Part shown: positions 1 to 64,000 of the stretch, one piece after another
Layout of the letters: each line of letters starts with the position of its first letter
Numbering within the stretch: position 1 is the first letter of the stretch
NCBI GenBank assembly: GCA_009694375.1
Contig: SHVB01000001.1
Location: 70,366 to 134,365, forward strand
Length of the DNA: 64,000 bases
Reading direction: 5' to 3'
DNA from: Acidimicrobiia bacterium
GTDB taxonomy: Bacteria; Actinomycetota; Acidimicrobiia; Acidimicrobiales; VFJN01
The notes under the pieces: model-generated
What the model saw: the letters and a program-made list of their open reading frames with translations, nothing else
Databases searched by the model: none
What the model was told of the DNA's origin: nothing
Translations under genes and position numbers: made by a program

Positions 1-83
1 GCATCGTGGGGGTCACCCAACTCGGCATCGCGGTCGATGCGAGTTACGCCAACAGCAGCAACAACATCATCGCCTCCAACTAG
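1..83 (+). CDS. 3' end of an unidentified CDS (partial, runs off the window start)
   Basis: The frame is open from the window edge to TAG at 81-83 (..IVGVTQLGIAVDASYANSSNNIIASN*). Almost every codon ends in G/C, as in the confirmed genes. 26 aa is too short to name a family. Confidence 0.3.
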   Translation, partial: IVGVTQLGIAVDASYANSSNNIIASN

Positions 84-95
84 CGGCGGCGCTGC

Positions 96-992
96 CTAGA
101 CGTCAAGGAAGCGGCTCACGGCCACGGCCGAGCCGATGGCGCCGATGAGCACCGCCACCGCCACCACTAAGAGGTTCGTGAAAAGCAGGTTGGCGTCGGT
201 CACGACGAAACCCTGAAAAATGGGCAGCACCCTGTCTTGCGAAAGCTCGTCGATGAACGGACGGATGACGAAGGTCATCGCCAGCACAGCAACCCCAGCA
301 CCGATCAGCGTCTGAATGATTCCCTCCACGATGAAGGGCACCCGGATGAACCAGTTCGTGGCCCCCACGAGCTTCATCACCTCGATCTCGCGGCGGCGAG
401 CAAACATCGCCACCCGAATCGTGTTCAGAATGAGTAACAGCGCGGCCAGTAGCAGCAGGGCCGACGCCACCAAGAAGCGCACCCCGATCTTGTTGAACGT
501 CTCCTGGATGCGCTTCACAACCTCGAAGGCAAAGATCACGTCGTACACACCGGCTTTTTGCCGATAGACATCGCCGATGGCCTGCACCACATCAGGGTCC
601 TGAGTCTTAGGAGCAACCCGGAACGATGGAGGGAGGATCTCGGCCGTAATGGACTCGAGGAGTTGCCGGGAGTCTTTGAACAGGCGCCGGAATTCCACCA
701 GCGTCTCGTCCTTGTTCACAAAGTCGGCCCGCTCCACATCCGGGTTTTCTCGCAGAGACTTACCGATAGAGTCGATGACCTCTTGGGAGGCATCCGGCTG
801 CAGGTACACGATGAACTCGATGCCGCCCTTGAAGCGATCGTTGGCGTTATTGACGCCCTGGTTGAGCATGAAGGCCGACCCAAACAACGTGAGAGAAACC
901 ACCACCGTAAGGACCGAGGCCAAGGTGAGGGTGATGTTGCGGGTGAGGTTGGCCGCCGTTTCACGAACGACGTAGTCGACTTTGATGGCCAT
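96..992 (-). CDS. ftsX: cell division permease FtsX
   Basis: 298 aa with N-terminal TM, a large extracytoplasmic loop and 3 C-terminal TM helices. It lies directly downstream of ftsE (15-bp gap), the canonical prfB-ftsE-ftsX order. Confidence 0.9.
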   Translation of the reverse strand: MAIKVDYVVRETAANLTRNITLTLASVLTVVVSLTLFGSAFMLNQGVNNANDRFKGGIEFIVYLQPDASQEVIDSIGKSLRENPDVERADFVNKDETLVEFRRLFKDSRQLLESITAEILPPSFRVAPKTQDPDVVQAIGDVYRQKAGVYDVIFAFEVVKRIQETFNKIGVRFLVASALLLLAALLLILNTIRVAMFARRREIEVMKLVGATNWFIRVPFIVEGIIQTLIGAGVAVLAMTFVIRPFIDELSQDRVLPIFQGFVVTDANLLFTNLLVVAVAVLIGAIGSAVAVSRFLDV

Positions 993-1006
993 GGTTCAGG
1001 AGGCGG

Positions 1007-1684
1007 TCATTCGTAGACACCGCGGCTCTGGTCGCGAATAATCGAACCGCGATCAAGTTCGATCACCCGGCGGCGCATCGTGTCCACGATGGAGCGGTCG
1101 TGGGTGGCCATCAACACGGTGGTACCCGTGCGATTGATGCGGTCGAGCAGCCGCATGATGCCGACCGACGTGGCCGGATCGAGGTTCCCGGTGGGTTCAT
1201 CGGCCAACAGGATGAGAGGACGGTTCACGAAGGCACGAGCAATCGATACTCGTTGCTGCTCCCCTCCGGACAACTCGTTGGGGAAGTTCCCCATCTTCTT
1301 GCCGAGGCCCACGAGTTCCAAAATGGCGGGGACCTGTGTTTTCACCACATGGCGAGGCCGCCCGATGACCTCCAGGGCGAAGGCCACGTTCTCATAGACC
1401 GTCTTGTTGGTGAGGAGTTTGAAGTCCTGAAAGACCGATCCGATATTGCGGCGTAGGTAAGGAATCTTCCAGGCCGACAACGCCGCAATGTCTTTGCCCG
1501 CCACGTAGATCCGCCCCTGTTCAGGCGACTCCTCCTTGTTGACCAGACGCAGAAACGTGGACTTACCCGATCCCGATGCCCCCACCAGGAAGACGAACTC
1601 GCCCTTCTCCACCTCCACCGAGGCGTCCTGAAGGGCCGCAACGTCGCCTTTATAGATTTTCGAGACGTTTTCGAGCTTGATCAT
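1007..1684 (-). CDS. ftsE: cell division ATP-binding protein FtsE
   Basis: [13 protein letters not shown].., Walker [13 protein letters not shown] signature LSGGEQQRV and Walker [11 protein letters not shown] chose the ATG at 1684 because the 42-codon extension in the track ORF overlaps prfB and is not ABC-like. Confidence 0.92.
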
Positions 1685-1736
1685 GGGGCGAAGGCAAGAA
1701 TAACAGCGCACCACCGGGCGCTCGCGCCACCCCCGG

Positions 1737-2840
1737 TCACGCGTTGGCCCGGCGCCACTGCAGATAGGCCTCCATGAACGGGTCCAGATCTCCGTCAAGC
1801 ACACCACCAACGTTGCCAGCCTCGTGGTCGGTGCGCAGATCCTTCACCATCTGGTAGGGCTGGAGCACGTAGCTACGGATCTGGCTGCCAAAGCCCACGC
1901 GCCGCTGCTCACCGCGAATACCGTTGAGTTCGTCTTCCCGGGCCTGTCGCTCCCGATCAGCCAACCGGACCTTGAGCATGGTCATCGCCTTCGCTCGGTT
2001 TTGCAACTGCGAGCGCTCGATCTGGCACGACACGATGATTCCACTCGGCCCATGGGTTAGGCGCACCGCCGAGGAGGTCTTGTTGATGTGCTGCCCCCCG
2101 GCGCCCGAGGCCCGGAACACATCCATCTTGATGTCGGACTCGTCGAGCGTTACGTGGACCTCGTCGTCGTGGAGCACAGGAACCACATCGAGGGCGGCAA
2201 AGGCCGTCTGGCGCTTTCCCTGGGCGTTGAAGGGGCTCATCCGCACCAGTCGATGCACCCCCCGCTCAGCCTGCAGGTACCCGTAGGCATACCGGCCCTT
2301 CACCAAGAACTCCACCGACGAGACGCCCGCCTCGGAACCGGGGGTAGACCCCTCCTCCTCCACCTCGAACCCCCGCCGCTCCGCCCAGCGCACGTACATG
2401 CGGTAGAGCATCTCCGCCCAATCCTGGGCATCGGCACCGCCCTCCCCGGCCTGAACCGTACAGAGCGCATCGCGCTCGTCGTGATCGCCCGAGAACATCG
2501 AACGCAACTCCAGCGCTCGCAGTTCGGTATCGAGGCCCGCCACGATTTCCTCGATCTCGCCCTCTTGGCTGGCGTCGTCCACCTCGCGAGCCAAAACATG
2601 GAGCGTCTCGGCGTCTTCTAGCGATGCCAGCATCCGCTCGTAGAGCTCGATGTCGCCCAACACGACACTCAGTTCGCCGGTCACCCGTTTGGCTTCGTCA
2701 GCGTCGTCCCAGAGATCTGGACGCGAAGCCTCCGTCTCCAGTAATGGTCGTCGCGCCCGCAACTGATCGACCTTCAGGTAGACGGCCGCATCCCCCACCC
2801 TCTTGCGCATCTCAACTAGCGCGTCGGAGAAATCCCGCAT
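1737..2840 (-). CDS. prfB: peptide chain release factor 2
   Basis: 367 aa with the SPF tripeptide (RMSPFNAQG) and GGQ motif ([11 protein letters not shown]). It is a single uninterrupted frame. Confidence 0.95.
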
Positions 2841-2849
2841 CGCTTCCGT

Positions 2850-5606
2850 TCACGCCCTGCCGTGGCACATCTTGAACTTCCGACCACTGCCACACGGACA
2901 CGGCGCGTTGCGGGGAGTCTTATCCCAATCAGATTTCACCACCGGGCGCAGGGCGGCAGGCTGATCGCCCGGGGCGGTTTCGGCCATGGCACCTCCCGCG
3001 CCACCCTCCTCGGGAGCGGAGTACTGCAGGTTCTGCACCCGTGGTTCCTCGCCGCCGACCGACAAGGCCGACTCCTCGGTGTCGCTGCTCGTCGGGGAAA
3101 AGTCGGTGCCGATAGCCGGAGCGGCCTGCGCCTGATCCACGGTGACCTGCACGTGCATCACGTAGCGCACGAGGTCCTGGGCCACGCCCTTCATCATCAT
3201 GCCGAACATGTCGTAGCCCTCACGCTGCCACTCGGTGAGTGGATCGCGTTGGCCCATCGCCCGCAGGTTGATGCCCTCCTGGAGGTAGTCCATCTCGAAG
3301 AGGTGTTCGCGCCACTTCGTATCGATGATCTTGAGCATCACCTGGCGCTCCACCTGCCGCATGATCTCGGCGCCGAGTTCCGCCTCCCGGGCTTCGTAGA
3401 AACCGAGGGCATCGTGGGAGAGCAACGTTCGCAGGTCTTCCACGCGTTCGATGGCCGCCAGTTCCTCCACCAACAACAACGAGGGCCAGTAGGTAAGCAA
3501 CTCCGCGTGGAGACCCGCCAGATCCCACTCCTCGTGATAGTCCGACACGCAGTAGGTGCCCACCAACGCTTCGATGGCCTCGGGGAGATGCTCGGTGGTG
3601 ATCTTGTCTCGAAGATCGGCCTCATCGAGGACCTGATCGCGTAGCGCATAGATCACCTTGCGCTGCTGGTTCATCACCTCGTCGTACTTGAGAACGTTTT
3701 TCCGGATCTCGCCGTTCTTTTGTTCCACGGTGGTCTGAGCCCGCTCGATGGCCTTCGATACCATCTTCGCTTCCAAGGGCACGTCGTCGGGTAGGGCCTT
3801 GCCCATCACCCAGTTGATGGCACCGGTGGCGAACAAGCGCATGAGGTCGTCTTCGAGTGAGATGTAGAAGCGACTCTCGCCGGGATCCCCCTGGCGGCCG
3901 GCCCGGCCCCGGAGCTGGTTGTCGATGCGACGAGATTCGTGGCGCTCGGTGCCCAGCACGTAGAGGCCACCAAGAGCCCGCACCCGATCACCCTCAGCCT
4001 TGGTCTCATCCATGTGTTTAACTTCCAACTCCTTGAGCCGGATGTGGCCTTCCTTGCTCAGGGGATCAATCTCTTCGAGGCGAAGCTCACGGGTAGCCAT
4101 AATCTCCGGGTTCCCGCCCAGCACAATGTCCACGCCACGACCAGCCATATTGGTGGCCACCGTGACGGCCTGGAGGCGCCCGGCCTGGGCCACGATCTCG
4201 GCTTCTCGCGTGTGCTGTTTGGCGTTGAGCACCTCATGGGAAATACCGCGCTTTTCCAACATCCGCGAGAGCTTCTCGGACTTCTCCACCGAAATCGTGC
4301 CCACCAGGACGGGTTGGCCCGCCTCGTAACGCTCGGCGATATCGTCGACCACGGCGCCAAACTTGCCGTCTTCGCTCTTGTAGATCAGGTCACCCTCATC
4401 GGCCCGGGCGGCCGCCCGGTTGGTGGGGATGGGCACCACCTGTAGGTCGTAGGTGACGGCGAACTCGGCCGCTTCGGTGGCGGCGGTTCCGGTCATGCCC
4501 GAGAGTTTCTCGTACATGCGGAAGTAGTTCTGGAGGGTGATGGTGGCGAGGGTTTGGTTCTCCTCTTTGATCTTCACACCCTCCTTGGCCTCCACGGCTT
4601 GGTGGAGCCCTTCAGACCAGCGCCGGCCTTCGAGGATGCGGCCAGTGAACTCGTCGACGATCTTCACCTCGCCAGCCTGGATGATGTAGTCCTTGTCGCG
4701 TTTGAACAGTTCCTTGGCCCGCAAGGCGGCTTGGAGTTGGTGCACCAGGTTTTGCGCCACGCCGTCGTAGAGGTTGCCGATGCCCAGCAACTCCTCCACC
4801 TTCTCGATACCCGGTTCGGTGGGCGACACCGTGCGCTTCTGCTCGTCTACCTCGTAGTCCTCCTCGGGTCGGAGACTGCGGACAATGGTGGCGAACTTGT
4901 AATACAACTGGGCGGCGTCGGCCACGCGCCCCGAGATAATCAGAGGCGTGCGGGCTTCGTCGATGAGGATGGAATCAACTTCATCCACGATGGCGTAGCG
5001 AAAGCCCCGCTGCGTTTGGCGAGCACGCGACAGCGCCATGTTGTCCCGGAGGTAGTCGAAGCCAAACTCATTGTTGGTGCCGTAGGTGATGTCGGCGGCG
5101 TACTGCGCTCGTTTGTACTCGGGATCGCTCTCGCCGGGGATGATGAGACCCACTTCGAGGCCGAGCCATCGGTGCAGACGGCCCATCCATTCAGAGTCGC
5201 GGCGGGCGAGATACTCATTCACCGTGATGAGGTGGGTGCCCTGGCCTCCCAACCCATTGAGGTACGCCGGGAGGGTGGACACCAAGGTCTTGCCCTCTCC
5301 CGTCTTCATTTCGGCGATCCACCCGAAGTGCAAGGCCGCTCCCCCGATCAACTGCACGTCGTAATGGCGCTGCCCCAGCACGCGACGGCCCGCCTCGCGT
5401 ACCACCGCGAAAGCCTCGAGCAGGATGTCATCGAGGTCTTCGCCCGCCGCCAGGCGACCACGAAACTCGGGGGTCTTCGCCCGCAAGGCGGCGTCGTCGA
5501 GTGCCTCCATCTCGGCCTCATAGGCCCCAATATCGGGCACAAGGGCCTGGAGAGCCTTGAGCTTCTTACCCTCTCCCGAACGGAGGATCTTGTCGAAGAT
5601 AGTCAT
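2850..5606 (-). CDS. secA: preprotein translocase ATPase SecA
   Basis: 918 aa with MTIFDKILRSGEGKKLK.. at the N-terminus, DEAD-like motor motifs (MKTGEGKTL, DEVDSILIDEARTPLIISG) and a C-terminal zinc-binding tail CPCGSGRKFKMCHG. Confidence 0.97.
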   Translation of the reverse strand: MTIFDKILRSGEGKKLKALQALVPDIGAYEAEMEALDDAALRAKTPEFRGRLAAGEDLDDILLEAFAVVREAGRRVLGQRHYDVQLIGGAALHFGWIAEMKTGEGKTLVSTLPAYLNGLGGQGTHLITVNEYLARRDSEWMGRLHRWLGLEVGLIIPGESDPEYKRAQYAADITYGTNNEFGFDYLRDNMALSRARQTQRGFRYAIVDEVDSILIDEARTPLIISGRVADAAQLYYKFATIVRSLRPEEDYEVDEQKRTVSPTEPGIEKVEELLGIGNLYDGVAQNLVHQLQAALRAKELFKRDKDYIIQAGEVKIVDEFTGRILEGRRWSEGLHQAVEAKEGVKIKEENQTLATITLQNYFRMYEKLSGMTGTAATEAAEFAVTYDLQVVPIPTNRAAARADEGDLIYKSEDGKFGAVVDDIAERYEAGQPVLVGTISVEKSEKLSRMLEKRGISHEVLNAKQHTREAEIVAQAGRLQAVTVATNMAGRGVDIVLGGNPEIMATRELRLEEIDPLSKEGHIRLKELEVKHMDETKAEGDRVRALGGLYVLGTERHESRRIDNQLRGRAGRQGDPGESRFYISLEDDLMRLFATGAINWVMGKALPDDVPLEAKMVSKAIERAQTTVEQKNGEIRKNVLKYDEVMNQQRKVIYALRDQVLDEADLRDKITTEHLPEAIEALVGTYCVSDYHEEWDLAGLHAELLTYWPSLLLVEELAAIERVEDLRTLLSHDALGFYEAREAELGAEIMRQVERQVMLKIIDTKWREHLFEMDYLQEGINLRAMGQRDPLTEWQREGYDMFGMMMKGVAQDLVRYVMHVQVTVDQAQAAPAIGTDFSPTSSDTEESALSVGGEEPRVQNLQYSAPEEGGAGGAMAETAPGDQPAALRPVVKSDWDKTPRNAPCPCGSGRKFKMCHGRA

Positions 5607-5695
5607 GAGGACCCGACTCTACGACGCGTGGCGGCGCGAGCGGATGTCGAGCCGGGTGCCGCCGCCGCCGAGACCGCCAGACAGAGGCCGGGACG

Positions 5696-6049
5696 CTAGT
5701 GGTCGGCCTCGGCGGCCCCGGCGGTGGGAACCGGGCGGGAGTTGTGGGTGCGCTGCACTTGCTTGGTCTTGATCTTGTGCAGTTGATTCTCGAGTTTCTC
5801 CACGGCGAGATCCACCGCCGCGAATGCATCAGTGGCGGCCACCCGACAGCGGACGTGATGGCCACCCCCGTGCATGTCCACCTCGCACACCTCCTTGTCG
5901 GGGATGCGGGGGTTTCGCTCCTCGGAGAAATGCACCTCGGCGCGGTCCATGCCCCCCAGAAAACGGCCGAGGCGACCGATCTTGTCGGTCGCCACTTCCC
6001 GAAGGGCCGGTGAAATGTCCATGTGATGGGCGCTCACGGTGATTTCCAA
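5696..6049 (-). CDS. hpf: ribosome hibernation promoting factor (short form, S30AE/RaiA family)
   Basis: 117 aa, MEITVSAHHMDISPALREVATDKIGRL.., the typical sigma54-modulation/S30AE fold sequence. It sits upstream of secA as in many actinobacteria. Confidence 0.85.
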   Translation of the reverse strand: MEITVSAHHMDISPALREVATDKIGRLGRFLGGMDRAEVHFSEERNPRIPDKEVCEVDMHGGGHHVRCRVAATDAFAAVDLAVEKLENQLHKIKTKQVQRTHNSRPVPTAGAAEADH

Positions 6050-6100
6050 GGGCAGGCCTCCCGGTATCTCGCGGAACCGCCGACCGTAGCGCGCGCAGGC

Positions 6101-6604
6101 TCATCGCGCTCGCGCCACCACCAGGCCGTGCACCTCGCCGCAGCCCGCAGCTCGCAGCACCCGAGCCGCCGCCACCAACGTGGCGCCGGTGGTGGCCACA
6201 TCGTCGATCAGCAACACACACGACGGCATCGAGCCCGTCGCCCGAAAGCCCGGATTCCGTCGCCGATCGCTCCGAGATTGACCCGCTTGGGGGGGCCCCG
6301 GGAGCCGACGGAGGAGCGGTTGGCACCGCAGCGAGCGGCGGCGGGCCACCGCTCGAGCCAGCAGTTCTGCCTGGTCGAATCCGCGTTGCCGCCGACGAGC
6401 GGCCCCAGTAGGGGCCCAGGTGACGGTGAAGGAACCTCCCGGGGGCACCAGGAGCGCGAGCCGGTTGGCCATCTCGGTGATCAAACCACGATGACCGCGA
6501 TTCTTGAGCGCGGTGATGAGAACCCGGGCCTCATCGTCATAGGCCATGAGCGCCCGGCAGGAATCCAGGCCGAGGGGGACAACCAGCGACGGCGGCGGCT
6601 GCAT
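6101..6604 (-). CDS. comF: ComF-family phosphoribosyltransferase-like protein (lacks the N-terminal zinc-ribbon)
   Basis: 167 aa with PRTase motif VLLIDDVATTGATL and a ComF-type core (AKNRGHRGL.., QAGQSRSDRRRN). An in-frame TAG at 6614-6616 sits 3 codons upstream of the ATG, so no Zn-finger can be encoded. Confidence 0.75.
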   Translation of the reverse strand: MQPPPSLVVPLGLDSCRALMAYDDEARVLITALKNRGHRGLITEMANRLALLVPPGGSFTVTWAPTGAARRRQRGFDQAELLARAVARRRSLRCQPLLRRLPGPPQAGQSRSDRRRNPGFRATGSMPSCVLLIDDVATTGATLVAAARVLRAAGCGEVHGLVVARAR

Positions 6605-6726
6605 GGGGGCACCCTAGGCAGCGGGTGCGACAACCCCGGGGGGCCTGAAGCGGACGCATCCGTCCCTTTGCGCAGATCGGGAGGGAAGATGAACCCGGGC
6701 CACCCGCCCCGCTGCAAGGAGAAGCC

Positions 6727-7470
6727 ATGGCCACCCCGTCTGAACCCAACCGTCGCCGCCCCCTCATCGCCGTTGGCTTGCTCGCCGTGCTCGCCGTCGG
6801 TGTGGTGGGAGTGCTCATCCTCACCGACGACGATGTCGACGACGGCGCCACCGCCGGCCCCACCACCAGCACAACCCTGGCCACCACCACCAGCACCGAG
6901 CCGACCTTCGACCCGACCGTGGACCCATCCGTGCCGATCTTCCCGGACCCGGGATCCTCCCAGCGCTTCGACGACCCCGTAGCTCTCGTCGCCGCCTTCG
7001 CCATCTTTCATCTCGGCTTCTCCTCACCGGTAGTGGACTCCTTCGTCCCTGAACCCGAGAACCCCAACGACGGTGACGTGGCCGTGCGCTCCTTGGCCGA
7101 AGGTGCCCCCACCCAGGTGCAAGTTCGCCGTCTCACCGACGACACCTGGTTCGTGGTGGCCGCCCGAACCGACTCCATCCAACTCACCACCCCCACCGTT
7201 GGCGCCACCATCGCCACGCCCCAGATTCTGGTTGGGATGGCCTACGCCCCCGAGGGCACGGTGGAGGTATCGCTCTACGCCGATGGCGAAAGCGAACCCA
7301 TCGGCACGACGGTGGTCACCGGGCGCGGCGACGGGGTGCTCGGCTCCTTCCAGGGCCAAATCACCTTCACCATGCCCAGCGGAGTCCGGTACGGCTATCT
7401 CTTACTCATCAGCACCGGTGGTGAATCCGGGGGCACCGTGGCCGCGCAGGCGGTGCGGGTCGGCTTCTAA
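6727..7470 (+). CDS. membrane-anchored secreted protein with C-terminal Gmad2-like Ig domain
   Basis: 247 aa with N-terminal RRR + TM (LIAVGLLAVLAVGVVGVLIL) and a Thr/Pro linker. The C-terminal segment GTVEVSLYADGESEPIGTTVVTGRGDGVLGSFQGQITF resembles Gmad2 immunoglobulin-like domains. Confidence 0.6.
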   Translation: MATPSEPNRRRPLIAVGLLAVLAVGVVGVLILTDDDVDDGATAGPTTSTTLATTTSTEPTFDPTVDPSVPIFPDPGSSQRFDDPVALVAAFAIFHLGFSSPVVDSFVPEPENPNDGDVAVRSLAEGAPTQVQVRRLTDDTWFVVAARTDSIQLTTPTVGATIATPQILVGMAYAPEGTVEVSLYADGESEPIGTTVVTGRGDGVLGSFQGQITFTMPSGVRYGYLLLISTGGESGGTVAAQAVRVGF

Positions 7471-7528
7471 CCGGCCCGCCACCTCGATACCCCCACCCGC
7501 TCGCCCGGACGACGCGTTGGGTCGCGTG

Positions 7529-7546
7529 GGCCAGAGGTAACTGGCC
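7529..7546. terminator. short hairpin between convergent genes (possible bidirectional terminator)
   Basis: GGCCAG-aggtaa-CTGGCC is a perfect 6-bp stem in the 127-bp gap between the 6727 gene and ahcY. No U-tract follows, so the support is weak. Confidence 0.2.
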
Positions 7547-7597
7547 GACCGCAGGTTCCCGACGCGCCACCCGGGGATGGAGCGGAAATCGAACCCG

Positions 7598-9043
7598 CTA
7601 GTAGCGGTAGTTGTCGTGCTTGTACGGGCCCGACTCGGGAATGCCGAGGTAGTCAGCCTGCTCCGGAGTCAGCGTGCTGAGCTTCACCCCGAGGGCATCA
7701 AGGTGCAGCCGAGCCACCCGCTCATCGAGAAGCTTCGGGAGCACATACACGCCGAGGGGATAGGCCTCCGTCTTGGTGAACAACTCGATCTGCGCCAGTA
7801 CCTGGTTGGTGAAACTCATCGACATCACGAAACTGGGATGTCCCGTGGCGTTCCCCAAGTTCAGCAGGCGACCCTCCGAGAGCATGATGATCGAGTGCCC
7901 GTCGGGGAACACAAACTCGTGCACCTGCGGCTTGATCTCGACCTTGCGGACATCACTCTGACGAGCCAATCCAGCGATGTCGATCTCGTTGTCGAAGTGC
8001 CCGATGTTCCCGACGATGGCGTTGTGCTTCATGTTGGCCATGTGCTCGGCAGTGATGATGCCCTTATTGCCGGTGGTGGTGATGAAGATGTCGGCGGTGC
8101 CCAGCACCGCCTCGAGGGTGTTGACCTCAAAGCCCTCCATCACGGCCTGCAGCGCGCAGATCGGGTCGATCTCGGTCACGACCACCCGTGCGCCCTGCCC
8201 CCGCAGCGACTGGGCGCTTCCCTTGCCGACCTCGCCGTAGCCACAGACCACCGCCACCTTGCCGCCGAGCATCACATCCACGGCACGATTGATGCCGTCG
8301 ATGAGGCTGTGGCGACAGCCGTAGAGGTTGTCGAACTTCGACTTGGTAACCGAGTCGTTCACGTTGATGGCCGGGAAGAGCAACTGATCGGCTTCGAACA
8401 TCTGGTAGAGCCGATGCACCCCCGTGGTCGTCTCCTCGGTGACACCCTTGATCTGACTGGCGATGGTGGTCCACCGATTCGGGTCCTCGGCGAGGGATCG
8501 CTTCAGGGTGTCCACGATGACGCCCCACTCCTCGGGATCATCTTCAGTGGCATCGGGAACTACCCCGGCCTTTTCGAACTCCACCCCCTTGTGCACCAGC
8601 AGAGTGGCATCGCCGCCGTCGTCGAGGATCATGTTGGGACCACCGCCATCAGGCCAGGCCAACACCTGCTCCGTGCACCACCAGTACTCCTCGAGTGTCT
8701 CGCCCTTCCACGCGAACACCGGCACCCCCTGAGGATTATCCGCCGTGCCCTCGGGACCCACGGCCACCGCCGCGGCGGCGTGGTCCTGGGTGGAGAAGAT
8801 GTTGCAACTGACCCAGCGAACCTGTGCACCGAGGGCGGTAAGCGTCTCGATGAGCACGGCCGTTTGGATCGTCATGTGGAGCGACCCGGTGATGCGAGCG
8901 CCCCGGAGAGGCTTGCTATCGGTGAACTCCGCTCGCAGGGCCATGAGGCCAGGCATCTCAACCTCGGCGAGATCCATCTCCTTGCGACCCCAGGGGGCCA
9001 GAGAGAGATCGGCAACCTTAAAATCCTGATCAGGGTGGGACAT
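7598..9043 (-). CDS. ahcY: adenosylhomocysteinase
   Basis: [37 protein letters not shown].., NAD-binding GYGEVGKG, and C-terminal ..[11 protein letters not shown] chose the ATG at 9043 because AGGAGG lies 6-11 nt upstream. Confidence 0.96.
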
Positions 9044-9157
9044 TGGTTCCTCCTGCGGGGGCGCCAAGAGCGCGCCGCGTAGTTGTGGTTATGCGATGAG
9101 GGGCTGGCTGCCAACAAGCAGCACCCTGATCAGCCCGACCGAACACAATAGTAGCGA

Positions 9158-10189
9158 TCAGGGGGCAAGTGCCGCTTTCAGGTCCACCAGCACCGGGATG
9201 GGGCCCGGATCTACCCCGGCGGTGGCGGCCATATGCAGGCTGACAAAGTCGGCTTGGATGATGAGATCGAACAACTGGGCCAGTGCCCCCTCCCCCCGTG
9301 CGTTGATGTCTACGACGGCGTGCACGACCTCATCGATGATGTCGAAGGTGAGGTCGAAGCGACGGGCCACCTGCGGGTGCTCGAAATCGTGGCGGAACCG
9401 CACGACCGTCATGATCTGACGGGTGACATCACCGTGCTGACCCCACCCGCAAATCTCGTTGTGGCACATCTCTGGAAGACCGGCGGCAAACGCCGGGGCC
9501 TTGGCGTTCTCGTTCACCTGGCACTTGAAGCGATAGGCCGCCACGGCCCCCAGCGCATCGCCGCCGTAGGCCACCGGGATGGTGCGGCCGATCTCACGGG
9601 CGAGCTGCTGCGCCGGGCCCCCATCGGTAATCAGCTCGTCGCGGCGGCGAACAAGTTGGGTGACGGCATCGGCAACCTGCTGCGTGGCCCCCGGGAACAA
9701 CCCCATCCGTTCCAAGACAACCAGCGGCGGGATGCTCACCGCCCCAATCCCGGCGCGGGGCATGGGGATGTCGGGCAAGGCAATGGCGGGCGCACCCCAT
9801 TCGGCGGCGAGGGCGGCCAGAGGACCGCCGTGGGATAGCACCACCATGCGGGCACCAGCCTCGGCGGCGGCACGAGCCGCAGTGAGGGTTTCCTCGGTGG
9901 CCCCCGAGTAGGAAATGGCGAAGCACAACGTGCCCGGCCCCACGAACGCCGGGATCTCATGGCCCTTGACCACCGTGACGGGCACGGACAGGAACGGGCC
10001 CGCGATGGCTCTGAGCACATCCCCAGCGATACCACTGCCCCCCATGCCAAGCACCACCACGTTCTGAATTGTTTGGCAGCCCGGGAGACCAGTGACCTCC
10101 ACCGCCAACTCGGCGGCCTCGGCCACCTGATCTGGTAGCGCCGCCGCCAAGTCGAACATGCCGACGGAATCGAGAAGATCGCCGGTCAT
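9158..10189 (-). CDS. bifunctional phosphoglucose/phosphomannose isomerase (SIS domain)
   Basis: 343 aa with SIS motif VVVLGMGGSGIAGDV and a second SIS half. It lies in the mannose-activation neighbourhood next to phosphomannomutase. Confidence 0.8.
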   Translation of the reverse strand: MTGDLLDSVGMFDLAAALPDQVAEAAELAVEVTGLPGCQTIQNVVVLGMGGSGIAGDVLRAIAGPFLSVPVTVVKGHEIPAFVGPGTLCFAISYSGATEETLTAARAAAEAGARMVVLSHGGPLAALAAEWGAPAIALPDIPMPRAGIGAVSIPPLVVLERMGLFPGATQQVADAVTQLVRRRDELITDGGPAQQLAREIGRTIPVAYGGDALGAVAAYRFKCQVNENAKAPAFAAGLPEMCHNEICGWGQHGDVTRQIMTVVRFRHDFEHPQVARRFDLTFDIIDEVVHAVVDINARGEGALAQLFDLIIQADFVSLHMAATAGVDPGPIPVLVDLKAALAP

Positions 10190-10195
10190 CAGGGC

Positions 10196-10432
10196 CTACA
10201 CCTCGAAGGTGGGCCGGATGTTTTGGGCCTCCGCTTTGGCGAGGAGCCGATCGTGCTCGGCCTCGACCACCGTCTCCGCTTCGTCCACCAACATGATGGG
10301 GATGTCGTCTTTGATGGCGTACCTCCGCTGAAGCCGAGGGTTGTAGAGGGAGTCCTCGTCGGTGAAATAGAGCAACGGGCCCTTGTCGTCGGGGCAGGCG
10401 AGGATCTCGAGTAGTTGGGGGTCGAGGGCCAT
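10196..10432 (-). CDS. Trm112-family small protein
   Basis: 78 aa, LLEILACPDDKGPL...YAIKDDIPIMLVDEA, the typical Trm112p/UPF0434 signature. Confidence 0.8.
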   Translation of the reverse strand: MALDPQLLEILACPDDKGPLLYFTDEDSLYNPRLQRRYAIKDDIPIMLVDEAETVVEAEHDRLLAKAEAQNIRPTFEV

Positions 10433-10467
10433 GATGGATCTCCTTGGATGGGGCTAGGCGGGGTCGG

Positions 10468-11817
10468 TCAGTCGAACAGGGCCAGTACTTCGGCCACACG
10501 CACCGCACAGGATGCCTGATCGGGCGCCTCAAGGTTGAGTCGGAGGAGTGGCTCGGTGTTCGACGGGCGGAGGTTGAACCACCACGAGCCCTGATCCACG
10601 GTGAGGCCGTCGAGGTGATCTTGGTGATCGACGGGATAGTGGGCGGCGACGCGGGCGATCACGGCATGGGCATCGGCGACCACCGTATTGATCTCGCCGG
10701 AAGCGGCGTAGCGGTCGAATGGTTGGCGCAACTCCGAGAGGGGGACGCCCGCCTGAGCGAGTTGCTCCAGCACAACCAGCGCCGCGATGGACCCCGAATC
10801 GGCCCGGTAGTTGTCTCGGAAGTAATAGTGCGCCGAGTGCTCGCCCCCGAAGGCCGCCCCCGTCTCGGCCATCACCGACTTGATGAAGCTGTGCCCCACC
10901 CGGGTGCGCACCGGGATGCCGCCGCGCTCGCGCACCACCTCGGCCACCGCCTTGGAGCAGATGCAGTTGTGCAGGATCGTGGCACCGGGATTCTTCTCGA
11001 GCACACCGGCCGCCACGATGGCGGTGGTGAGCGAACCAGAGAGAGCCTGGCCCTGATCGTCCACGAGGAACACCCGGTCGGCGTCACCATCGAAGGCCAG
11101 GCCCACATCGGCGCCCACCTCGAGTACCCGGGCCTGCAGGTCGCGGAGGTTTTCGGGCTGGATGGGATCGGCGGGATGGTTGGGAAAGCGGCCGTCGAGT
11201 TCGCCGTAGATGATCTCCAGATCCATTGGGAGGCCCTCGAACACTGCGGGAACCACAAGGCCCCCCATGCCGTTGGCGGTGTCGGCCACGATTTTGAGCG
11301 GTCGTAACGCCGCCGTATCCACGAAGGACCGCACGTGATCGGCGAAGGCGCCAAGCAGGTCGAGCGACCGGTACCCGCCTCGCGGGCCGGCGGCTGGCGG
11401 CACCCCCGCCTCCACCATCGCCTTGATGTCCCCCAAGCCCGTGTCTTCGCCAATCGGGGCCGCGCCGGCCAAACACATTTTCATGCCGTTGTACTGGGCC
11501 GGGTTATGCGATGCCGTGAACATCACCGCGGGCGCATCAAGCGAGCCCGCCGCGAAATACACGAGGTCGGTAGAGGCCAGGCCCACATCCACGATATCGA
11601 GACCCTGCTCCTGCACTCCCAGGGCAAAGGCAGCCGCCAAGGCCACCCCCGAGTCGCGCATGTCGCGGCCCATGATGACCGTACGGGCCCCGCCGGGCCG
11701 GCTGCTCACAAAACAGGCAAAGGCCCCGCCAACGGCGTGAGCCAGGGTCGGGTCGAGTTGATCGGGGGTGATACCCCGAATGTCGTAGGCCTTGAAGATG
11801 ACATCGAGATCAGGCAT
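10468..11817 (-). CDS. manB: phosphomannomutase/phosphoglucomutase
   Basis: 449 aa with FKAYDIRG, active-site TASHNP, Mg-binding FDGDADR and the GEHSAHYYF sugar loop. Confidence 0.93.
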   Translation of the reverse strand: MPDLDVIFKAYDIRGITPDQLDPTLAHAVGGAFACFVSSRPGGARTVIMGRDMRDSGVALAAAFALGVQEQGLDIVDVGLASTDLVYFAAGSLDAPAVMFTASHNPAQYNGMKMCLAGAAPIGEDTGLGDIKAMVEAGVPPAAGPRGGYRSLDLLGAFADHVRSFVDTAALRPLKIVADTANGMGGLVVPAVFEGLPMDLEIIYGELDGRFPNHPADPIQPENLRDLQARVLEVGADVGLAFDGDADRVFLVDDQGQALSGSLTTAIVAAGVLEKNPGATILHNCICSKAVAEVVRERGGIPVRTRVGHSFIKSVMAETGAAFGGEHSAHYYFRDNYRADSGSIAALVVLEQLAQAGVPLSELRQPFDRYAASGEINTVVADAHAVIARVAAHYPVDHQDHLDGLTVDQGSWWFNLRPSNTEPLLRLNLEAPDQASCAVRVAEVLALFD

Positions 11818-11842
11818 GAAGGCTGCACCCTACCGGGGACCG

Positions 11843-13027
11843 TTAGGCCACGGAGGACTCCAGAACCCCCGATGGAAGCTCATAGACACCCGCAGCCGAC
11901 CACCGGCGAATGCGCCAGATGTCGCGAATGAGGCGGGCCGTGTCCCGGACGAGCTGCACGGTGGAGTGCTCCGGGCTCCCGAGATGCACCGGCACTTCGA
12001 TCAGCGAGAAGCCGAACCGTTCCACCAGGTGCAGTAGCTCGATGTCGAACGCGAAGCGGTCGACTCGGGCCACTGAGACGATGGTTTTGGCTACATCGGA
12101 CCGAAAGCCCTTGAGGCCACACTGCGTATCGTGGGGATGACTCAGCAGCACTCCCATCGCCAGTAGGTTCACCGCCCGACTGCCCACCCCCCGCAACCAA
12201 CCGGCACCGTCTTCGACCACCGTGTCGGGGTGTCGGCGGCTCCCCACCGCCACGTCCCATCCGGCCTCCACCTCCCGCAGCACGTTGCCAAGTTGGTCAG
12301 GCGAGTACGCCAGATCGGCATCGGTGAACGCGATTGCTCGGCCCCGCGCTACCGCCACGCCAGCACGAATGGCGGCCCCTTTGCCGCGATTTTCCGGAAG
12401 CACCAACACCTGATCGGCCCCGCCGACCAAGGCGGCATCGGCGGTACCATCCTGAGACCCATCGTCGACCACGATGATTTCCAGGCCGCCGTCAGCCCCG
12501 ATCGGGGCCAGCGCGGCACGGATGGCACCGATGGTGCCCCCGATGCGAGTCGCTTCCCCCAGGGCGGGGATGATGACCGTCGCCCGCATCTGCCCCGGGG
12601 CCGGGGGCCGGGGCACCTGCTGTTGGAGCGCCCGCCGCACCGCGCCGAGGAGCACCGCCCGATACAGGAATAGCCGCAGCAAGCCCGCCATGGACAGCGA
12701 CACCAACTTGGCCGCCACCAGACCGCCGGTGGTCTCGAAGCCATGGGCGGCGAAGAGCACCCGCAGGACCAGCACATCCAGGGTGCCCGCCAGCAACGCC
12801 ACCACCACGAACGCCGCCGGGAACCGCACCCAACGCACGTAAGGGTCAGACCGAAACGTGACCGATGAATGCAAGAGGTAGGAGAGCACCGAGGCCACCG
12901 CAATGGCGGTCGCGTTGGCCACCACCAGAATCCAGCCAAGTCCTTGACGGAAAAACACCAGCAAGCCGATGTCCACCAGCGTGGGCACTACGGCCAAGAG
13001 CAGGATGCGTCGCGGACGCTGCGTCAT
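11843..13027 (-). CDS. GtrA-like domain fused to a family-2 glycosyltransferase (polyprenyl-phosphate sugar synthase-like)
   Basis: The N-terminal 4-TM GtrA-like part (LVDIGLLVFFRQ..ANATAIAVASVLSYLLHSSVTFRS) is followed by a GT2 core (VIIPALGE..EIIVVDDGSQDGT..ENRGKGAA..TDADL). I chose the ATG at 13027 because the track ORF extension overlaps the upstream gene. Confidence 0.8.
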   Translation of the reverse strand: MTQRPRRILLLAVVPTLVDIGLLVFFRQGLGWILVVANATAIAVASVLSYLLHSSVTFRSDPYVRWVRFPAAFVVVALLAGTLDVLVLRVLFAAHGFETTGGLVAAKLVSLSMAGLLRLFLYRAVLLGAVRRALQQQVPRPPAPGQMRATVIIPALGEATRIGGTIGAIRAALAPIGADGGLEIIVVDDGSQDGTADAALVGGADQVLVLPENRGKGAAIRAGVAVARGRAIAFTDADLAYSPDQLGNVLREVEAGWDVAVGSRRHPDTVVEDGAGWLRGVGSRAVNLLAMGVLLSHPHDTQCGLKGFRSDVAKTIVSVARVDRFAFDIELLHLVERFGFSLIEVPVHLGSPEHSTVQLVRDTARLIRDIWRIRRWSAAGVYELPSGVLESSVA

Positions 13028-13034
13028 GGTTGGC

Positions 13035-15767
13035 TCATTCGGTGAGCTTGAAGTGCCCCGGGGTCGCCGCAGGAGGCTCGTCTTCCTTGCGACCGAGCGG
13101 CACCAGCGGCGGCCGACAGGCCAGCAAGATGACCAGGCCCACCCCCACCGCAGTGATGGCGTAGGCGACGTACTCCACCGGCTCACGCCCGTAGGTCAGT
13201 TCCACCTGCGACGACGACGGAATCACCACCATGAGGTTCGGCGCCACCCGGTACGGGCCCGAGCCACCCCTCACCCGCCAGTTCGGGAAGTACGACGCCT
13301 TCACGAGTACCGGCACCCCCACGGTGTCGACGTCGAAGGAGATCGTGTCCGTACCGGCGGTGATGGCACTGACCACTACCGGCTCCAACGGTCGCACATC
13401 GGGTGCAAACCCGCCATCGGCGGCGAGGGCAGGATTGATTTTCTCCTGGAGGAGTTGACTCACCTGTTCGGCGATGGAGGGCACGGTGAGGCGCTGCCAC
13501 GCCTTTGGGCCTGATGATGCCAGCATCACGTCCCACTGATCAGGATGGGTGAACCAGGTGATCGCCTTGCCCGCACAGGCACCCTCGGCGTCGCGTGACC
13601 CACAAATCCATTCCTTGTGATCACCGCCCCCTTCCTCGAGTACTGCCGGCTCATTCACGAGCGACGTAACGAGATCCGAGTTGGCCACCAAGAAAATCGT
13701 CCAGGGCCCCGACGTGGCGACCTCGGTCAGGTCGGGGTGAACCCGGGCCGCCTGGGTGGCCTGCAACGACGAGGAAAGGTAATACCGCACCCCCATGAGT
13801 TGCAGGTGCTGCACCCCCTGATCGAAGTTGAACCCGTCGTAGGGCAGCTCGCGTTGGGCGGCACTGGGCGCCGCCGACAACTCCACCTGGTTCAGGAAGT
13901 GAAACGGGGTAGTAGCGGAGGACTCAAAAAACAGGCCCTCCATTGAACCGATGCAGCCATCAGTCCAATGCGGCAGAAGCATCAACGCCATCGTTGTGCC
14001 GTAACGACCGATCTCCTTCTCGTACTCCCAGAACGACCGGCCGCACCCGTGGTCCCGACCCACCTGCTCCATCGTGGTGATGAGATCTCGATACTCGCCG
14101 TAGGCGCCCTTGGCCTCGTAGCCCGAGTAATTCCATCGCGCCCAACCGCCCAAGAAACTGTCCTTGCCTACCCCGTTGGTCAAGCCCAACCAGGTGTAGG
14201 AATTATCCGCTTTCGTTGAGCCACCCGGCAAGGAGCGCAGGGGCAGGCCGAGCATGACCAGCCCGAACAACAAGACCACCCCGGCGAACGCCGCGCTACC
14301 CCACGGACTCGGCCGATCCGGATCACGAGCGGCGAGTACCGAGATGGTGCGGCCGATCTCGGCTACCCCCACCGCGGCGAGCAGGTACAAGCACAGGTAA
14401 TAAAACGGCAGCAACCGCGCGTTCCAGAGCCGCGCCTGAGGCAGGAACACAAACGCCGCCCCCATCACGACCGCCAAAGCGGCCATGATCAGCCCGAAGC
14501 GCACCCGAAAGAAGATCGACAACACGAAGCCCAGCAGCGCCAACGCCAGTACCCAGCGAAGGTCATCCGGGGACCCCAGCGACGAACGGGGAATCAGGTA
14601 CTTCCAGTACGTCTCCCCGTCGAAGGTGAACAGCGTCCCCGACCACGATCTCAATCCGTTCTCGGCGACGGGTTCGGGCAGTTTTACCCAGCCCATGTCG
14701 TTGACGTACGCCCGTTGCCAGAGAAAGGGCAGAACCCAAAACGCCGATAGCGCGCCGGCCACGGGCAACACGGTGACCATCCAGCGAAAGGCCACCGAGT
14801 TCCGCCAGAAGCGCACGGGCACCGGGCCGTCTGCCCGTGCTCCGGTGCAGGCCCGCCACGCATCGCCGAGTACCGGAGCGGCGAGGATGACGGCGGTACC
14901 CACCAGGGCGAAGAAGGCCGGAATGAGGTGGCACAGGCCGGTAACGGCCAACAGACATGCCCCCAGCGCCCGGTAGCGGCCCGTGCGCGCTCCCCGAATC
15001 ATCACCCCGAGATACAGCATCGCCAGGGAGAGGCTGATCGAGAAGGCGAACTCCCCGGCGAGGGTGGAGGCGATGTTGCCGCCGTAGATTGTGAAGTTGC
15101 GGTCGAAGAGGAAGAACAGCGACCCCACCGACAGCAACGCCGGTCCGGGAAAGCGCAGATCGGCCAGTCGACCAAAGGCATAGACCGCCACCGGCAGGCT
15201 GGCCATCCCCAAGATGGTGACCATCTTGAAGGCAGTGCCATAGGGAATCTCGACTCCCGCCACCACCACCAGCATCGCCACGACCACCAAGATCCGGCGC
15301 CGCCACCCCGGCCCCGCCCGCCACGCCGCTGCTGCCGCCCCGGCCGCGGCGGCGACGGGGATCAGCATCGCCCACCCGCCGAAGATCCCCACATCAAGGG
15401 CCACGATCAGCAGCGATGGGACCACCATGTAGAACTGATAGGCGGGGAAACCGGCGTACCAGTCGGGGGTCCAACCGGAGATCCGACCGGCGGGCAGGAG
15501 ATAGTCGCGCAGGAACGCCGGGCCCCACACGTGCGCCCCCATGTCCCCCCCTGTCGGTACGGCACTGGAAAGCACCAGTTCCGGATGCAGGTTCGCCACC
15601 ACGAAGACGACGCAGGCCCCCACCACGAGCGAATCGGTGACACGGCGCGCCACAACGCCACGATCGTCCAGGGGCGAGCCTGGATCAGGACTCGCCGCGG
15701 TGTCGATCTCGTCAGGGGATGGTTCGCGTCGAAGGTCTTCGTCTTTGGTCGGCCCGTGCTCCGTCAT
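13035..15767 (-). CDS. large polytopic membrane protein, GT-C-like putative glycosyltransferase with a C-terminal extracytoplasmic domain
   Basis: 910 aa from the ATG at 15767. It has about 13 predicted TM helices, an early GGDMGAHVWGPAFLRDYL..WYAGFPAYQFY loop (resembling PTPS-related/GT-C membrane proteins), then about 400 aa of soluble domain and a C-terminal TM. It sits 8 bp upstream of the GtrA-GT2 gene. Confidence 0.6.
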   Translation of the reverse strand: MTEHGPTKDEDLRREPSPDEIDTAASPDPGSPLDDRGVVARRVTDSLVVGACVVFVVANLHPELVLSSAVPTGGDMGAHVWGPAFLRDYLLPAGRISGWTPDWYAGFPAYQFYMVVPSLLIVALDVGIFGGWAMLIPVAAAAGAAAAAWRAGPGWRRRILVVVAMLVVVAGVEIPYGTAFKMVTILGMASLPVAVYAFGRLADLRFPGPALLSVGSLFFLFDRNFTIYGGNIASTLAGEFAFSISLSLAMLYLGVMIRGARTGRYRALGACLLAVTGLCHLIPAFFALVGTAVILAAPVLGDAWRACTGARADGPVPVRFWRNSVAFRWMVTVLPVAGALSAFWVLPFLWQRAYVNDMGWVKLPEPVAENGLRSWSGTLFTFDGETYWKYLIPRSSLGSPDDLRWVLALALLGFVLSIFFRVRFGLIMAALAVVMGAAFVFLPQARLWNARLLPFYYLCLYLLAAVGVAEIGRTISVLAARDPDRPSPWGSAAFAGVVLLFGLVMLGLPLRSLPGGSTKADNSYTWLGLTNGVGKDSFLGGWARWNYSGYEAKGAYGEYRDLITTMEQVGRDHGCGRSFWEYEKEIGRYGTTMALMLLPHWTDGCIGSMEGLFFESSATTPFHFLNQVELSAAPSAAQRELPYDGFNFDQGVQHLQLMGVRYYLSSSLQATQAARVHPDLTEVATSGPWTIFLVANSDLVTSLVNEPAVLEEGGGDHKEWICGSRDAEGACAGKAITWFTHPDQWDVMLASSGPKAWQRLTVPSIAEQVSQLLQEKINPALAADGGFAPDVRPLEPVVVSAITAGTDTISFDVDTVGVPVLVKASYFPNWRVRGGSGPYRVAPNLMVVIPSSSQVELTYGREPVEYVAYAITAVGVGLVILLACRPPLVPLGRKEDEPPAATPGHFKLTE

Positions 15768-15805
15768 CGTGTCTATCGTGCCATCCCCACGTTGGCCTGC
15801 GGGAC

Positions 15806-16546
15806 TCACCCCAGCAGAAGCGCAATAACGGTCACCATGTTGAAGGTGACATGGGCGCTGATGGCGGGTCCCAACCGACCCGAGCGATAGGCCAACCAGC
15901 CAAACACCGCTCCGGCAAGCACGAGGGCGGGCAACTGGAGCAACTGCCCATGGCTGGCCCCAAAGACCAAGGCGGTGACGCCGATGGCCGCCCACGGCGG
16001 GAAGCCGCGTTTGAGGAAGGCCCGCTGCATGAGACCCCGGAAGAAGAGTTCCTCAAAGATCGGGGCCATCACGCCGACGATCAGGATCAGCAACACAGCC
16101 CCGCCCAGGCCATCGGCGCGATCACCCAGCGAACGGGCGGGCTCCGCGAGATCGCTGGACGATTTGCCCATGAGTTGGAGAATCGGCCAGTAGAGGATGA
16201 CAAGGATGGGCCACTGAAGCAGCGCCCCGATGATCCCTCCCCGCCAGAGATCGCCCCAGCGGACTCGGAAACCCAGGTCCGCCACCAGGCCATTGCCCTT
16301 GCGGTTCGTTATCGCGAACGGGACGATGAAGAACGCGAACGCCAGACCCACCTGGAGGAGCGCCACCACCTCGAGGGGAAGATCGGCCATCTCGTCGCCG
16401 GCGTGACCCGTAGCGATCAGCACACCACCGGCGACCACCTGTCCGATCAGCTGAACCAACAGCCACCCGACGAACGCATCGGGCAGACCCCATCTCTGCG
16501 TGGCGGGGTCGAGCCACCGCATCGGCTTGGCTGAGGTCATCACCAT
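15806..16546 (-). CDS. CPBP-family intramembrane glutamic endopeptidase (CAAX protease-like)
   Basis: 246 aa multi-TM protein with motifs APIFEELFFRG, FGASH and SAHVTFN. Confidence 0.85.
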   Translation of the reverse strand: MVMTSAKPMRWLDPATQRWGLPDAFVGWLLVQLIGQVVAGGVLIATGHAGDEMADLPLEVVALLQVGLAFAFFIVPFAITNRKGNGLVADLGFRVRWGDLWRGGIIGALLQWPILVILYWPILQLMGKSSSDLAEPARSLGDRADGLGGAVLLILIVGVMAPIFEELFFRGLMQRAFLKRGFPPWAAIGVTALVFGASHGQLLQLPALVLAGAVFGWLAYRSGRLGPAISAHVTFNMVTVIALLLG

Positions 16547-16580
16547 GAAAACTTACGAGGGCCTCAGCTGGCGCGAAGAA

Positions 16581-16814
16581 TTAGGAGGCGACGGCGTGAG
16601 ATAGGGCGGCGGGATAACGCACGCGGCGATCGTGGCGGGCCCAGCCCCGCGGTACCCGCAGCCCGGTGGCGTGTGGGCCACAGAGGTCGTAGCGCATCGG
16701 ATGAGCCTCGGTGTGCAGCACCTCCACTACGGCCGTGCGCTCCCCATAATCGTAGGTGAGCGTAGCGGTAGCGGTGCTGTTGCACCCTGGCTTTGCGCAC
16801 GTCCGACTGCTCAT
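16581..16814 (-). CDS. DUF3499-domain protein
   Basis: 77 aa, CAKPGCNSTATATLTYDY...DLCGPHATGLRVPRGW, the actinobacterial DUF3499 pattern usually found next to manB/pmm. Confidence 0.8.
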   Translation of the reverse strand: MSSRTCAKPGCNSTATATLTYDYGERTAVVEVLHTEAHPMRYDLCGPHATGLRVPRGWARHDRRVRYPAALSHAVAS

Positions 16815-16896
16815 TTTTCCACGCTACTAGGCCGCGGCGCGAAGCCGTGGACCCCCTGGCGGTGATTCCGACGACCCGGCCGCCTATCCTGTTCAT

Positions 16897-18894
16897 ATGA
16901 GCCCCGACGGCCCTCCGCCGCCTCCCCCGCCGCCTCCCCCTCCGAATCGACCCGCGGGCGCTGGTCGGGGCCGAGGGCTCTCGGCCTCCGGTATTCCCAA
17001 GTGGGGAATCTGGGCCCTTCTGGCCATCACGCTGATGATCGTCGTGCTGCCAAACTTTCTCACCACCAGCGACTCCAACGCCGTGGCCTACTCGGACTTC
17101 ATGGCCTCGGTGAGGGACGGCGAGGTAGAAAGCGTCGATATCGACAACACCAACGGCGACATCGGCGGCACGAAAACCGACGGCACCAAGTTCAGCACTA
17201 CCGGTCCGCTTGATGGCGGTATCCCCGAAGCCGACCTTGCCACCTTGCGGGAGCAAAGCGTGGAGGTCACGTACAAGACGCCTACCCCCGGGTTGCTGGT
17301 GAGCATCCTCCCCTTCCTCATCCCGGTGGCGATCTTCGTAGGCTTCTTCTGGTTCATGCAGCGCCGGGCCCAGAGCCAGATGGGCGGCGTCATGTCAATC
17401 GGGCGTTCGAAGGCCAAGACCTATTCCGAAGAACGCCCCGGCACCACCTTCGCTGACGTGGCCGGCTACGCGGGGGTGAAAGAGGAAGTCACCGAAGTGA
17501 TCGACTTCCTCAAGAACCCCACCCGCTTCGCCGAAATCGGGGCCCGCATTCCCAAGGGCATCCTCCTCGTAGGCCCGCCGGGCACCGGCAAGACCCTCAT
17601 CGCCCGGGCCGTGGCCGGCGAGGCGGGCGTACCGTTCCTGTCGGTCACCGGATCAGACTTCATGGAGATGTTCGTAGGCGTGGGGGCCAGCCGCGTGCGA
17701 GACCTGTTCCAGAGCGCCCGTAAGATGGGTAAGGCGATCATCTTCGTGGACGAGATCGACTCCATCGGCCGCAAGCGCGGTGCCGGCCTCGGAGGTGGTC
17801 ACGACGAGCGCGAGCAGACGCTCAATCAGATGCTGTCCGAGATGGACGGCTTCGAGGCCACCGAGGGCATCGTGATCATCGCCGCCACCAACCGGCCCGA
17901 CATCCTCGATCCCGCCCTTCTGCGCCCGGGACGCTTCGACCGCCAGGTCGTGGTGCCCCTTCCCGAGGTCAGCGAGCGCGTTCACATCCTCGAGGTGCAC
18001 TCCAAGTCCAAGCGGATGGCCACCGACGTCGACCTCAACGTGGTCGCGCGCGGTACCCCGGGGATGTCCGGAGCGGACCTCTCCAACCTGGTGAACGAAG
18101 CGGCCCTGTTTGCGGTACGCGACGGCAAAGATCAGATTTCCCAGCACCACTTCGAACTGGCCCGAGACCGAGTGCTGATGGGTGCCCGTCGCGAGTCCAT
18201 GGCTTTGGCCCACCGCGAGAAGGAAGCCATCGCCTACCACGAAGGAGGCCACGCGGTGGCCGCCGCCGTGCTCACCCATGCCGATCCCGTCCACAAGGTG
18301 ACGATCCTTCCCATGGGCATGGCTCTCGGGGTCACCCAGCAACTGCCCATGGATGATCGCCACATCTACCGGCAGGATTACATTGAGGACAGCCTGGTGG
18401 TGCGTATGGGGGGTCGTATCGCCGAAGACCTCGTGTTTGGAGTGGTTTCCACCGGTGCGAACAACGACCTCGTGGGATCCACCGAACTCGCCCGCCGCAT
18501 GGTGCGCGAGTGGGGTATGTCCGAACGGGTCGGCCCGATGGCCTGGGGGTCGCAGGGCGCCGTCTTCCTAGGCGACGATCTAATGCAGACCCGGGACTAC
18601 TCCGACGAAACCGCTCGCGTGATTGACGAGGAGGTCGAACGAATCCTGCGCCAGCAAGAACAACGGTGCCGCGAGACGCTCACCGAACACCGCAACGCCC
18701 TCGACCTAGTGGCCCGGGCCCTACTGGAACACGAGACGATCGACGGTCCGGAGGTCTACCGCCTGGTGGAACTCGGTCGGCAGGGCCGCACCGCGGTCGA
18801 GGAGTTTGGGCAATGGCAGGCCAGCGACGGCCGCGGCGAGTGCTCCGGTGCCTTTGGCGCCGCCCACGTGGCCACCGAAGCCCCACGCGAGTGA
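16897..18894 (+). CDS. ftsH: ATP-dependent zinc metalloprotease FtsH
   Basis: 665 aa with two TM helices, AAA+ Walker A GPPGTGKT, Walker [12 protein letters not shown], and HEGGH zinc site (AYHEGGHAV). Confidence 0.97.
16912..16944 (+). repeat. run of 11 consecutive proline codons at codons 6-16 of ftsH
   Basis: cct ccg ccg cct ccc ccg ccg cct ccc cct ccg, read directly. No alternative in-frame ATG/GTG lies between it and TM1. Confidence 0.9.
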
Positions 18895-19389
18895 CTACCC
18901 CGTCACCTCCGAGGGGCCGCACTCACCGGGCGTCGAGCCCGGAGAACGGGCCTCGGCGACGGCGGCCCACAAGTGTGTGGCGCTGACCGGACCCATGAAG
19001 CTGTGTTGCACCACCCCATCGGCATCCACGATCAAGGTGGTGGGTACTGCATCGATCTCGTAGCGGTCATGTAAGCCCCGCGCCGCGAGATACTCGAGTT
19101 CCTGTACCACCACCTCGGTGCTCTCCAGCACTGCGGCTCGATCCCATACTCCCGCGCAGGCCTCGCAGGTGCCGGAGGTGAACACGGCCACCAGCCACGG
19201 GGTATCGGGGCGGGCAAAATCAGCCCGGTCCACCTGCTCGGGTACGCTATAGCCTGTCCGCACGGGAACATCGGCCCGCTGACGCCGTTGCAACACCGCG
19301 GCGACGCCGAGCGCCACACCGGCCAGCACGAGGGCGAAGAGGACTCGTTCCATCCTCCGAGCATGCCGTCCCCCCGAGCCGGCGGCCAC
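18895..19389 (-). CDS. membrane-anchored thioredoxin-like protein (CxxC)
   Basis: N-terminal TM (VLFALVLAGVALGVAAVL), then WLVAVFTSGTCEACAGVW with a CEAC motif and ..AVPTTLIVD (cis-Pro region). The start is uncertain between GTG 19389 and ATG 19353. Confidence 0.65.
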   Translation of the reverse strand: MAAGSGGRHARRMERVLFALVLAGVALGVAAVLQRRQRADVPVRTGYSVPEQVDRADFARPDTPWLVAVFTSGTCEACAGVWDRAAVLESTEVVVQELEYLAARGLHDRYEIDAVPTTLIVDADGVVQHSFMGPVSATHLWAAVAEARSPGSTPGECGPSEVTG

Positions 19390-19416
19390 CCCAAGCGAAC
19401 CGCAAGCGCCGGCTCG

Positions 19417-21039
19417 CTAGCGGCTGAAGGGCTCGGGCACCACTACATCGACCGCCAAGGGGATGCCCATCGACTGCGAAATGCCCCGGCCGTTGATGCG
19501 ATAGAGCCCACGTTCGGCCACCACCGGACCATCGGCCTGAACCACCGCCGCCAAGCGTTCCAAGTTGGTGTGCTCGCTGAGCCTCACCGTCACACGGCCC
19601 CCCGGCCGAATTTCGAGACCCTGTAACCCCGACGGGGTGAACAGCCGACCATTCGCAAAGGGGGCCACGCTGAAAGTGACGATTTCCTCGCTCGACGCGT
19701 TGAACACGGTGAGGAACTCCTCGCGCTCCCCTTTTACGACTCCGCCCCCGGCGAAATACCAGGTAGGCGCCGCCACCGGCGAGCCCAGCGTGGCCCCCAC
19801 TCCGAGGGTGGAACTGCCCGAGGACACGATCACCCGTTCGGCGGTGATAGGTGCGCCGTTGAGAGACCGAACCACCGCCGAGTGGGGAGCACCGAGGGGA
19901 ACTCGCGGTGGATCATCCGGACCCGCCAGTGGATCGGGCAACGACACGATGGCAAAGCGGCCCGGTAAGACCGTGACCTCGTAGGGCTCGGGCGGGGCGC
20001 TGGCCTGGGGATCCTCGAGGCGGAACTCCACCTCCACCTCGGCAACTTCCTCACTCGGGTTGAACACCACGATCTCCTCGCGAATCCCCTCGGCAATGTT
20101 GCCGTCGGGGAACATCCAGGTATCCGCAGGCACCGGAGCACCGAGGCCGAGGGTGATCCCTTCGAGGTCGTCGTCGTCGGTCCCCCCGAAGAACTGGATG
20201 CGATCCACCACCAGCGAACCGCTACGCACAGTGACCTGGGCGGAGACCTGCGCCTTACGTTGTGCTCCCCCCGGATCGTCGACGTAGGCGCCGACCACGC
20301 TGCGGCCCGGCACGATGAAGTTTCTAAACCGCAGCGTGTCGCGGGCTCCCTCATCAGTGGCAAAGGCCACATCCAGCGAGGCATCCCCAGGGAAGGGGTT
20401 CATGAACACCAGGAGTTCGCGAGCGCCCCGGGCCGTTACCCCCCACGGGAAGGACCAGGAGGTGGCGGCGGTGGTGCTGCACGCGGCAGTGGCCCTTCCC
20501 CCGGCGGAGCCGGTGACCTGATGTTCAACCACTACCTGCCCACCGTCTATCTCCACTACGGCCCCCGCTAGTGGTGCCTTTACGAGGGTGGACAGCGGAA
20601 GTTCCACCCGGCTGTACGGGGGAAGCTTCACCACGGCGGGCACGATGGGAGCCGGGACGGTGGTGGGAACCGGCACGGTAGTCGTGGTGGGGGCGGTCGT
20701 GGTGGTGGCAACCCCAGGATTCACGTTGCCCGGGATGATCGCGGGCGGCGCGAAATCACCGGCCACCGCGGTGACCGTGGCGGTGCGATCTTCGTCGGTC
20801 GGATTGGCCATGAGGAGCACATGGTTGGCCACCCCACCTTCGGTGGCACTCCCACCAGCGCAATACCAGGTGGAACTGAGGCTTCCGGGCGGGGCCGCCG
20901 CGGGGATCGCCGTACCCGCTGTCACCGCAATCGCGCCAGTGTCGTCATCGGGAGCGGGCTGGTCCCCTCCCTGCAGCACGAGGCCTCCCGCCAGCACACC
21001 GCCGAGAATGACCAACGCCGCCAGCCGTCCTCCCCTCAT
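19417..21039 (-). CDS. DUF5719-like secreted protein (partner of the large GT2)
   Basis: 540 aa with an N-terminal signal/anchor and a Thr/Pro linker. It is beta-rich and overlaps the upstream 1065-aa GT2 by 4 bp. The pairing and composition match the actinobacterial DUF5719 family as I remember it. Confidence 0.6.
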   Translation of the reverse strand: MRGGRLAALVILGGVLAGGLVLQGGDQPAPDDDTGAIAVTAGTAIPAAAPPGSLSSTWYCAGGSATEGGVANHVLLMANPTDEDRTATVTAVAGDFAPPAIIPGNVNPGVATTTTAPTTTTVPVPTTVPAPIVPAVVKLPPYSRVELPLSTLVKAPLAGAVVEIDGGQVVVEHQVTGSAGGRATAACSTTAATSWSFPWGVTARGARELLVFMNPFPGDASLDVAFATDEGARDTLRFRNFIVPGRSVVGAYVDDPGGAQRKAQVSAQVTVRSGSLVVDRIQFFGGTDDDDLEGITLGLGAPVPADTWMFPDGNIAEGIREEIVVFNPSEEVAEVEVEFRLEDPQASAPPEPYEVTVLPGRFAIVSLPDPLAGPDDPPRVPLGAPHSAVVRSLNGAPITAERVIVSSGSSTLGVGATLGSPVAAPTWYFAGGGVVKGEREEFLTVFNASSEEIVTFSVAPFANGRLFTPSGLQGLEIRPGGRVTVRLSEHTNLERLAAVVQADGPVVAERGLYRINGRGISQSMGIPLAVDVVVPEPFSR

Positions 21040-24000
21040 GCCAGCACCGAGCCCTGATCGGCCGCGGGGGCCTCACCGGTGGGCCACGCGGTCCGCATCC
21101 CCTGGCGACGCCGCAGCAGCGAGCGCACAACCCACAACCACGCCATCACCTCAAGGGCCAGTAAGCCATAACGCACCGGGGAGGTGACATAGCGCAGCGT
21201 GGCGGTACCAGCGGAGGGCGCGGCGAAGGAACTGGCCCAACCAAAGGGCTCGGTGCGCTTCGTCTCGACACCATCAACCTCGAAGACCCAGTGTGGCGAG
21301 GAGGCCGCCGATTGGAACACCGAGGCATCGTCTGGCACCGGGCCGGAGTGTTGCTGATAGCCGTCGTTGGTGGGAAGGGCCGGCGCCAGGCCCGACAGGT
21401 CCAGACCCAGGGCGGCATCGATCCCGCCGTTCACCGGGAGTGTGGTGCCGGGGGGCAGTATCGCCAACGGGGGCACGAAGGCCTCATTGCGGTAGACCGT
21501 GAGCCCGGCGGGAATATCGATCCGAACCAAGTCGAGTTGGGCCGCTAACGCAGCCGAGAACTCGGCGGGCACCGGTACCGCTTCGGTGCCAAAGGCAAAG
21601 GGGGCGAGCGCTTCGGGCACCACCAGATACTGCACCCCCATCGGACCCAACAGCCGGCCCAGGCGCGTCGTCTGCCCCTCCCGAGCCAAGTCGAGAGCAT
21701 CGGCAATCAACCCGGTGGGACCATCGTCAGAACCAACCCAAAGATCTTCCAACCCAGGCGCGCCGCCGCTGGTGGTGCCGTAACCCAGACCGTCGTCGAG
21801 GCGCCAACTACCCAACGGCAACACGGCGGGATCGCCCACCCACAGCACCCGGAACGGGGCCTGGTCGTTTTCGGTGTCGATGAACCGCAGCGCTTGCTGA
21901 TGGTCGCTGGACGGCATCAACCAGCGGCCGTTGAACGATGCGCCGAGCACGGGGATAACCCCCACGACCACCGCCATTGCCGCCCCCGCCGAGGCCACCT
22001 GGCGCCAACCGAACCGATAGCCAGGCAGATCCACCTCGAAGGCGGCCATACCCATGGCCACCGCTAACGCCAGGCCGATGGCGGCCGGCGCCAGCAACAC
22101 CTCCACCGGCGGCAAGGCGATCGGCGCGTTCCCCCGCTGCGCCGCCCACGCCGCCGCAAAGGACGCCACCGCCAGCGTCCACCCCCGCACCGCCCAGGCA
22201 TAACGGGGCCCCCGGCCGATGAGTAACGGCAACAGGGCCGCCCCGAGGAAACACCAACCGATCGGCGCGCTCCCTAACGGACCCACCTGAAAACGCAACA
22301 GAGCCGCCAGATCGGAGGGGACCGCCGCCCGTTCAGGGCCCACCAACGCCGACAGGGACGCACCGGGACGCACAAAACCCAGGCTCCAGGGAAGATGGAG
22401 GGCGATCGCCAGGCCAGCGCCGCCCATCGCCGACAACAAGATGCGGCGGTTTCGCTGTGCACCCATAGCCAGGAGGCTGCCGATCACCAGTGCCAGCGCC
22501 ATCGCCACCACGATCAGCGGGGCCACCGGCAGCAGCGCCGCGAGTATCGCGGTGACCAGACCGATCCCCAGGATGTGTCCGCCCAGGGATTGTGGACGCC
22601 ACCCGGGACCGGCGGCTCCACCGGCGGCACCGAAGGGCGAGAGTTCACTGGCCCGGGCCAACATCCCCAGCAACGTCGGGGCCGCCGCGTACAGGCCCAG
22701 CGCCCCCCAACGGCCGTTGGCCAGCGCGTTGTACGGCAAAGGAATCGTGACATAGACCACCAGGCAGGCGATCTGGGCGTAACGCGATCCGATCGGACCG
22801 GCAAGCCGATACGCGCCCAGCGCCCCCAAGGGGATGAGGCCAACGATCACGATGGTTCGAAGCAATCCCATCGCCCCGATGACGGTGAAACCAGCTCCCC
22901 CAAGCAACCCCAGGGCGGTGGGGGTGGGCGAGTCGGAGCCCAAACCGGCAGAGCGCCAACCACCCGCCCAGACCCGCAGCAGATCAACCGGCGACGACGA
23001 GAACCGCACCATCTCCCCAATGGCGGGAACCCCGCGGGTGATGAGATGCCGACTACCCGCCAGTAACACCAGTGCCACCACGACCCCAGCCCAAACCGAC
23101 GCCCGCAACGAACCGGACCGCCAGGCCCCCGCCACCTCGCGGCTGCCCCGAGCCAAGTCCGTGAAGCGATCGCCGCCTCTTCCGATCTGCCCCCGCAAGA
23201 ACTGGCTCACCCGCGCGCTTCCCCGCACCATCGAGCGACCAACCTGACGGTCGCTCACGTGACGGAACCCCTTCACCTGTTGGCGGGCGGCGTGCAACGC
23301 CCGCGGGCGGCGCAGGTTCCAGGTCCAGGCGAACACCACATCCCCGGCCCGCTTTCGCCGACCCGCCAACAGCGCGTAGGTGATCTCCAGGAAACCGATC
23401 AGAATGATTTGCGGGAGTGTCCGCAGGAGCGCCAGCGGGCCGTAGCACGTCAGCAGAATGTGGAGACGGTGACGGGCCTGCAATCGGCGCCGCTCATCCA
23501 GTCCCCGGGTTAAGGCGAGAACGTCGCCGTGGCGCGCCACTGCGACCGGGGCAATCACCACCCGAGCTCCGGCGATCTGCGCTCTCCAGCACAGGCTCAC
23601 GTCATCGAGGAAGTCGTCGATACCCTCGTCGAACCCACCGATCTCATCGAAGAGGTCGGCTCGCACCAACGTGCAGGCCCCGGGGATGGTGAACACGTCG
23701 CGCACGGCGTCGTGTTGGGATTGATCCAACTCACCACGCTCAACGAGCGGTACGCCAAAGCCGGCATGGTCCATTCCCTGACCTACCTGAAGGAGGCGGT
23801 GCGGGTCGTCCCAATCCACCAATTTCGGACCCACCACCGCAGCGTTCGAGCGAAAGGCTTCCTCCACTAGGAGGCGTATCGCACCCGATTCGGATGCCAC
23901 ATCGTCGTGGCAGCAGAAATAGAAGCCAGCTCCCTCCACCAGCCCCAGCGCCTCGTTGACCGACGCACCGAACCCGTGGTCGTGGGCGAGTCTGTACACG

Positions 24001-24233
24001 AGAGCATCGGGGGCCGCCTGGGTCACCCGCTCCTTCACCGCAACGGCACTGTTGGCGTCCACCACGAGCAACGACAGATTTGGGTAGTCCTGGGCGACGA
24101 GGGACGCCAGGACCTCCTCGAACCAAGCCCCCGGATCGCGCGCGACCACCACGGCAACCACCGCTGGAACAGGGGGTGTCGTGTCGGGGATCGCGTCAGC
24201 AACTGCGTCATTACTAGGGGGCGGAGTCTCCAC
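21036..24233 (-). CDS. family-2 glycosyltransferase fused to a large polytopic membrane domain and an extracytoplasmic C-terminal domain
   Basis: 1065 aa. The N-terminal GT2 has VVVVARDPG..LLVVDANS..CHDDV..CTLVRADLFDEIGGFDE. It is followed by at least 10 TM helices and then about 350 aa of soluble tail. Confidence 0.8.
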   Translation of the reverse strand: METPPPSNDAVADAIPDTTPPVPAVVAVVVARDPGAWFEEVLASLVAQDYPNLSLLVVDANSAVAVKERVTQAAPDALVYRLAHDHGFGASVNEALGLVEGAGFYFCCHDDVASESGAIRLLVEEAFRSNAAVVGPKLVDWDDPHRLLQVGQGMDHAGFGVPLVERGELDQSQHDAVRDVFTIPGACTLVRADLFDEIGGFDEGIDDFLDDVSLCWRAQIAGARVVIAPVAVARHGDVLALTRGLDERRRLQARHRLHILLTCYGPLALLRTLPQIILIGFLEITYALLAGRRKRAGDVVFAWTWNLRRPRALHAARQQVKGFRHVSDRQVGRSMVRGSARVSQFLRGQIGRGGDRFTDLARGSREVAGAWRSGSLRASVWAGVVVALVLLAGSRHLITRGVPAIGEMVRFSSSPVDLLRVWAGGWRSAGLGSDSPTPTALGLLGGAGFTVIGAMGLLRTIVIVGLIPLGALGAYRLAGPIGSRYAQIACLVVYVTIPLPYNALANGRWGALGLYAAAPTLLGMLARASELSPFGAAGGAAGPGWRPQSLGGHILGIGLVTAILAALLPVAPLIVVAMALALVIGSLLAMGAQRNRRILLSAMGGAGLAIALHLPWSLGFVRPGASLSALVGPERAAVPSDLAALLRFQVGPLGSAPIGWCFLGAALLPLLIGRGPRYAWAVRGWTLAVASFAAAWAAQRGNAPIALPPVEVLLAPAAIGLALAVAMGMAAFEVDLPGYRFGWRQVASAGAAMAVVVGVIPVLGASFNGRWLMPSSDHQQALRFIDTENDQAPFRVLWVGDPAVLPLGSWRLDDGLGYGTTSGGAPGLEDLWVGSDDGPTGLIADALDLAREGQTTRLGRLLGPMGVQYLVVPEALAPFAFGTEAVPVPAEFSAALAAQLDLVRIDIPAGLTVYRNEAFVPPLAILPPGTTLPVNGGIDAALGLDLSGLAPALPTNDGYQQHSGPVPDDASVFQSAASSPHWVFEVDGVETKRTEPFGWASSFAAPSAGTATLRYVTSPVRYGLLALEVMAWLWVVRSLLRRRQGMRTAWPTGEAPAADQGSVLA

Positions 24234-24297
24234 GGTTGTTCAATAATAGTCCGATCGGCTGTGCGCCCCGACCCATCCCCGACGACCTGCGGCAGGG

Positions 24298-24576
24298 TTG
24301 TCCCGATTCATGAGCCACCACTATCGTGAGGACATGGATCGCCCCCAGATCGACGATGTGGCATCTATTGTCCAGGACCTTGCCTACGTGTCGGTCGGCC
24401 TTGGTGTCCTTGCCTTTCAGCGCCTGCAGGTGCGAAGACACGAGTTCACCCAGAGTCTCGAAGGCCACTCAGACGAGGCCCGGGGGACGCTTGGTCTCGT
24501 CGGGACGCTCGTGAACGAGCAGTTGAAACTGGTAGAGGAGCGGCTAAGCGCCGCTCTCGACATCACGCGTCGCTAA
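24298..24576 (+). CDS. small hypothetical protein
   Basis: 92-aa ORF (possibly starting at the internal ATG, MDRPQIDD..) with G/C-rich third positions and one hydrophobic segment (VSVGLGVLAF). No family is recognised. Confidence 0.35.
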   Translation: MSRFMSHHYREDMDRPQIDDVASIVQDLAYVSVGLGVLAFQRLQVRRHEFTQSLEGHSDEARGTLGLVGTLVNEQLKLVEERLSAALDITRR

Positions 24577-24598
24577 GCCGCTCCCCTACGATTAGCCG

Positions 24599-25537
24599 GT
24601 GATCACACGGGTGCGAGTGGTGGTGCTGTGCTGGAACAACCAGGACGTCTTGCCGCGTTGTGTCGAACACCTCCTCGCCACGCAATGGCCGGAAGGGGAA
24701 CTCGAGATCGTGGTGGTCGACAACGGCTCCCACGACGGATCTGTCGACCACTGGACCGAGCGCTATCCCGACGTGCGCCTGATCCCCGCCGGCCGCAACC
24801 TCGGCTTCGCCGCCGGCGTAAACACCGGTCTCCGCGATCTTGGCGAGGTGGAGGCCATCGCGCTGGTGAACTCCGATGCCTTCGTGGACCCAGGGTGGCT
24901 GTCCCCGCTCGCCGCGGCTCTCAACGCCGATTCGGCCATCGGAGCCGCCTCCCCCAAGATCCTCTTCACCAGCCCCGACCCGAGCGGCCACGCCCGCATC
25001 AACAACGCTGGCAACGAAATCGGCGCCACCTGGGAACCCCGCGACCGTGGCTACGGTGAGACCGACCGTGGCCAATACGACCAAGCCGAAGACATCTGGG
25101 GGTGGTGTGGTGCCGCCGTGCTGCTCCGCCGCCGCTATTTCGACGAGATCGGCCCCTTCGACGAAGGGCTCTTTATGTACTGCGAGGACGTGGACCTTTC
25201 CTGGCGGGGCCGACGTGCCGGTTGGCGGTACCGCTACGTTCCGACCTCAGTGGTGCATCACCAACACCGGGGTAGTTCCGGCGGCGAACGCACGCCCCTT
25301 CTCGACCACCTCAACCGTCGCAATCGCCTCGTGGTGGTGAGCCGACATGGTGGTGCCCGGGGACGCGCGGTGGCCTGGAGCCGAGCGTTGGGCGGAATCG
25401 GCGCGGGCCTCGGGAAGGACATCCTGCGTCCGCTCCTCCGCCGGCATCAGCCCGAGGTAGCCGGGGTCCGACGGCGAGTGCGGGCCATGATTGACGCTGC
25501 TCGAATCCTGGGTGGCGGCCACCCCCCGTTGCCGTAA
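24599..25537 (+). CDS. family-2 glycosyltransferase (WbbL-like rhamnosyltransferase type)
   Basis: VVVLCWNNQD..EIVVVDNGSHDGS..NLGFAAG..NSDAFV..GAAVLLRRRYFDEIGPFDEGLFMYCEDVDLSWR. The fold and motif layout match rhamnosyltransferase-type GT2 enzymes. Confidence 0.8.
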   Translation: MITRVRVVVLCWNNQDVLPRCVEHLLATQWPEGELEIVVVDNGSHDGSVDHWTERYPDVRLIPAGRNLGFAAGVNTGLRDLGEVEAIALVNSDAFVDPGWLSPLAAALNADSAIGAASPKILFTSPDPSGHARINNAGNEIGATWEPRDRGYGETDRGQYDQAEDIWGWCGAAVLLRRRYFDEIGPFDEGLFMYCEDVDLSWRGRRAGWRYRYVPTSVVHHQHRGSSGGERTPLLDHLNRRNRLVVVSRHGGARGRAVAWSRALGGIGAGLGKDILRPLLRRHQPEVAGVRRRVRAMIDAARILGGGHPPLP

Positions 25538-25546
25538 GGTCCAGAC

Positions 25547-28387
<2,841 letters not shown>

Positions 28388-28391
<4 letters not shown>

Positions 28392-29086
28392 GTCTCGAAG
28401 TGTTTCCAATCCAAGGCATTCCCGAGGTGCGCGGCGGCGATGACCTGGCGGGCCTCATTGCGGCGGCCGAGCCCGACCTGCGTGATGGCGATGTGGTGGT
28501 GGTAACCCAAAAGGTGGTGTCGAAGGCCGAAGGCGCCATGGCGCTGATCGATGCCGATGATCCTCGCGGCCACAAGGCGCTGGTGGAGAAAGAGTCGGTG
28601 CGGATCGTTCGTCGGCGGGGCGAACTCCTCATCAGTGAAACCAAGCACGGCTTCGTCTGCGCCAATGCGGGGGTTGATCTGTCCAACGTCGACGAGGGCT
28701 GGGCCGCCCTGCTTCCCGCCGACAGCGATCGCTCGGCTCGACGCATCCGCGATGGGCTACGCGCCGCCCTGGCGGTGGAGGTGGGGGTCATCGTGTCCGA
28801 CACCTTCGGCCGCCCGTGGCGCCGGGGCCTCACCGACGTGGCTATTGGTTGCGCCGGGATTCAGGCGGTGGTGGACCTGCGGGGTACCGAAGACTCCCGT
28901 GGCCGCATTTTGCAGGTCACAGAGGTATGCGTGGTGGATGAACTCGCCGGGGCCGCCGATCTCGTGATGGGGAAGGCCACCGGCGTGGCCGCCGCCGTCA
29001 TTCGGGGTGTCGATCCGGGATGGCTGGGGCAGGGCAACGTGCACGACGAAATCGTGCGATCACCGCAGGAGGACCTGTTCCGCTGA
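28388..29086 (+). CDS. cofE: coenzyme F420-0:L-glutamate ligase CofE (stand-alone, 232 aa)
   Basis: MSLEVFPIQGIPEVRGGDDLAGLI..VVVTQKVVSKAEG..CANAGVDLSN..DTFGRPWRRG. It overlaps the cofD stop in an ATGA arrangement. Confidence 0.9.
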
Positions 29087-29108
29087 GCCGGCGGCCGGTG
29101 CTGATTCC

Positions 29109-30053
29109 CTACTGCGCGCCGAACCAGCGCAGCACCTCGGCGGTCCCCGTGGCCAGATCCGTCCACGGTTCCCATCCGAGGTGAATAGCGGCTCGGCCTG
29201 GATCGAGCGCACTGCGGGCCAGTTCGCCTGGGCGGGCGGGCGCCATCACCGCCGCCTCACTCACCCCCGCCGCCGCCGCCAACGCCGCGTACAGTTCGTT
29301 CACCGACGTCTCCACGCCCGTACCAATGTTGCAGAGCAGACCGCTGCCCTTCTCGGCCGCCCTGACAAAGGCGTCGACGGCGTCGTCCACATAAACGAAA
29401 TCGCGCGTCTGCGTGCCATCACCAAAGATCGTGCAGGGTCGGCCCTCGATCAGCAGGCCCGCAAAAATGGCCACCACTCCGGCCTCGCCATGCGGGTCCT
29501 GGCGCGGACCGTAGATGTTGGACATGGCCAACGAGGTGAACTCGATCCCGTGGATCGCCCGGTAGACGTTGAGATAATCAGTGACCACGCGCTTGGCTAC
29601 GCCGTAGGGCGACAACGGCTGCTGCGGATGCGACTCCTTCACCGGTAGGTCCTCCGGCGCCGGTTCCCCGTAGATCGTCCCGCCGCTGGAGGCGAACACC
29701 ACCTTACGAGTACCGGCGATACGGGCGCCTTCCAGCACATTGATGCTGCCGAGCACGTTCACTTCGGCGTCAAAGGCCGGTCGGGCCACCGACACCCGCA
29801 CGTCGGCCTGGGCGGCGAGGTGAAAGATCACCTCGGGTGCTCGACGTCCAATGAGTTCCACCACCGCGGCTTCACGGATGTCGACCTGATGGACCTTGAG
29901 GTCATGGGAACGGTCGGCTCGGGCCTCGGCCAGATTGGCCAGGGAGCCGCTGGAGAGGTCGTCGACCACTTCGACGCTATGCCCCTCGGCCAGCAGTCGA
30001 TCCACCAAGGTCGATCCGATGAAGCCCGCTCCACCCGTCACTAGTGCCCGCAT
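29109..30053 (-). CDS. NAD-dependent epimerase (UDP-glucose 4-epimerase-like)
   Basis: 314 aa with VTGGAGFIGSTLVDRL, SSGGTIYG and the SPYGVAKR (YxxxK) motif. Confidence 0.8.
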   Translation of the reverse strand: MRALVTGGAGFIGSTLVDRLLAEGHSVEVVDDLSSGSLANLAEARADRSHDLKVHQVDIREAAVVELIGRRAPEVIFHLAAQADVRVSVARPAFDAEVNVLGSINVLEGARIAGTRKVVFASSGGTIYGEPAPEDLPVKESHPQQPLSPYGVAKRVVTDYLNVYRAIHGIEFTSLAMSNIYGPRQDPHGEAGVVAIFAGLLIEGRPCTIFGDGTQTRDFVYVDDAVDAFVRAAEKGSGLLCNIGTGVETSVNELYAALAAAAGVSEAAVMAPARPGELARSALDPGRAAIHLGWEPWTDLATGTAEVLRWFGAQ

Positions 30054-30061
30054 TCGCTCTC

Positions 30062-31057
30062 CTAGGTCTCGTCGGGAATCCGCACGCCCCGGAGCACGGC
30101 CCCCGGCGGCACGATGGCCTCATCACCCACGACGGTGCCCGCTTCGAGCACCGCCCCCGAGCCAATCGACGCCCGGGTTCCAATGATGGTATCCCGCACC
30201 TGGGCTCCCGAATCGATGTGGGCGCCTGGGAACACCACCGAGTTCTCCACCGTGGCGCCCAGGCCCACATGGGCACCGGATCCCACCACCGAAGTGACAA
30301 CCTCACCGTCGATGTGGGCCTCAGGGTGAATACCCGACTCCCGGGAACGCCGACCGTTGAGAAGATCGAGATTGGCGGCCAAATAGGTGGTGGGGGTGCC
30401 CGCATCGATCCAGTAGGCATCGCCATCGAGGGCGAAAAGCGTGCGATCAGCCACCATGGCGGGAAAGGTGACCCGCTCCACGTTCACCGGCCCGCCGGGG
30501 GCGATGCGATCGAGCACCGACGGCTCCAGCACATAGGTGCCGGCGTTGATCCGATTGGTAGGGGCTTGATGACGGGGCGGTTTCTCGATGAAGGCGGTCA
30601 CCCGACCATCGGCCTCGGTAGGTACCACCCCAAAAGCGGAGGGATCCTCCACTGCGTGCAGCGCGATGGTGCCCTCGGCTCCTGATACCTCATGGAACGC
30701 CACCAGGGCACCGATGTCCAGATCGGTCAGCACGTCGCCGTTGACCACCAGGAAGCGCTCCGTTACACCGCCATCAATCGCCGCGAACCGAATGGCTCCC
30801 GCCGTGTCGAGCGGCTCAGATTCGATGGCGTAGTGCAACGCCACTCCGGCGCAGCATCCATCGGGGTAGGCATCCTGGAACGCATCAGGCCGGTACCCCA
30901 GCGACAGCACGGCGCGCTCCACGCCGTGGTCGCACAGGTGCTCAAGGACCCGCTCGATCATGGGCCGGTGGCCCACCGGCAGCATCTGCTTGGGGGTCGT
31001 GTTCGTGAGAGGGCGTAGCCGAGTACCGAAGCCCCCGACGAGGAGAACTGCCTGCAC
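30062..31057 (-). CDS. manC: mannose-1-phosphate guanylyltransferase-type NDP-sugar pyrophosphorylase with C-terminal left-handed beta-helix
   Basis: VLLVGGFGTRLRPLTNTTPKQMLPV.. followed by hexapeptide repeats. It has a GTG start sharing 1 nt with the upstream stop. Confidence 0.85.
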   Translation of the reverse strand: MQAVLLVGGFGTRLRPLTNTTPKQMLPVGHRPMIERVLEHLCDHGVERAVLSLGYRPDAFQDAYPDGCCAGVALHYAIESEPLDTAGAIRFAAIDGGVTERFLVVNGDVLTDLDIGALVAFHEVSGAEGTIALHAVEDPSAFGVVPTEADGRVTAFIEKPPRHQAPTNRINAGTYVLEPSVLDRIAPGGPVNVERVTFPAMVADRTLFALDGDAYWIDAGTPTTYLAANLDLLNGRRSRESGIHPEAHIDGEVVTSVVGSGAHVGLGATVENSVVFPGAHIDSGAQVRDTIIGTRASIGSGAVLEAGTVVGDEAIVPPGAVLRGVRIPDET

Positions 31058-31827
31058 TAGCCCGCCGTAGTGCCGGGAGAACCTTCGCCCACCGTGGCGG
31101 TGGGCGCATTGGCGGCCACCGTGGTGGTGGTTCCGCCCGCCTTGGGCGGCACCTGTGCACCATCGGCTGCCCCGAGAGCCTCAAGGTCCGCCGCCGTGGG
31201 GGGCTTGGGAATGTCGGCCTTCGGGTCGCCGTAGAAGATCGTGATGCCGCCACCGTCGTTGGACAAGCGGCGGCCACCGAAATCGCCGGTGGTTATCACC
31301 GGCTGGGAGGCCTCGTCGGCCACATTCTCCCAGTAGGCCATGCGCAACTCCGGTTTGGTCACCCCTTCGCAGACGGTCTTTCCCTCAACCACGGTTTCCC
31401 CGCCGTAGACCAGTTCGGTGTCGCTGATGGACACGTTCTGCGGCGGGTTTCCGGTGCGGGCATCTTTCAGGAATCGCTCAAGGGTGGCGTTCGCGCCCAC
31501 GCCTAGTGGCGAGAAGGGATGGATATGCATGACGCCATCACCGTGGGTGTGGACACCGATTGTGCTTTCGAACTCGGGGATCGGTTCCCGGAAGGTGCCA
31601 CACACGTTGACGCCGTACGCGGTGTGAATATGCTCGCCCAATTGCGGCGTGCCACCCATGTCCTGGCTGTTGCGCAGATCACGGGAATACGTCACCAGCG
31701 ACACGCCCAGTACGACGACGAGAATCAACACGCTGGGGAACAACAGGCTCCGAGGCTGCCGCGACGAACTGCTACCACCTGCTCGGGCTGCCCGGGAGAC
31801 CTTTTTTGCTGACGATGCCTTGCCCAT
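31057..31827 (-). CDS. membrane-anchored extracytoplasmic protein with HxH motifs (unknown function)
   Basis: 256 aa with a Lys/Arg-rich N-terminus and TM (LLFPSVLILVVVLGVSLV). It carries GEHIHTAYGVNVCG, GVHTHGDGVMHIHPF and a Thr-rich C-terminus. Its stop overlaps the manC start. Confidence 0.55.
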   Translation of the reverse strand: MGKASSAKKVSRAARAGGSSSSRQPRSLLFPSVLILVVVLGVSLVTYSRDLRNSQDMGGTPQLGEHIHTAYGVNVCGTFREPIPEFESTIGVHTHGDGVMHIHPFSPLGVGANATLERFLKDARTGNPPQNVSISDTELVYGGETVVEGKTVCEGVTKPELRMAYWENVADEASQPVITTGDFGGRRLSNDGGGITIFYGDPKADIPKPPTAADLEALGAADGAQVPPKAGGTTTTVAANAPTATVGEGSPGTTAG

Positions 31828-31881
31828 AGGATTTCAGACTCTACAAGGCCATGGCCGCCGTACCCATTCAGGGCCGGGGCA

Positions 31882-33006
31882 TCAGGTCATCCGGGCGGCG
31901 CGGCGATACACCCCGGCCATCCCCTCCGCATTGGCCTCGGCCCCATAACGATCGGCCCGATGACGCCCCGCCTCGGCGAGTTCCTCCCGTTGGTCGGGGT
32001 GGGCCAGCAACGCGCTGATGGCCCGGGCCCACGCGGCGGGGTCGTCGGGGTCCACCAGCACACCGGCGTCGCCTACTACCTCGGCCAAAGCGGTGACGTT
32101 GGCCGCCACCAGCGCCACCCCATGCGCCATCGCCTCCACCGCCGGAAGCCCGAACCCCTCGTAGCGCGATGGCACCGCCACTACCGTCGCCAGGCCGTAC
32201 AAACCGGCCAGATCGGCCGAGGAAATACGACCCACCCGGCGCACCGATCCGCTCAACCCGAGCGCTTCGGTCCGAACCCGTACCGCCGCCTCCTCGCTGC
32301 CCTGACCACCGGGCAGCACGAGGATCGCATCGGGGTGATGGACCACTACCACCGCAAACGCCTCCAGTAGGGTGCGGTGGTTTTTATGGGGGTAGGTGAT
32401 GGCGGGGTAGAGCACCATCGGCCCGGTGATCGAATAGCGATTGATCACATCGGCGGGCGCGCTCACCACCGGGGGCACCCCCACCCCGTGCGGCACGGCC
32501 ACCACACCGGCGGGATCAGTGTCGAAACGCGAAATAAGCGAGCGCCTGACGAACTCACTGGGGGTAATCACCAGCCGAGCCGCCCGCACCGAAGCCGGGA
32601 TCGACATCCGCAAGTAGGCCCGCTTACCAGCGCCATGGGTGGCGCGGCGCTCGAGGGGTTGGAGATCGTGCAGGGTCACTACGCACGGGCAGCGGCGCCG
32701 CAAGGGCACGGTGCCGCCGGCGTGGTGGATGACGTCTAGACCCCCACTGCGGCCAGCCAGCCAGGTGGATTCGGCCAGGATCCGTCGAGCGCGCGACCGC
32801 CCCGACCCCCGCCACACCCGCGTGGGGAAGGCCGCCACCACCTCTGGATAGGCGGCCGCAAAGGACGCCGAGACAAACAGAACCACGTCGAGATCGGGCG
32901 CCGCGAGGGCGGCGAGGCCCAGCAGGCTCGCCACGGTGGACTCCTCGCTGCCTCCCACCTCCCCGGGCACGAGCCACAACAGGTTGATCCCCACCTTGAT
33001 GGTCAT
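31882..33006 (-). CDS. family-4 (GT-B) glycosyltransferase
   Basis: 374 aa with a C-terminal E-x7-E type region (PSRYEGFGLPAVEAMAHGVALV). Confidence 0.85.
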   Translation of the reverse strand: MTIKVGINLLWLVPGEVGGSEESTVASLLGLAALAAPDLDVVLFVSASFAAAYPEVVAAFPTRVWRGSGRSRARRILAESTWLAGRSGGLDVIHHAGGTVPLRRRCPCVVTLHDLQPLERRATHGAGKRAYLRMSIPASVRAARLVITPSEFVRRSLISRFDTDPAGVVAVPHGVGVPPVVSAPADVINRYSITGPMVLYPAITYPHKNHRTLLEAFAVVVVHHPDAILVLPGGQGSEEAAVRVRTEALGLSGSVRRVGRISSADLAGLYGLATVVAVPSRYEGFGLPAVEAMAHGVALVAANVTALAEVVGDAGVLVDPDDPAAWARAISALLAHPDQREELAEAGRHRADRYGAEANAEGMAGVYRRAARMT

Positions 33007-34082
33007 GCGGTAGCAGCCGCCGCCGCGTACGCCGAGACCAGGGCATCAGCGGTGCGCTCCCAGGTGAAAGTGGCGGCTCGGGCCACCGCCGCTTCCCGCA
33101 AGCGGCCGCAGAGCGCCGGATCATCAAGGGCCTGACGAAGGGCCCCCGCGATGGCATCAGCATCCAGCGGGTCCACTAACAACGCCGCCGGTCCTGCCAC
33201 CTCTGCGGTAGCGGTGGTTGCCGAGGTAACCACCACTGCCCCTTGCGCCATGGCTTCGAGCACCGGCAGGCCAAAACCCTCGCGCAGGGAGGGATAGGCC
33301 ACCACCGCCGCCGCCGCGTAGAGAGCGTTCAGATCGGCCCGGGGCACGAAGCCCAGGCGGCGAACTCCCGCCGAGGGAAGATCCTCGCCCCATCCGTCCG
33401 GGCCCACCACCACTAGAGGCACTTGGCGGTCACCGAGTCGGCGGTGGGCCTCGGCCAGACGCGCGAGGTTCTTGCGCGGCTCCACCGTACCGGCGAACAA
33501 TACGAAGGGATCCCCTAACCCGTAGGCGGCCCGCACCCGGGCCACCTCGGTGTCTCCCACGGCGGCCACCGCAGTGGCCCAGGGGGTAATCCGGATCCGG
33601 GAATCGTCGATACCCGCCGCCCGACAGTCGTGGCGCGTGGCCTCCGATGGGCACACCACGATGGCCGCTTCGTCCCGCACGATGGCCAGAAAGCGGGTAA
33701 AGAGGCGAATGCCCCGGGCGGTGAAGTGTGTGGGTTCGTGCAGGAAGTGCAGGTCGTGCACCGTGGCCACCATCGGGGCAACCGATGCCGAGGCCACATG
33801 GGCTGTGGCGTGTACAACGTCGACCGCACCGGTGGCCCGCTCCACCAACGGAAGCCGCCAACGCTGCCACGTGTCGTAGAGGGCCAGGCGGGGCAGGGGA
33901 AGGGCTCGCACGCCGATCGGGGCCCGCCAAGCCAACGGGGGCGGCTGCCGATGCCAGGCGCTCACGCCCACCTGCTCCACCCCGCCACGCTGAGCTACGG
34001 CGGCGATGGCATCCAAGGTGGCGCGGGCACTTCCGCCGGGCACTCGGTGCCAACACTGCTCGAGGGTGACGGCAACTCGCAT
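33003..34082 (-). CDS. family-4 (GT-B) glycosyltransferase
   Basis: 359 aa with PSLREGFGLPVLEAMAQGAVVV. It overlaps the next GT4 by 4 bp. Confidence 0.85.
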   Translation of the reverse strand: MRVAVTLEQCWHRVPGGSARATLDAIAAVAQRGGVEQVGVSAWHRQPPPLAWRAPIGVRALPLPRLALYDTWQRWRLPLVERATGAVDVVHATAHVASASVAPMVATVHDLHFLHEPTHFTARGIRLFTRFLAIVRDEAAIVVCPSEATRHDCRAAGIDDSRIRITPWATAVAAVGDTEVARVRAAYGLGDPFVLFAGTVEPRKNLARLAEAHRRLGDRQVPLVVVGPDGWGEDLPSAGVRRLGFVPRADLNALYAAAAVVAYPSLREGFGLPVLEAMAQGAVVVTSATTATAEVAGPAALLVDPLDADAIAGALRQALDDPALCGRLREAAVARAATFTWERTADALVSAYAAAAATA

Positions 34083-34162
34083 AGGTACTGCGGGAGTCTC
34101 CCATGACAGCCGGTAGTGTCCGAAGCCATGCGCCCGCTCAGCCCTGCCATGGGGCCCCCGCG

Positions 34163-35215
34163 ATGAAGGTCCTCGTCACTGGCAGTGCCGGCCTCATCGG
34201 CTCCGAGGCCGTCGAGTTTTTCGACGCGCTGGGCTTTGATGTGCACGGAATCGACAACAACATGCGGGCCAACTTCTTCGGGCCGGGCGGCGACACCACC
34301 TGGAACCGGCAGCGCCTTGAGGCATCGTGCCGGCGCTACACCCACCATGACCTCGACATCCGCGACCGTCTCGGCCTGGAGAAACTATTTCAGCGCAACG
34401 CCTACGAATTGGTGATCCACGCGGCCGCCCAACCCAGCCACGACCTCGCCGCCCTCCGGCCCTTCGACGACTTCGACGTGAACGCCGGTGGCACCCTGAA
34501 CTTGTTGGAGGCAGCCCACCGCCACACTCCCGATGCCGTGTTCATCACCGTGTCCACCAACAAGGTCTACGGCGACAACCCCAACAAGATTCCGATGACC
34601 GAACACGAAACACGCTGGGATTACGCCGACCCTGCCTTCGCCGAGGGTATCGCCGAGACGATGTCGATCGATGGCTGCCTGCACTCGGTCTTCGGCGCCT
34701 CCAAGGTGGCGGCCGACTTGATGACCCAGGAGTACGGCCGCTATTTCGGGCTGCGCACCGGCACGTTTCGAGGCGGTTGTCTGACCGGCCCGCATCACGC
34801 CGGTGTGCCCCTCCATGGGTTCCTCAGCTACCTCGTGCACACCGCCCTGATCGGCACCAACTACACGATCTTGGGCTACCAGGGGAAGCAGGTACGGGAT
34901 CAGATCCACTCGGCCGATGTCATCGGTGCATTCTGGGCGTTTGCCCAGAACCCCCGGGCGGGCGAGTTCTACAACCTCGGCGGCGGCCGCCCCAACGCCG
35001 CCAGCATCCTCGAGTGCGTGGAACTCATCGCCGAGGCCTCCGGGGGCCGGCGCCCCACCCTGACCTACGACCCCACGCACCGGGTTGGGGATCACATCTG
35101 CTACTACACCGATATGGGGAAATTCCGGGAGCACTACCCCGAGTGGGTGCAGCAACACGACCTACCGGCCATCGTGGACGAGATGGTGACCAACGCCATC
35201 GCGCGCCTCGACTGA
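34163..35215 (+). CDS. NAD-dependent sugar epimerase, CDP-paratose 2-epimerase-like
   Basis: MKVLVTGSAGLIGSEAV.., NAGGTLNLLEA, STNKVYGD, FGASKVAADL (YxxxK with F/Y context) and GKQVRDQIH. The architecture resembles tyvelose/paratose epimerases (recalled from memory). Confidence 0.7.
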   Translation: MKVLVTGSAGLIGSEAVEFFDALGFDVHGIDNNMRANFFGPGGDTTWNRQRLEASCRRYTHHDLDIRDRLGLEKLFQRNAYELVIHAAAQPSHDLAALRPFDDFDVNAGGTLNLLEAAHRHTPDAVFITVSTNKVYGDNPNKIPMTEHETRWDYADPAFAEGIAETMSIDGCLHSVFGASKVAADLMTQEYGRYFGLRTGTFRGGCLTGPHHAGVPLHGFLSYLVHTALIGTNYTILGYQGKQVRDQIHSADVIGAFWAFAQNPRAGEFYNLGGGRPNAASILECVELIAEASGGRRPTLTYDPTHRVGDHICYYTDMGKFREHYPEWVQQHDLPAIVDEMVTNAIARLD

Positions 35216-35228
35216 CCAGGGGGTCACG

Positions 35229-36437
35229 GTGCGCCTCACGATTCTCAATCAGTTCTACGCCCCCGACATCAGCCCCACCGCCCAGATGGCCGCTTCTCTG
35301 GCCGAGCATCGGGCCGCCCGGGGCGACGAGGTCACCGTCGTCACCGGCCAAGTTGGCTACCTCGAGGGTCGCCTCGCCCGTCGCAGCGCCCCGCAGCCCG
35401 GCCTGCGGATCCGCCGAGTCTGGACCCCCGACCTCGGCAAGGCATCTCTGGCTCGGCGCCTCGGTGGCTACGCCACCTTCTCGCTCGGCAGTGCCATCCG
35501 CCTGGCCCTCCTGCCCCGCCAGGACGTGATCATCGCCATGACCACCCCGCCACTGGTGGTGGTGGCGGCGGTGCTGCACCAACTGCTCCACCCCCAGACC
35601 CAGGTCGTTCTTTGGAGCATGGACTGCTACCCCGACGCGGCCGAACGTTTTGGCGAAATTGAGAGCGGGGGCGTGGCGAGCCGTGCGCTTCGCCGCCTCA
35701 CCCGCTGGGCCTTTCGCCACCTCTCCGCCGGTGTTGTGCTCGACGGCGCCATGGCCGATCTCCTCAACTCGCAGTACGCCCCCCACCTAGGAACCCCTCC
35801 CCTCCACCTCATCCCCAACTGGGAACGCCAGGCGCTGCTACCCAATCCGACCCCCACCGACCCCGTGTGGTCGGGCTATAAGGCGCTGCACACCGACAAC
35901 CGCTGCGTCTTGCTCTATCTCGGCAACACCGGCATCGGGCACCGGTTCGATACCGTGCTCGATGCGGCGGCGGAACTCGGCGACGAGGCCCTGTTCCTGT
36001 TCGTTGGCGGCGGGGCCCGGTGGGACGCCCTGCAGACGGCGGTCAACGATCAGGGGCTCACCAACGTCGTGTTTCGCGGCTATGTGCCCAAGGACGAAAC
36101 CCCCGCGCTCATGGCCGGTGCCCACGGGGCCCTCATTACGCTCGACGATCGCGCCTTAGGGGTGATGAGTCCCTCCAAGATGCACGCCAACCTCGCCGCC
36201 CGCCTCCCGATCCTCTACGTCGGTCCCGCCGGAAGCAACGTGGACGAAGCCATCGAAGCGCACCGGTGTGGCATCAGCCTCCGCCATGGCGACACCGCCG
36301 GCCTGGTGGACGCCGTGCGTCACTTACGGGACGACCCCAACGGTCCGGATCGATCCCGGGCCGCCTTCGAGGCGGCCTACTGCGACACCGCGTGCCTCCC
36401 GGCCTTCGATGCCCTCCTGGATGGCCTCGGGGCCTAA
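35229..36437 (+). CDS. family-4 glycosyltransferase (WcaI-like)
   Basis: 402 aa with MRLTILNQFYAPDISPTAQMAASLAE.. at the N-terminus, typical of WcaI-type GT4 enzymes. Confidence 0.8.
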   Translation: MRLTILNQFYAPDISPTAQMAASLAEHRAARGDEVTVVTGQVGYLEGRLARRSAPQPGLRIRRVWTPDLGKASLARRLGGYATFSLGSAIRLALLPRQDVIIAMTTPPLVVVAAVLHQLLHPQTQVVLWSMDCYPDAAERFGEIESGGVASRALRRLTRWAFRHLSAGVVLDGAMADLLNSQYAPHLGTPPLHLIPNWERQALLPNPTPTDPVWSGYKALHTDNRCVLLYLGNTGIGHRFDTVLDAAAELGDEALFLFVGGGARWDALQTAVNDQGLTNVVFRGYVPKDETPALMAGAHGALITLDDRALGVMSPSKMHANLAARLPILYVGPAGSNVDEAIEAHRCGISLRHGDTAGLVDAVRHLRDDPNGPDRSRAAFEAAYCDTACLPAFDALLDGLGA

Positions 36438-36441
36438 GGAG

Positions 36442-37374
36442 TTATCGGAGGCGGAAGTAGTCGGCGGTCCGGGTCAAACCCTCCCGGAGGCCCACCTTCG
36501 GCTCCCACCCCAACAGGGACCGAGCCAGGGTGATGTCGGGCTGACGTTGGGTGGGGTCGTCGACGGGCAAGGATTCGTAGACGATCTCGCTCGATGATCC
36601 GGTGACTTCCACCACTAGTTCAGCCAGCTCGGACACCGTGTGCTCCGTGTAGGGATTTCCGATGTTCACTGGGGAGTTCACGTCGCTGTCCAGTAACGAC
36701 AAGAACCCGCGAATCTCGTCGTCGATATAGGTAAAGGAACGAGTCTGGCTACCGTCACCAAAAATCGTGATCGGTTTCCCTGCGAGCGCCTGGGTGATGA
36801 AGTTAGAGACGGCGCGACCATCGTCGGGCCGCATCCAGGGCCCGTAGGTGTTGAAGATTCGTACGATCCGTACATCGATGCCATGGTGGCGGTGATAGGC
36901 CATCGTCATGGCCTCGGCGTACCGCTTCGCCTCGTCGTAGACCCCCCGGGGGCCAATCGGGTTGACGTTGCCCCAGTACGTCTCGGGCTGGGGGTGCACG
37001 AGGGGATCGCCGTACACCTCGCTGGTGGAGGCCAGAAAGAAGACGGCTCCCTTGGCCTTGGCCAGGCCGAGGCCGTTGTGGGTGCCCAGACCGCCAACCT
37101 TCAGGATTTGGATCGGGATTCGCTCGAAATCGGCGGGAGAGGCCGGGCTGGCGAAATGCATGATCTGATCCACCGGGCCGGGCACCCCGATATGGGTGCT
37201 CACATCGTGTTCCACGAACGTGAACCCCTTCCTGACCAGAAGCCGTTCGATGTTGCCGACCGCCCCCGTGATCAGGTTGTCGATGGCCACGACCTCGTCG
37301 CCCCGGTCGAGCAAGGCCTCGCACAGGTGCGAGCCTAAAAAGCCAGCCCCGCCGGTGACCACCACGCGGGCCAT
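36442..37374 (-). CDS. uxs: UDP-glucuronate decarboxylase (UDP-xylose synthase)
   Basis: 310 aa with [37 protein letters not shown] and GDGSQTRSF. Confidence 0.9.
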
Positions 37375-38645
37375 CAGCGCCGCCCGATCCCGTGGTAGTT
37401 GAACCCCCGGCGAATGAATGCCGTGCGGTCGAGCAAGTTGCGAGCATCCACCACCTCTTTGGCGGCCACCAGGCTGGCCACCTTATCGATGTCGAGCCAG
37501 CGGAACTCGTCCCACTCGGTGAGCACGGCCAGCACCGCGGCCCCCTCCACCGCCACGAAGGGATCATCCACGACCTCAATGCCGTCGATGGGACCAGGAC
37601 CCGACGGGTCGTACCCCCGCACGATGGCCCCGAGGGCCAGCAGTTGGCTGATGATCGACAACGACGGCGACTCGCGCAGATCATCGGTTCGGGCCTTGAA
37701 GGTGAGGCCCCACACGGCGATGCGCTTACCGTCCACCGACCCACCCGCGGCGGCCACGACCTTCGCGGTGACCCGACGCAACTGTTCATCATTGACTTCC
37801 ACCACCCCCCGGAGGAGGTGGAAGTCGTACCCCGCCGTCTCGGCGATGTGCACCATCGCCCGGGTGTCCTTGGGGAAACAGGAACCGCCCCATCCCGGAC
37901 CCGGCTTCAGGAACTCATGCCCGATGCGGGAGTCGTAGCCCATACCAAGGGCCACATCTTTGATATCGGCACCCACTGCCTCACACACAGCGGCGACCGC
38001 GTTGATAAAGGAAATTTTGGTGGCGAGAAAGGCGTTGGCGGCGTATTTGATCGTCTCGGCGGAAGCAGGGTCGGTGACGATCACCGGCGCGGTGATCCCG
38101 ATGTAGAGGGACGAGACCTTCACGGCAGCGGCCTGGTCTTCCGCACCGATCACGATGCGATCGGGATTGAGGAAGTCGTGGATCGCCGACCCCTCCCGCA
38201 GGAACTCGGGATTGGAGACCACGGCGATGTCGTCTCGGCCCAACGCGCGTTCCACCACCCGTGTGGAGCCCACCGGCACCGTGGACTTGTTGATCACGAT
38301 GGCCTCGCTGGGCAACAACGGACCAATCTCCCGGGCCGCCGACTCGATGTAGGACAGGTCGGCGGAACCGTCAGCACCCTGGGGAGTGGGCACACAAAGG
38401 TACGCAAACTCGCAGTTCTCGACCGCCGCCGCCGCCCCCACCACAAACTCAAGACGACCATCCTCCAGTCCCTCTTTCACAAGGTTGTCGAGACCTGCTT
38501 CCAGGATTGGGATCTCACCACGTTGCAACCGCGCCACCTTGTCGCTATCGATGTCGGCGCAGATCACATCGTGGCCAATATGGGCAAAGCAGGCACCGGT
38601 GGTGAGCCCGACATAGCCGGTACCAATAACCGCAATCCTGCTCAT
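37374..38645 (-). CDS. ugd: UDP-glucose 6-dehydrogenase
   Basis: 423 aa with [22 protein letters not shown] and GGSCFPKD (catalytic Cys). Its stop and the uxs start overlap (TGATG). Confidence 0.95.
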
Positions 38646-39490
38646 GACACCGCCCCTACTTCCTGCAAGAGTCGCCCGAGCGATTCACGGTAGTGCGGCA
38701 GAAGCGGGAGATCCGAGAGGCGCAGCACGGCGTTGTCGAGCACGGAGTTCGCCGGACGCGGCGCCGGACGGGGCGGATCGAGGTCGGCCGTGCGGATGGC
38801 CCGCACGATTCCGGGATCGCCACCCACCTGTTTCAGGATTTCCCGCACAAACTCGTACCAGCTCACATCGCCTTGGTTGGTCACATGGAAGGTGCCCGGA
38901 AGCCGGTCCAGCGCCAGTCGCCGGATCGCCGGGGCCAGATCGGCGGTGAAGGTAGGGCAGCCCCGCTGGTCATCGACAAACGCCAACTCAGGTCGGTCGC
39001 GGAGGGCCAGAACCGTCTTCACCATGTTATTTCCGTGGGCGCCGCATACCCATGCCGTGCGGACCACGGCGTGAGCGGGATCCACCTCCTGCTCGCCTCC
39101 GAGTTTCGAACGCCCATAGGCCGAACACGCACTGGTGGGATCCCATTCGTGATACGGCTCAGGTTTGGTTCCGTCGAAGACGTAGTCGGTGCTCACCTGG
39201 ATCACGTGAGATCCCACGGTGCGAGCAGCGTCGGTAACCCACCGAACCCCGAGGGCGTTGACCCGCCAGGCCCGATCCGGGTCGGCTTCGCAGGCATCCA
39301 CCGCCGTCCACGCCCCAGCGTTGACCACCACGTCGGGACGGCTGCCGGTGATGGCCTGGGCCACCGAATCACGCTGAGAAAGATCGAGTTGCGCGGAGGA
39401 ACAGGCAATGACCTCGTCGCCGGCTTCGGTGCAATGGCGCACGAGATCCGTGCCGAGTTGCCCCGCCGCGCCCGTGATGAGGATCCGCAT
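38642..39490 (-). CDS. rmlD: dTDP-4-dehydrorhamnose reductase
   Basis: MRILITGAAGQLG.., STDYVFDG and YGRSKLGGE. I chose the ATG at 39490; the track ORF extends to 39529 and overlaps rmlB. Confidence 0.9.
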   Translation of the reverse strand: MRILITGAAGQLGTDLVRHCTEAGDEVIACSSAQLDLSQRDSVAQAITGSRPDVVVNAGAWTAVDACEADPDRAWRVNALGVRWVTDAARTVGSHVIQVSTDYVFDGTKPEPYHEWDPTSACSAYGRSKLGGEQEVDPAHAVVRTAWVCGAHGNNMVKTVLALRDRPELAFVDDQRGCPTFTADLAPAIRRLALDRLPGTFHVTNQGDVSWYEFVREILKQVGGDPGIVRAIRTADLDPPRPAPRPANSVLDNAVLRLSDLPLLPHYRESLGRLLQEVGAVS

Positions 39491-39498
39491 ACCCGCCG

Positions 39499-40461
39499 TC
39501 AACTCCCTGACTTCAGCGGACGCCACCACCAGGCGTTATCGCGATACCAGTCCACCGTCTCGACCAGTGCCTCGTCGAGGGTGCGTTGTTTGGTCCACCC
39601 CAGCGCGGTGATCTTGGCGATGTCTACCGAGTAGCGCCGATCATGCCCGAGCCGATCCTCCACGTAGCGGATTGAGGTCTCGTCCTTGCCCAACAGGGCG
39701 AGGAGTTTGTCTACCAGCACCCGGTTGGCGGTCTCGTTGCCCGCCCCGATGTTGTAGATCTCGCCCGGTAATCCGTCGTGCAGCACCAGGTGGACCCCGG
39801 AACAGTGGTCGTCGACGAACAGCCAGTCGCGCTCGTTGAGTCCGTCGCCGTACAAGGGGATGGACTCACCGTCGAGCAGATTGGTGGTGAACAGCGGAAT
39901 GGCTTTCTCTGGATACTGGTACGGCCCGAAGTTATTGGTGCAGCGGGTCACCGAGACGGGCAGACCGTGGGTGTGGTGGTAGCTCAAGGCGATCAGGTCA
40001 GACCCCGCCTTGGAGGCGGAGTAGGGAGAACGGGGCTCGAGCGGGTCGGTCTCCTTGGATGAGCCCACCTCTACCGAGCCGTAGACCTCATCGGTGCCGA
40101 TGTGCACCACCCGGCCGATCTCCAAACGGCGAGCGGTGTCCATCACGATGTTGGTACCAAAGCAGTTCGTGTTGACGAAGTCGTCGGAACCCACAATCGA
40201 CCGATCTACATGACTCTCGGCGGCGAAGTGCACCACCGCATCGCAGCCGGCCATGGCGGCCTCCATTGGCCCCGGATCGCAAATGTCGCCGTGCACAAAA
40301 GAGTAGCGCGGGTCGTCGTCTACATCTTTGAGCGTGGAGAGATTCCCGGCGTAGGTAAGGGCGTCGTAGACGACCACTTCATCGTCGGTCTCGCGCAATA
40401 CGTAGCGGAGATAGTTGGAGCCGATAAACCCGGCGCCGCCCGTAACGAACAGTTTCATCAA
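39499..40461 (-). CDS. rmlB: dTDP-glucose 4,6-dehydratase
   Basis: KLFVTGGAGFIGSNY.., GTDEVYG, SPYSASKAGSD and NNFGPYQYPEK. Confidence 0.96.
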   Translation of the reverse strand: MMKLFVTGGAGFIGSNYLRYVLRETDDEVVVYDALTYAGNLSTLKDVDDDPRYSFVHGDICDPGPMEAAMAGCDAVVHFAAESHVDRSIVGSDDFVNTNCFGTNIVMDTARRLEIGRVVHIGTDEVYGSVEVGSSKETDPLEPRSPYSASKAGSDLIALSYHHTHGLPVSVTRCTNNFGPYQYPEKAIPLFTTNLLDGESIPLYGDGLNERDWLFVDDHCSGVHLVLHDGLPGEIYNIGAGNETANRVLVDKLLALLGKDETSIRYVEDRLGHDRRYSVDIAKITALGWTKQRTLDEALVETVDWYRDNAWWWRPLKSGS

Positions 40462-41030
40462 TCCCCTCCGGGGAGGTCAGCAAAACGGGGGGCGTCCCGA
40501 TCTTTTTCGGAAATCTGCTGGCGATCAGCGGGGTCGATGGGCAGGGGCCAGGGGATCCCCAGGGCTGGATCGAGTGGACCACAGGCCATACCGGCCATGC
40601 CCGGCACCCACTCCTGGTCGAAGCCGTACAGGTACTGGCAGGGCCCCTCGCCCGTGACCTGAAACCCGTTGCCAACCCCCCGCGGTACGAGCACCTGAGT
40701 ACCCGGCGCCAGCACCGTGGTGACCAGGGCGCCGCGCGTGGGGCTCAGCGGCCGCAGATCTACGTAGGCGCCAAAGGCCTCCCCCGCCACCACCGCCACC
40801 AATTTCACCATGTCCTCGGCGTGCAAACCACGCAACCCACCGAGATGGGTTTCGGTGGCGTTGATCTGCAGGAAGGCTCCCATCGATGGCAGCCCCGCCT
40901 CGATGAAGGAACTCTCCCGGTAAAACTCGCGAACGGTGCCCCGCTCATCGGTCACCTGCTTCATCGTGATGATGAACAGGCCATCGATGGCCGTTGGCTG
41001 AGCCACGAAATCGATGATCTCCACGGCCAT
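40458..41030 (-). CDS. rmlC: dTDP-4-dehydrorhamnose 3,5-epimerase
   Basis: 190-aa cupin with ..DERGTVREFY.., GLRGLHAE.., and VPRGVGNGFQ. Confidence 0.88.
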   Translation of the reverse strand: MAVEIIDFVAQPTAIDGLFIITMKQVTDERGTVREFYRESSFIEAGLPSMGAFLQINATETHLGGLRGLHAEDMVKLVAVVAGEAFGAYVDLRPLSPTRGALVTTVLAPGTQVLVPRGVGNGFQVTGEGPCQYLYGFDQEWVPGMAGMACGPLDPALGIPWPLPIDPADRQQISEKDRDAPRFADLPGGD

Positions 41031-41926
41031 TACTCGCCGCCGGCTTCGAACTCGAGAAAACGCAGGAGATGGTCCCCGTAGCCGCTCTTGGCGAGATCGT
41101 CTCCGTGATCGGTGGCGGCGGCCAAGAACCGCAACTGCTCGGCGTCGATGAAGCCTTCGCGGTACGCGGCGGTCTCGGGCGAACCCACCAGCAGGCCCTT
41201 ACGGCGCTGATGGCCGGCTACCCACTGTTGGGCATCCAGCAGGGCATCGAAGGTCCCCACGTCGAACCACTCGGTGGAGAAGGGAAGCTTGGAGACCTGC
41301 AGGCAACTCTCCCGCAGGTAACGGTTGTTCACCTCGCTGATCTCCAGTTCGCCTCGCTCACTCGGGGCGGTGGTGCGGGACACCTCGATCACGCTGTTGT
41401 CGTAAAAGTAAAGACCAGGGATCATGTAGTTCGACGGCGCCACCGCCGGTTTCTCCAACACGGCGATCACGGTGCCGTCCGCCGCGAGTTCGAGCACCCC
41501 ATAGCGTTCGGGATCGGGCACCCAGAGCCCGAACACCACGGCCCCTTCCGGCTCCGTATAGCGCTGGAGCTGCTCGCCAAGGCCCACCCCGTAGAAGATG
41601 TTGTCACCCAGGATCAAGGCCACGCTGTCGTCACCGATGAACTCTTCACCGATGAGGAAGGCCGCCGCGATGCCATTCGGTTCCGGTTGGGCGGCGTAGG
41701 AGAACCGACACCCCCACGCCGAACCGTCGCCGAGTAACTCCTCGAACAGGGGCAGTTGATCGGGGGTGGAAATCACCAGGATCTCGTTGATCCGGGCATG
41801 CAGGAGGGTGCTTATGGGGTAATAAATCAGCGGCTTGTCGTAGACATGCATCAGTTGCTTGGAGGTGGCCCGACTCGCCGGGCTCAGCCGCGTCGCTCGC
41901 CCTCCAGCCAGCACGATGCCCTTCAT
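41030..41926 (-). CDS. rmlA: glucose-1-phosphate thymidylyltransferase
   Basis: MKGIVLAGGRATRLSPASRATSKQLMHVYDKPLIYYPISTLL.. and LGDNIFYG. I chose the ATG at 41926. Confidence 0.95.
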   Translation of the reverse strand: MKGIVLAGGRATRLSPASRATSKQLMHVYDKPLIYYPISTLLHARINEILVISTPDQLPLFEELLGDGSAWGCRFSYAAQPEPNGIAAAFLIGEEFIGDDSVALILGDNIFYGVGLGEQLQRYTEPEGAVVFGLWVPDPERYGVLELAADGTVIAVLEKPAVAPSNYMIPGLYFYDNSVIEVSRTTAPSERGELEISEVNNRYLRESCLQVSKLPFSTEWFDVGTFDALLDAQQWVAGHQRRKGLLVGSPETAAYREGFIDAEQLRFLAAATDHGDDLAKSGYGDHLLRFLEFEAGGE

Positions 41927-42038
41927 CACAAGGCCCCCGGGCGCGACCATGGATCAGCGAGTTGGAGGAAGGCATCCATGGGAGTTGGATTCTGGCACGT
42001 GGCCCGCTGCCTACCCAACGACCCGCCTACCCAGGCCC

Positions 42039-43466
42039 TCAGCAGTTGGCCTCCGGCGGCGGATCGGGCACCTCCCCTACGACACTGGTGGTGGTAGTGG
42101 GCAGCGTGGTGGGGGTTGTAGGCGTGCTCCCCATTGAGGTGGAGGTAGACGGTGAGGGCGGCCGGGGCGTTGCGCGCACACCGAGATAGTCGAAGCCGCT
42201 CACCACCACCACATCAGCCGGCAGCTCCTCGGTCACCACCTGGAACTCGACGGCAGCATCGAGGTACCGAGCCACCAGCTCTGCCGCCGCTTCCTGACCA
42301 GCCTGGTACCGAACAATGGTGTGGGCCACGGCGCCGCCTTCATCTCCGGTACCCGCTGCGCCGAAGCCCGCCGCCGCCAGCGCCTTGCTCACCAAACCGG
42401 CCTCACCCGGACGACCGGTGCCGTTGAGTACTTGTACCCGCACGTCACCCGGGGTGACCTCGCCCGAGGGCGCATTCCGAAACAGCGCCAAGGTGGGCTG
42501 GGCCTCGTCGGCGATGAGCCGCAACACCGAAGCGCCGCCCACGCTGTCGCCCCGCACCGGAAGGGTGTAGGTGCCGAGACCATTCGGGTCGAAGTTTCGG
42601 AAAGCCGCCGCCAGGCGCACGATGTCACTGGCGATGAGAGTCTCGTCGACCGTAACCGTGTTCAATCCGGCGTCTACGAGACCGTCGAGGGTGACCGGAT
42701 TCCGCACCCCTTTTTCGATGGCTCGCCGCACCGCCCGCACGATGAAGTCCTGCTGTCGGTTCACCCGCCCAAAGTCTGAGGTGGGATCGTTGCGCCAGCG
42801 CCCGTCCTCGGAGTACTCGTAATGGCGGGAGCGGACGTACCCGAGTGCCTGCGTCGGATCCAGAGTGATGCAGCCGGTTTCTTTGATGTCGAGGCCTGAG
42901 TTGCGGTCGCGCACCGGCGTGGCGAAATACACCTTCACTCCATCCAGCGCCTCGACGAGGCCCTTGAACCCGCCGAAGTCCACCTGAACGTAATGGTTGA
43001 TCGGGATGCTGAGGTACTGCTCAATCGTGTCGATGAGATTTTCGGGGCCACCGACCTGGATGGCGGAATTGAGCCGCTGCGTCCCGCCGCTGGCCAGCGG
43101 CACCCAGAGATCTCGCGGGAGCGACAACAAGATGGCCCGGCGCGTCGTCGGGTCCACTCGTAACACCATCATCGTGTCCGAACGCAGGCCGCCCACCTCT
43201 CCCCGACCGACGGCGGCCGGATCGTCGGGATCCAAGGAGGCCGCACTATCTACCCCCACCAGCAGGAAGTTTTGGGGGGTGGCGGCGCTGGACTCAGTGG
43301 TGAGCACAGACCCAACCTCAATCCGAGGGAGTCGGCTGTACTTGGCGTAGCCGTAGCCGAGGCCGCTGGCCACCGCCAGCAACCCGACGACGAAGCACAC
43401 GTTGAACAGCAACACGAGGCGCTGCGACCAAGGGCGTGGGTCACGAGCCGAGCGGCGGAACCTCAT
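42039..43466 (-). CDS. LCP-family (LytR-CpsA-Psr) glycopolymer ligase with LytR_C domain
   Basis: 475 aa with an N-terminal TM and NFLLVGVDS..LRSDTMMVLRVDP..ILLSLPRDLWV. It has a C-terminal LytR_C-like module (VRVQVLNGTGRPGEAG) and a Pro/Thr tail. Confidence 0.9.
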   Translation of the reverse strand: MRFRRSARDPRPWSQRLVLLFNVCFVVGLLAVASGLGYGYAKYSRLPRIEVGSVLTTESSAATPQNFLLVGVDSAASLDPDDPAAVGRGEVGGLRSDTMMVLRVDPTTRRAILLSLPRDLWVPLASGGTQRLNSAIQVGGPENLIDTIEQYLSIPINHYVQVDFGGFKGLVEALDGVKVYFATPVRDRNSGLDIKETGCITLDPTQALGYVRSRHYEYSEDGRWRNDPTSDFGRVNRQQDFIVRAVRRAIEKGVRNPVTLDGLVDAGLNTVTVDETLIASDIVRLAAAFRNFDPNGLGTYTLPVRGDSVGGASVLRLIADEAQPTLALFRNAPSGEVTPGDVRVQVLNGTGRPGEAGLVSKALAAAGFGAAGTGDEGGAVAHTIVRYQAGQEAAAELVARYLDAAVEFQVVTEELPADVVVVSGFDYLGVRATPRPPSPSTSTSMGSTPTTPTTLPTTTTSVVGEVPDPPPEANC

Positions 43467-44605
43467 CGGACGGGCAGACCCAGTTCGCGACTGATTACGA
43501 GGCGCTGGATTTCGCTGGTGCCCTCACCGATCTCGAGGATCTTGGCATCGCGGTAGAACCGAGCCACTGGGGTCTCGTCGATGAACCCGGCCCCACCAAA
43601 AATCTGGGTGGCGATACGGGTGGCGGTCACGGCGGACTCGGTGGTGTGCAGTTTGGCTATGGCGGCCGCCTGCTTCACCGGACGACCGGTGTCGTGCAAC
43701 CAGGCCGCGTGGTAGGTAACGAGACGAGCAGACTCGGCCATCACTGCGAGATCCGCGATGGGGAAGGCCACCCCCTGATTGGCCCCGATCGGCTGCCCGA
43801 AGGCGTGCCGCTCCTGCGCGTAGCGCAGGCAGTGATCGAGACAGGCTTGGATACAACCCACCGCCAGCGCCGAAATGGCGATACGGCCCTCGTCGAGGAT
43901 CTGCAGAAACTGGGCGAACCCTCGACCACGGACTCCGAGGAGATTGCCTTCCGGCACCCGGGCATCCACAAAGGACAGGCCGTGGGTGTCCGAGGCGTGC
44001 CATCCCATCTTCCGGTAGGCCGGTTGGACCTCAAAGCCGGGCGTACCCGAGGGCACGATAATGCTGCTGATTTCGCCCGGACCGGTGCGGGCGGTGACGG
44101 TGACGAAGGCCGTGAGATCCGTGCCCGAGTTGGTGATGAAGGCCTTCTCGCCGTTCAGTACCCACTCGGCTGTTTGCTCATCGAGAACCGCCGTCGTGCG
44201 GGTGCCGCCCGCATCGCTCCCCGCATCAGGCTCGGTGAGGCCGAAGCCTCCCAAACTGGCACCGGCACAAAGGTCGGGGAGCCACTGCTGCTTCTGCGCC
44301 TCGCTACCAAATCGGTAGATCGGGTTGGCCCCCAGACCTACGCCGGCCTCCAGGGTGATGGCCATTGAGTGATCGACACGGGCCAACTCCTCGATGGCGA
44401 TGCACAACGTGGTGAGGTCGCCGCCACCGCCGCCGTACTGCTCGGGGAAGGGGATACCGAACAGGCCCAGGTCACCCATGGCCCGAACCACCTCCGTGGG
44501 GAAGTGGTGGTCGCGATCCCAATCCGCAGCGTGGGGTGCGATCTCGGCCTCGGCGAAGTCACGTACGAGCTGCCGGAGTGCGGCCTGGGGCTGGGTGAAC
44601 TCCAT
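43463..44605 (-). CDS. acyl-CoA dehydrogenase
   Basis: MEFTQPQAALRQLVRDFAEAEIAP.., LTEPDAGSD and EIGEGTSEIQR. Its stop overlaps the LCP start in an ATGA arrangement. Confidence 0.92.
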   Translation of the reverse strand: MEFTQPQAALRQLVRDFAEAEIAPHAADWDRDHHFPTEVVRAMGDLGLFGIPFPEQYGGGGGDLTTLCIAIEELARVDHSMAITLEAGVGLGANPIYRFGSEAQKQQWLPDLCAGASLGGFGLTEPDAGSDAGGTRTTAVLDEQTAEWVLNGEKAFITNSGTDLTAFVTVTARTGPGEISSIIVPSGTPGFEVQPAYRKMGWHASDTHGLSFVDARVPEGNLLGVRGRGFAQFLQILDEGRIAISALAVGCIQACLDHCLRYAQERHAFGQPIGANQGVAFPIADLAVMAESARLVTYHAAWLHDTGRPVKQAAAIAKLHTTESAVTATRIATQIFGGAGFIDETPVARFYRDAKILEIGEGTSEIQRLVISRELGLPVR

Positions 44606-44680
44606 GTGCACGACAGGCTGCGCCTTCTTCAACTAGGGACGGGTTCGAATGCTGACGAACACTGATCGTACGCTGCGATC

Positions 44681-45703
44681 ATGTCCAGCATGGTCGCGCC
44701 CCACCTAGCACTGGCCGTGGTGGGTGGCCGGCTAGCCACCGAACTCGTGGATGTGACCGCTGATTTGACCTGCCTCGACAGCACCGGGTTCTGGGCCGTA
44801 GTACTGCCCTTCGAAGGCGAAGCGGTGTGCGCCCGCTTCGCCAACGTCCGTCCCGCCCGCCCGTGGCCTGGTCCGGCCTGGTCCGGCCCCGAGCCAAGCG
44901 AGTGGACCACATCGCTCGATGAGGCGGCTTTCCTCGCCGGGGTGCGCTCCATCCGGGAGTCGATCGCGGCGGGCGACGTCTACCAGGTGAATCTCACCCG
45001 ACGGCTGTCGGCCCCATTCCCATCCGGCGGCAACATCGCCGCGCTCGGGGCCGCCCTCGCCCAGGGAAATCCAGCGCCGTACGCCGCGGTGGTGCGCCTC
45101 CCCCACCTCGGTTGCGAGGTGGCCTCGGCCTCCCCGGAACGCTTCCTGTGGCGCGACGGCGACCGCGTGCGCTCCGCCCCGATCAAGGGCACCGCCCCGG
45201 ATCCCTCCGGCCTTACCGAGAAAGACCGGGCCGAGAACGTCATGATCGTGGACCTGGTGCGCAACGACCTGGGTCGGGTGTGCGAGTTCGGGTCGGTGAC
45301 GGTGTCGGGGTTACTCGCGGTGGAGGAACACCCCGGCCTCGTGCACTTCGTGTCCACCGTCGAAGGCCAACTGCGACCAGGGTGCGGCTGGGCTGACGCG
45401 ATCGCCGCCACCTTTCCACCCGGGTCAGTGAGCGGCGCCCCAAAGTTGGCGGCGCTGGATCGGATCGCAACCCTCGAGCCGGTGGCTCGCGGGGTGTACT
45501 GCGGCGCGGTTGGCTGGGTCGATGCCGATCGTTCCCAAGGCGACCTGAATGTAGCGATCCGCACGTTCTGGGTGGAGGACGGTCGGCTCCACTTCGGCAC
45601 CGGCGGAGGCATCACCTGGGACAGCGATCCGGACGACGAATGGGCCGAGACCCAACTCAAAGCTCGCCACCTTCTCCAAGTTGCGTCAGGATCGTGGCGG
45701 TGA
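44681..45703 (+). CDS. pabB: aminodeoxychorismate synthase component I (compact form)
   Basis: 340 aa with a chorismate-binding core: VYQVNLTRR, SPERFL, SAPIKGT (PabB-type Lys), and PPGSVSGAPK..GVYCGAVGW. Confidence 0.8.
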   Translation: MSSMVAPHLALAVVGGRLATELVDVTADLTCLDSTGFWAVVLPFEGEAVCARFANVRPARPWPGPAWSGPEPSEWTTSLDEAAFLAGVRSIRESIAAGDVYQVNLTRRLSAPFPSGGNIAALGAALAQGNPAPYAAVVRLPHLGCEVASASPERFLWRDGDRVRSAPIKGTAPDPSGLTEKDRAENVMIVDLVRNDLGRVCEFGSVTVSGLLAVEEHPGLVHFVSTVEGQLRPGCGWADAIAATFPPGSVSGAPKLAALDRIATLEPVARGVYCGAVGWVDADRSQGDLNVAIRTFWVEDGRLHFGTGGGITWDSDPDDEWAETQLKARHLLQVASGSWR

Positions 45704-45711
45704 GCGAAGCA

Positions 45712-46515
45712 ATGGTGTGGTCGAATGGGTCGCTGATCCCCGCCGAGCGGGCCACCGTGTCGATCTTCGACCACGGCCTCACCGTGGGCGATGGCGTTTT
45801 TGAGACCATCAAGGCCAACCACGGCGAGCCGTTTGCCCTGCTCCGCCATCTCGAACGCCTGCGACGTTCAGCAACCGCTCTGGGTCTAAGCGTCCCCTTC
45901 GACGATGCCACGCTCAGTGACGCCATCACGGCGGTGCTGGGGGCCCAACCGATGCCGCTGGCTCGGGTGCGCATCACCGTTACCGGTGGGGTCGCCCCGC
46001 TGGGATCGGAACGGGGCGAGGGCACCATCACGGTGCTGGTGGCCGCAGGGCCCCTGGCCACTGCCCCGGCCTCCACCGCGGTGCACACGGTGCCCTGGCC
46101 CCGCAACGAACGTGGCGTTCTGGCCGGCATCAAGACCACCTCGTACGCCGAGAACGTGGTGGCGTTGGCCTACGCCAGGGCGCGCGGCGCCAGCGAGGCC
46201 ATCTTTGCCACCACCACCGACCTACTCTGCGAGGGCACCGGCGCCAACGTGTTCGTGGGCATCGGTGGTCGGCTGCTCACGCCGCCGCTGTCCTCCGGTT
46301 GCCTGGCCGGGGTCACGCGGGCTCTCGTGCTGGAGGTCACCGATGCCCTGGAGGAAGACATTCCGATGGAGGCGTTCGGGACCGCCGAGGAGATCTTCCT
46401 CACCAGCACCGGACGCGATGTGCAGGCGGTCCATCGGGTGAACGAGCGCCCCCTGCCCACCCCCGGCCCGCTCACCGAGGCCGCCGCCCGCGCCTTCGCC
46501 AACGTCACGGCCTAG
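45712..46515 (+). CDS. pabC: aminodeoxychorismate lyase / class IV aminotransferase
   Basis: MVWSNGSLIPAERATVSIFDHGLTVGDGVFETI..,.IKTTSY..,.LLTPPLSSGCLAGVTR. The start is either ATG 45712 or GTG 45700, which overlaps the pabB stop. Confidence 0.8.
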   Translation: MVWSNGSLIPAERATVSIFDHGLTVGDGVFETIKANHGEPFALLRHLERLRRSATALGLSVPFDDATLSDAITAVLGAQPMPLARVRITVTGGVAPLGSERGEGTITVLVAAGPLATAPASTAVHTVPWPRNERGVLAGIKTTSYAENVVALAYARARGASEAIFATTTDLLCEGTGANVFVGIGGRLLTPPLSSGCLAGVTRALVLEVTDALEEDIPMEAFGTAEEIFLTSTGRDVQAVHRVNERPLPTPGPLTEAAARAFANVTA

Positions 46516-46522
46516 CTCTCAA

Positions 46523-46548
46523 GGTGGGGGGCGCCCACCATCGGTGGG
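46523..46548. terminator. GC hairpin(s) between convergent pabC and birA
   Basis: GGTGGG-gggcg-CCCACC-atc-GGTGGG offers two mutually exclusive 6-bp stems. No U-tract follows. Confidence 0.2.
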
Positions 46549-46584
46549 CCGTGGCTGTTGCCCCAACTCCCGCGCTGGGGTGGG

Positions 46585-47439
46585 TTAGACCGGACGCAGG
46601 TGCACGACGTCGCCCACCGCCAAGGAGTGGCGCTGGCCGTCGGAGGTCTCCACCACGAGGTGGCCCTGCTCGTTCACATCCACCGCCATCCCCTCCACAT
46701 CACCCGAGGCGAGTTCCACCCGGACTCGCCGACCCAGGGTGGCCGAGCGCTCGCGCCAGGCCGCTAGGAGCCCCGTTCGATCGCCCGCGGCCAGCGCGTC
46801 GTAGCGAGGACCCAAGGCATTGAGCAGAGCAATCAACAACTCCTCGCGGTCCACCGGCCTGGGCACGATGTGGTTGCAGGCCACCGCTATCTTGGCCAAC
46901 TCCGAGGGGAGGTTGTCGGGCCAATCCACGTTGATCCCAATACCCACCACCACCACGGCGCGTTCATGGGGGGCTGGCACCCGCCATCCCGCCGTGACCT
47001 CAACCCCCAACGGCCAGTCGGCCTCCGCCAAGATTCCGGCCAGTTTGCGATCCGGCCCCGAACCATCCCCCGGCCACACGAGATCATTGGGCCACTTCAG
47101 CCGAGGCGCGAATCCCGCCACGGCCTCCACGGCACTTGCCGCCGCCACCGCTACGGCCATCGTGGCCAAATCCATTACGGCGGCCGGGGGCCGCAGGAGG
47201 ACCGTGAGCAGCAGACTCGCCCCCGGAGGGGCCGTCCAGGGGCGCCCGGCCCGCCCGCGACCGGCCGTCTGATAGTCGGCCACTAGCACGATGCCCTCGG
47301 GCTCACCCTGGCGCATCAACTCCATCGCATCAGCGTTGGTAGAGCCCGTTTCGGCCACCCAACGCACGTCCGCAAAGCGCCTTCCGGGGCCCTCGGCCAG
47401 AACTGATCTGGCACGTGTACCCGGCACGGCGCTAATCAT
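46585..47439 (-). CDS. birA: biotin--[acetyl-CoA-carboxylase] ligase (no HTH domain)
   Basis: 284 aa with TGSTNADA and GRGRAGRPW (the biotin-ligase GRGRxGRxW motif), LKWPND. Confidence 0.88.
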   Translation of the reverse strand: MISAVPGTRARSVLAEGPGRRFADVRWVAETGSTNADAMELMRQGEPEGIVLVADYQTAGRGRAGRPWTAPPGASLLLTVLLRPPAAVMDLATMAVAVAAASAVEAVAGFAPRLKWPNDLVWPGDGSGPDRKLAGILAEADWPLGVEVTAGWRVPAPHERAVVVVGIGINVDWPDNLPSELAKIAVACNHIVPRPVDREELLIALLNALGPRYDALAAGDRTGLLAAWRERSATLGRRVRVELASGDVEGMAVDVNEQGHLVVETSDGQRHSLAVGDVVHLRPV

Positions 47440-47444
47440 AGAGG

Positions 47445-49202
47445 GTGCTTACCAAAGTCCTCATCGCCAATCGGGGCGAGATTGCTGTCCGAGTCATCCG
47501 CGCTTGCCAGGAAATGGGTATTGCCACGGTGGCGGTCTATTCCCAGTTAGATCGGGGGGCGCTCCACGTTCGCCTCGCCGATGAGGCTTACGCGCTGGGA
47601 GGCCAGACCGCCGCCGAGAGTTACCTCAATACGGCACGAATCCTCGAGGTAATCGAACAGTCCGGCGCCGATGGCGTGCATCCGGGTTACGGCTTCTTCT
47701 CCGAAAACACCGACTTCGCCCGGGCCATCACCGAACGCGGTGTGACCTTCATCGGTCCGCCGCCCGAGGCCATCGAAGTGATGGGCGACAAGGTCTCGAG
47801 CCGCATCGCTGCGCAGGCCGCCGGGGTGCAGGGCGTGCCCGGCACCACCGAGTTCCTCTCCTCCAGCGATGAGGTGGTGGCCTTCGGTACCGAGTTTGGG
47901 TGGCCGGTGGCCATCAAGGCGGCCTACGGCGGCGGCGGGCGCGGCATGCGCGTGGTGTTGAGCGCGTCCGAGGCCCACGATGCACTCGAGTCGGCCCAAT
48001 CGGAGGCCCTGAAAGGCTTTGGGCGCGACGAGTGCTACGTGGAGCGCTACCTCACCTGGCCGCGTCACGTCGAGATGCAAATCATCGGCGACACGCACGG
48101 CAACGTGGTGTGGATCGGCGAACGCGACTGCTCGGCCCAACGTCGCCACCAAAAACTGATCGAGGAAAGCCCGGCGCCGTCCTTCCCCCCCGAGACTCGT
48201 CAGGCCATGGGCGAAGCGGCGGTCAAGGTGGCCAAAGCCTGCGGCTATTACAACGCGGGCACTGTTGAGTTCCTCTTCCAAGACGGCGAGTTCTGGTTCC
48301 TCGAGATGAACACCCGCCTGCAGGTGGAACACCCCGTTACCGAGTTGGTGTCGGGAATCGACCTCGTGCGCGAGCAGATCCGGGTGGCGTCGGGTGAGCC
48401 CCTGTCCTTCACGCAGGACGACATCGACCTGCGGGGTTGGGCCATCGAGGTGCGGGTCAATGCCGAGAACCCCGCGGAAGGACGGTTCCTTCCCTCTCCC
48501 GGCACCATCACCGAACTCGTACCGCCGCAGGGCTTTGGGGTGCGCTGGGACGGTGGGTACGAAAGCGGCGACGAAGTGAGCCAGTACTACGACAACCTGG
48601 TGGGGAAACTAGTGGTGTGGGGCGACACGCGCGACACCGCCATCGACCGCATGATTCGCGCCCTCACGGAAATGCGCATCGAGGGAATCGCCACCACCAT
48701 TCCTGCCGACCTCGCCATCTTGCGCCACCCCGACTTCCGGGCCGCCGCGCACTCCACCAAGTGGGTGGAGGATCGCCTCGATCTCACCGGCATCACCTCC
48801 GGACCGACAGCGCCAGCGGTTGATCCCGACGAGGCCCCCAAGGTGCAACGAGATGTAGACGTGGAGATCAACGGCAAACGCTTCTCGGTGAAGATGTGGG
48901 TACCCGACGTCCCTATGGTGGCGGCCACGGCTTCGGCCGGCCCTCGCCACCGCCGAGCGGTCGCCAGTGGCAAAACGGCGGCCGCTGGCAGCGGAAACGT
49001 CTCCGCGCCGATGCAGGGCACCATTGTGAAGGTGCTCGTCGAGGTGGGCCAGACCGTGACCGTTGGTCAGTCTGTCTGCGTGCTGGAAGCCATGAAGATG
49101 GAAAACACCATCGCCGCTGACAAGGACGGAACCGTGGCGGAAATCAAGGTCGCCGCGGGCCAGTCGGTGGGGACCGGCGACATCGTGGTGGTTATCGACT
49201 GA
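47445..49202 (+). CDS. accA: acetyl/propionyl-CoA carboxylase alpha subunit (biotin carboxylase + BCCP)
   Basis: 585 aa with (M)LTKVLIANRGEIAVRVIRA, ATP-grasp motifs and a C-terminal biotinyl-lysine motif VLEAMKMEN. Confidence 0.95.
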   Translation: MLTKVLIANRGEIAVRVIRACQEMGIATVAVYSQLDRGALHVRLADEAYALGGQTAAESYLNTARILEVIEQSGADGVHPGYGFFSENTDFARAITERGVTFIGPPPEAIEVMGDKVSSRIAAQAAGVQGVPGTTEFLSSSDEVVAFGTEFGWPVAIKAAYGGGGRGMRVVLSASEAHDALESAQSEALKGFGRDECYVERYLTWPRHVEMQIIGDTHGNVVWIGERDCSAQRRHQKLIEESPAPSFPPETRQAMGEAAVKVAKACGYYNAGTVEFLFQDGEFWFLEMNTRLQVEHPVTELVSGIDLVREQIRVASGEPLSFTQDDIDLRGWAIEVRVNAENPAEGRFLPSPGTITELVPPQGFGVRWDGGYESGDEVSQYYDNLVGKLVVWGDTRDTAIDRMIRALTEMRIEGIATTIPADLAILRHPDFRAAAHSTKWVEDRLDLTGITSGPTAPAVDPDEAPKVQRDVDVEINGKRFSVKMWVPDVPMVAATASAGPRHRRAVASGKTAAAGSGNVSAPMQGTIVKVLVEVGQTVTVGQSVCVLEAMKMENTIAADKDGTVAEIKVAAGQSVGTGDIVVVID

Positions 49203-49725
49203 CGCCGGCGGTTCGCGCCACGCTCAGCGCCCGCGGTAGATCCACGAAGGCGGCGTACACCAGCACCAGCGCCAGCGCCGAGAGAGCCACGATGACCACG
49301 GCAACACCCGGGGCATCGATGAGGGCGTCGAGAGGCGGTGCCGAAGACCACCCCGCCATGGCCACCGCTACACCCGCCAGGAACACATCCAGCACCACGT
49401 GGATCGGATGCGGCGGTGTTTCATCGCGTCCGAAGCACCCGCAGGACCCAATCATCGTGCCGCTCCGCCGGGCGAGCACCACGAACGCCCCGAACGCCCC
49501 GTAACTCAGCCCCACCAACGACCACACCAGCGCCCCGCCCACCGTGATGGCCGCCAACCCGAGCACCAGTTCCGCTCCTGATCCCAGCCGCACCCACCCT
49601 GAGCGGGCCGGCAGCCCCAGGGCCCGCAAGGCCCCCACGGTCATGGTGGGATCAAGGAGCTTCTGGGCCCCAGCGAGGGCCAGCAATGCCGCGACGACCA
49701 GGGCGGGGGCGGTGAGCGCCGGCAT
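49192..49725 (-). CDS. MauE/DoxX-family redox-associated membrane protein
   Basis: 177 aa with 4 TM helices, GAQKLLDP near the N-terminus, and the SCGCFG motif (49429-49446) characteristic of MauE. Confidence 0.8.
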   Translation of the reverse strand: MPALTAPALVVAALLALAGAQKLLDPTMTVGALRALGLPARSGWVRLGSGAELVLGLAAITVGGALVWSLVGLSYGAFGAFVVLARRSGTMIGSCGCFGRDETPPHPIHVVLDVFLAGVAVAMAGWSSAPPLDALIDAPGVAVVIVALSALALVLVYAAFVDLPRALSVARTAGVSR

Positions 49726-49730
49726 GGGGC

Positions 49731-51089
49731 CTATTCCGACGCCTCGGCCAATGCTTCAGCCAGCGAGGGGTGCACCAGCAGACTGTCCACCAGATCCACG
49801 GCTCGCAGACCATTGGTGACTGCTACCGCCACTACCGCGATCAACTCGCCCGCGTGTCGGCCCACCACCGAGCCACCCAACACGATGCCCGTGGCGGGGT
49901 CGCTCACCAGTTTCACAAAACCCCGCGAATGACTTTCGATCAGGGCCTTGGGTGATGCCGAAAACGGCACCTTGGTGACCCGCACCTTCCGACCTTGCGC
50001 AAAGGCATCCGCCTCCGCCAAGCCAACATCGGCGATCTCAGGCACGGTGAAAATAGCCGTGGCCGCCTTGTCGTAGTCCAGTGTTCGGTGCAGGCCAGAG
50101 GGATAGCCCATCACCTTCTCGGCGATCCGGCGGCCCTGCATCGCGGCCACCGATGACAGCGGGAGTTTCCCCGACAGGTCACCGGCGGCATAGACGTGGG
50201 GCACGTTGGTGGCGCAGTTAGCGTCGATGGGCACGTACCCGCCCACTACGGTTACGCCCGCCGCCGCCAAGCCCAGTCCCTCGCTATTAGGTAGAGACCC
50301 GATGGCCATCAGGGCGTGGGATCCGCTTACCGCTCGGCCATCGTCACAACGCACCGTGAGCGTGTCGGTGTGCCGATCGATCCCCATCGCCCGTGCCCCC
50401 TTGAGCACGTTGACCCCCCGGGAGAGCAGTTCGTCTTCCAAGGCGGCCGCCACCTCGGGGTCTTTCCCCGGCAGCACCTGCTGTCGCGACGCAATCAGGG
50501 TCACCTCGCTCCCCAACGCCGAGAACATGTGGACGAACTCCACCCCTGTCACCCCCGACCCGATCACCACCAGGTGGGTGGGCCACTCCCGGGGCGGATA
50601 GGCGTGGCGCGTGGAGAGCACCCGATGGCCATCCACCTCAGCCCAGTCGGGCCGACGCGGACGGCTCCCGGTGGCGAGAAGAATGGCATCGGCTTCGAGT
50701 TCGATCCGCCCGTCGTCGGTAGTGGCCACCACCTGGTGCGGGCCCACCAAACAACCGTTTCCCCGCAGTATCCGCACGCCCTGGCTCTCGAGAAGCTGCC
50801 GGGTGTCGTGCTCGATTTTGGCGGAGATGCCCTCGATCCGTTGCCGGAGCGCCACGGCATCCACGCCAACCGGGCCCGGCGTGAGTGCCATTTCTGATGA
50901 CCGCCGCACCGCGGCCAGCGCCCCACCGGTGGCGATCATGGCCTTGGACGGAATGCAGTCCCAGAGGTGCGCCGCGCCCCCAATGATATCGCGCTCGATC
51001 ACGGTCACTTCCGCGCCGAAGCCGGCGGCACGGCTGGCCGCAGTGTTGCCGGCGGGCCCACCGCCGATGATCACGAACCTCACAGTCAT
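49731..51089 (-). CDS. lpdA: LpdA-type flavoprotein (NAD(P)H-quinone dehydrogenase-like pyridine nucleotide-disulfide oxidoreductase)
   Basis: MTVRFVIIGGGPAGN.. (FAD), a second GxGxxG (VVIGSGVTGVE), and a dimerisation domain. The redox centre reads GGAAHLWDCIPSK, with only one Cys where Lpd has CxxxxC. I chose the ATG at 51089. Confidence 0.85.
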   Translation of the reverse strand: MTVRFVIIGGGPAGNTAASRAAGFGAEVTVIERDIIGGAAHLWDCIPSKAMIATGGALAAVRRSSEMALTPGPVGVDAVALRQRIEGISAKIEHDTRQLLESQGVRILRGNGCLVGPHQVVATTDDGRIELEADAILLATGSRPRRPDWAEVDGHRVLSTRHAYPPREWPTHLVVIGSGVTGVEFVHMFSALGSEVTLIASRQQVLPGKDPEVAAALEDELLSRGVNVLKGARAMGIDRHTDTLTVRCDDGRAVSGSHALMAIGSLPNSEGLGLAAAGVTVVGGYVPIDANCATNVPHVYAAGDLSGKLPLSSVAAMQGRRIAEKVMGYPSGLHRTLDYDKAATAIFTVPEIADVGLAEADAFAQGRKVRVTKVPFSASPKALIESHSRGFVKLVSDPATGIVLGGSVVGRHAGELIAVVAVAVTNGLRAVDLVDSLLVHPSLAEALAEASE

Positions 51090-51170
51090 AGCCTGGACGC
51101 TACCGAATCGGCGCCTCTCCCCCGCCGCTAGCGCACCGAGCAGCCCCGATGGCTGCACTATCGTTGGGGC
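51090..51170. promoter_or_regulatory. divergent intergenic region between the lpdA-like gene and the TAT/Cys-rich gene
   Basis: 81 bp between opposed start codons. TATCGT (51159-51164, TANNNT-type -10) ends 6 nt before GTG 51171, which is compatible with a leaderless or very short leader. This rests on geometry only. Confidence 0.2.
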
Positions 51171-52502
51171 GTGGTCGCTTCCAATCTGCTAGCCCGAGCA
51201 ACCAATGCGGTGGCCCATCGCATTGACCGACGAAGTTTTCTGGCCCGCTCTGCCATGGCGGGAACGGCGCTGGTCACCGCCCCCGCCAACTTTCTCCTGC
51301 GCCCCCAGAGCGCCTACGCCGCCACCTGCAACTGCCAGGGCCAGGGATGCGCTTGCGGCTCCCTGTGCTGCGACGGCTACACCGAGTTCTGCTGCGCCAT
51401 CTACGGCACCAACACCTGCCCGAGCGGCTCGCTCACCGGCGGCTGGTGGAAGGCCGACGGGTCATCGTTTTGTGGGGGCGCCGCCCGCTACTACATGGAC
51501 TGCCACAAGCCCTGCGGCTTTTGCAGCTGCGGCGGCTCGGGGGTGTGCAGCGGCGCCTGCAACGGAAGCCCGTGCGGTTGTGCAAAGGGCCGCTGTGACC
51601 ACCGCAAGGCTGGTTGCACCTCGTTCCGATACGGCAACTGCAACAACGCCACCGCCTGCATCGGTCCGATCCTGTGCCGAGTGGTTACCTGTACCGAGCC
51701 CTGGAAGATCGAACCCACGTGCTCCAGCGCCGCCGTGCGAACCGACAACAACACGGCGAACCACAACCGGCCATGCCTCCAAACAGCACCGCCCATCTAT
51801 CCAGTGGCGGGCAACTGGGACGGAATCGGCAAATCCGGCATCGGCTTCTACGACAACCTCACCCACCTCTGGACAATCCGCCAGTCGGCCAATCTCGGTC
51901 CCGTGGCCCCCTTCGCCTACGGCCTCCAACCCGGTGATCGGCCCGTCGTAGGCGACTGGAACGGTGACGGGACAACCGGCGTAGGAATCTTCCGCAACGC
52001 CGTGTGGCACCTGTCGAATCAGATCAACCCCGCCTCTACCTTCCTGGTCAGTGCCCCCTACGGGCAGCAGTCCGGCGACATGCCGGTGGCGGGAGATTGG
52101 AACGGTGACGGCACCGACTCGCCCGGCATCTTCCGCCGCGGTGGCTATTGGCACCTCAGCGACAATCTGGCCTCCCCCTCGACGGTGCGCGTGGTGCGCT
52201 ACGGCCTCGCGGTCGGCGACCTACCCGTGGTGGGCGACTGGAACAATGACGGCATCGACGGCATCGGTATTTTTCGCAGCGGCATGTGGCATCTCAACAA
52301 CACCCTTGCACCCTCCTCCACTGCCCGGCTTATCCCCTTCGGACAGCGCGGCGACATACCGGTGGTGGGTGATTGGCACGCTCTCGGCCAGGTGAGCCTG
52401 GGCGTGTACCGACCGTCAGAGGGAACATGGTATTTACGCCGATCACTGACCGACGCGTCGGTGATCACCGTCAAGTTTGGACAACGATGGCTACTCGGCT
52501 GA
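51171..52502 (+). CDS. TAT-exported protein: 26-Cys MauA (methylamine dehydrogenase light chain)-like domain fused to five FG-GAP/VCBS-type repeats
   Basis: 443 aa. The twin-arginine signal is DRRSFLARSAMAGTALVTAPANFLLRPQSAYA|AT. Residues 51-202 contain 26 Cys, including CPSGSLTGGWWKADGSSFCGGAARYYMDCHKPCG. These are followed by 5 repeats of P-V-x-G-D-W-N-G-D-G..G-I-F-R..W-H-L. Confidence 0.75.
   Translation: MVASNLLARATNAVAHRIDRRSFLARSAMAGTALVTAPANFLLRPQSAYAATCNCQGQGCACGSLCCDGYTEFCCAIYGTNTCPSGSLTGGWWKADGSSFCGGAARYYMDCHKPCGFCSCGGSGVCSGACNGSPCGCAKGRCDHRKAGCTSFRYGNCNNATACIGPILCRVVTCTEPWKIEPTCSSAAVRTDNNTANHNRPCLQTAPPIYPVAGNWDGIGKSGIGFYDNLTHLWTIRQSANLGPVAPFAYGLQPGDRPVVGDWNGDGTTGVGIFRNAVWHLSNQINPASTFLVSAPYGQQSGDMPVAGDWNGDGTDSPGIFRRGGYWHLSDNLASPSTVRVVRYGLAVGDLPVVGDWNNDGIDGIGIFRSGMWHLNNTLAPSSTARLIPFGQRGDIPVVGDWHALGQVSLGVYRPSEGTWYLRRSLTDASVITVKFGQRWLLG
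51798..52499 (+). repeat. five tandem ~46-aa FG-GAP/VCBS-like coding repeats
   Basis: The repeats begin YPVAGNWDGIGKSGIGFY.. / RPVVGDWNGDGTTGVGIFR.. / MPVAGDWNGDGTDSPGIFR.. / LPVVGDWNNDGIDGIGIFR.. / IPVVGDWHALGQVSLGVYR.., with a period of about 138-141 nt. Confidence 0.85.
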
Positions 52503-52512
52503 TGGCGACTTG

Positions 52513-53325
52513 ATGGCTGCTCTCGTCGTGGCCTTGGCGATGGTGGTGGCTCTCCTCGGCGTGCTCGTGATTGGCCTTCTCCGCTCCCATGCCGAGATCC
52601 TGCGGGCCTTGCATGATCTCGGGGTGAACCTCGAGGATGGCGTCGCCGCACCTGCCGCGCCGCTCCGGAGCCCCGCCGTATCAAATCGAGCGCCGATGCG
52701 CACGAGCGACGGGGTACCTCGACCCCGTGATGAGAACGCGCCCATGGGCGACGCCGTGGACCTGACCGGTGAACTTCCGCTCGGGGGGGCCGCCCGGGTG
52801 GCGGTCACTGGAGTGGGCCACGCCACCCTGTTGGCGTTCCTTTCGTCGGGTTGCGGCACCTGCGGAGTGTTCTGGGAAGCCCTCGCCACTCCCGGAGGCC
52901 CCGAACTACCCGGCCCAGACACGCGGGTAGTGATCGTGACCAACGGTCCTGAGGTCGAATCAGCCGCCGCGGTGGCCGACCTCGCCCCGACCGCTATCGT
53001 CACGATCATGACCAGCGCCGCCTGGGACGACTATCGCGTCCCGGTGTCGCCCTATTTCTTGCTGGTCGACGGACCTTCAGGGACGGTGGTGGGCGAAGGA
53101 TCCGGAACCTCCTGGGACCAGGTACGCGACCTCCTCGGTCGGGCTATCGCCGATGCAGGACTGGCGCGGAGCGACGACCACAGCCGCCTCGCCCGCATGG
53201 GCGGCCAGGACCGCGCCGATTGGGTAGATAGCGAGATGCAGGCGGCTGGCATCGAGCCGGGCCACCCCAGCCTCTACCCAGAACCCCACCCCTCTCATCT
53301 CGGAACCGATGACACCACCCCATGA
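52513..53325 (+). CDS. MauD-like membrane-anchored thioredoxin-fold protein (CGTC)
   Basis: N-terminal TM MAALVVALAMVVALLGVLVIGLL, then RSHAEILRALHDLG. The Trx core is LLAFLSSGCGTCGVFW (Cys codons at 52852 and 52861) with VPVSPYFLLVD, followed by about 70 aa of acidic/His tail. I chose the ATG at 52513; the track ORF starts at 52477. Confidence 0.75.
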   Translation: MAALVVALAMVVALLGVLVIGLLRSHAEILRALHDLGVNLEDGVAAPAAPLRSPAVSNRAPMRTSDGVPRPRDENAPMGDAVDLTGELPLGGAARVAVTGVGHATLLAFLSSGCGTCGVFWEALATPGGPELPGPDTRVVIVTNGPEVESAAAVADLAPTAIVTIMTSAAWDDYRVPVSPYFLLVDGPSGTVVGEGSGTSWDQVRDLLGRAIADAGLARSDDHSRLARMGGQDRADWVDSEMQAAGIEPGHPSLYPEPHPSHLGTDDTTP

Positions 53326-53816
53326 GCCGGCTCGCCGACTCCGGGATCTCCATCGATCTACCCCACCGATGGGACGGACAGATTCGCGCCGCGGGCCGCG
53401 ACTTCACCTCCCGCTCCACCACCACCCTGGCGCCGCTCGATGCCACCCCCACCGTGGGATCGGTCCTCCATGCCAGCAGTTTCGCCCTGCCCGCCGAGCG
53501 AGGCGACTACGGCTCTGGAGCCGTTGAGTCGATGGGGGGATCAGACATTCTCATCTGCCTCCTCGAACATGAACCCGAGGCCGCCGCCACCGCCCTGTTC
53601 CGCCGTGAGGGTTTGCCGAGTGTCGGCGTGGCCGATTTCTCGCCGGAGAGCATGCAACGGGCCATGCCCGGCATGTCTGGGTTTCAAAGGTTCTTCCAGG
53701 TGGCGGGGCGGCCGTTCTGCCTCTACGTCGTGGTGGGCCACCATGTCACCCGGGGTCCCCTCGTGCGCTCGGCCCACGCCGTCGTGCAAACGATATCCAT
53801 CGTCCCAAAATCATGA
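53322..53816 (+). CDS. hypothetical protein (no signal peptide, no recognisable family)
   Basis: 164 aa with ATGA overlaps to both neighbours (53322-53325 and 53813-53816). G/C third-position bias is like the flanking genes. Confidence 0.6.
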   Translation: MSRLADSGISIDLPHRWDGQIRAAGRDFTSRSTTTLAPLDATPTVGSVLHASSFALPAERGDYGSGAVESMGGSDILICLLEHEPEAAATALFRREGLPSVGVADFSPESMQRAMPGMSGFQRFFQVAGRPFCLYVVVGHHVTRGPLVRSAHAVVQTISIVPKS

Positions 53817-56095
53817 ACTCTTCTCCCCGTTGGCGCGGCGTTGCCTTACTCGTCTTGCTGGCGACCCTTCCCGTTGTCCGCTCGACGGCCAGGGCATCGG
53901 CGGCCGAGCCGAGGATCAACGTGGTCCCCACCGGCACCACCACCGTGATTCCCGATGCCGGCTGGAGTTGGTTCTCCGACGAGCGGGCGCAGTTCTCCAG
54001 CGACGGCACGACGCTCTATACCGGCGCAGTGGCCAGCCGTTATGCCCAACGACTCCCGCCGGGAACCTCGATGGTCGGCGAGTTCACCCTCGCCACCGGG
54101 GCCCGCCGGCTCGTGGGCTTGGGGGTGGCCGAGAGCGATGACCACGACAACCCCTCGATTTATTCGGCGCCCAACGGAGAAGTGACCACCGCTTGGTCTC
54201 GTCACAACCGGGACGGCCTGATCCACCAGCAACGCCGCCGCACCGATGGGTCGTGGCTGCTGCTTCCTTCCATTCCAGCCGGGGGAAACACCACCTACAG
54301 CCGGTTGGTGTCGAGTACCGGAGCGGCCGGTGAAGCGGTGCTCTACAACTTTTATCGGGGCGATCGATTCGATACGTCGGCCCTGGTATCCACCGATGTC
54401 GGACGCAGTTGGGCAGACATCGGACCCATACTGCGCGACCCAACCGACCTCATCAATGGCCGCCCGTACGTGCAGTATGCGGCCGATGGACATGGCCGTG
54501 TCGACCTCATCGCCACGGCAACCCACCCCCGGGACGAGCAGACATCCATCTACCACGGCTACATCAAAACCGGGCAGGTCTACCGGTCCGACGGAACGTT
54601 ACTCGGACCCCTCGGTGCCACCCTTCCGGTGACCGCACTTACCCGAGTGTGGTCTCCTCCCGGCAGTGAACGGGCCTGGGTGGCAGCGATTCAAGACGAC
54701 CCGATCACCGGACAACCAACGATTGTCTTCTCGGTGCGCCACTCCGTGACTGATCATCGCTACTGGTACGGCTCCTGGGATGGCACGACCTGGCAGACCG
54801 CCGAAGTGGCTTACGCCGGCACGGCGCTCACCGCTGAGGAGGAGGACTACACGGGGCTAGCGGCGCTGGATCCAGCCGACCCTACGCACCTGGTCATCTC
54901 GACCAACGCCGATCCGGTTACCGGCGCTCCCCTGGTTTCGGTAGCGGATCAGCAACGCCACTGGGAGCTGTGGGAGGGCCGTCAAGCCGGAGGGATCTGG
55001 ACATGGACGGCGCTCACTCGCGATTCCACGACCGATAACCTACGCCCGGTGCTGGCCGCCTTGAACGGTGCGCACGCGCTGTTATGGATGCGGGGGTCCT
55101 ACCCCGGGTACACGACCTACGACACCGACATCGTGGGGGTGATTTCCACTCCTGAGGGGACGACCGTGGGTGCGGGAGCGGCCAGGGTGGCCACCAGCGT
55201 GCCGGTGCTCCCCACTCCCGCACCGAGCACCGAGCGAGGCACGCCGGTGGTGGGTCAATTCGACGGCCACCCGGCTGACGACCTCCTGATGATCCATCCC
55301 GGTGCCGTTTCGGAGTCCCTTTTTCTCGGCGATGAGCAGCACCACCCGAGCGCGATCGCAGCCCCATCGGTCACGGGCACCTACACGCCCATCGCCGGCG
55401 ACTATGACGGCAACGACACCACCGACATCTACTTCTACGCCCCTGGTCCCGCCACCGACTACCTCTGGCTCGCTTCGGGAGTAGGCCGGTTTACCTCGGT
55501 GCCGGTTCGCCAGGTGTTCGGCGTCTACACGCCCATCCCCGGCGACTTCGACTGCGATGGCACCACCGACATCTACTTCTACGCCCCGGGTGCGGCCACC
55601 GACAGTCTGTGGATCGCAAAGAGCTCGGCGTTCACACCCCTCGCAACTCGCCAAGTGTTCGGCACCTACACGCCCGTCCGGGGTGATCAAGACGGGGACG
55701 GATGCGACGATATTTTCTTCTACGGTGCCGGGTCCACACCCGAGTCGCGCTGGCGTGGCGGGCCCGGTGCCATTTTCCGCGTCACCGAGACCCGACAGGT
55801 ACTCGGTTCCTACCTCCCGGTCAGTGGCGACTACAACGGCGACGGCCGCACCGACATCCTCTTCTACGCCCCTGGTGTGAGCAGTGACTACCTCTGGCTC
55901 GCGTCCGAGACAGGAACTTTCGTCGACGCTCCCATTCGCCAGATCTACGGTCAATTTTCGCCGGTCGCCGGGGACTTCGATGGCAACGGAGGCGACGACG
56001 TGCACTTCTACAACCCTGGGTCCCCGGCTGATCCTCTGTGGCTGTCCGGCAATCTTCCCCTCGCCAATTTCACGACCGCGATCAACAACCTCTAG
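53813..56095 (+). CDS. Sec-exported protein: BNR/sialidase-like beta-propeller (BNR_4-like) plus six FG-GAP-type repeats
   Basis: 760 aa. The signal is MNSSPRWRGVALLVLLATLPVVRSTARASA|AEP. It has an Asp-box STDVGRSW, ESDDHDNPSIY and LLWMRGSYPGYTTYDTDI (BNR_4-like, recalled from memory). The C-terminal 284 aa are repeats with GDYDGNDTTDIYFYAPG-type DxDxDG loops. Confidence 0.7.
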   Translation: MNSSPRWRGVALLVLLATLPVVRSTARASAAEPRINVVPTGTTTVIPDAGWSWFSDERAQFSSDGTTLYTGAVASRYAQRLPPGTSMVGEFTLATGARRLVGLGVAESDDHDNPSIYSAPNGEVTTAWSRHNRDGLIHQQRRRTDGSWLLLPSIPAGGNTTYSRLVSSTGAAGEAVLYNFYRGDRFDTSALVSTDVGRSWADIGPILRDPTDLINGRPYVQYAADGHGRVDLIATATHPRDEQTSIYHGYIKTGQVYRSDGTLLGPLGATLPVTALTRVWSPPGSERAWVAAIQDDPITGQPTIVFSVRHSVTDHRYWYGSWDGTTWQTAEVAYAGTALTAEEEDYTGLAALDPADPTHLVISTNADPVTGAPLVSVADQQRHWELWEGRQAGGIWTWTALTRDSTTDNLRPVLAALNGAHALLWMRGSYPGYTTYDTDIVGVISTPEGTTVGAGAARVATSVPVLPTPAPSTERGTPVVGQFDGHPADDLLMIHPGAVSESLFLGDEQHHPSAIAAPSVTGTYTPIAGDYDGNDTTDIYFYAPGPATDYLWLASGVGRFTSVPVRQVFGVYTPIPGDFDCDGTTDIYFYAPGAATDSLWIAKSSAFTPLATRQVFGTYTPVRGDQDGDGCDDIFFYGAGSTPESRWRGGPGAIFRVTETRQVLGSYLPVSGDYNGDGRTDILFYAPGVSSDYLWLASETGTFVDAPIRQIYGQFSPVAGDFDGNGGDDVHFYNPGSPADPLWLSGNLPLANFTTAINNL
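55241..56092 (+). repeat. six tandem 47-48-aa FG-GAP-like coding repeats with DNA-level identity
   Basis: accaccgacatctacttctacgcccc occurs at 55418 and again at 55562 (144 nt apart). A close variant, caccgacatcctcttctacgcccctggt, occurs near 55849. Protein repeats carry GDYDGNDTTDIYFYAPG / GDFDCDGTTDIYFYAPG / GDQDGDGCDDIFFYGAG / GDYNGDGRTDILFYAPG / GDFDGNGGDDVHFYNPG. Confidence 0.9.
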
Positions 56096-56137
56096 AGCGC
56101 CCGAGGGCACCCGTGGCGAAGCTAAGTTGAGCGGCTC

Positions 56138-57112
56138 ATGGAATCTGTGCCGGTAACTTCGTGGTGGAGGGCAGTCTTACAACGCCCGGTAGTGGCCGAT
56201 CAGTTGGTGCAACTGTGCGAGGCATTGGGAGCCCACACAGTGGCTGATCACCTCGATCGATTCCGATCGGTAGGTGACCTCGTGGCGATCACCGTTCCCC
56301 CCGGGTCACGCGATCTCCGGTCCCGACGCTTGCGCATGTACGCCCTCGAGGATCGGGATCAAGTCGTTCGAGCCTTTCGGACCGGTGGCTGGAACGCTTT
56401 TGAGGCTCCCCTCCCGAGTGTCTTCGCCCGCCTCGTTCGCCGGTGGCCCCACACGGTGCTCGACGTGGGGGCCAATACTGGTTTGTATTCGCTCATCGCC
56501 GTGACGGCCCATCGTTCGGTACGCGCCATCGCCTTTGAACCAGTGCCCGAGATCGCTGCCCTGATGCGCACGAACGTGCGGGCCAACCGAGCCGGCCGCC
56601 GGATCTCCCTTCACGAGACAGCGATCGGCGACCAAATCGGCACGGCTGAGCTCCACCTCCCGCTGGCTCAAGGCGACGGCACCATCGAGACCAGCGCGTC
56701 GCTCGAGAGCGACTTCAAGGACATCATTGATCGGGTCCTGACCGTGCAGGCCTCCACGCTGGACCAGGCCTGGGCCACCGCAGGCCGGCCCACCGTGAGC
56801 CTGGTGAAAATCGACGTCGAGGGGGCCGAGCCCCGCGTCCTAGCCGGGGCCGGGGCGCTGATCGACGCCTGTCGGCCCATCCTCACCATCGAGGTGCTCG
56901 ACGGCGCCAGCACCGATGCGGCCGAGCGCCTCTGCCGCGACCACCGCTACGTGGACATCGTCTTGAGTCCGCATGAGGCCGTCGTGAACCCTCCCTCGGT
57001 GCTCCCCGTGCCGCTGGCCCCGAACCAGCTCCTGGTGCCCGCCGAGCGAGTCGCCGAGGTGGTGGAGGAACTTCGGGCGGTCCCCCGGCTGGTGGTGACC
57101 GTGCTGGGGTAA
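56138..57112 (+). CDS. FkbM-family methyltransferase
   Basis: 324 aa with VLDVGANTGLYSL, AFEPVPE and VKIDVEGAEPRVLAGA. Confidence 0.85.
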   Translation: MESVPVTSWWRAVLQRPVVADQLVQLCEALGAHTVADHLDRFRSVGDLVAITVPPGSRDLRSRRLRMYALEDRDQVVRAFRTGGWNAFEAPLPSVFARLVRRWPHTVLDVGANTGLYSLIAVTAHRSVRAIAFEPVPEIAALMRTNVRANRAGRRISLHETAIGDQIGTAELHLPLAQGDGTIETSASLESDFKDIIDRVLTVQASTLDQAWATAGRPTVSLVKIDVEGAEPRVLAGAGALIDACRPILTIEVLDGASTDAAERLCRDHRYVDIVLSPHEAVVNPPSVLPVPLAPNQLLVPAERVAEVVEELRAVPRLVVTVLG

Positions 57113-57161
57113 TAGAGGGCGGTTTCACGTCCCCGAGGGCCGGTCCGTAGCATGAGGGGTG

Positions 57162-59312
<2,151 letters not shown>

Positions 59313-59323
59313 AGCCCCCCACC

Positions 59324-60310
59324 GTGGCTTCCTTAGACGCCGATCTCGCCGTTGCCATACGCGCCGGCGACCGGCGCGCCCTGGCCCGCGGCATCACCCT
59401 GGTGGAATCCACCCGTCCCGACCACCGCATCGAAGCCACCGACCTCATCGAGTCGCTCCTGCCCTTTACCGGCGGCGCCATTCGGGTAGGTATCTCAGGC
59501 GTACCCGGCTCCGGGAAATCCAGCCTCATTGAGGCCCTCGGCCACCAAGTGCTGGGCGACGGGCACCACCTAGCCGTGCTGGCGGTGGACCCATCCAGTT
59601 CCATTTCCGGCGGTTCGATCCTGGGTGACAAGACCCGCATGTCCGACCTCGGCCGCCACGAACGCGCCTACATTCGGCCCTCGCCATCCTCTGGCACGCT
59701 GGGAGGCGTAGCCCGCCGCACCCGCGAGGCCCTCCTGCTGTGTGAGGCCGCCGGATTCCGAGTGGTGCTGGTGGAGACCGTGGGCGTGGGCCAGTCCGAG
59801 GTGGCGGTGGCCGACCTCGTCGATCTCTTCGTGTTGGTGGCTTCCCCCACCGGTGGCGACGAACTGCAAGGCATCAAACGCGGGATCATGGAACTGGCCG
59901 ACCTCATCGCCGTCAACAAGGCCGACGGCGAACTCGCAGGGGCCGCCCAGCGCGCCATGGGCGACCTGCGCCACGCCGTGCACCTCCTCCGGCCCAAGCG
60001 ACCCGGCTGGGAAGTGGGCGTAGCTACCTGTTCGGCGCGGACCGGGGCTGGCGTGCCCGAACTCTGGGCTGCCATCGAGGCCGCCCATGCCCGCCTCGCC
60101 GCCGATGGCCTCGAGGAACTGCGCGCCCGGCAGGGAGTGTCGTGGATGTGGAGCGAAGTTACCGAGACCCTGCTGGAGGGCCTCCGCGATCACCCCACGG
60201 TGCGCGACCGAGTGCCCGACCTCGTGGCGGCGGTAGCGGCGGGCTCAACCGCCCCCACCCGAGCCGCCCAGTTGCTACTCGAGGCGTTCCTTGATCAAGA
60301 CCCCCGCTAG
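59324..60310 (+). CDS. meaB: methylmalonyl-CoA mutase-associated GTPase MeaB/ArgK
   Basis: The GTG at 59324 lies 12 nt after the mutB stop. Motifs are [13 protein letters not shown]-loop [25 protein letters not shown] and NKAD. Confidence 0.9.
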
Positions 60311-61344
60311 GGGTCTTGCCCCTCTCGGGGGTCCGGCACGTAGTGCGACGGTGCCACGCCCAACTCCAGTTCGATCCGACGCACCCGTTCAAGGGTGCGT
60401 TGCGAGACGGTCCGGTGGGCCGCAATGAGGTCCGCAATGACCCCCAGGGCGAAGGTCTGCACCGCCGCCACCAGGAGGACACCCCCCACCACAATCGACT
60501 GCAGGTGCCCCGACCGGTCGCCGTACACAATCCAGTCGTACAAGAACGGGCTCCAGGCGATCCCACTCAGAAGCAGCAAACCCAGCGCCAGCGCCGTAAA
60601 CACCTTGAGCGGCTCGTAGCCTGCGTAGATCCGAAAGATCGCCATCATGTTGCGGCGCACATAGCCCCACATCGAGCCGAACAGCCGCGACTCCCGCAAC
60701 TCGGGATTCGTCCTCACCGCAACGTGATCCAGCGCCACCAGGCTCTGGCCCGCCTGAATAAGTGACTCCAGGGTGTAGGTGTAGCTCGACACCACGGTCA
60801 GACCCAACGCCGCCTCGCGGTTATAGGCCCGAAATCCCGAGGTGGCATCGGGGATCGTCGTGCCCGATGCATGTTGGATGACCCAACTCCCCAACCTCTG
60901 CAGCCGCTTCTTGACCAGCGAGAAATGCTCGATAGCCATCACGTTCCGAGCGCCGATCACCATGTCGGCATCGCCTCGCAGGATCGGCTGCACTAGGGCG
61001 GGTATGTCCTCGGCGTCGTACTGGTTATCGGCGTCGGTGTTGACCACCACGTCGGCTCCCAGCTTCAGGCACGCATCCAGACCGGCTTGGAACGCATAGG
61101 CCAGTCCCTTGTTGTTGGTCAGTTTCACAACGTGGTCCACACCGAGTTCCCTAGCCACCGCAACGGTGCGGTCGGTGGAGCCATCGTCGACGATCAGCCA
61201 CTCCACCACGTCAAAGCCCTCAACCTCTCGCGGCAACGCCGCCAGGGATACGGGCAGTTGATCCTCTTCGTTGAGACACGGAATCTGGATGATCAGTTTC
61301 ACGGCGCTCGAACGGTAGCGCCCCGTGGTCCCCATAACGCTCAC
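60307..61344 (-). CDS. family-2 glycosyltransferase, GtrB/DPM1-like polyprenyl-phosphate sugar synthase with two C-terminal TM helices
   Basis: [41 protein letters not shown], followed by 2 TM helices. Confidence 0.85.
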
Positions 61345-61353
61345 CCGCCGACC

Positions 61354-62727
61354 TCAGCCACCCCGAAGGGAAACATTGATGATCAATACCGCCAGCGCCC
61401 CGGCCAGGCCAAGCAGAACGATCTGCAACCAGATCCTTGTCTTGCGGTGCGCAACGGGCTCCACCAGACCCAGCAGCATCCCCGGCAGCAGCACGAGCGC
61501 GTAGCGAGGAGTCGGCCCACCGCCGATGCTCCATTCGAAGAAGAACATCGCGGTGTAGACCGGTCCGGCCAACACCACGGCAAGGAAACTCAGCCAGCCC
61601 GCCAACGCCACCACCGAAGACCGGGCGGCGTTGAGAACGGCCCGCAAGTCCGCCGCCACCACGGTGTAAACCACCAGCATGCCGAACGCACTCACGAATG
61701 ACGTCCGCAGCGGTGTGGGACCGGAGTAGGCGATGACGAGACCCACGAGTTGTGCAATGACGGTCTCCCCCGGGAACTGACTTACCTCTTTGAACGACAG
61801 CAGTGTGTGGAGGACCACGGCTGGGTCCACCGTGGCCCGCGCCTCCACTATCGCCCCCCAGACGAGATAGGCCACCGCCGACACCGCCACCGGAAGGAGC
61901 CAGAGATCATCGCGCACGGGACGCCACGACGGACGACGACGACGCAACAGCGCCACCAGCGCCATCGTTGCGATGGCCACGAGAACCTGGGGCTTGGTCC
62001 ACACCGCCACGGCCCCCAGCAGCGACCACCCCAGGAGCCCACCCCAGGTAACGGCTCGTCGTGCGGCGAGCAGGAAATGGATCGTCACCGCGCCGAGCAG
62101 GAGAACGGCGGCGTCGTTGGTAACCGTCGCCGAGTGGTACACCACGGCAGGACCCAGCAGGGCTATCGCCAGGATCGTGGCCGCCCCCGCCGGCCGAACC
62201 CGAAGTCGAGCCAGTGCCAGCCAGAGGACCAGGAGTCCGCTCAGGAGCCACGCCGCCCCGGTGAGGCGAGCCGTGAGGACCAGGTCATCGCTGGGGCCGA
62301 GCGCCACGAGGCGGCGCAGGGCAGCCGTGACGAAGTAGTACACCGGAGGCTGCTGCGCCTCGTACTGGTAGCCCTTGGCCCCTAGTCGGCCGAGCCGTTG
62401 GTCACCGCTGGAGCAATCGGGGAGCCGAACCCCCACCACGCCCCGACACAGGGAAGGACCCACCACCTCCGGCTGGATCAAATCTCCCATGCGGGGCACC
62501 TCGCCCTGCTCAGCCCGAAAGACATAATCCACATGAACGCTTTCGTCGTACACGGAGAGATCGGGAAAACGCACCGCCACCGATGTCACCAAGATCAGTG
62601 TTCCCACCACCAGGAACAAGGCGGTGAGAGCGCTTGAGCGGCCCTGTGCGAGCAAGCCCCGCACAGCCTCGCCCAGGCCGACGGCTTCCTCCCCGTTGGG
62701 TTCAGAAATCACTTCCGCCGTCAGCAC
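61354..62727 (-). CDS. polytopic GT-C-like (DUF2142/ArnT-PMT-like) membrane glycosyltransferase
   Basis: At least 10 TM helices, with a first extracytoplasmic loop ..YEAQQPPVYYFVTAAL.. typical of lipid-carrier-dependent GT-C enzymes. The track ORF runs to 62814 but would overlap the divergent gene. GTG 62727, preceded by AAAGGTGGGGAG, is more plausible. Confidence 0.65.
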   Translation of the reverse strand: MLTAEVISEPNGEEAVGLGEAVRGLLAQGRSSALTALFLVVGTLILVTSVAVRFPDLSVYDESVHVDYVFRAEQGEVPRMGDLIQPEVVGPSLCRGVVGVRLPDCSSGDQRLGRLGAKGYQYEAQQPPVYYFVTAALRRLVALGPSDDLVLTARLTGAAWLLSGLLVLWLALARLRVRPAGAATILAIALLGPAVVYHSATVTNDAAVLLLGAVTIHFLLAARRAVTWGGLLGWSLLGAVAVWTKPQVLVAIATMALVALLRRRRPSWRPVRDDLWLLPVAVSAVAYLVWGAIVEARATVDPAVVLHTLLSFKEVSQFPGETVIAQLVGLVIAYSGPTPLRTSFVSAFGMLVVYTVVAADLRAVLNAARSSVVALAGWLSFLAVVLAGPVYTAMFFFEWSIGGGPTPRYALVLLPGMLLGLVEPVAHRKTRIWLQIVLLGLAGALAVLIINVSLRGG

Positions 62728-62782
62728 CTCCCCACCTTTACAGATCAGCGCCACCCACCCCGACAAGCGATAGGATTGGCTT

Positions 62783-63388
62783 GTGACGGCCACTGAGGTG
62801 CCCACCGGCAACACCTACGACAAGTACGCTTCCACCCGCCGGATTGAGCAAAAGCTCATGACGGGTTTCTTCGAGCGTCTCGATGCGGCCCTCCCCACGG
62901 CCCCTGTTCGTTCGATCCTCGAAGTGGGGGTGGGAGAGGCCACCGTGGCCACGTGGGTACAGGCCCGGTACCCCCGCGCGCGTCTGGTGGGGATTGATCT
63001 CCCCGACCCTGCGTTGGCTCTCCACTGGGCCCACTGCGGCGTGAGTGGTGTGTTCGCCGACATCCATCGGCTCCCGTTTCCCGACGCTAGTTTCGACCTG
63101 GTACTGGGGATCGAGGTGCTTGAGCACGTGGCCGATCCAATGGCGGCGCTGCGCGAACTGTCCCGTCTCGCCACCGGCCACCTCGTGGTCTCGGTGCCCC
63201 GCGAACCGATCTGGCGTCTGGCCAACCTCGCCCGGGGCAAGTACATCGGGGCGCTCGGCAACACTCCCGGGCATATCAATCACTGGAGTAGGCGCAGCTT
63301 TGTCGAGTTGATCGGACAACACTTCAACGTGGAGTCGGTGACGACGCCCTTTCCGTGGACGATGGTCAGCGCCGCCACTCGGACGTAA
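62783..63388 (+). CDS. class I SAM-dependent methyltransferase
   Basis: 201 aa with NTYDKYASTRRIEQKLMTGFF, SAM motif I ILEVGVGEA and DLVLGIEVLEHVADP. Confidence 0.85.
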   Translation: MTATEVPTGNTYDKYASTRRIEQKLMTGFFERLDAALPTAPVRSILEVGVGEATVATWVQARYPRARLVGIDLPDPALALHWAHCGVSGVFADIHRLPFPDASFDLVLGIEVLEHVADPMAALRELSRLATGHLVVSVPREPIWRLANLARGKYIGALGNTPGHINHWSRRSFVELIGQHFNVESVTTPFPWTMVSAATRT

Positions 63389-63497
63389 CCGATCACCAGC
63401 CACGGGTTGGCTAGTCCCGATCCCGGCCGATCCAGATCCAAGCGCACCGCTGGCGGCCTCACCCCTCCACCATCGGCGGGTGATTACCGCCGTGCCA

Positions 63498-64000
63498 TCA
63501 GCGCTGGTTGCGGCGAATTCGGCTAAGCCCGCGCTCCGCCAGGAGGCGCGGACCACCGGCTTGGAGATAGGCCCAGGCCACCTGCACATCTCGAACACGG
63601 CCCCGTCGAACCGGGGCGGCGGCCGCGTGAGGATCGAGGTCGGTGCAGGCGACGTCCGCCGCCCGACGGGGGGCCCGGCAGAACTCCACCAGGGGCTCCA
63701 GACAGGCCGACCAGGTGAACGCCGGAGTCAGGCGACCGATGTTGGCTCGGCAGGTAGCCGCCAGGGCGGGATCGGTGAGCAACCGCTCCAGACCCTCCTC
63801 CACCGCCTCTACATCCCCGGCCGGCACCACCACGCCTAGTCCCTCGCGACGGATCACCTCCGCGAACGAGTCGCCATCGGTGGCCAAGATCGGCAGTCCC
63901 GCCCAGAGGTAGTCGAGGATGCGGGTGCGGAACGAGAACTCCGTCTCGATGTGATCGAGGTGCGTGCTCACGCCGAGATCGGCATCGAGCAGAAAGTTCT
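63498..64000 (-). CDS. family-4 glycosyltransferase, C-terminal part (partial, continues past the window end)
   Basis: The frame is open to position 64000 (..NFLLDADLGVSTHLDHIETEFSFRTRILDYLWAGLPILAT..). The GT-B C-terminal domain has an E-x7-E-like segment. Confidence 0.75.
   Translation of the reverse strand, partial: NFLLDADLGVSTHLDHIETEFSFRTRILDYLWAGLPILATDGDSFAEVIRREGLGVVVPAGDVEAVEEGLERLLTDPALAATCRANIGRLTPAFTWSACLEPLVEFCRAPRRAADVACTDLDPHAAAAPVRRGRVRDVQVAWAYLQAGGPRLLAERGLSRIRRNQR

Follow-up and report, generated by a model that had tools for sequence, protein, structure and literature searches.

Which protein is served by relatives of methylamine dehydrogenase (MADH) accessory proteins in a locus that contains no genes for an amine dehydrogenase? 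The question is raised by a 64-kb stretch of DNA from a Microthrix-like bacterium (“the window”) in which a gene for a Cys-rich protein with a twin-arginine translocation (TAT) signal lies near genes for a MauE-like membrane protein and a MauD-like thioredoxin-fold protein. In the original prediction, made from the sequence, this arrangement was interpreted as a Mau-type maturation system repurposed for a protein with a core resembling MauA, the MADH light chain. Considering the evidence discussed below, it is probable (roughly 0.6) that a cassette conserved across Acidimicrobiia is present in the window in its Microthrix form and that it assists a single, particular exported protein in its oxidative folding. 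In the literature searched, no description of a cassette with MauE and MauD relatives beside a TAT-exported, Cys-rich protein was found.

Gene Organization and Conservation of the Cassette

The predicted genes are present at the positions originally given, as borne out by the ORF positions (Table 1). The Cys-rich gene is indeed located between the mauE-like and the mauD-like gene, but an intervening flavoprotein gene had gone unmentioned; its ORF spans 475 aa at its longest (49731–51158), with the ATG at 51089 being the likelier start.

Table 1. Features of the Cys-rich protein locus in the window
Feature	Position	Strand	Basis
MauE-family membrane protein, 177 aa	49192–49725	−	Pfam PF07291; conserved K22, E52, CGC-FG
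Pyridine nucleotide-disulfide oxidoreductase-family flavoprotein	49731–51089	−	Pyr_redox_2
TAT signal peptide, residues 1–50 (DRRSFLA ... AYA|A)	51171–51320	+	TIGR01409
Cys-rich N-terminal domain, residues 51–205	51321–51785	+	26 conserved Cys, invariant motifs
C-terminal module of five FG-GAP/VCBS-like repeats (GDWNGDG...W.L)	51786–52502	+	Repeats visible in sequence
MauD-like membrane-anchored thioredoxin-fold protein, 270 aa	52513–53325	+	hhalign vs MauD, CxxC, cis-Pro
Conserved cassette protein X, 164 aa	53322–53816	+	In 48/50 full-flank loci
Secreted BNR_4 + FG-GAP_3 protein, 760 aa	53813–56095	+	Pfam

The Cys-rich domain is encoded in at least 564 species genomes, and the hosts of all 80 loci examined (80/80) are Acidimicrobiia or unclassified Actinomycetota. 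Cassette counts refer to 50 related loci for which full flanks are available. In 47 of these 50 loci, the Cys-rich gene is flanked by the full set of genes for the MauE-like protein (E), the MauD-like protein (D) and the 164-aa protein X; this is the outcome of the neighbourhood comparison proposed with the original prediction. Taken singly, E is present in 47/50, D in 48/50, X in 48/50 and a MauF homologue (F) in 37/50. The usual order is E-CYS-D-F-X, with permutations in some lineages. In most relatives, the mauE-like gene immediately precedes the Cys-rich gene and has the same orientation; in Microthrix it is divergent and grouped with the gene for the quinone-reductase-like flavoprotein. 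The observed gene linkage, family memberships and motif conservation are accompanied by gene fusions, with MauE fused to the Cys-rich substrate in the family members P0108, P0111 and P0372. Even a divergent, LGFP-type Cys-rich member keeps the cassette. Neither the 64-kb window nor any of the 80 loci contains mauB, mauG, amicyanin or mauJ genes, and mauF is missing from the window as well, in line with the gene absences originally reported for it.

Outside the cassette core are neighbours restricted to particular lineages, namely the genes for the flavoprotein, the BNR/FG-GAP protein and FkbM. The flavoprotein gene, which ends 5 bp upstream of the mauE-like gene, accompanies the cassette at varying positions, and does so in only 7 of the 50 full-flank loci. 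Its product matches Pfam Pyr_redox_2 (E 2.5e-59); the best NCBIfam model, NAD(P)H-quinone dehydrogenase, scores 434.6 bits, below the cut-off of 479, and the WDCIPSK motif holds just one Cys. The BNR/FG-GAP gene, originally counted as part of the module, occurs in 1 of 80 related loci and is a Microthrix-specific addition. The BNR_4 domain anticipated for its secreted product was found by Pfam (E 2e-10), together with FG-GAP_3 (E 6.4e-17), and the predicted ATGA coupling is evident from the ORF coordinates, with overlaps at 53322 (MauD-like/X) and 53813 (X/BNR).

Protein X contains an RGDYGSGAVE motif, lacks a signal peptide and a transmembrane (TM) helix, and has no Pfam, NCBIfam or PDB match. 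Its AlphaFold2 (AF2) model (pLDDT 90.4) retrieved weak Foldseek matches only (MTC28, Tsi3, PsbP, LpqN and EagT6; E ≥ 0.037, TM ≤ 0.55), and a fold assignment based on this model would be weak.

The Proposed Substrate, a Cys-Rich, TAT-Exported Protein

The 443-aa Cys-rich protein (51171–52502, plus strand; stop codon at 52500–52502) has the composition that had been described for it. Its TAT signal scores 21.6 bits against TIGR01409 (cut-off 16.7), conservation of RR.F in the TAT motif is 90% or higher across the family, and the RR motif is found in most of 147 divergent members. It contains 26 Cys, each of which is at least 94% conserved in a family comprising 473 clusters at 50% identity. These could pair in up to 13 disulfides; disulfide formation as well as a surface location of the substrate are predicted.

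The N-terminal domain of 155 residues is further characterized by the invariant motifs G-W-W, RYY.DC, FRYG.C and TDN.T..H. It has neither a Pfam match nor a PDB match by sequence, and Foldseek searches with its AF2 model (pLDDT 84.8, pTM 0.80) returned nothing under E = 7 (PDB) or E = 3.9 (BFVD); this Cys-rich head domain is, hence, without a detectable relative of known structure.

In the proposed fusion of a MauA-like domain to five FG-GAP repeats, five repeats of the GDW/NWDG type are visible; the FG-GAP profile match (PF13517/PF01839; Pfam FG-GAP_3, 18.8 bits, E 0.0025) remains below the cut-off of 26.9, and some homologues carry precomputed PF13517 annotations. The MauA-like part is not supported (see below). 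Other family members have LGFP, CWB2, SLH or ricin domains in place of this C-terminal module, a replacement pattern that suggests attachment to the cell wall or to glycans.

MauE-, MauD- and MauF-Related Proteins

The 177-aa protein, polytopic and carrying SCGCFG in the translation of 49192–49725, was rightly assigned to MauE. It matches Pfam PF07291 over residues 5–123 with 45.5 bits (E 1.1e-11; cut-off 27), and its putative active site, C95-G-C97-F98-G99, is encoded at 49435–49443. K22, E52 and CGC-F-G are 93–100% conserved among 75 cassette and genuine MauE sequences. By its sequence, the protein is a true member of the MauE family, with a predicted disulfide-generating activity. MauE has been described as a general DsbB-like disulfide generator, occurring mostly outside mau clusters, that complements dsbB; the conserved Lys (in TM1), Glu (in TM2) and CXC-F-G residues (in the loop ahead of TM4) are needed for DsbB-like activity in E. 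coli, and a thioredoxin-fold partner such as MauD has been proposed (Gonzalez et al., bioRxiv 2026, 10.64898/2026.03.05.709764).

The MauD-like protein, whose start at 52513 is backed by homologue alignment, consists of an N-terminal TM helix followed by a thioredoxin-fold part with GCGTCG and VSPYF. C114-G-T-C117 (encoded at 52852–52863) and the cis-Pro candidate P180 are invariant in their Cys and Pro residues (C114, C117, P180) in 44 MauD-like sequences. The likeness to MauD noted earlier, in the juxtamembrane part of this TM-anchored protein with CGTC and SPY, was corroborated by hhalign: the family profile aligns to genuine MauD with 96.7% probability (E 3.6e-10) in an alignment of 184 columns that takes in the juxtamembrane part as well as the TM anchor, CxxC and cis-Pro. 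Likewise, the family HMM finds MauD at E 4.8e-6 to 3.7e-3, with the best PDB thioredoxin fold at 0.035 for the same database size. An expected redoxin/AhpC-TSA match failed, because the protein has no Pfam or NCBIfam match at all; the equivalog model TIGR02661, to which genuine Paracoccus MauD scores 364 bits, is unmatched at E ≤ 0.1. Judged from profile–profile comparison, the protein is a distant MauD homologue and not an equivalog. Since its N-terminus is without positive charge, its outward topology is predicted by analogy with MauD.

The F protein, found in relatives, belongs to the DsbD_2/CcdA-like membrane proteins; its first helix carries a conserved Cys or candidate selenocysteine (Sec), and it aligns to MauF with 99.2% probability (hhalign, E 3.6e-19). 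No MauF homologue is encoded in the whole Microthrix window; Microthrix has lost it, and F should, therefore, be dispensable or replaced. As a separate observation, the MauF homologue of 39 related loci has an in-frame UGA at the conserved Cys and a SECIS-like hairpin, which makes it a candidate selenoprotein.

Proposed Function and Alternative Explanations

Most likely, the cassette is dedicated to a single substrate, a cell-surface protein, whose oxidative folding it supports. The direction of electron flow and the roles of F and X, as we infer them, would be as follows. MauE, with four to five helices and a CGC active site, would generate disulfides and hand electrons to the quinone pool. 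It would oxidise the membrane-anchored MauD-like thioredoxin (CGTC), which would put in or shuffle the disulfides of the Cys-rich domain after export. In most relatives, the MauF homologue would probably form an opposing reducing or isomerising arm, and the cytoplasmic X, as a fifth conserved partner, might act as a pre-export chaperone. The absence of F from Microthrix, the weak fold assignment for X and the lack of positive charge at the MauD-like N-terminus weigh against this scheme. Of the repurposing originally proposed, the part that finds support is the use of Mau-type accessory genes for a Cys-rich protein, secreted or at the surface, and not for an amine dehydrogenase, as indicated by the linkage in 47/50 loci, the MauE fusions, the MauF homologue in relatives and the lack of mauB, mauG and amicyanin; the MauA-like nature of the substrate is not supported.

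If the Cys-rich domain were a diverged MauA, possibly with a quinone cofactor formed from tryptophan, the cassette would be a stripped-down mau system. This is very improbable, even though homologues of three mau accessory proteins (MauE, MauD and MauF) surround the Cys-rich gene, the GWW motif is invariant, and both proteins are Cys-rich and TAT-exported, the twin-arginine leader being a shared, not a specific trait. A collinear local hhalign alignment of the two families (CDG/IDG(Asp32), CC, CPxGT, W93/Trp57, YxDC/YRD76C) reaches a score of 20.4 (P = 0.015, probability 3%); however, reversed MauA scores 20.3, and 14 of 300 column shuffles (mean 14.0, sd 3.1) attain the real score. W93 is the only residue alignable to Trp57 of MauA, in an alignment that is not significant, and no counterpart of Trp108 is recognisable in the Cys-rich domain, which agrees with the original remark on the second TTQ tryptophan. 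The PF02975 match expected for the 443-aa protein is absent from Pfam even at E ≤ 10, PDB searches by sequence and by profile gave no match to MADH or AADH light chains or otherwise, and, at E ≤ 100, an HMM of the N-terminal domain retrieves not one of the roughly 115 MauA sequences. Foldseek, suggested at the outset as a check, retrieved no MADH or AADH light chain from the PDB with the confident model (best E 7), and heavy chain and MauG are absent from the window and the 80 loci. At the level of detectable homology, a MauA-like domain is largely ruled out by Pfam, PDB profiles, Foldseek and the hhalign controls.

MauE has been called a generalist and is present in many genomes without mauA (10.64898/2026.03.05.709764); the cassette MauE might, therefore, also serve other substrates. 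Together with its ability to complement dsbB and the Microthrix arrangement, in which mauE is divergent from the substrate gene and accompanies that of the flavoprotein, this would allow the MauE-like and MauD-like proteins to be general extracytoplasmic disulfide machinery, with the Cys-rich protein as one abundant client encoded next door. We regard such a role as rather unlikely in view of the very tight, class-wide linkage through permutations of gene order, the translational fusions of MauE and substrate, and the cassette staying with the N-terminal domain despite changes of the C-terminal module. Since the TAT pathway normally exports folded proteins, metal binding in the cytoplasm is an alternative use of the substrate Cys. 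The domain would then be a metal- or cluster-binding module that is loaded there and exported in folded or cofactor-loaded form, as the conserved TAT signal implies, with the cytoplasmic X as a potential loading chaperone; the MauE-, MauD- and MauF-like proteins would keep selected thiols reduced or perform extracellular metal or redox repair, and F belongs to the reductant-importing DsbD/CcdA-like family, often with a candidate Sec. Against this, which we consider improbable, Pfam and NCBIfam recognised no metal-site or cluster motif, and the Cys number is even (26) and conserved throughout, as expected of disulfide pairs. MauA of MADH, too, is TAT-exported, yet it is disulfide-bonded. A possible reductase role of MauE goes back to an earlier report cited in the MauE preprint, whereas the activity tested was oxidative (10.64898/2026.03.05.709764).

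Comparison with Known Systems

A folding module dedicated to one exported protein, which is the reading that we prefer, resembles the mau cluster of Paracoccus denitrificans and Methylobacterium extorquens in that a membrane MauE (CGC-type) and a TM-anchored CxxC MauD are encoded beside a TAT-exported, disulfide-rich protein, the disulfides being predicted in the case of the cassette; its relatives also have a MauF with the STWSPCG motif. In contrast to the mau cluster of Proteobacteria, the cassette is found in Acidimicrobiia, lacks heavy chain, MauG, amicyanin, MauJ, MauM and MauN, and adds the conserved protein X. Its D protein has diverged too far to match the equivalog model of MauD. No relationship to MauA is detectable for its substrate, in which the number of Cys is roughly doubled (26 versus 12 in MauA) and a C-terminal wall-binding or propeller module is present.

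The original prediction knew of no characterised example, a statement that is qualified by two precedents. MauE of the preprint shares the CXC-F-G loop, the conserved Lys and Glu, the proposed action through a thioredoxin-fold partner such as MauD and the occurrence outside mau clusters; however, it is depicted there as a generalist and a substrate-linked cassette is not described, whereas cassette MauE has a genetic link to a single family of substrates, in some cases as a fusion, along with MauD-like, MauF-like and X proteins (10.64898/2026.03.05.709764). In candidate RiPP clusters of Streptomyces (decRiPPter), orphan mauE/mauD genes lie beside precursors with at least 8 Cys, and a product-modifying role has been proposed (PMC7794033). 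These clusters likewise represent Actinomycetota with an orphan mauE (with or without mauD) beside a Cys-rich product, the rest of mau being absent; their products are small predicted peptides, in contrast to a TAT-exported multidomain substrate of 440–700 aa in the cassette, which has MauF-like and X genes in addition.

The proposed logic of the cassette, finally, is that of DsbB/DsbA, VKOR/MdbA and DsbD/CcdA: an oxidase in the membrane that is linked to quinone, a carrier with a thioredoxin fold, and a conduit that brings reductant across the membrane for isomerisation. However, the membrane components of the cassette belong to unrelated families, and while those systems are housekeeping ones, the cassette is operon-linked and, as proposed here, dedicated to its substrate.

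Gene organization of the locus

The region from 49192 to 56095 comprises six genes, in which a minus-strand pair encoding a flavoprotein and a MauE-like membrane protein is followed by a divergent plus-strand series starting with the gene of a Cys-rich protein. ATGA overlaps connect the MauD-like gene with that of the 164-aa protein X, and the latter with the gene of a 760-aa secreted protein. The original prediction left unmentioned the flavoprotein gene that lies between the MauE-like and Cys-rich genes. At its 3' end, the mauE-like gene converges on an accC-like gene (47445-49202, plus strand), with an 11-base overlap at 49192-49202. Of the genomes in the species collection, a Candidatus Microthrix parvicella MAG is the closest, with 97% protein identity across the Cys-rich domain.

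Genes of the locus and examples of in-frame TGA codons in MauF homologues of related loci
Feature	Coordinates	Strand	Remarks
MauE-like membrane protein, 177 aa	49192-49725	minus	begins 5 bp after flavoprotein gene
Flavoprotein, 475 aa	49731-51158	minus	likely start ATG 51089
Cys-rich protein, 443 aa	51171-52502	plus	divergent from minus-strand pair
Membrane-anchored CxxC (MauD-like) protein, 270 aa	52513-53325	plus	start backed by homologue alignment
Protein X, 164 aa	53322-53816	plus	
Secreted BNR_4 + FG-GAP_3 protein, 760 aa	53813-56095	plus	
TGA, locus L034	L034:12060-12125 (TGA at 12066)		outside window
TGA, locus L011	L011:11973		outside window
TGA, locus L087	L087:6013		outside window
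TGA, locus L082	L082:6421		outside window

The cassette in related genomes

Among 1.84 billion representatives, the N-terminal Cys-rich domain (N-domain) forms 473 clusters at the 50% identity level, and it is encoded in at least 564 GTDB species genomes; metagenomic relatives of the Cys-rich protein number in the thousands, every one of them unnamed. All 80 genomes examined are Acidimicrobiia or unclassified Actinomycetota. Gene families at these 80 loci, delineated by jackhmmer on the ORFs, most commonly follow the order mauE-like gene, Cys-rich gene, mauD-like gene, a DsbD_2-like membrane gene and the gene of protein X, with some permutations. Among the 50 loci with complete flanks, the MauE-like protein is present in 47, the MauD-like protein and protein X in 48 each, the DsbD_2-like protein in 37, and the flavoprotein in seven.

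The DsbD_2-like protein is, by its sequence, a clear homologue of MauF (hhalign probability 99.2%, E 3.6e-19), with the STWSPCG motif common to both, and Paracoccus MauF found direct tblastn matches in 38 loci. A derived arrangement is shared by the window and the three loci nearest to it (L002-L004), with the mauE-like gene inverted behind the inserted flavoprotein gene; the mauF homologue is absent from the whole window and from L003 and L004, in both of which the contig covers that stretch. Fusion of MauE to the N-terminal end of the Cys-rich protein occurs in certain MAGs (P0108, at L082:3661-5535; P0111; P0372). These fusions keep the RR-type leader as an internal segment and have a fifth hydrophobic helix after the MauE domain, which leaves their membrane topology ambiguous. 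A further MauE fusion, at locus L088, was excluded as evidence, as it appears riddled with frameshifts.

MauB, MauG, amicyanin and MauJ were found neither in the window nor at the 80 loci, save for one marginal propeller match. This sole match to the MauB profile (L021:2056-3345, minus strand, E 1.2e-4) lies upstream of the cassette at a distance of about 6.5 kb and is probably a generic beta-propeller. Two Microthrixaceae loci (L032 and L057) encode, at about 9700-12400, longer Cys-rich relatives in ORFs that run 597 and 848 aa from stop to stop; none of the MauE-, MauD- and MauF-like genes or that of protein X is near them, and these relatives may be paralogues that depend in trans on a cassette at another genomic site.

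The remaining neighbours are lineage-specific. The BNR/FG-GAP gene, previously taken as part of the module, and an FkbM gene were each rejected as core members, being present in one of the 80 loci; the BNR_4 and FG-GAP_3 protein is a recent Microthrix-specific addition, whose repeat type is the same as that at the C-terminus of the Cys-rich protein. The flavoprotein was considered as a LodB/GoxB-like maturation enzyme or a core member, and was dismissed as core given its low frequency, the missing first redox Cys (the usual CxxxxC motif reads HLWDCIPSK, with one Cys only) and its neighbours: of the six loci with accC and birA, five also have the flavoprotein, which suggests shared synteny. Its best model, an NAD(P)H-quinone dehydrogenase, scored just under the cut-off, and a quinone reductase co-oriented beside a quinone-dependent MauE is suggestive.

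The Cys-rich protein

The TAT signal and the 26 Cys residues originally described for the 443-aa protein were both confirmed, with all Cys residues inside residues 53-202. Conservation is no lower than 94% at any of the 26 positions, and exactly 26 Cys are found in 65 of 80 sequences. Invariant non-Cys residues (domain numbering) are G-W-W, R-Y-Y-x-D, F-R-Y-G, R126, D148, T151 and H154, to which D24 can be added within a 20-sequence alignment only; their conservation suggests a functional surface besides a scaffold.

In divergent members, the N-domain remains N-terminal behind a TAT-type leader, while the C-terminal part varies, with LGFP repeats (28 of 91) followed by CWB2, SLH, FG-GAP, DUF4214, ricin and tectonin modules. 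Since these modules are mostly wall-binding or carbohydrate-binding, the N-domain would be a head domain displayed at the surface. In one LGFP-type member, the full cassette is retained, with the genes of the MauE-, MauD- and MauF-like proteins, protein X and the Cys-rich protein in this order. P0440 (L087:7001-8563), from another lineage, exemplifies an N-domain joined to a different C-terminal module in place of the FG-GAP-like repeats, and in many divergent members, including the LGFP subgroup, the Cys count is down to 16-24.

The AF2 model of the N-domain is confident (pLDDT 84.8, pTM 0.80). A Foldseek search of this model, as had been proposed for the Cys-rich region, gave no PDB match with E under 7 and no BFVD match with E under 3.9, and Pfam and NCBIfam scans of the domain were empty even at E<=10. 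PDB matches obtained by sequence and profile with the full protein, its family profile A1 and the N-domain-only profile A6 were discarded as chance Cys-rich similarities (e.g., AMA1, E ~0.2). The N-domain is a confidently modelled candidate 13-disulfide fold with no match among solved structures, carried on varied wall-binding modules in a widespread, little-studied actinobacterial class that includes the sludge-bulking Microthrix.

MauE-like and MauD-like proteins

As predicted, the 177-aa protein belongs to the MauE family, exceeding the curated Pfam cut-off for MauE (E 1.1e-11). Seventy cassette homologues have its residues K22, E52 and C95-G-C97-F-G in common with it, as do four genuine MauE proteins. 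In a 2026 preprint (10.64898/2026.03.05.709764), MauE is reported to replace DsbB in Escherichia coli, for which the CXC motif is needed; the F-G following this motif and a Lys/Glu pair are reported as conserved, and the majority of MauE genes as lacking an accompanying mauA.

The assignment of the 270-aa protein to MauD was upheld by profile comparison as distant homology, yet no Pfam or NCBIfam match was obtained even at E<=10. Its 44-sequence family profile aligned with four MauD proteins from real mau loci (hhalign 96.7%, E 3.6e-10) across the TM helix, juxtamembrane segment, CxxC and cis-Pro. With database size equalised, the family HMM scored MauD at E 4.8e-6 to 3.7e-3, compared with 0.035 for the best thioredoxin-fold chain of the PDB; by these sequence scores, the protein is best described as a distant MauD homologue rather than an equivalog, genuine MauD reaching 364 bits with TIGR02661.

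A candidate selenoprotein form of MauF

In 39 loci, the MauF homologue contains an in-frame TGA, never TAA or TAG, at the exact site of a Cys that is conserved in 13 others (RSTWSP-U/C-G, in the TGA-containing loci RSTWSP-U-GES); the first TM helix is encoded in the frame upstream of the TGA. Beginning 11 nt after the U of UGA is a 6-bp hairpin, GAUGCU-N4-AGCAUC, which is invariant and is lacking in the Cys-type homologues; at a second hairpin, compensatory changes are seen (GC to CG in four sequences, CG to UA in five). Moreover, selD, selB and selA adjoin the cassette in L044, L059, L069 and L087. The cultured Salinilacustrithrix flava EGI L10123 (NZ_CP133888, locus L034) carries all members of the cassette in the usual order, its MauF homologue being of the TGA-containing type. 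Taken together, the Sec/Cys exchange, the hairpin and the sel genes point to MauF also existing as a selenoprotein and make it a candidate for a new family of selenoproteins. This implies that the conserved MauF Cys is redox-active, the Sec/Cys alternation constituting direct evolutionary evidence for a redox-catalytic residue. Gene callers end the MauF homologue early at the UGA, no NCBIfam model covers it, and a 2026 selenoproteome review includes no entry of the Mau type.

Protein X

Protein X has neither a signal peptide nor a TM helix. It is unmatched in Pfam and NCBIfam, even at E<=10, and among PDB sequences, and comparison with each ORF of four genuine mau loci revealed no counterpart. 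AF2 predicts its fold with confidence (pLDDT 90.4), including an invariant loop, RGDYGSGAV. Foldseek matches are weak (E >=0.037, TM <=0.55) and recur on alpha-beta sandwich proteins such as MTC28, LpqN, PsbP, Tsi3 and EagT6; a protein-binding or chaperone role is our guess.

Proposed function and alternatives

What is observed directly in these loci is membership in the families, gene linkage, fusions and conserved motifs, and the reading best supported is that of a substrate-dedicated oxidative-folding module, to which we assign a probability of roughly 60%. For the electron path, topology and disulfide state we infer a scheme in which MauE would make disulfides with quinone, the MauD-like thioredoxin would carry them to the exported 26-Cys domain, MauF, if present, would supply a reductant counter-flow for isomerisation, and protein X would act in the cytoplasm. 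A general housekeeping disulfide system is an unlikely alternative to such a dedicated module, considering the linkage and occasional fusion to one substrate, and export of an already folded metal-binding domain appears less likely still.

The original prediction saw in the Cys-rich domain a relative of MauA, the light chain of methylamine dehydrogenase (MADH), and the same resemblance was recovered by hhalign as a collinear local alignment of CDG/IDG, CPxGT, W/Trp57 and YxDC/YRD76C (probability 3%, P 0.015). Of 300 MauA profiles with shuffled columns, however, 14 attained its score of 20.4, and reversed MauA reached 20.3; the hhalign scores, weak with a single MauA as with the 115-sequence profile, were by these controls at composition level. 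The Paracoccus light chain recovered for the comparison is identical to PDB 1mg2_B. The expected PF02975 match was absent at E<=10, family profiles of the Cys-rich protein matched none of the MADH or AADH chains of the PDB, and the N-domain HMM found none of about 115 MauA sequences at E<=100. Together with the Foldseek result, this leaves the resemblance unsupported rather than strictly disproved, and a MauA-derived quinoprotein very improbable. Just as improbable is that the invariant GWW / RYY.DC / FRYG.C core forms the active site of a novel redox or catalytic domain outside the cell, perhaps with a protein-derived cofactor at W92/W93; such a domain would have descended from or converged on the MADH light chain, would need neither heavy chain nor MauG, and would depend for its maturation on a MauE-MauD-(Sec)MauF-X pathway.

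Relation to known Mau systems

The cassette, its substrate family and protein X were not found described in the searchable literature. Orphan mauE/mauD genes beside Cys-rich precursors were noted in Streptomyces in 2020 (PMC7794033), and MauE as a generalist oxidase is already proposed in the 2026 preprint (10.64898/2026.03.05.709764); only lately has MauE been put forward as a third major disulfide-generating enzyme of bacteria. Lying outside methylotrophy, the cassette offers a naturally occurring case where homologues of MauE, MauD and MauF are linked to one substrate, at times by fusion, so that their division of labour becomes testable.

Follow-up and report, generated by a model that had tools for sequence, protein, structure and literature searches.

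[quoted passage not shown] A second small, crosslink-dense subunit with a tryptophan-derived cofactor is QhpC, the gamma subunit of quinohemoprotein amine dehydrogenase, which holds CTQ together with Cys-Asp/Glu thioethers and whose maturation requires a radical-SAM enzyme, a protease and a flavoprotein. The MADH small subunit requires MauE and MauD, and MauE can make good the loss of dsbB in E. coli by way of its CXC motif (bioRxiv 10.64898/2026.03.05.709764). The MauE pathway is a functional analogue of DsbB/DsbA and VKOR/DsbA: a MauE protein with a CXC-F-G motif is found beside a thioredoxin-fold CXXC protein, and in the proposed relay electrons leave the substrate for thioredoxin and reach quinone by way of MauE. 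The MauE proteins tested came from Calditrichota and Thermodesulfobacteriota, and a generalist role has been argued for them (bioRxiv 10.64898/2026.03.05.709764). Finally, mauE/mauD homologues occur in Streptomyces candidate RiPP clusters whose precursors contain at least eight cysteines (decRiPPter, PMC7794033).

The gene of interest is an open reading frame at 51171..52502 (+) of the window (the whole 64,000-nucleotide stretch of DNA that was analysed). Its 443-residue product comprises a Tat signal peptide (residues 1-50, 51171..51320, +), a Cys-rich domain (residues 51-212, 51321..51806, +) and five Cys-free, FG-GAP-like repeats (51807..52502, +). Retranslation reproduced exactly the 26 cysteines that an earlier note on this DNA had listed, at residues 53, 55, 60, 62, 66, 67, 74, 75, 83, 101, 111, 115, 118, 120, 126, 130, 135, 137, 142, 149, 157, 163, 169, 174, 184 and 202; the stretch 51321..51776 corresponds to residues 51-202. 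At 26 per 150 residues (17%) cysteine is far more frequent here than in seven neighbouring genes (0.67%; binomial tail ~1e-28), and there is none in either the 52-residue leader or the 241-residue C-terminal part. The reading frame is real: more than 100 homologues were found, with ~618 clusters at 50% identity. The gene encodes a real, conserved and uncharacterised protein of Microthrix-like Acidimicrobiia that is, judging from its leader, probably secreted.

Tat leaders place a motif of the S/T-R-R-x-F-L-K type between the n- and h-regions, and typically have an h-region of low hydrophobicity and a c-region that contains a basic residue, with cleavage at AxA. In the present case an n-region extension of ~17 residues is followed by D-R20-R21-S-F-L (the full motif reads D19-R20-R21-S-F-L-A) and a G/A/T-rich, weakly hydrophobic h-region, SAMAGTALVTAPANFLL; R44 supplies the basic c-region residue and A48-Y-A50 is the likely cleavage site. 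The Tat profile TIGR01409 matches residues 18-45 with 21.6 bits, above its cut-off of 16.7. When close relatives are compared, conservation of the protein sequence begins exactly at GTG 51171, with none upstream; the twin-arginine motif is therefore translated. Among the 164 family members with complete N-termini, 157 (96%) carry RR followed by any residue and two hydrophobic ones, and 137 of 164 relatives have the [RK]P..AY pattern that includes the basic c-region residue. The leader is retained even by members that have no C-terminal domain. Both the twin-arginine leader and the GTG start proposed in the earlier note are thus borne out. The leader is a conserved Tat-type signal, and export would be expected to take the Tat route.

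The Cys-rich domain defines a family of ~618 unannotated clusters at 50% identity and is carried by at least 574 genomic loci. Unlike MauA, it has so far been seen only in Acidimicrobiia and in unclassified actinobacterial MAGs, which account for 80 of the 80 loci examined for taxonomy. Scans of Pfam and NCBIfam gave no known family for the window protein or for 64 relatives, and searches of PDB sequences with the domain, both single-sequence and profile, gave no match. An AF2 model (pLDDT 78, pTM 0.77) is mostly beta; compared with the PDB by Foldseek, which is weak for small disulfide-rich folds, its best E was 6 or worse. No paper on the family was found in the literature. A match to some well-known, characterised Cys-rich family, which would have undone the case made in the earlier note, was therefore sought in Pfam, NCBIfam, PDB sequences and Foldseek, and all were blank. 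This family, for which there is neither annotation nor structure, has a site of strongly conserved residues other than cysteine. The invariant core reads C74, C75, N81, C83, P84, G91, W92, W93, C101, R106, D110, C111, F152 (R153), Y154, G155, C157, C169, R170, C174, C184, T195 and C202, while residues 115-135 form a variable insertion that itself contains cysteines.

The distribution of the cysteines within the family bears on their chemistry. The earlier note had remarked that 26 is an even number, and evenness proves to be meaningful: in 62 of 64 members the domain has 16, 18, 20, 22, 24, 26 or 32 cysteines. Moreover, the variable cysteines come and go in pairs or groups, with 133 accompanying 148 (r = 0.94) and the groups 55/62/67 and 115/126/130 covarying at r = 0.90-0.96. 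Even counts combined with paired gain and loss favour disulfides over metal clusters, and lend indirect support to the view that all cysteines of the mature domain would be paired, in up to 13 disulfides.

An alternative, raised in the earlier note, is that the cysteines bind a metal or a cluster of the Fe-S type, loaded in the cytoplasm before export, which would explain the use of Tat and leave the nearby thioredoxin and MauE genes either unrelated or protective. The need to insert a cofactor is what most often underlies the use of Tat, CxC, CC and CxxC spacings are all present, and the domain has little by way of a hydrophobic core (22% hydrophobic residues, as against 37% in the C-terminal part). 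However, none of 64 members matched Fer4, HiPIP, a metallothionein or any further metal-binding family at E <= 10, and no CxxCxxCxxxCP pattern is present. The CxC-rich N-terminal stretch is dispensable: C55, C60, C62 and C67, like the 115-130 insertion, are absent from many members, and the stretch is missing in those with 16 cysteines. The shifts by two and the pairwise covariation also sit poorly with metal binding, as does the conserved neighbourhood, which consists of disulfide-forming proteins and includes no metallochaperone or cofactor-maturation gene. Loading before export is not supported by these data, and we consider it very improbable.

The C-terminal part of the window protein repeats the motif P-V-x-G-D/N-W-x-x-D-G at residues 211, 258, 305, 352 and 397; together with a weak Pfam FG-GAP_3 match, these positions define the five repeats. 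This part differs across the family. Relatives carry LGFP, CW_binding_2, SLH, Ricin-B, B_lectin or Tectonin modules instead, and among 106 representatives we counted LGFP in 23, CW_binding_2 in five, FG-GAP in four, Ricin-B in two, and SLH, Tectonin and B_lectin in one each. Fusion to cell-wall-anchor or lectin modules is a further difference from MauA. Such C-termini would be expected to hold the protein at the cell surface.

The Cys-rich gene belongs to a conserved cluster with genes for a MauE protein, a MauD-like thioredoxin and a protein of 164 residues. The MauE-family polytopic membrane protein (49192..49725, -; Pfam PF07291, 1.1e-11) has an S-C-G-C-F-G motif, within the sequence IGSCGCFGRDE, that is, CXC followed by F-G. 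MauE adjoins the Cys-rich gene in 66 of ~82 related loci by ORF clustering, and in 49 of 83 by tblastn. In the lineage of the window it is divergently oriented, and a gene for an Lpd-like flavoprotein lies between the two; this flavoprotein, adjacent in nine of 83 loci, was considered as a part of the system and rejected. By analogy with DsbB, MauE is proposed to act as a quinone-linked oxidant (role after bioRxiv 10.64898/2026.03.05.709764).

Directly downstream lies the thioredoxin-fold protein (52513..53325, +), identified by alignment, synteny and matches of its relatives to TIGR02661. It has an N-terminal transmembrane helix, the active site TLLAFLSSGC-G-T-C and a cis-Pro motif, VPxxPYF. 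The mechanical reading frame opens at TTG 52477, but ATG 52513, 11 nt past the upstream stop, suits the family alignment better. MauD (TIGR02661) is the best NCBIfam match for 18 of 23 members of this thioredoxin family; the scores (15-22 bits over profile positions 50-177, best 4.7e-7) fall far below the equivalog cut-off, and we therefore call the protein MauD-like rather than MauD. The window copy by itself matched no Pfam or NCBIfam family. Matches in the PDB are weak and confined to thioredoxin-fold proteins. Synteny between this gene and the Cys-rich gene holds in 77 of 83 loci.

The 164-residue partner (53322..53816, +), whose start overlaps the upstream stop (ATGA), has neither signal peptide nor transmembrane segment and is syntenic in 73 of 83 loci. 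All 163 of its homologues are labelled 'hypothetical' and none has a Pfam domain. An AF2 model (pLDDT 90.7) bears a weak likeness, by Foldseek (E >= 0.05), to sandwiches of the Tsi3, MTC28, PsbP, Mog1, MucB and EagT6 type. A second ATGA overlap leads into a gene for a secreted protein of 760 residues with BNR_4 (sialidase-like propeller) and FG-GAP domains by Pfam (53813..56095, +); this gene belongs to the operon of the window and, adjoining the cluster in four of 83 loci, stands outside the conserved set. Clustering of all ORFs found no further gene family common to more than 14 of 82 loci, and an Rfam scan of the window returned nothing. In relatives the cluster has a fifth gene, for a membrane protein that matches nothing in Pfam or NCBIfam, is not encoded in the window, and looks like a new selenoprotein family.

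Taken together, these analyses suggest that the Cys-rich protein is a Tat-targeted component of the cell envelope in which up to 13 disulfides take the place of a hydrophobic core, in keeping with its low share of hydrophobic residues, and are introduced after export by a dedicated MauE/MauD-type relay, and which is then retained at the surface. We put the probability of this reading at roughly 0.62. The precursor would be exported by Tat with its cysteines reduced and oxidized outside the membrane by the co-encoded, anchored MauD-like thioredoxin (CGTC); the thioredoxin would in turn be re-oxidized by MauE (CGC-FG), with electrons passing to the quinone pool, a division of labour like that of DsbA and DsbB, or of MauD and MauE acting on the methylamine dehydrogenase small subunit. 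The 164-residue cytoplasmic protein may be a further accessory, possibly a chaperone of the precursor. The mature protein would be kept at the surface by its C-terminal module, an FG-GAP propeller here and a cell-wall anchor or lectin in relatives, and its functional site would consist of the invariant non-cysteine residues N81, P84, G-W92-W93, R106, D110, F-R-Y-G (152-155) and R170.

Oxidation after export by the adjacent thioredoxin-like protein was among the suggestions of the earlier note. It gains from the standing of MauD as the best NCBIfam match of the thioredoxin family, and from synteny of the thioredoxin gene with MauE and the Cys-rich gene across Acidimicrobiia. It loses some ground through that match, which is low-scoring in relatives and absent for the window copy, and through the placement of MauE in this lineage, divergent and beyond the flavoprotein gene. 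The usual cargo of Tat is folded proteins, and the earlier note had regarded so Cys-dense a domain on this route as unusual. That was overstated: the methylamine dehydrogenase small subunit, with its Tat-type leader, disulfide-dense domain and MauE/MauD, is a precedent, and the use of Tat by a domain in need of disulfides appears to be paralleled there.

The side of the membrane on which oxidation would occur deserves comment. On direct reading the flanking charges are ambiguous for orientation (RR before the CGC loop of MauE, R/H after the transmembrane helix of the thioredoxin), so that the case for oxidation outside leans on homology to MauD and MauE. It is conceivable that the domain folds before export instead, with the MauE loop and the thioredoxin facing the cytoplasm, the 164-residue protein assisting, and Tat exporting a disulfide-locked domain. 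This would account for the strict retention of the Tat leader (96% of members, even where a C-terminal domain is lacking) and for a conserved accessory without signal peptide, and the charges give outward orientation no clear favour. Against it, MauE homologues substitute for DsbB in E. coli, which needs a periplasm-facing CXC, and MauD is regarded as periplasmic in the literature; we judge folding before export to be improbable.

Whether the relay is dedicated is a separate matter. MauE and the thioredoxin could be a general housekeeping disulfide system, with the Cys-rich protein as the client that makes the heaviest demands on it, or as one of its structural components. The view of MauE as a generalist in many species that lack MauA (bioRxiv 10.64898/2026.03.05.709764) speaks for this possibility, as do the surroundings of the cluster, which are housekeeping genes (accA, birA, lpd, secA and ftsH). 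It is set against tight synteny with one substrate gene in nearly all 83 loci, down to 42% identity, and seems to us unlikely, though somewhat less so than folding before export.

The parallels with the mau system raise the possibility that the domain shares a very remote ancestry with MauA, the TTQ light chain, and has a tryptophan-derived quinone or crosslink at W92-W93 formed without MauG: in short, a surface redox enzyme that would still need disulfide maturation. The earlier note had left such a cofactor open on account of the Trp-Trp at residues 92-93. Every one of 170 sequences keeps this pair, and it stands beside the invariant D110, R106, F-R-Y-G and R170; the partners, MauE and a MauD-like protein, recall the order mauE-mauD-mauA; and both MauA and the domain contain G-x-N/T-x-C-P-P-G-T, a conserved Trp ~10 residues on and then Y-x-D-C. 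The setting, small, exported and beta-rich, is similar, although the domain differs from MauA in having twice the cysteines. An hhalign comparison of the full-length family with a MauA alignment covered 87 columns at E = 3e-8, with a probability of 95%.

On dissection, most of the signal in this last result proved to come from the Tat leader. The leader alone gives E = 1.6e-9, and the mature part alone gives E = 0.0085 over 11 columns, at the CPPGT motif. Leaders of unrelated Tat proteins can reach equal scores (35 for the MauA leader compared with that of TorA), so that leader-to-leader scores proved non-specific in a control with twelve unrelated Tat leaders. Controls by global hhalign and by reversed and column-shuffled alignments leave a weak local motif: the mature domains score 21.0 locally, above the column-shuffled null (13.2 +/- 2.4, maximum 19.0, n = 40). 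A low-stringency, low-confidence alignment is colinear, pairing D68-G with MauA D32-G, C83-P-x-G with C46-P-P-G, W93 with Trp57 and D110-C111 with D76-C77.

Other searches do not recover the relationship. PF02975 matches neither the window protein nor any of 64 relatives at E <= 10, where a control MauA scores 180 bits; HMMER profile searches of family against MauA, in both directions, gave nothing above reversed decoys; and neither a PDB profile search nor Foldseek, weak as it is on such small folds, recovered the MADH/AADH light chains. The TTQ-forming pair (Trp57 and Trp108 in P. denitrificans) is not conserved as such: the Trp108 column of the low-confidence alignment holds Gln or Asn in the domain, and the third tryptophan, W178, the one other Trp that is frequent, gives way to another residue in 21 of 64 and in 12 of 106 members. 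A motif scan of the 64-kb window for di-haem ORFs (>=150 residues, two CxxCH) found none, and ORF clustering revealed no conserved gene for MauG, MauB (the heavy chain), a radical-SAM enzyme or a flavoprotein in 82 loci; nor do the loci, unlike mau systems, have amicyanin genes. With the signal coming mostly from the leader and a short CPPGT motif, homology to MauA is not established; a tryptophan-derived cofactor at the invariant Trp-Trp is possible but unsupported, and kinship with the TTQ light chains is on balance doubtful, if the least implausible of the alternatives considered. More speculative still is the idea that the invariant G-W-W / R / D / F-R-Y-G / R site serves as active centre in a new class of cell-wall-anchored redox enzymes, an ancient offshoot of the TTQ light chain with a tryptophan-derived quinone or crosslink made without MauG or a heavy subunit, and matured by a five-gene module that in most Acidimicrobiia would include a single-selenocysteine membrane protein as disulfide isomerase; we regard this as a long shot.

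Set beside the other described systems, the locus differs in several respects. The MauE and thioredoxin of the window, here known from sequence, keep fixed synteny with a single putative Tat substrate of extreme cysteine content and with two more conserved genes, unlike the MauE proteins of the preprint. The decRiPPter clusters are alike by description in having an actinobacterial MauE, with or without MauD, beside a Cys-rich product, the remaining mau genes being absent from those genomes; however, their precursors are short predicted peptides in clusters resembling those of secondary metabolism (PMC7794033), whereas the present family consists of Tat-type multidomain proteins of 212-742 residues in a conserved chromosomal context. 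The comparison with QhpC, whose chemistry is of the kind that the earlier note envisaged, is likewise made by description: no radical-SAM, protease or flavoprotein gene is conserved in 82 Cys-rich loci, and the parity and pairwise covariation of the cysteines suggest Cys-Cys bonds.

If the preferred reading, disulfide formation after export by a dedicated relay, is true, no natural Tat substrate described so far with folding genes of its own would be as dense in disulfides as this protein, which would be useful for testing how Tat deals with cargo unable to fold in the reducing cytoplasm. It would also provide the recently proposed MauE disulfide pathway with a dedicated native client outside methylotrophy. 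The cluster in relatives further suggests a probable new selenoprotein family. The hosts belong to a poorly studied class of actinobacteria that includes the wastewater bulking organism Microthrix, and in a family of ~618 clusters with a strongly conserved non-cysteine site they would possess a new surface activity to be assigned.

Translation of the ORF at 51171..52502 (+) yields a protein of 443 residues in which the 26 cysteines listed in the earlier note fall exactly where that note had placed them, with a Trp-Trp pair at residues 92–93; the segment that it described corresponds to residues 51–202. The density of cysteine (26 in 150 residues) compares with a background of 0.67% in seven neighbouring genes (binomial tail ∼1e-28), and neither the leader nor the 241-residue C-terminal part contains a single one. 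The Cys-rich domain (residues 51–212) is high in C, G, A, T, S and N, and hydrophobic residues make up 22% of it versus 37% of the C-terminal part. An upstream in-frame stop is found at 51129 and GTG 51171 is the first start codon. In four close relatives (81–97% domain identity) amino-acid conservation begins at the equivalent codon, with none upstream: the start is not in error and the twin-arginine motif, as previously supposed, is translated. The Tat signal model TIGR01409 matches residues 18–45 (21.6 bits, cut-off 16.7). The N-terminus is complete in 164 family members: in 157 of these an RR pair precedes two hydrophobic residues, in most cases as RRGFL or RRSFL, and in 137 a basic c-region residue stands ahead of an A-Y-A-type site. 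We infer that the export route is Tat.

The domain defines a sizeable family. A word-indexed search returned 106 homologues, each labelled either 'hypothetical' or as a 'twin-arginine signal domain protein', and an exhaustive profile search spanning 1.84 billion representatives gave 618 clusters at E ≤ 1e-3, of which 303 reach E ≤ 1e-30. The proteins are 212–742 aa long, and almost all carry the domain N-terminally; a few matches place its start near residue 120–190, and in the database representatives P0372, P0401 and P0488 it begins near residue 180. When one genome per species was scanned, at least 574 loci proved to carry the gene. All 80 loci examined belong to Acidimicrobiia or to unclassified actinobacterial MAGs, the nearest relative among them being Candidatus Microthrix parvicella RN1 (97% identity). 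Approximately 10 cysteines are invariant, both in 64 sequences and in 106 further representatives, together with N81, P84, G91, W92, W93, R106, D110, F152, Y154, G155 and R170. No Pfam family was matched over the domain in the 64 members, and PDB sequences matched neither the Cys-rich sequence nor the family profile. The 64 aligned sequences gave an AlphaFold2 model of moderate confidence (pLDDT 78, pTM 0.77) in which beta structure predominates; the best-confidence regions surround the invariant motifs. No Foldseek match of this model in the PDB is better than E = 6; as Foldseek is weak for small disulfide-rich proteins, we propose no new fold on this ground.

The cysteines behave as pairs, which points to disulfides and away from metal sites. 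Of the 64 aligned domains, 62 contain 16, 18, 20, 22, 24, 26 or 32 of them; of the remaining two, one is without its N-terminus. Non-universal cysteines are gained and lost jointly: alignment columns 133 and 148 covary with r = 0.94, and the groups 55/62/67 and 115/126/130 with r = 0.90–0.96. This parity and covariation run counter to the suggestion that metal is loaded onto the domain before export. The metallothionein look of the window protein is due to a CxC-rich N-terminal stretch and an insertion at 115–135, which many members lack, and none of the 64 members scanned matched a ferredoxin, HiPIP or metallothionein model. Metal loading is thus contradicted.

[quoted passage not shown] The MauA reference sequence was verified against PDB and Pfam, and 36 of 349 homologues gathered were aligned. 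Full-length profile–profile comparison with the family gives 95% probability (E = 3e-8, 87 columns), the leader by itself gives E = 1.6e-9 and the mature part E = 0.0085 over 11 columns, the motif G-x-N-x-C-P-P-G-T. The family leader scores 28 against that of MauA and 12–21 against twelve unrelated Tat leaders, but the MauA leader profile scores 35 against the TorA leader, so the leader similarity is non-specific. In the mature domain the local score of 21.0 exceeds column-shuffled nulls (13.2 ± 2.4, maximum 19.0, n = 40); the global score does not rise above the nulls, and HMMER profile-to-sequence searches in both directions returned nothing beyond reversed decoys. A low-stringency alignment is colinear over the first half, pairing D68-G with D32-G of MauA, C83-P-x-G with C46-P-P-G, W93 with the TTQ residue Trp57, and D110-C111 with D76-C77; the position of Trp108 is occupied by Gln or Asn. 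Of the 'MauA-like stretch' noticed earlier there remains, then, a short CPPGT-type motif with a local score above shuffles, and common ancestry is possible on these alignments, but the defining features of MauA are not found in the family. The invariant WW could hold a tryptophan-derived cofactor, which would be compatible with a disulfide system; against this, the second Trp is missing in the low-stringency alignment, and neither MauG nor a conserved maturation enzyme was found in the window and 82 related loci.

Genomic context is the strongest evidence in the analysis. Upstream of the Cys-rich gene lies a MauE-family gene (49192..49725 (−); PF07291 at 1e-11; motif S-C-G-C-F-G). Downstream are a thioredoxin-like gene (+; 270–282 aa, N-terminal TM helix, motif FLSSGCGTC), a gene for a 164-aa protein (53322–53816 (+)) and one for a 760-aa secreted protein (53813–56095 (+)), each either separated from its predecessor by 11 nt or overlapping it at ATGA. 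The mechanical thioredoxin-like ORF begins at TTG 52477, overlapping the Cys-rich gene; from the sequence and the alignment of the family we favour ATG 52513, 11 nt past the stop at 52500–52502. Of 83 related loci, 77 have the thioredoxin-like gene next to the Cys-rich gene, 73 the 164-aa gene, 49 by tblastn (66 by clustering) MauE, and 54 a fifth, membrane-protein gene. The commonest order is MauE, Cys-rich, thioredoxin, membrane protein, 164-aa protein, the last two sometimes exchanged, and the cluster is maintained down to 42% domain identity. ORF clustering of these loci revealed no further gene family common to more than 14. The MauE/thioredoxin pair could instead be a housekeeping system, not a dedicated one. 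In one representative (alignment A6) a Pfam MauE domain precedes the Cys-rich domain: either a true MauE–substrate fusion or a gene call over-extended through a short intergenic gap.

TIGR02661 (MauD) is the top NCBIfam match for 18 of 23 members of the thioredoxin-like family, with 15–22 bits over the thioredoxin domain, far under the equivalog cut-off; the window copy alone is sub-threshold. PDB profile matches are weak and exclusively to thioredoxin-fold proteins. The 164-aa protein has neither signal peptide nor TM segment; AF2 models it with confidence (pLDDT 90.7), and Foldseek shows a weak likeness (E 0.05–0.3) to PsbP, Mog1, MTC28, Tsi3, MucB and EagT6-type sandwiches. The 760-aa protein combines a BNR_4 (sialidase-like) propeller with FG-GAP repeats that are 26–27% identical to the C-terminus of the Cys-rich protein; its gene adjoins the cluster in 4 of 83 loci and is translationally coupled (ATGA) in the window's lineage only. 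Between MauE and the Cys-rich gene stands an Lpd-like pyridine-nucleotide-disulfide oxidoreductase (49731–51158 (−)), adjoining in 9 of 83 loci, which probably starts near 51089 (MTVRFVIIGGG), not at GTG 51158. It has a single Cys (HLWDCIPSK) where class I enzymes carry a CxxxxC redox pair. The surroundings (21036–43466, 2850–5606, 16897–18894) hold housekeeping and cell-envelope genes, including SecA, FtsH, family-2 glycosyltransferases, an LCP (LytR-CpsA-Psr) ligase and apparent dTDP-sugar genes, with methylmalonyl-CoA mutase downstream (57159–59312). An Rfam search of the whole window found no RNA family.

The fifth gene, of which the window has no copy, encodes in related loci a polytopic membrane protein of ∼225 aa matching no Pfam or NCBIfam family (for example L009:7473–8153, L029:4349–5017 and, on the Salinilacustrithrix flava chromosome, L036:9988–10656, all +). 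In 37 loci an in-frame TGA occupies the exact site of a Cys in 14 others (R-S-T-W-S-P-[U/C]-G), and most TGA forms have zero Cys. Two hairpins lie 3′ of the TGA. The first, GAUGCU-NNNN-AGCAUC, 11 nt after U, is invariant in 37 of 37, including synonymous sites, and missing from Cys forms; in the second, two pairs have changed in a compensatory manner. TGA forms have a mean folding energy of −19.0 kcal/mol, Cys forms one of −14.7 kcal/mol. Selenocysteine machinery has previously been reported in Acidimicrobiia. The product is probably a selenoprotein of a new family, associated with the MauE/MauD-like folding cluster.

Gene, leader, family, cysteine parity and covariation, and synteny form the observed base of the most likely mechanism, in which we infer the side of the membrane for oxidation and the electron path. 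Tat would export the precursor while reduced and poorly structured; once it is outside, the anchored MauD-like thioredoxin would oxidise the 26 cysteines, and MauE would recycle this thioredoxin, passing electrons to quinone. The 164-aa protein may, as a guess, chaperone the Tat precursor, perhaps in the cytoplasm. Oxidation at the cytoplasmic face, ahead of export, would account for strict Tat retention but is at odds with the finding that MauE homologues substitute for DsbB in E. coli via a CXC motif then F-G; the same work proposes MauD as a DsbA-like intermediary (bioRxiv 10.64898/2026.03.05.709764). In Streptomyces clusters mauE/mauD homologues are paired with precursors of at least 8 Cys (2020, PMC7794033). 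The combination of Tat-type leader, disulfide-dense domain and MauE/MauD is known for the MADH small subunit. Our literature search found no paper on the Cys-rich domain family, its 13-disulfide density or its cell-wall-module fusion, nor on the extra cluster genes or the restriction, in the loci examined, to Acidimicrobiia and unclassified actinobacterial MAGs.

What follows the Cys-rich domain varies. Among 106 representatives there are LGFP repeats (23), CW_binding_2 (5), FG-GAP (4), DUF4214 (3), Ricin-B lectin (2) and SLH, Tectonin, fn3 and B_lectin (1 each), the remainder having no recognisable module; the window protein has five FG-GAP-like repeats. These modules are cell-wall anchors or glycan-binding modules, and the Cys-rich domain would therefore be the constant head of a protein retained at the cell surface.
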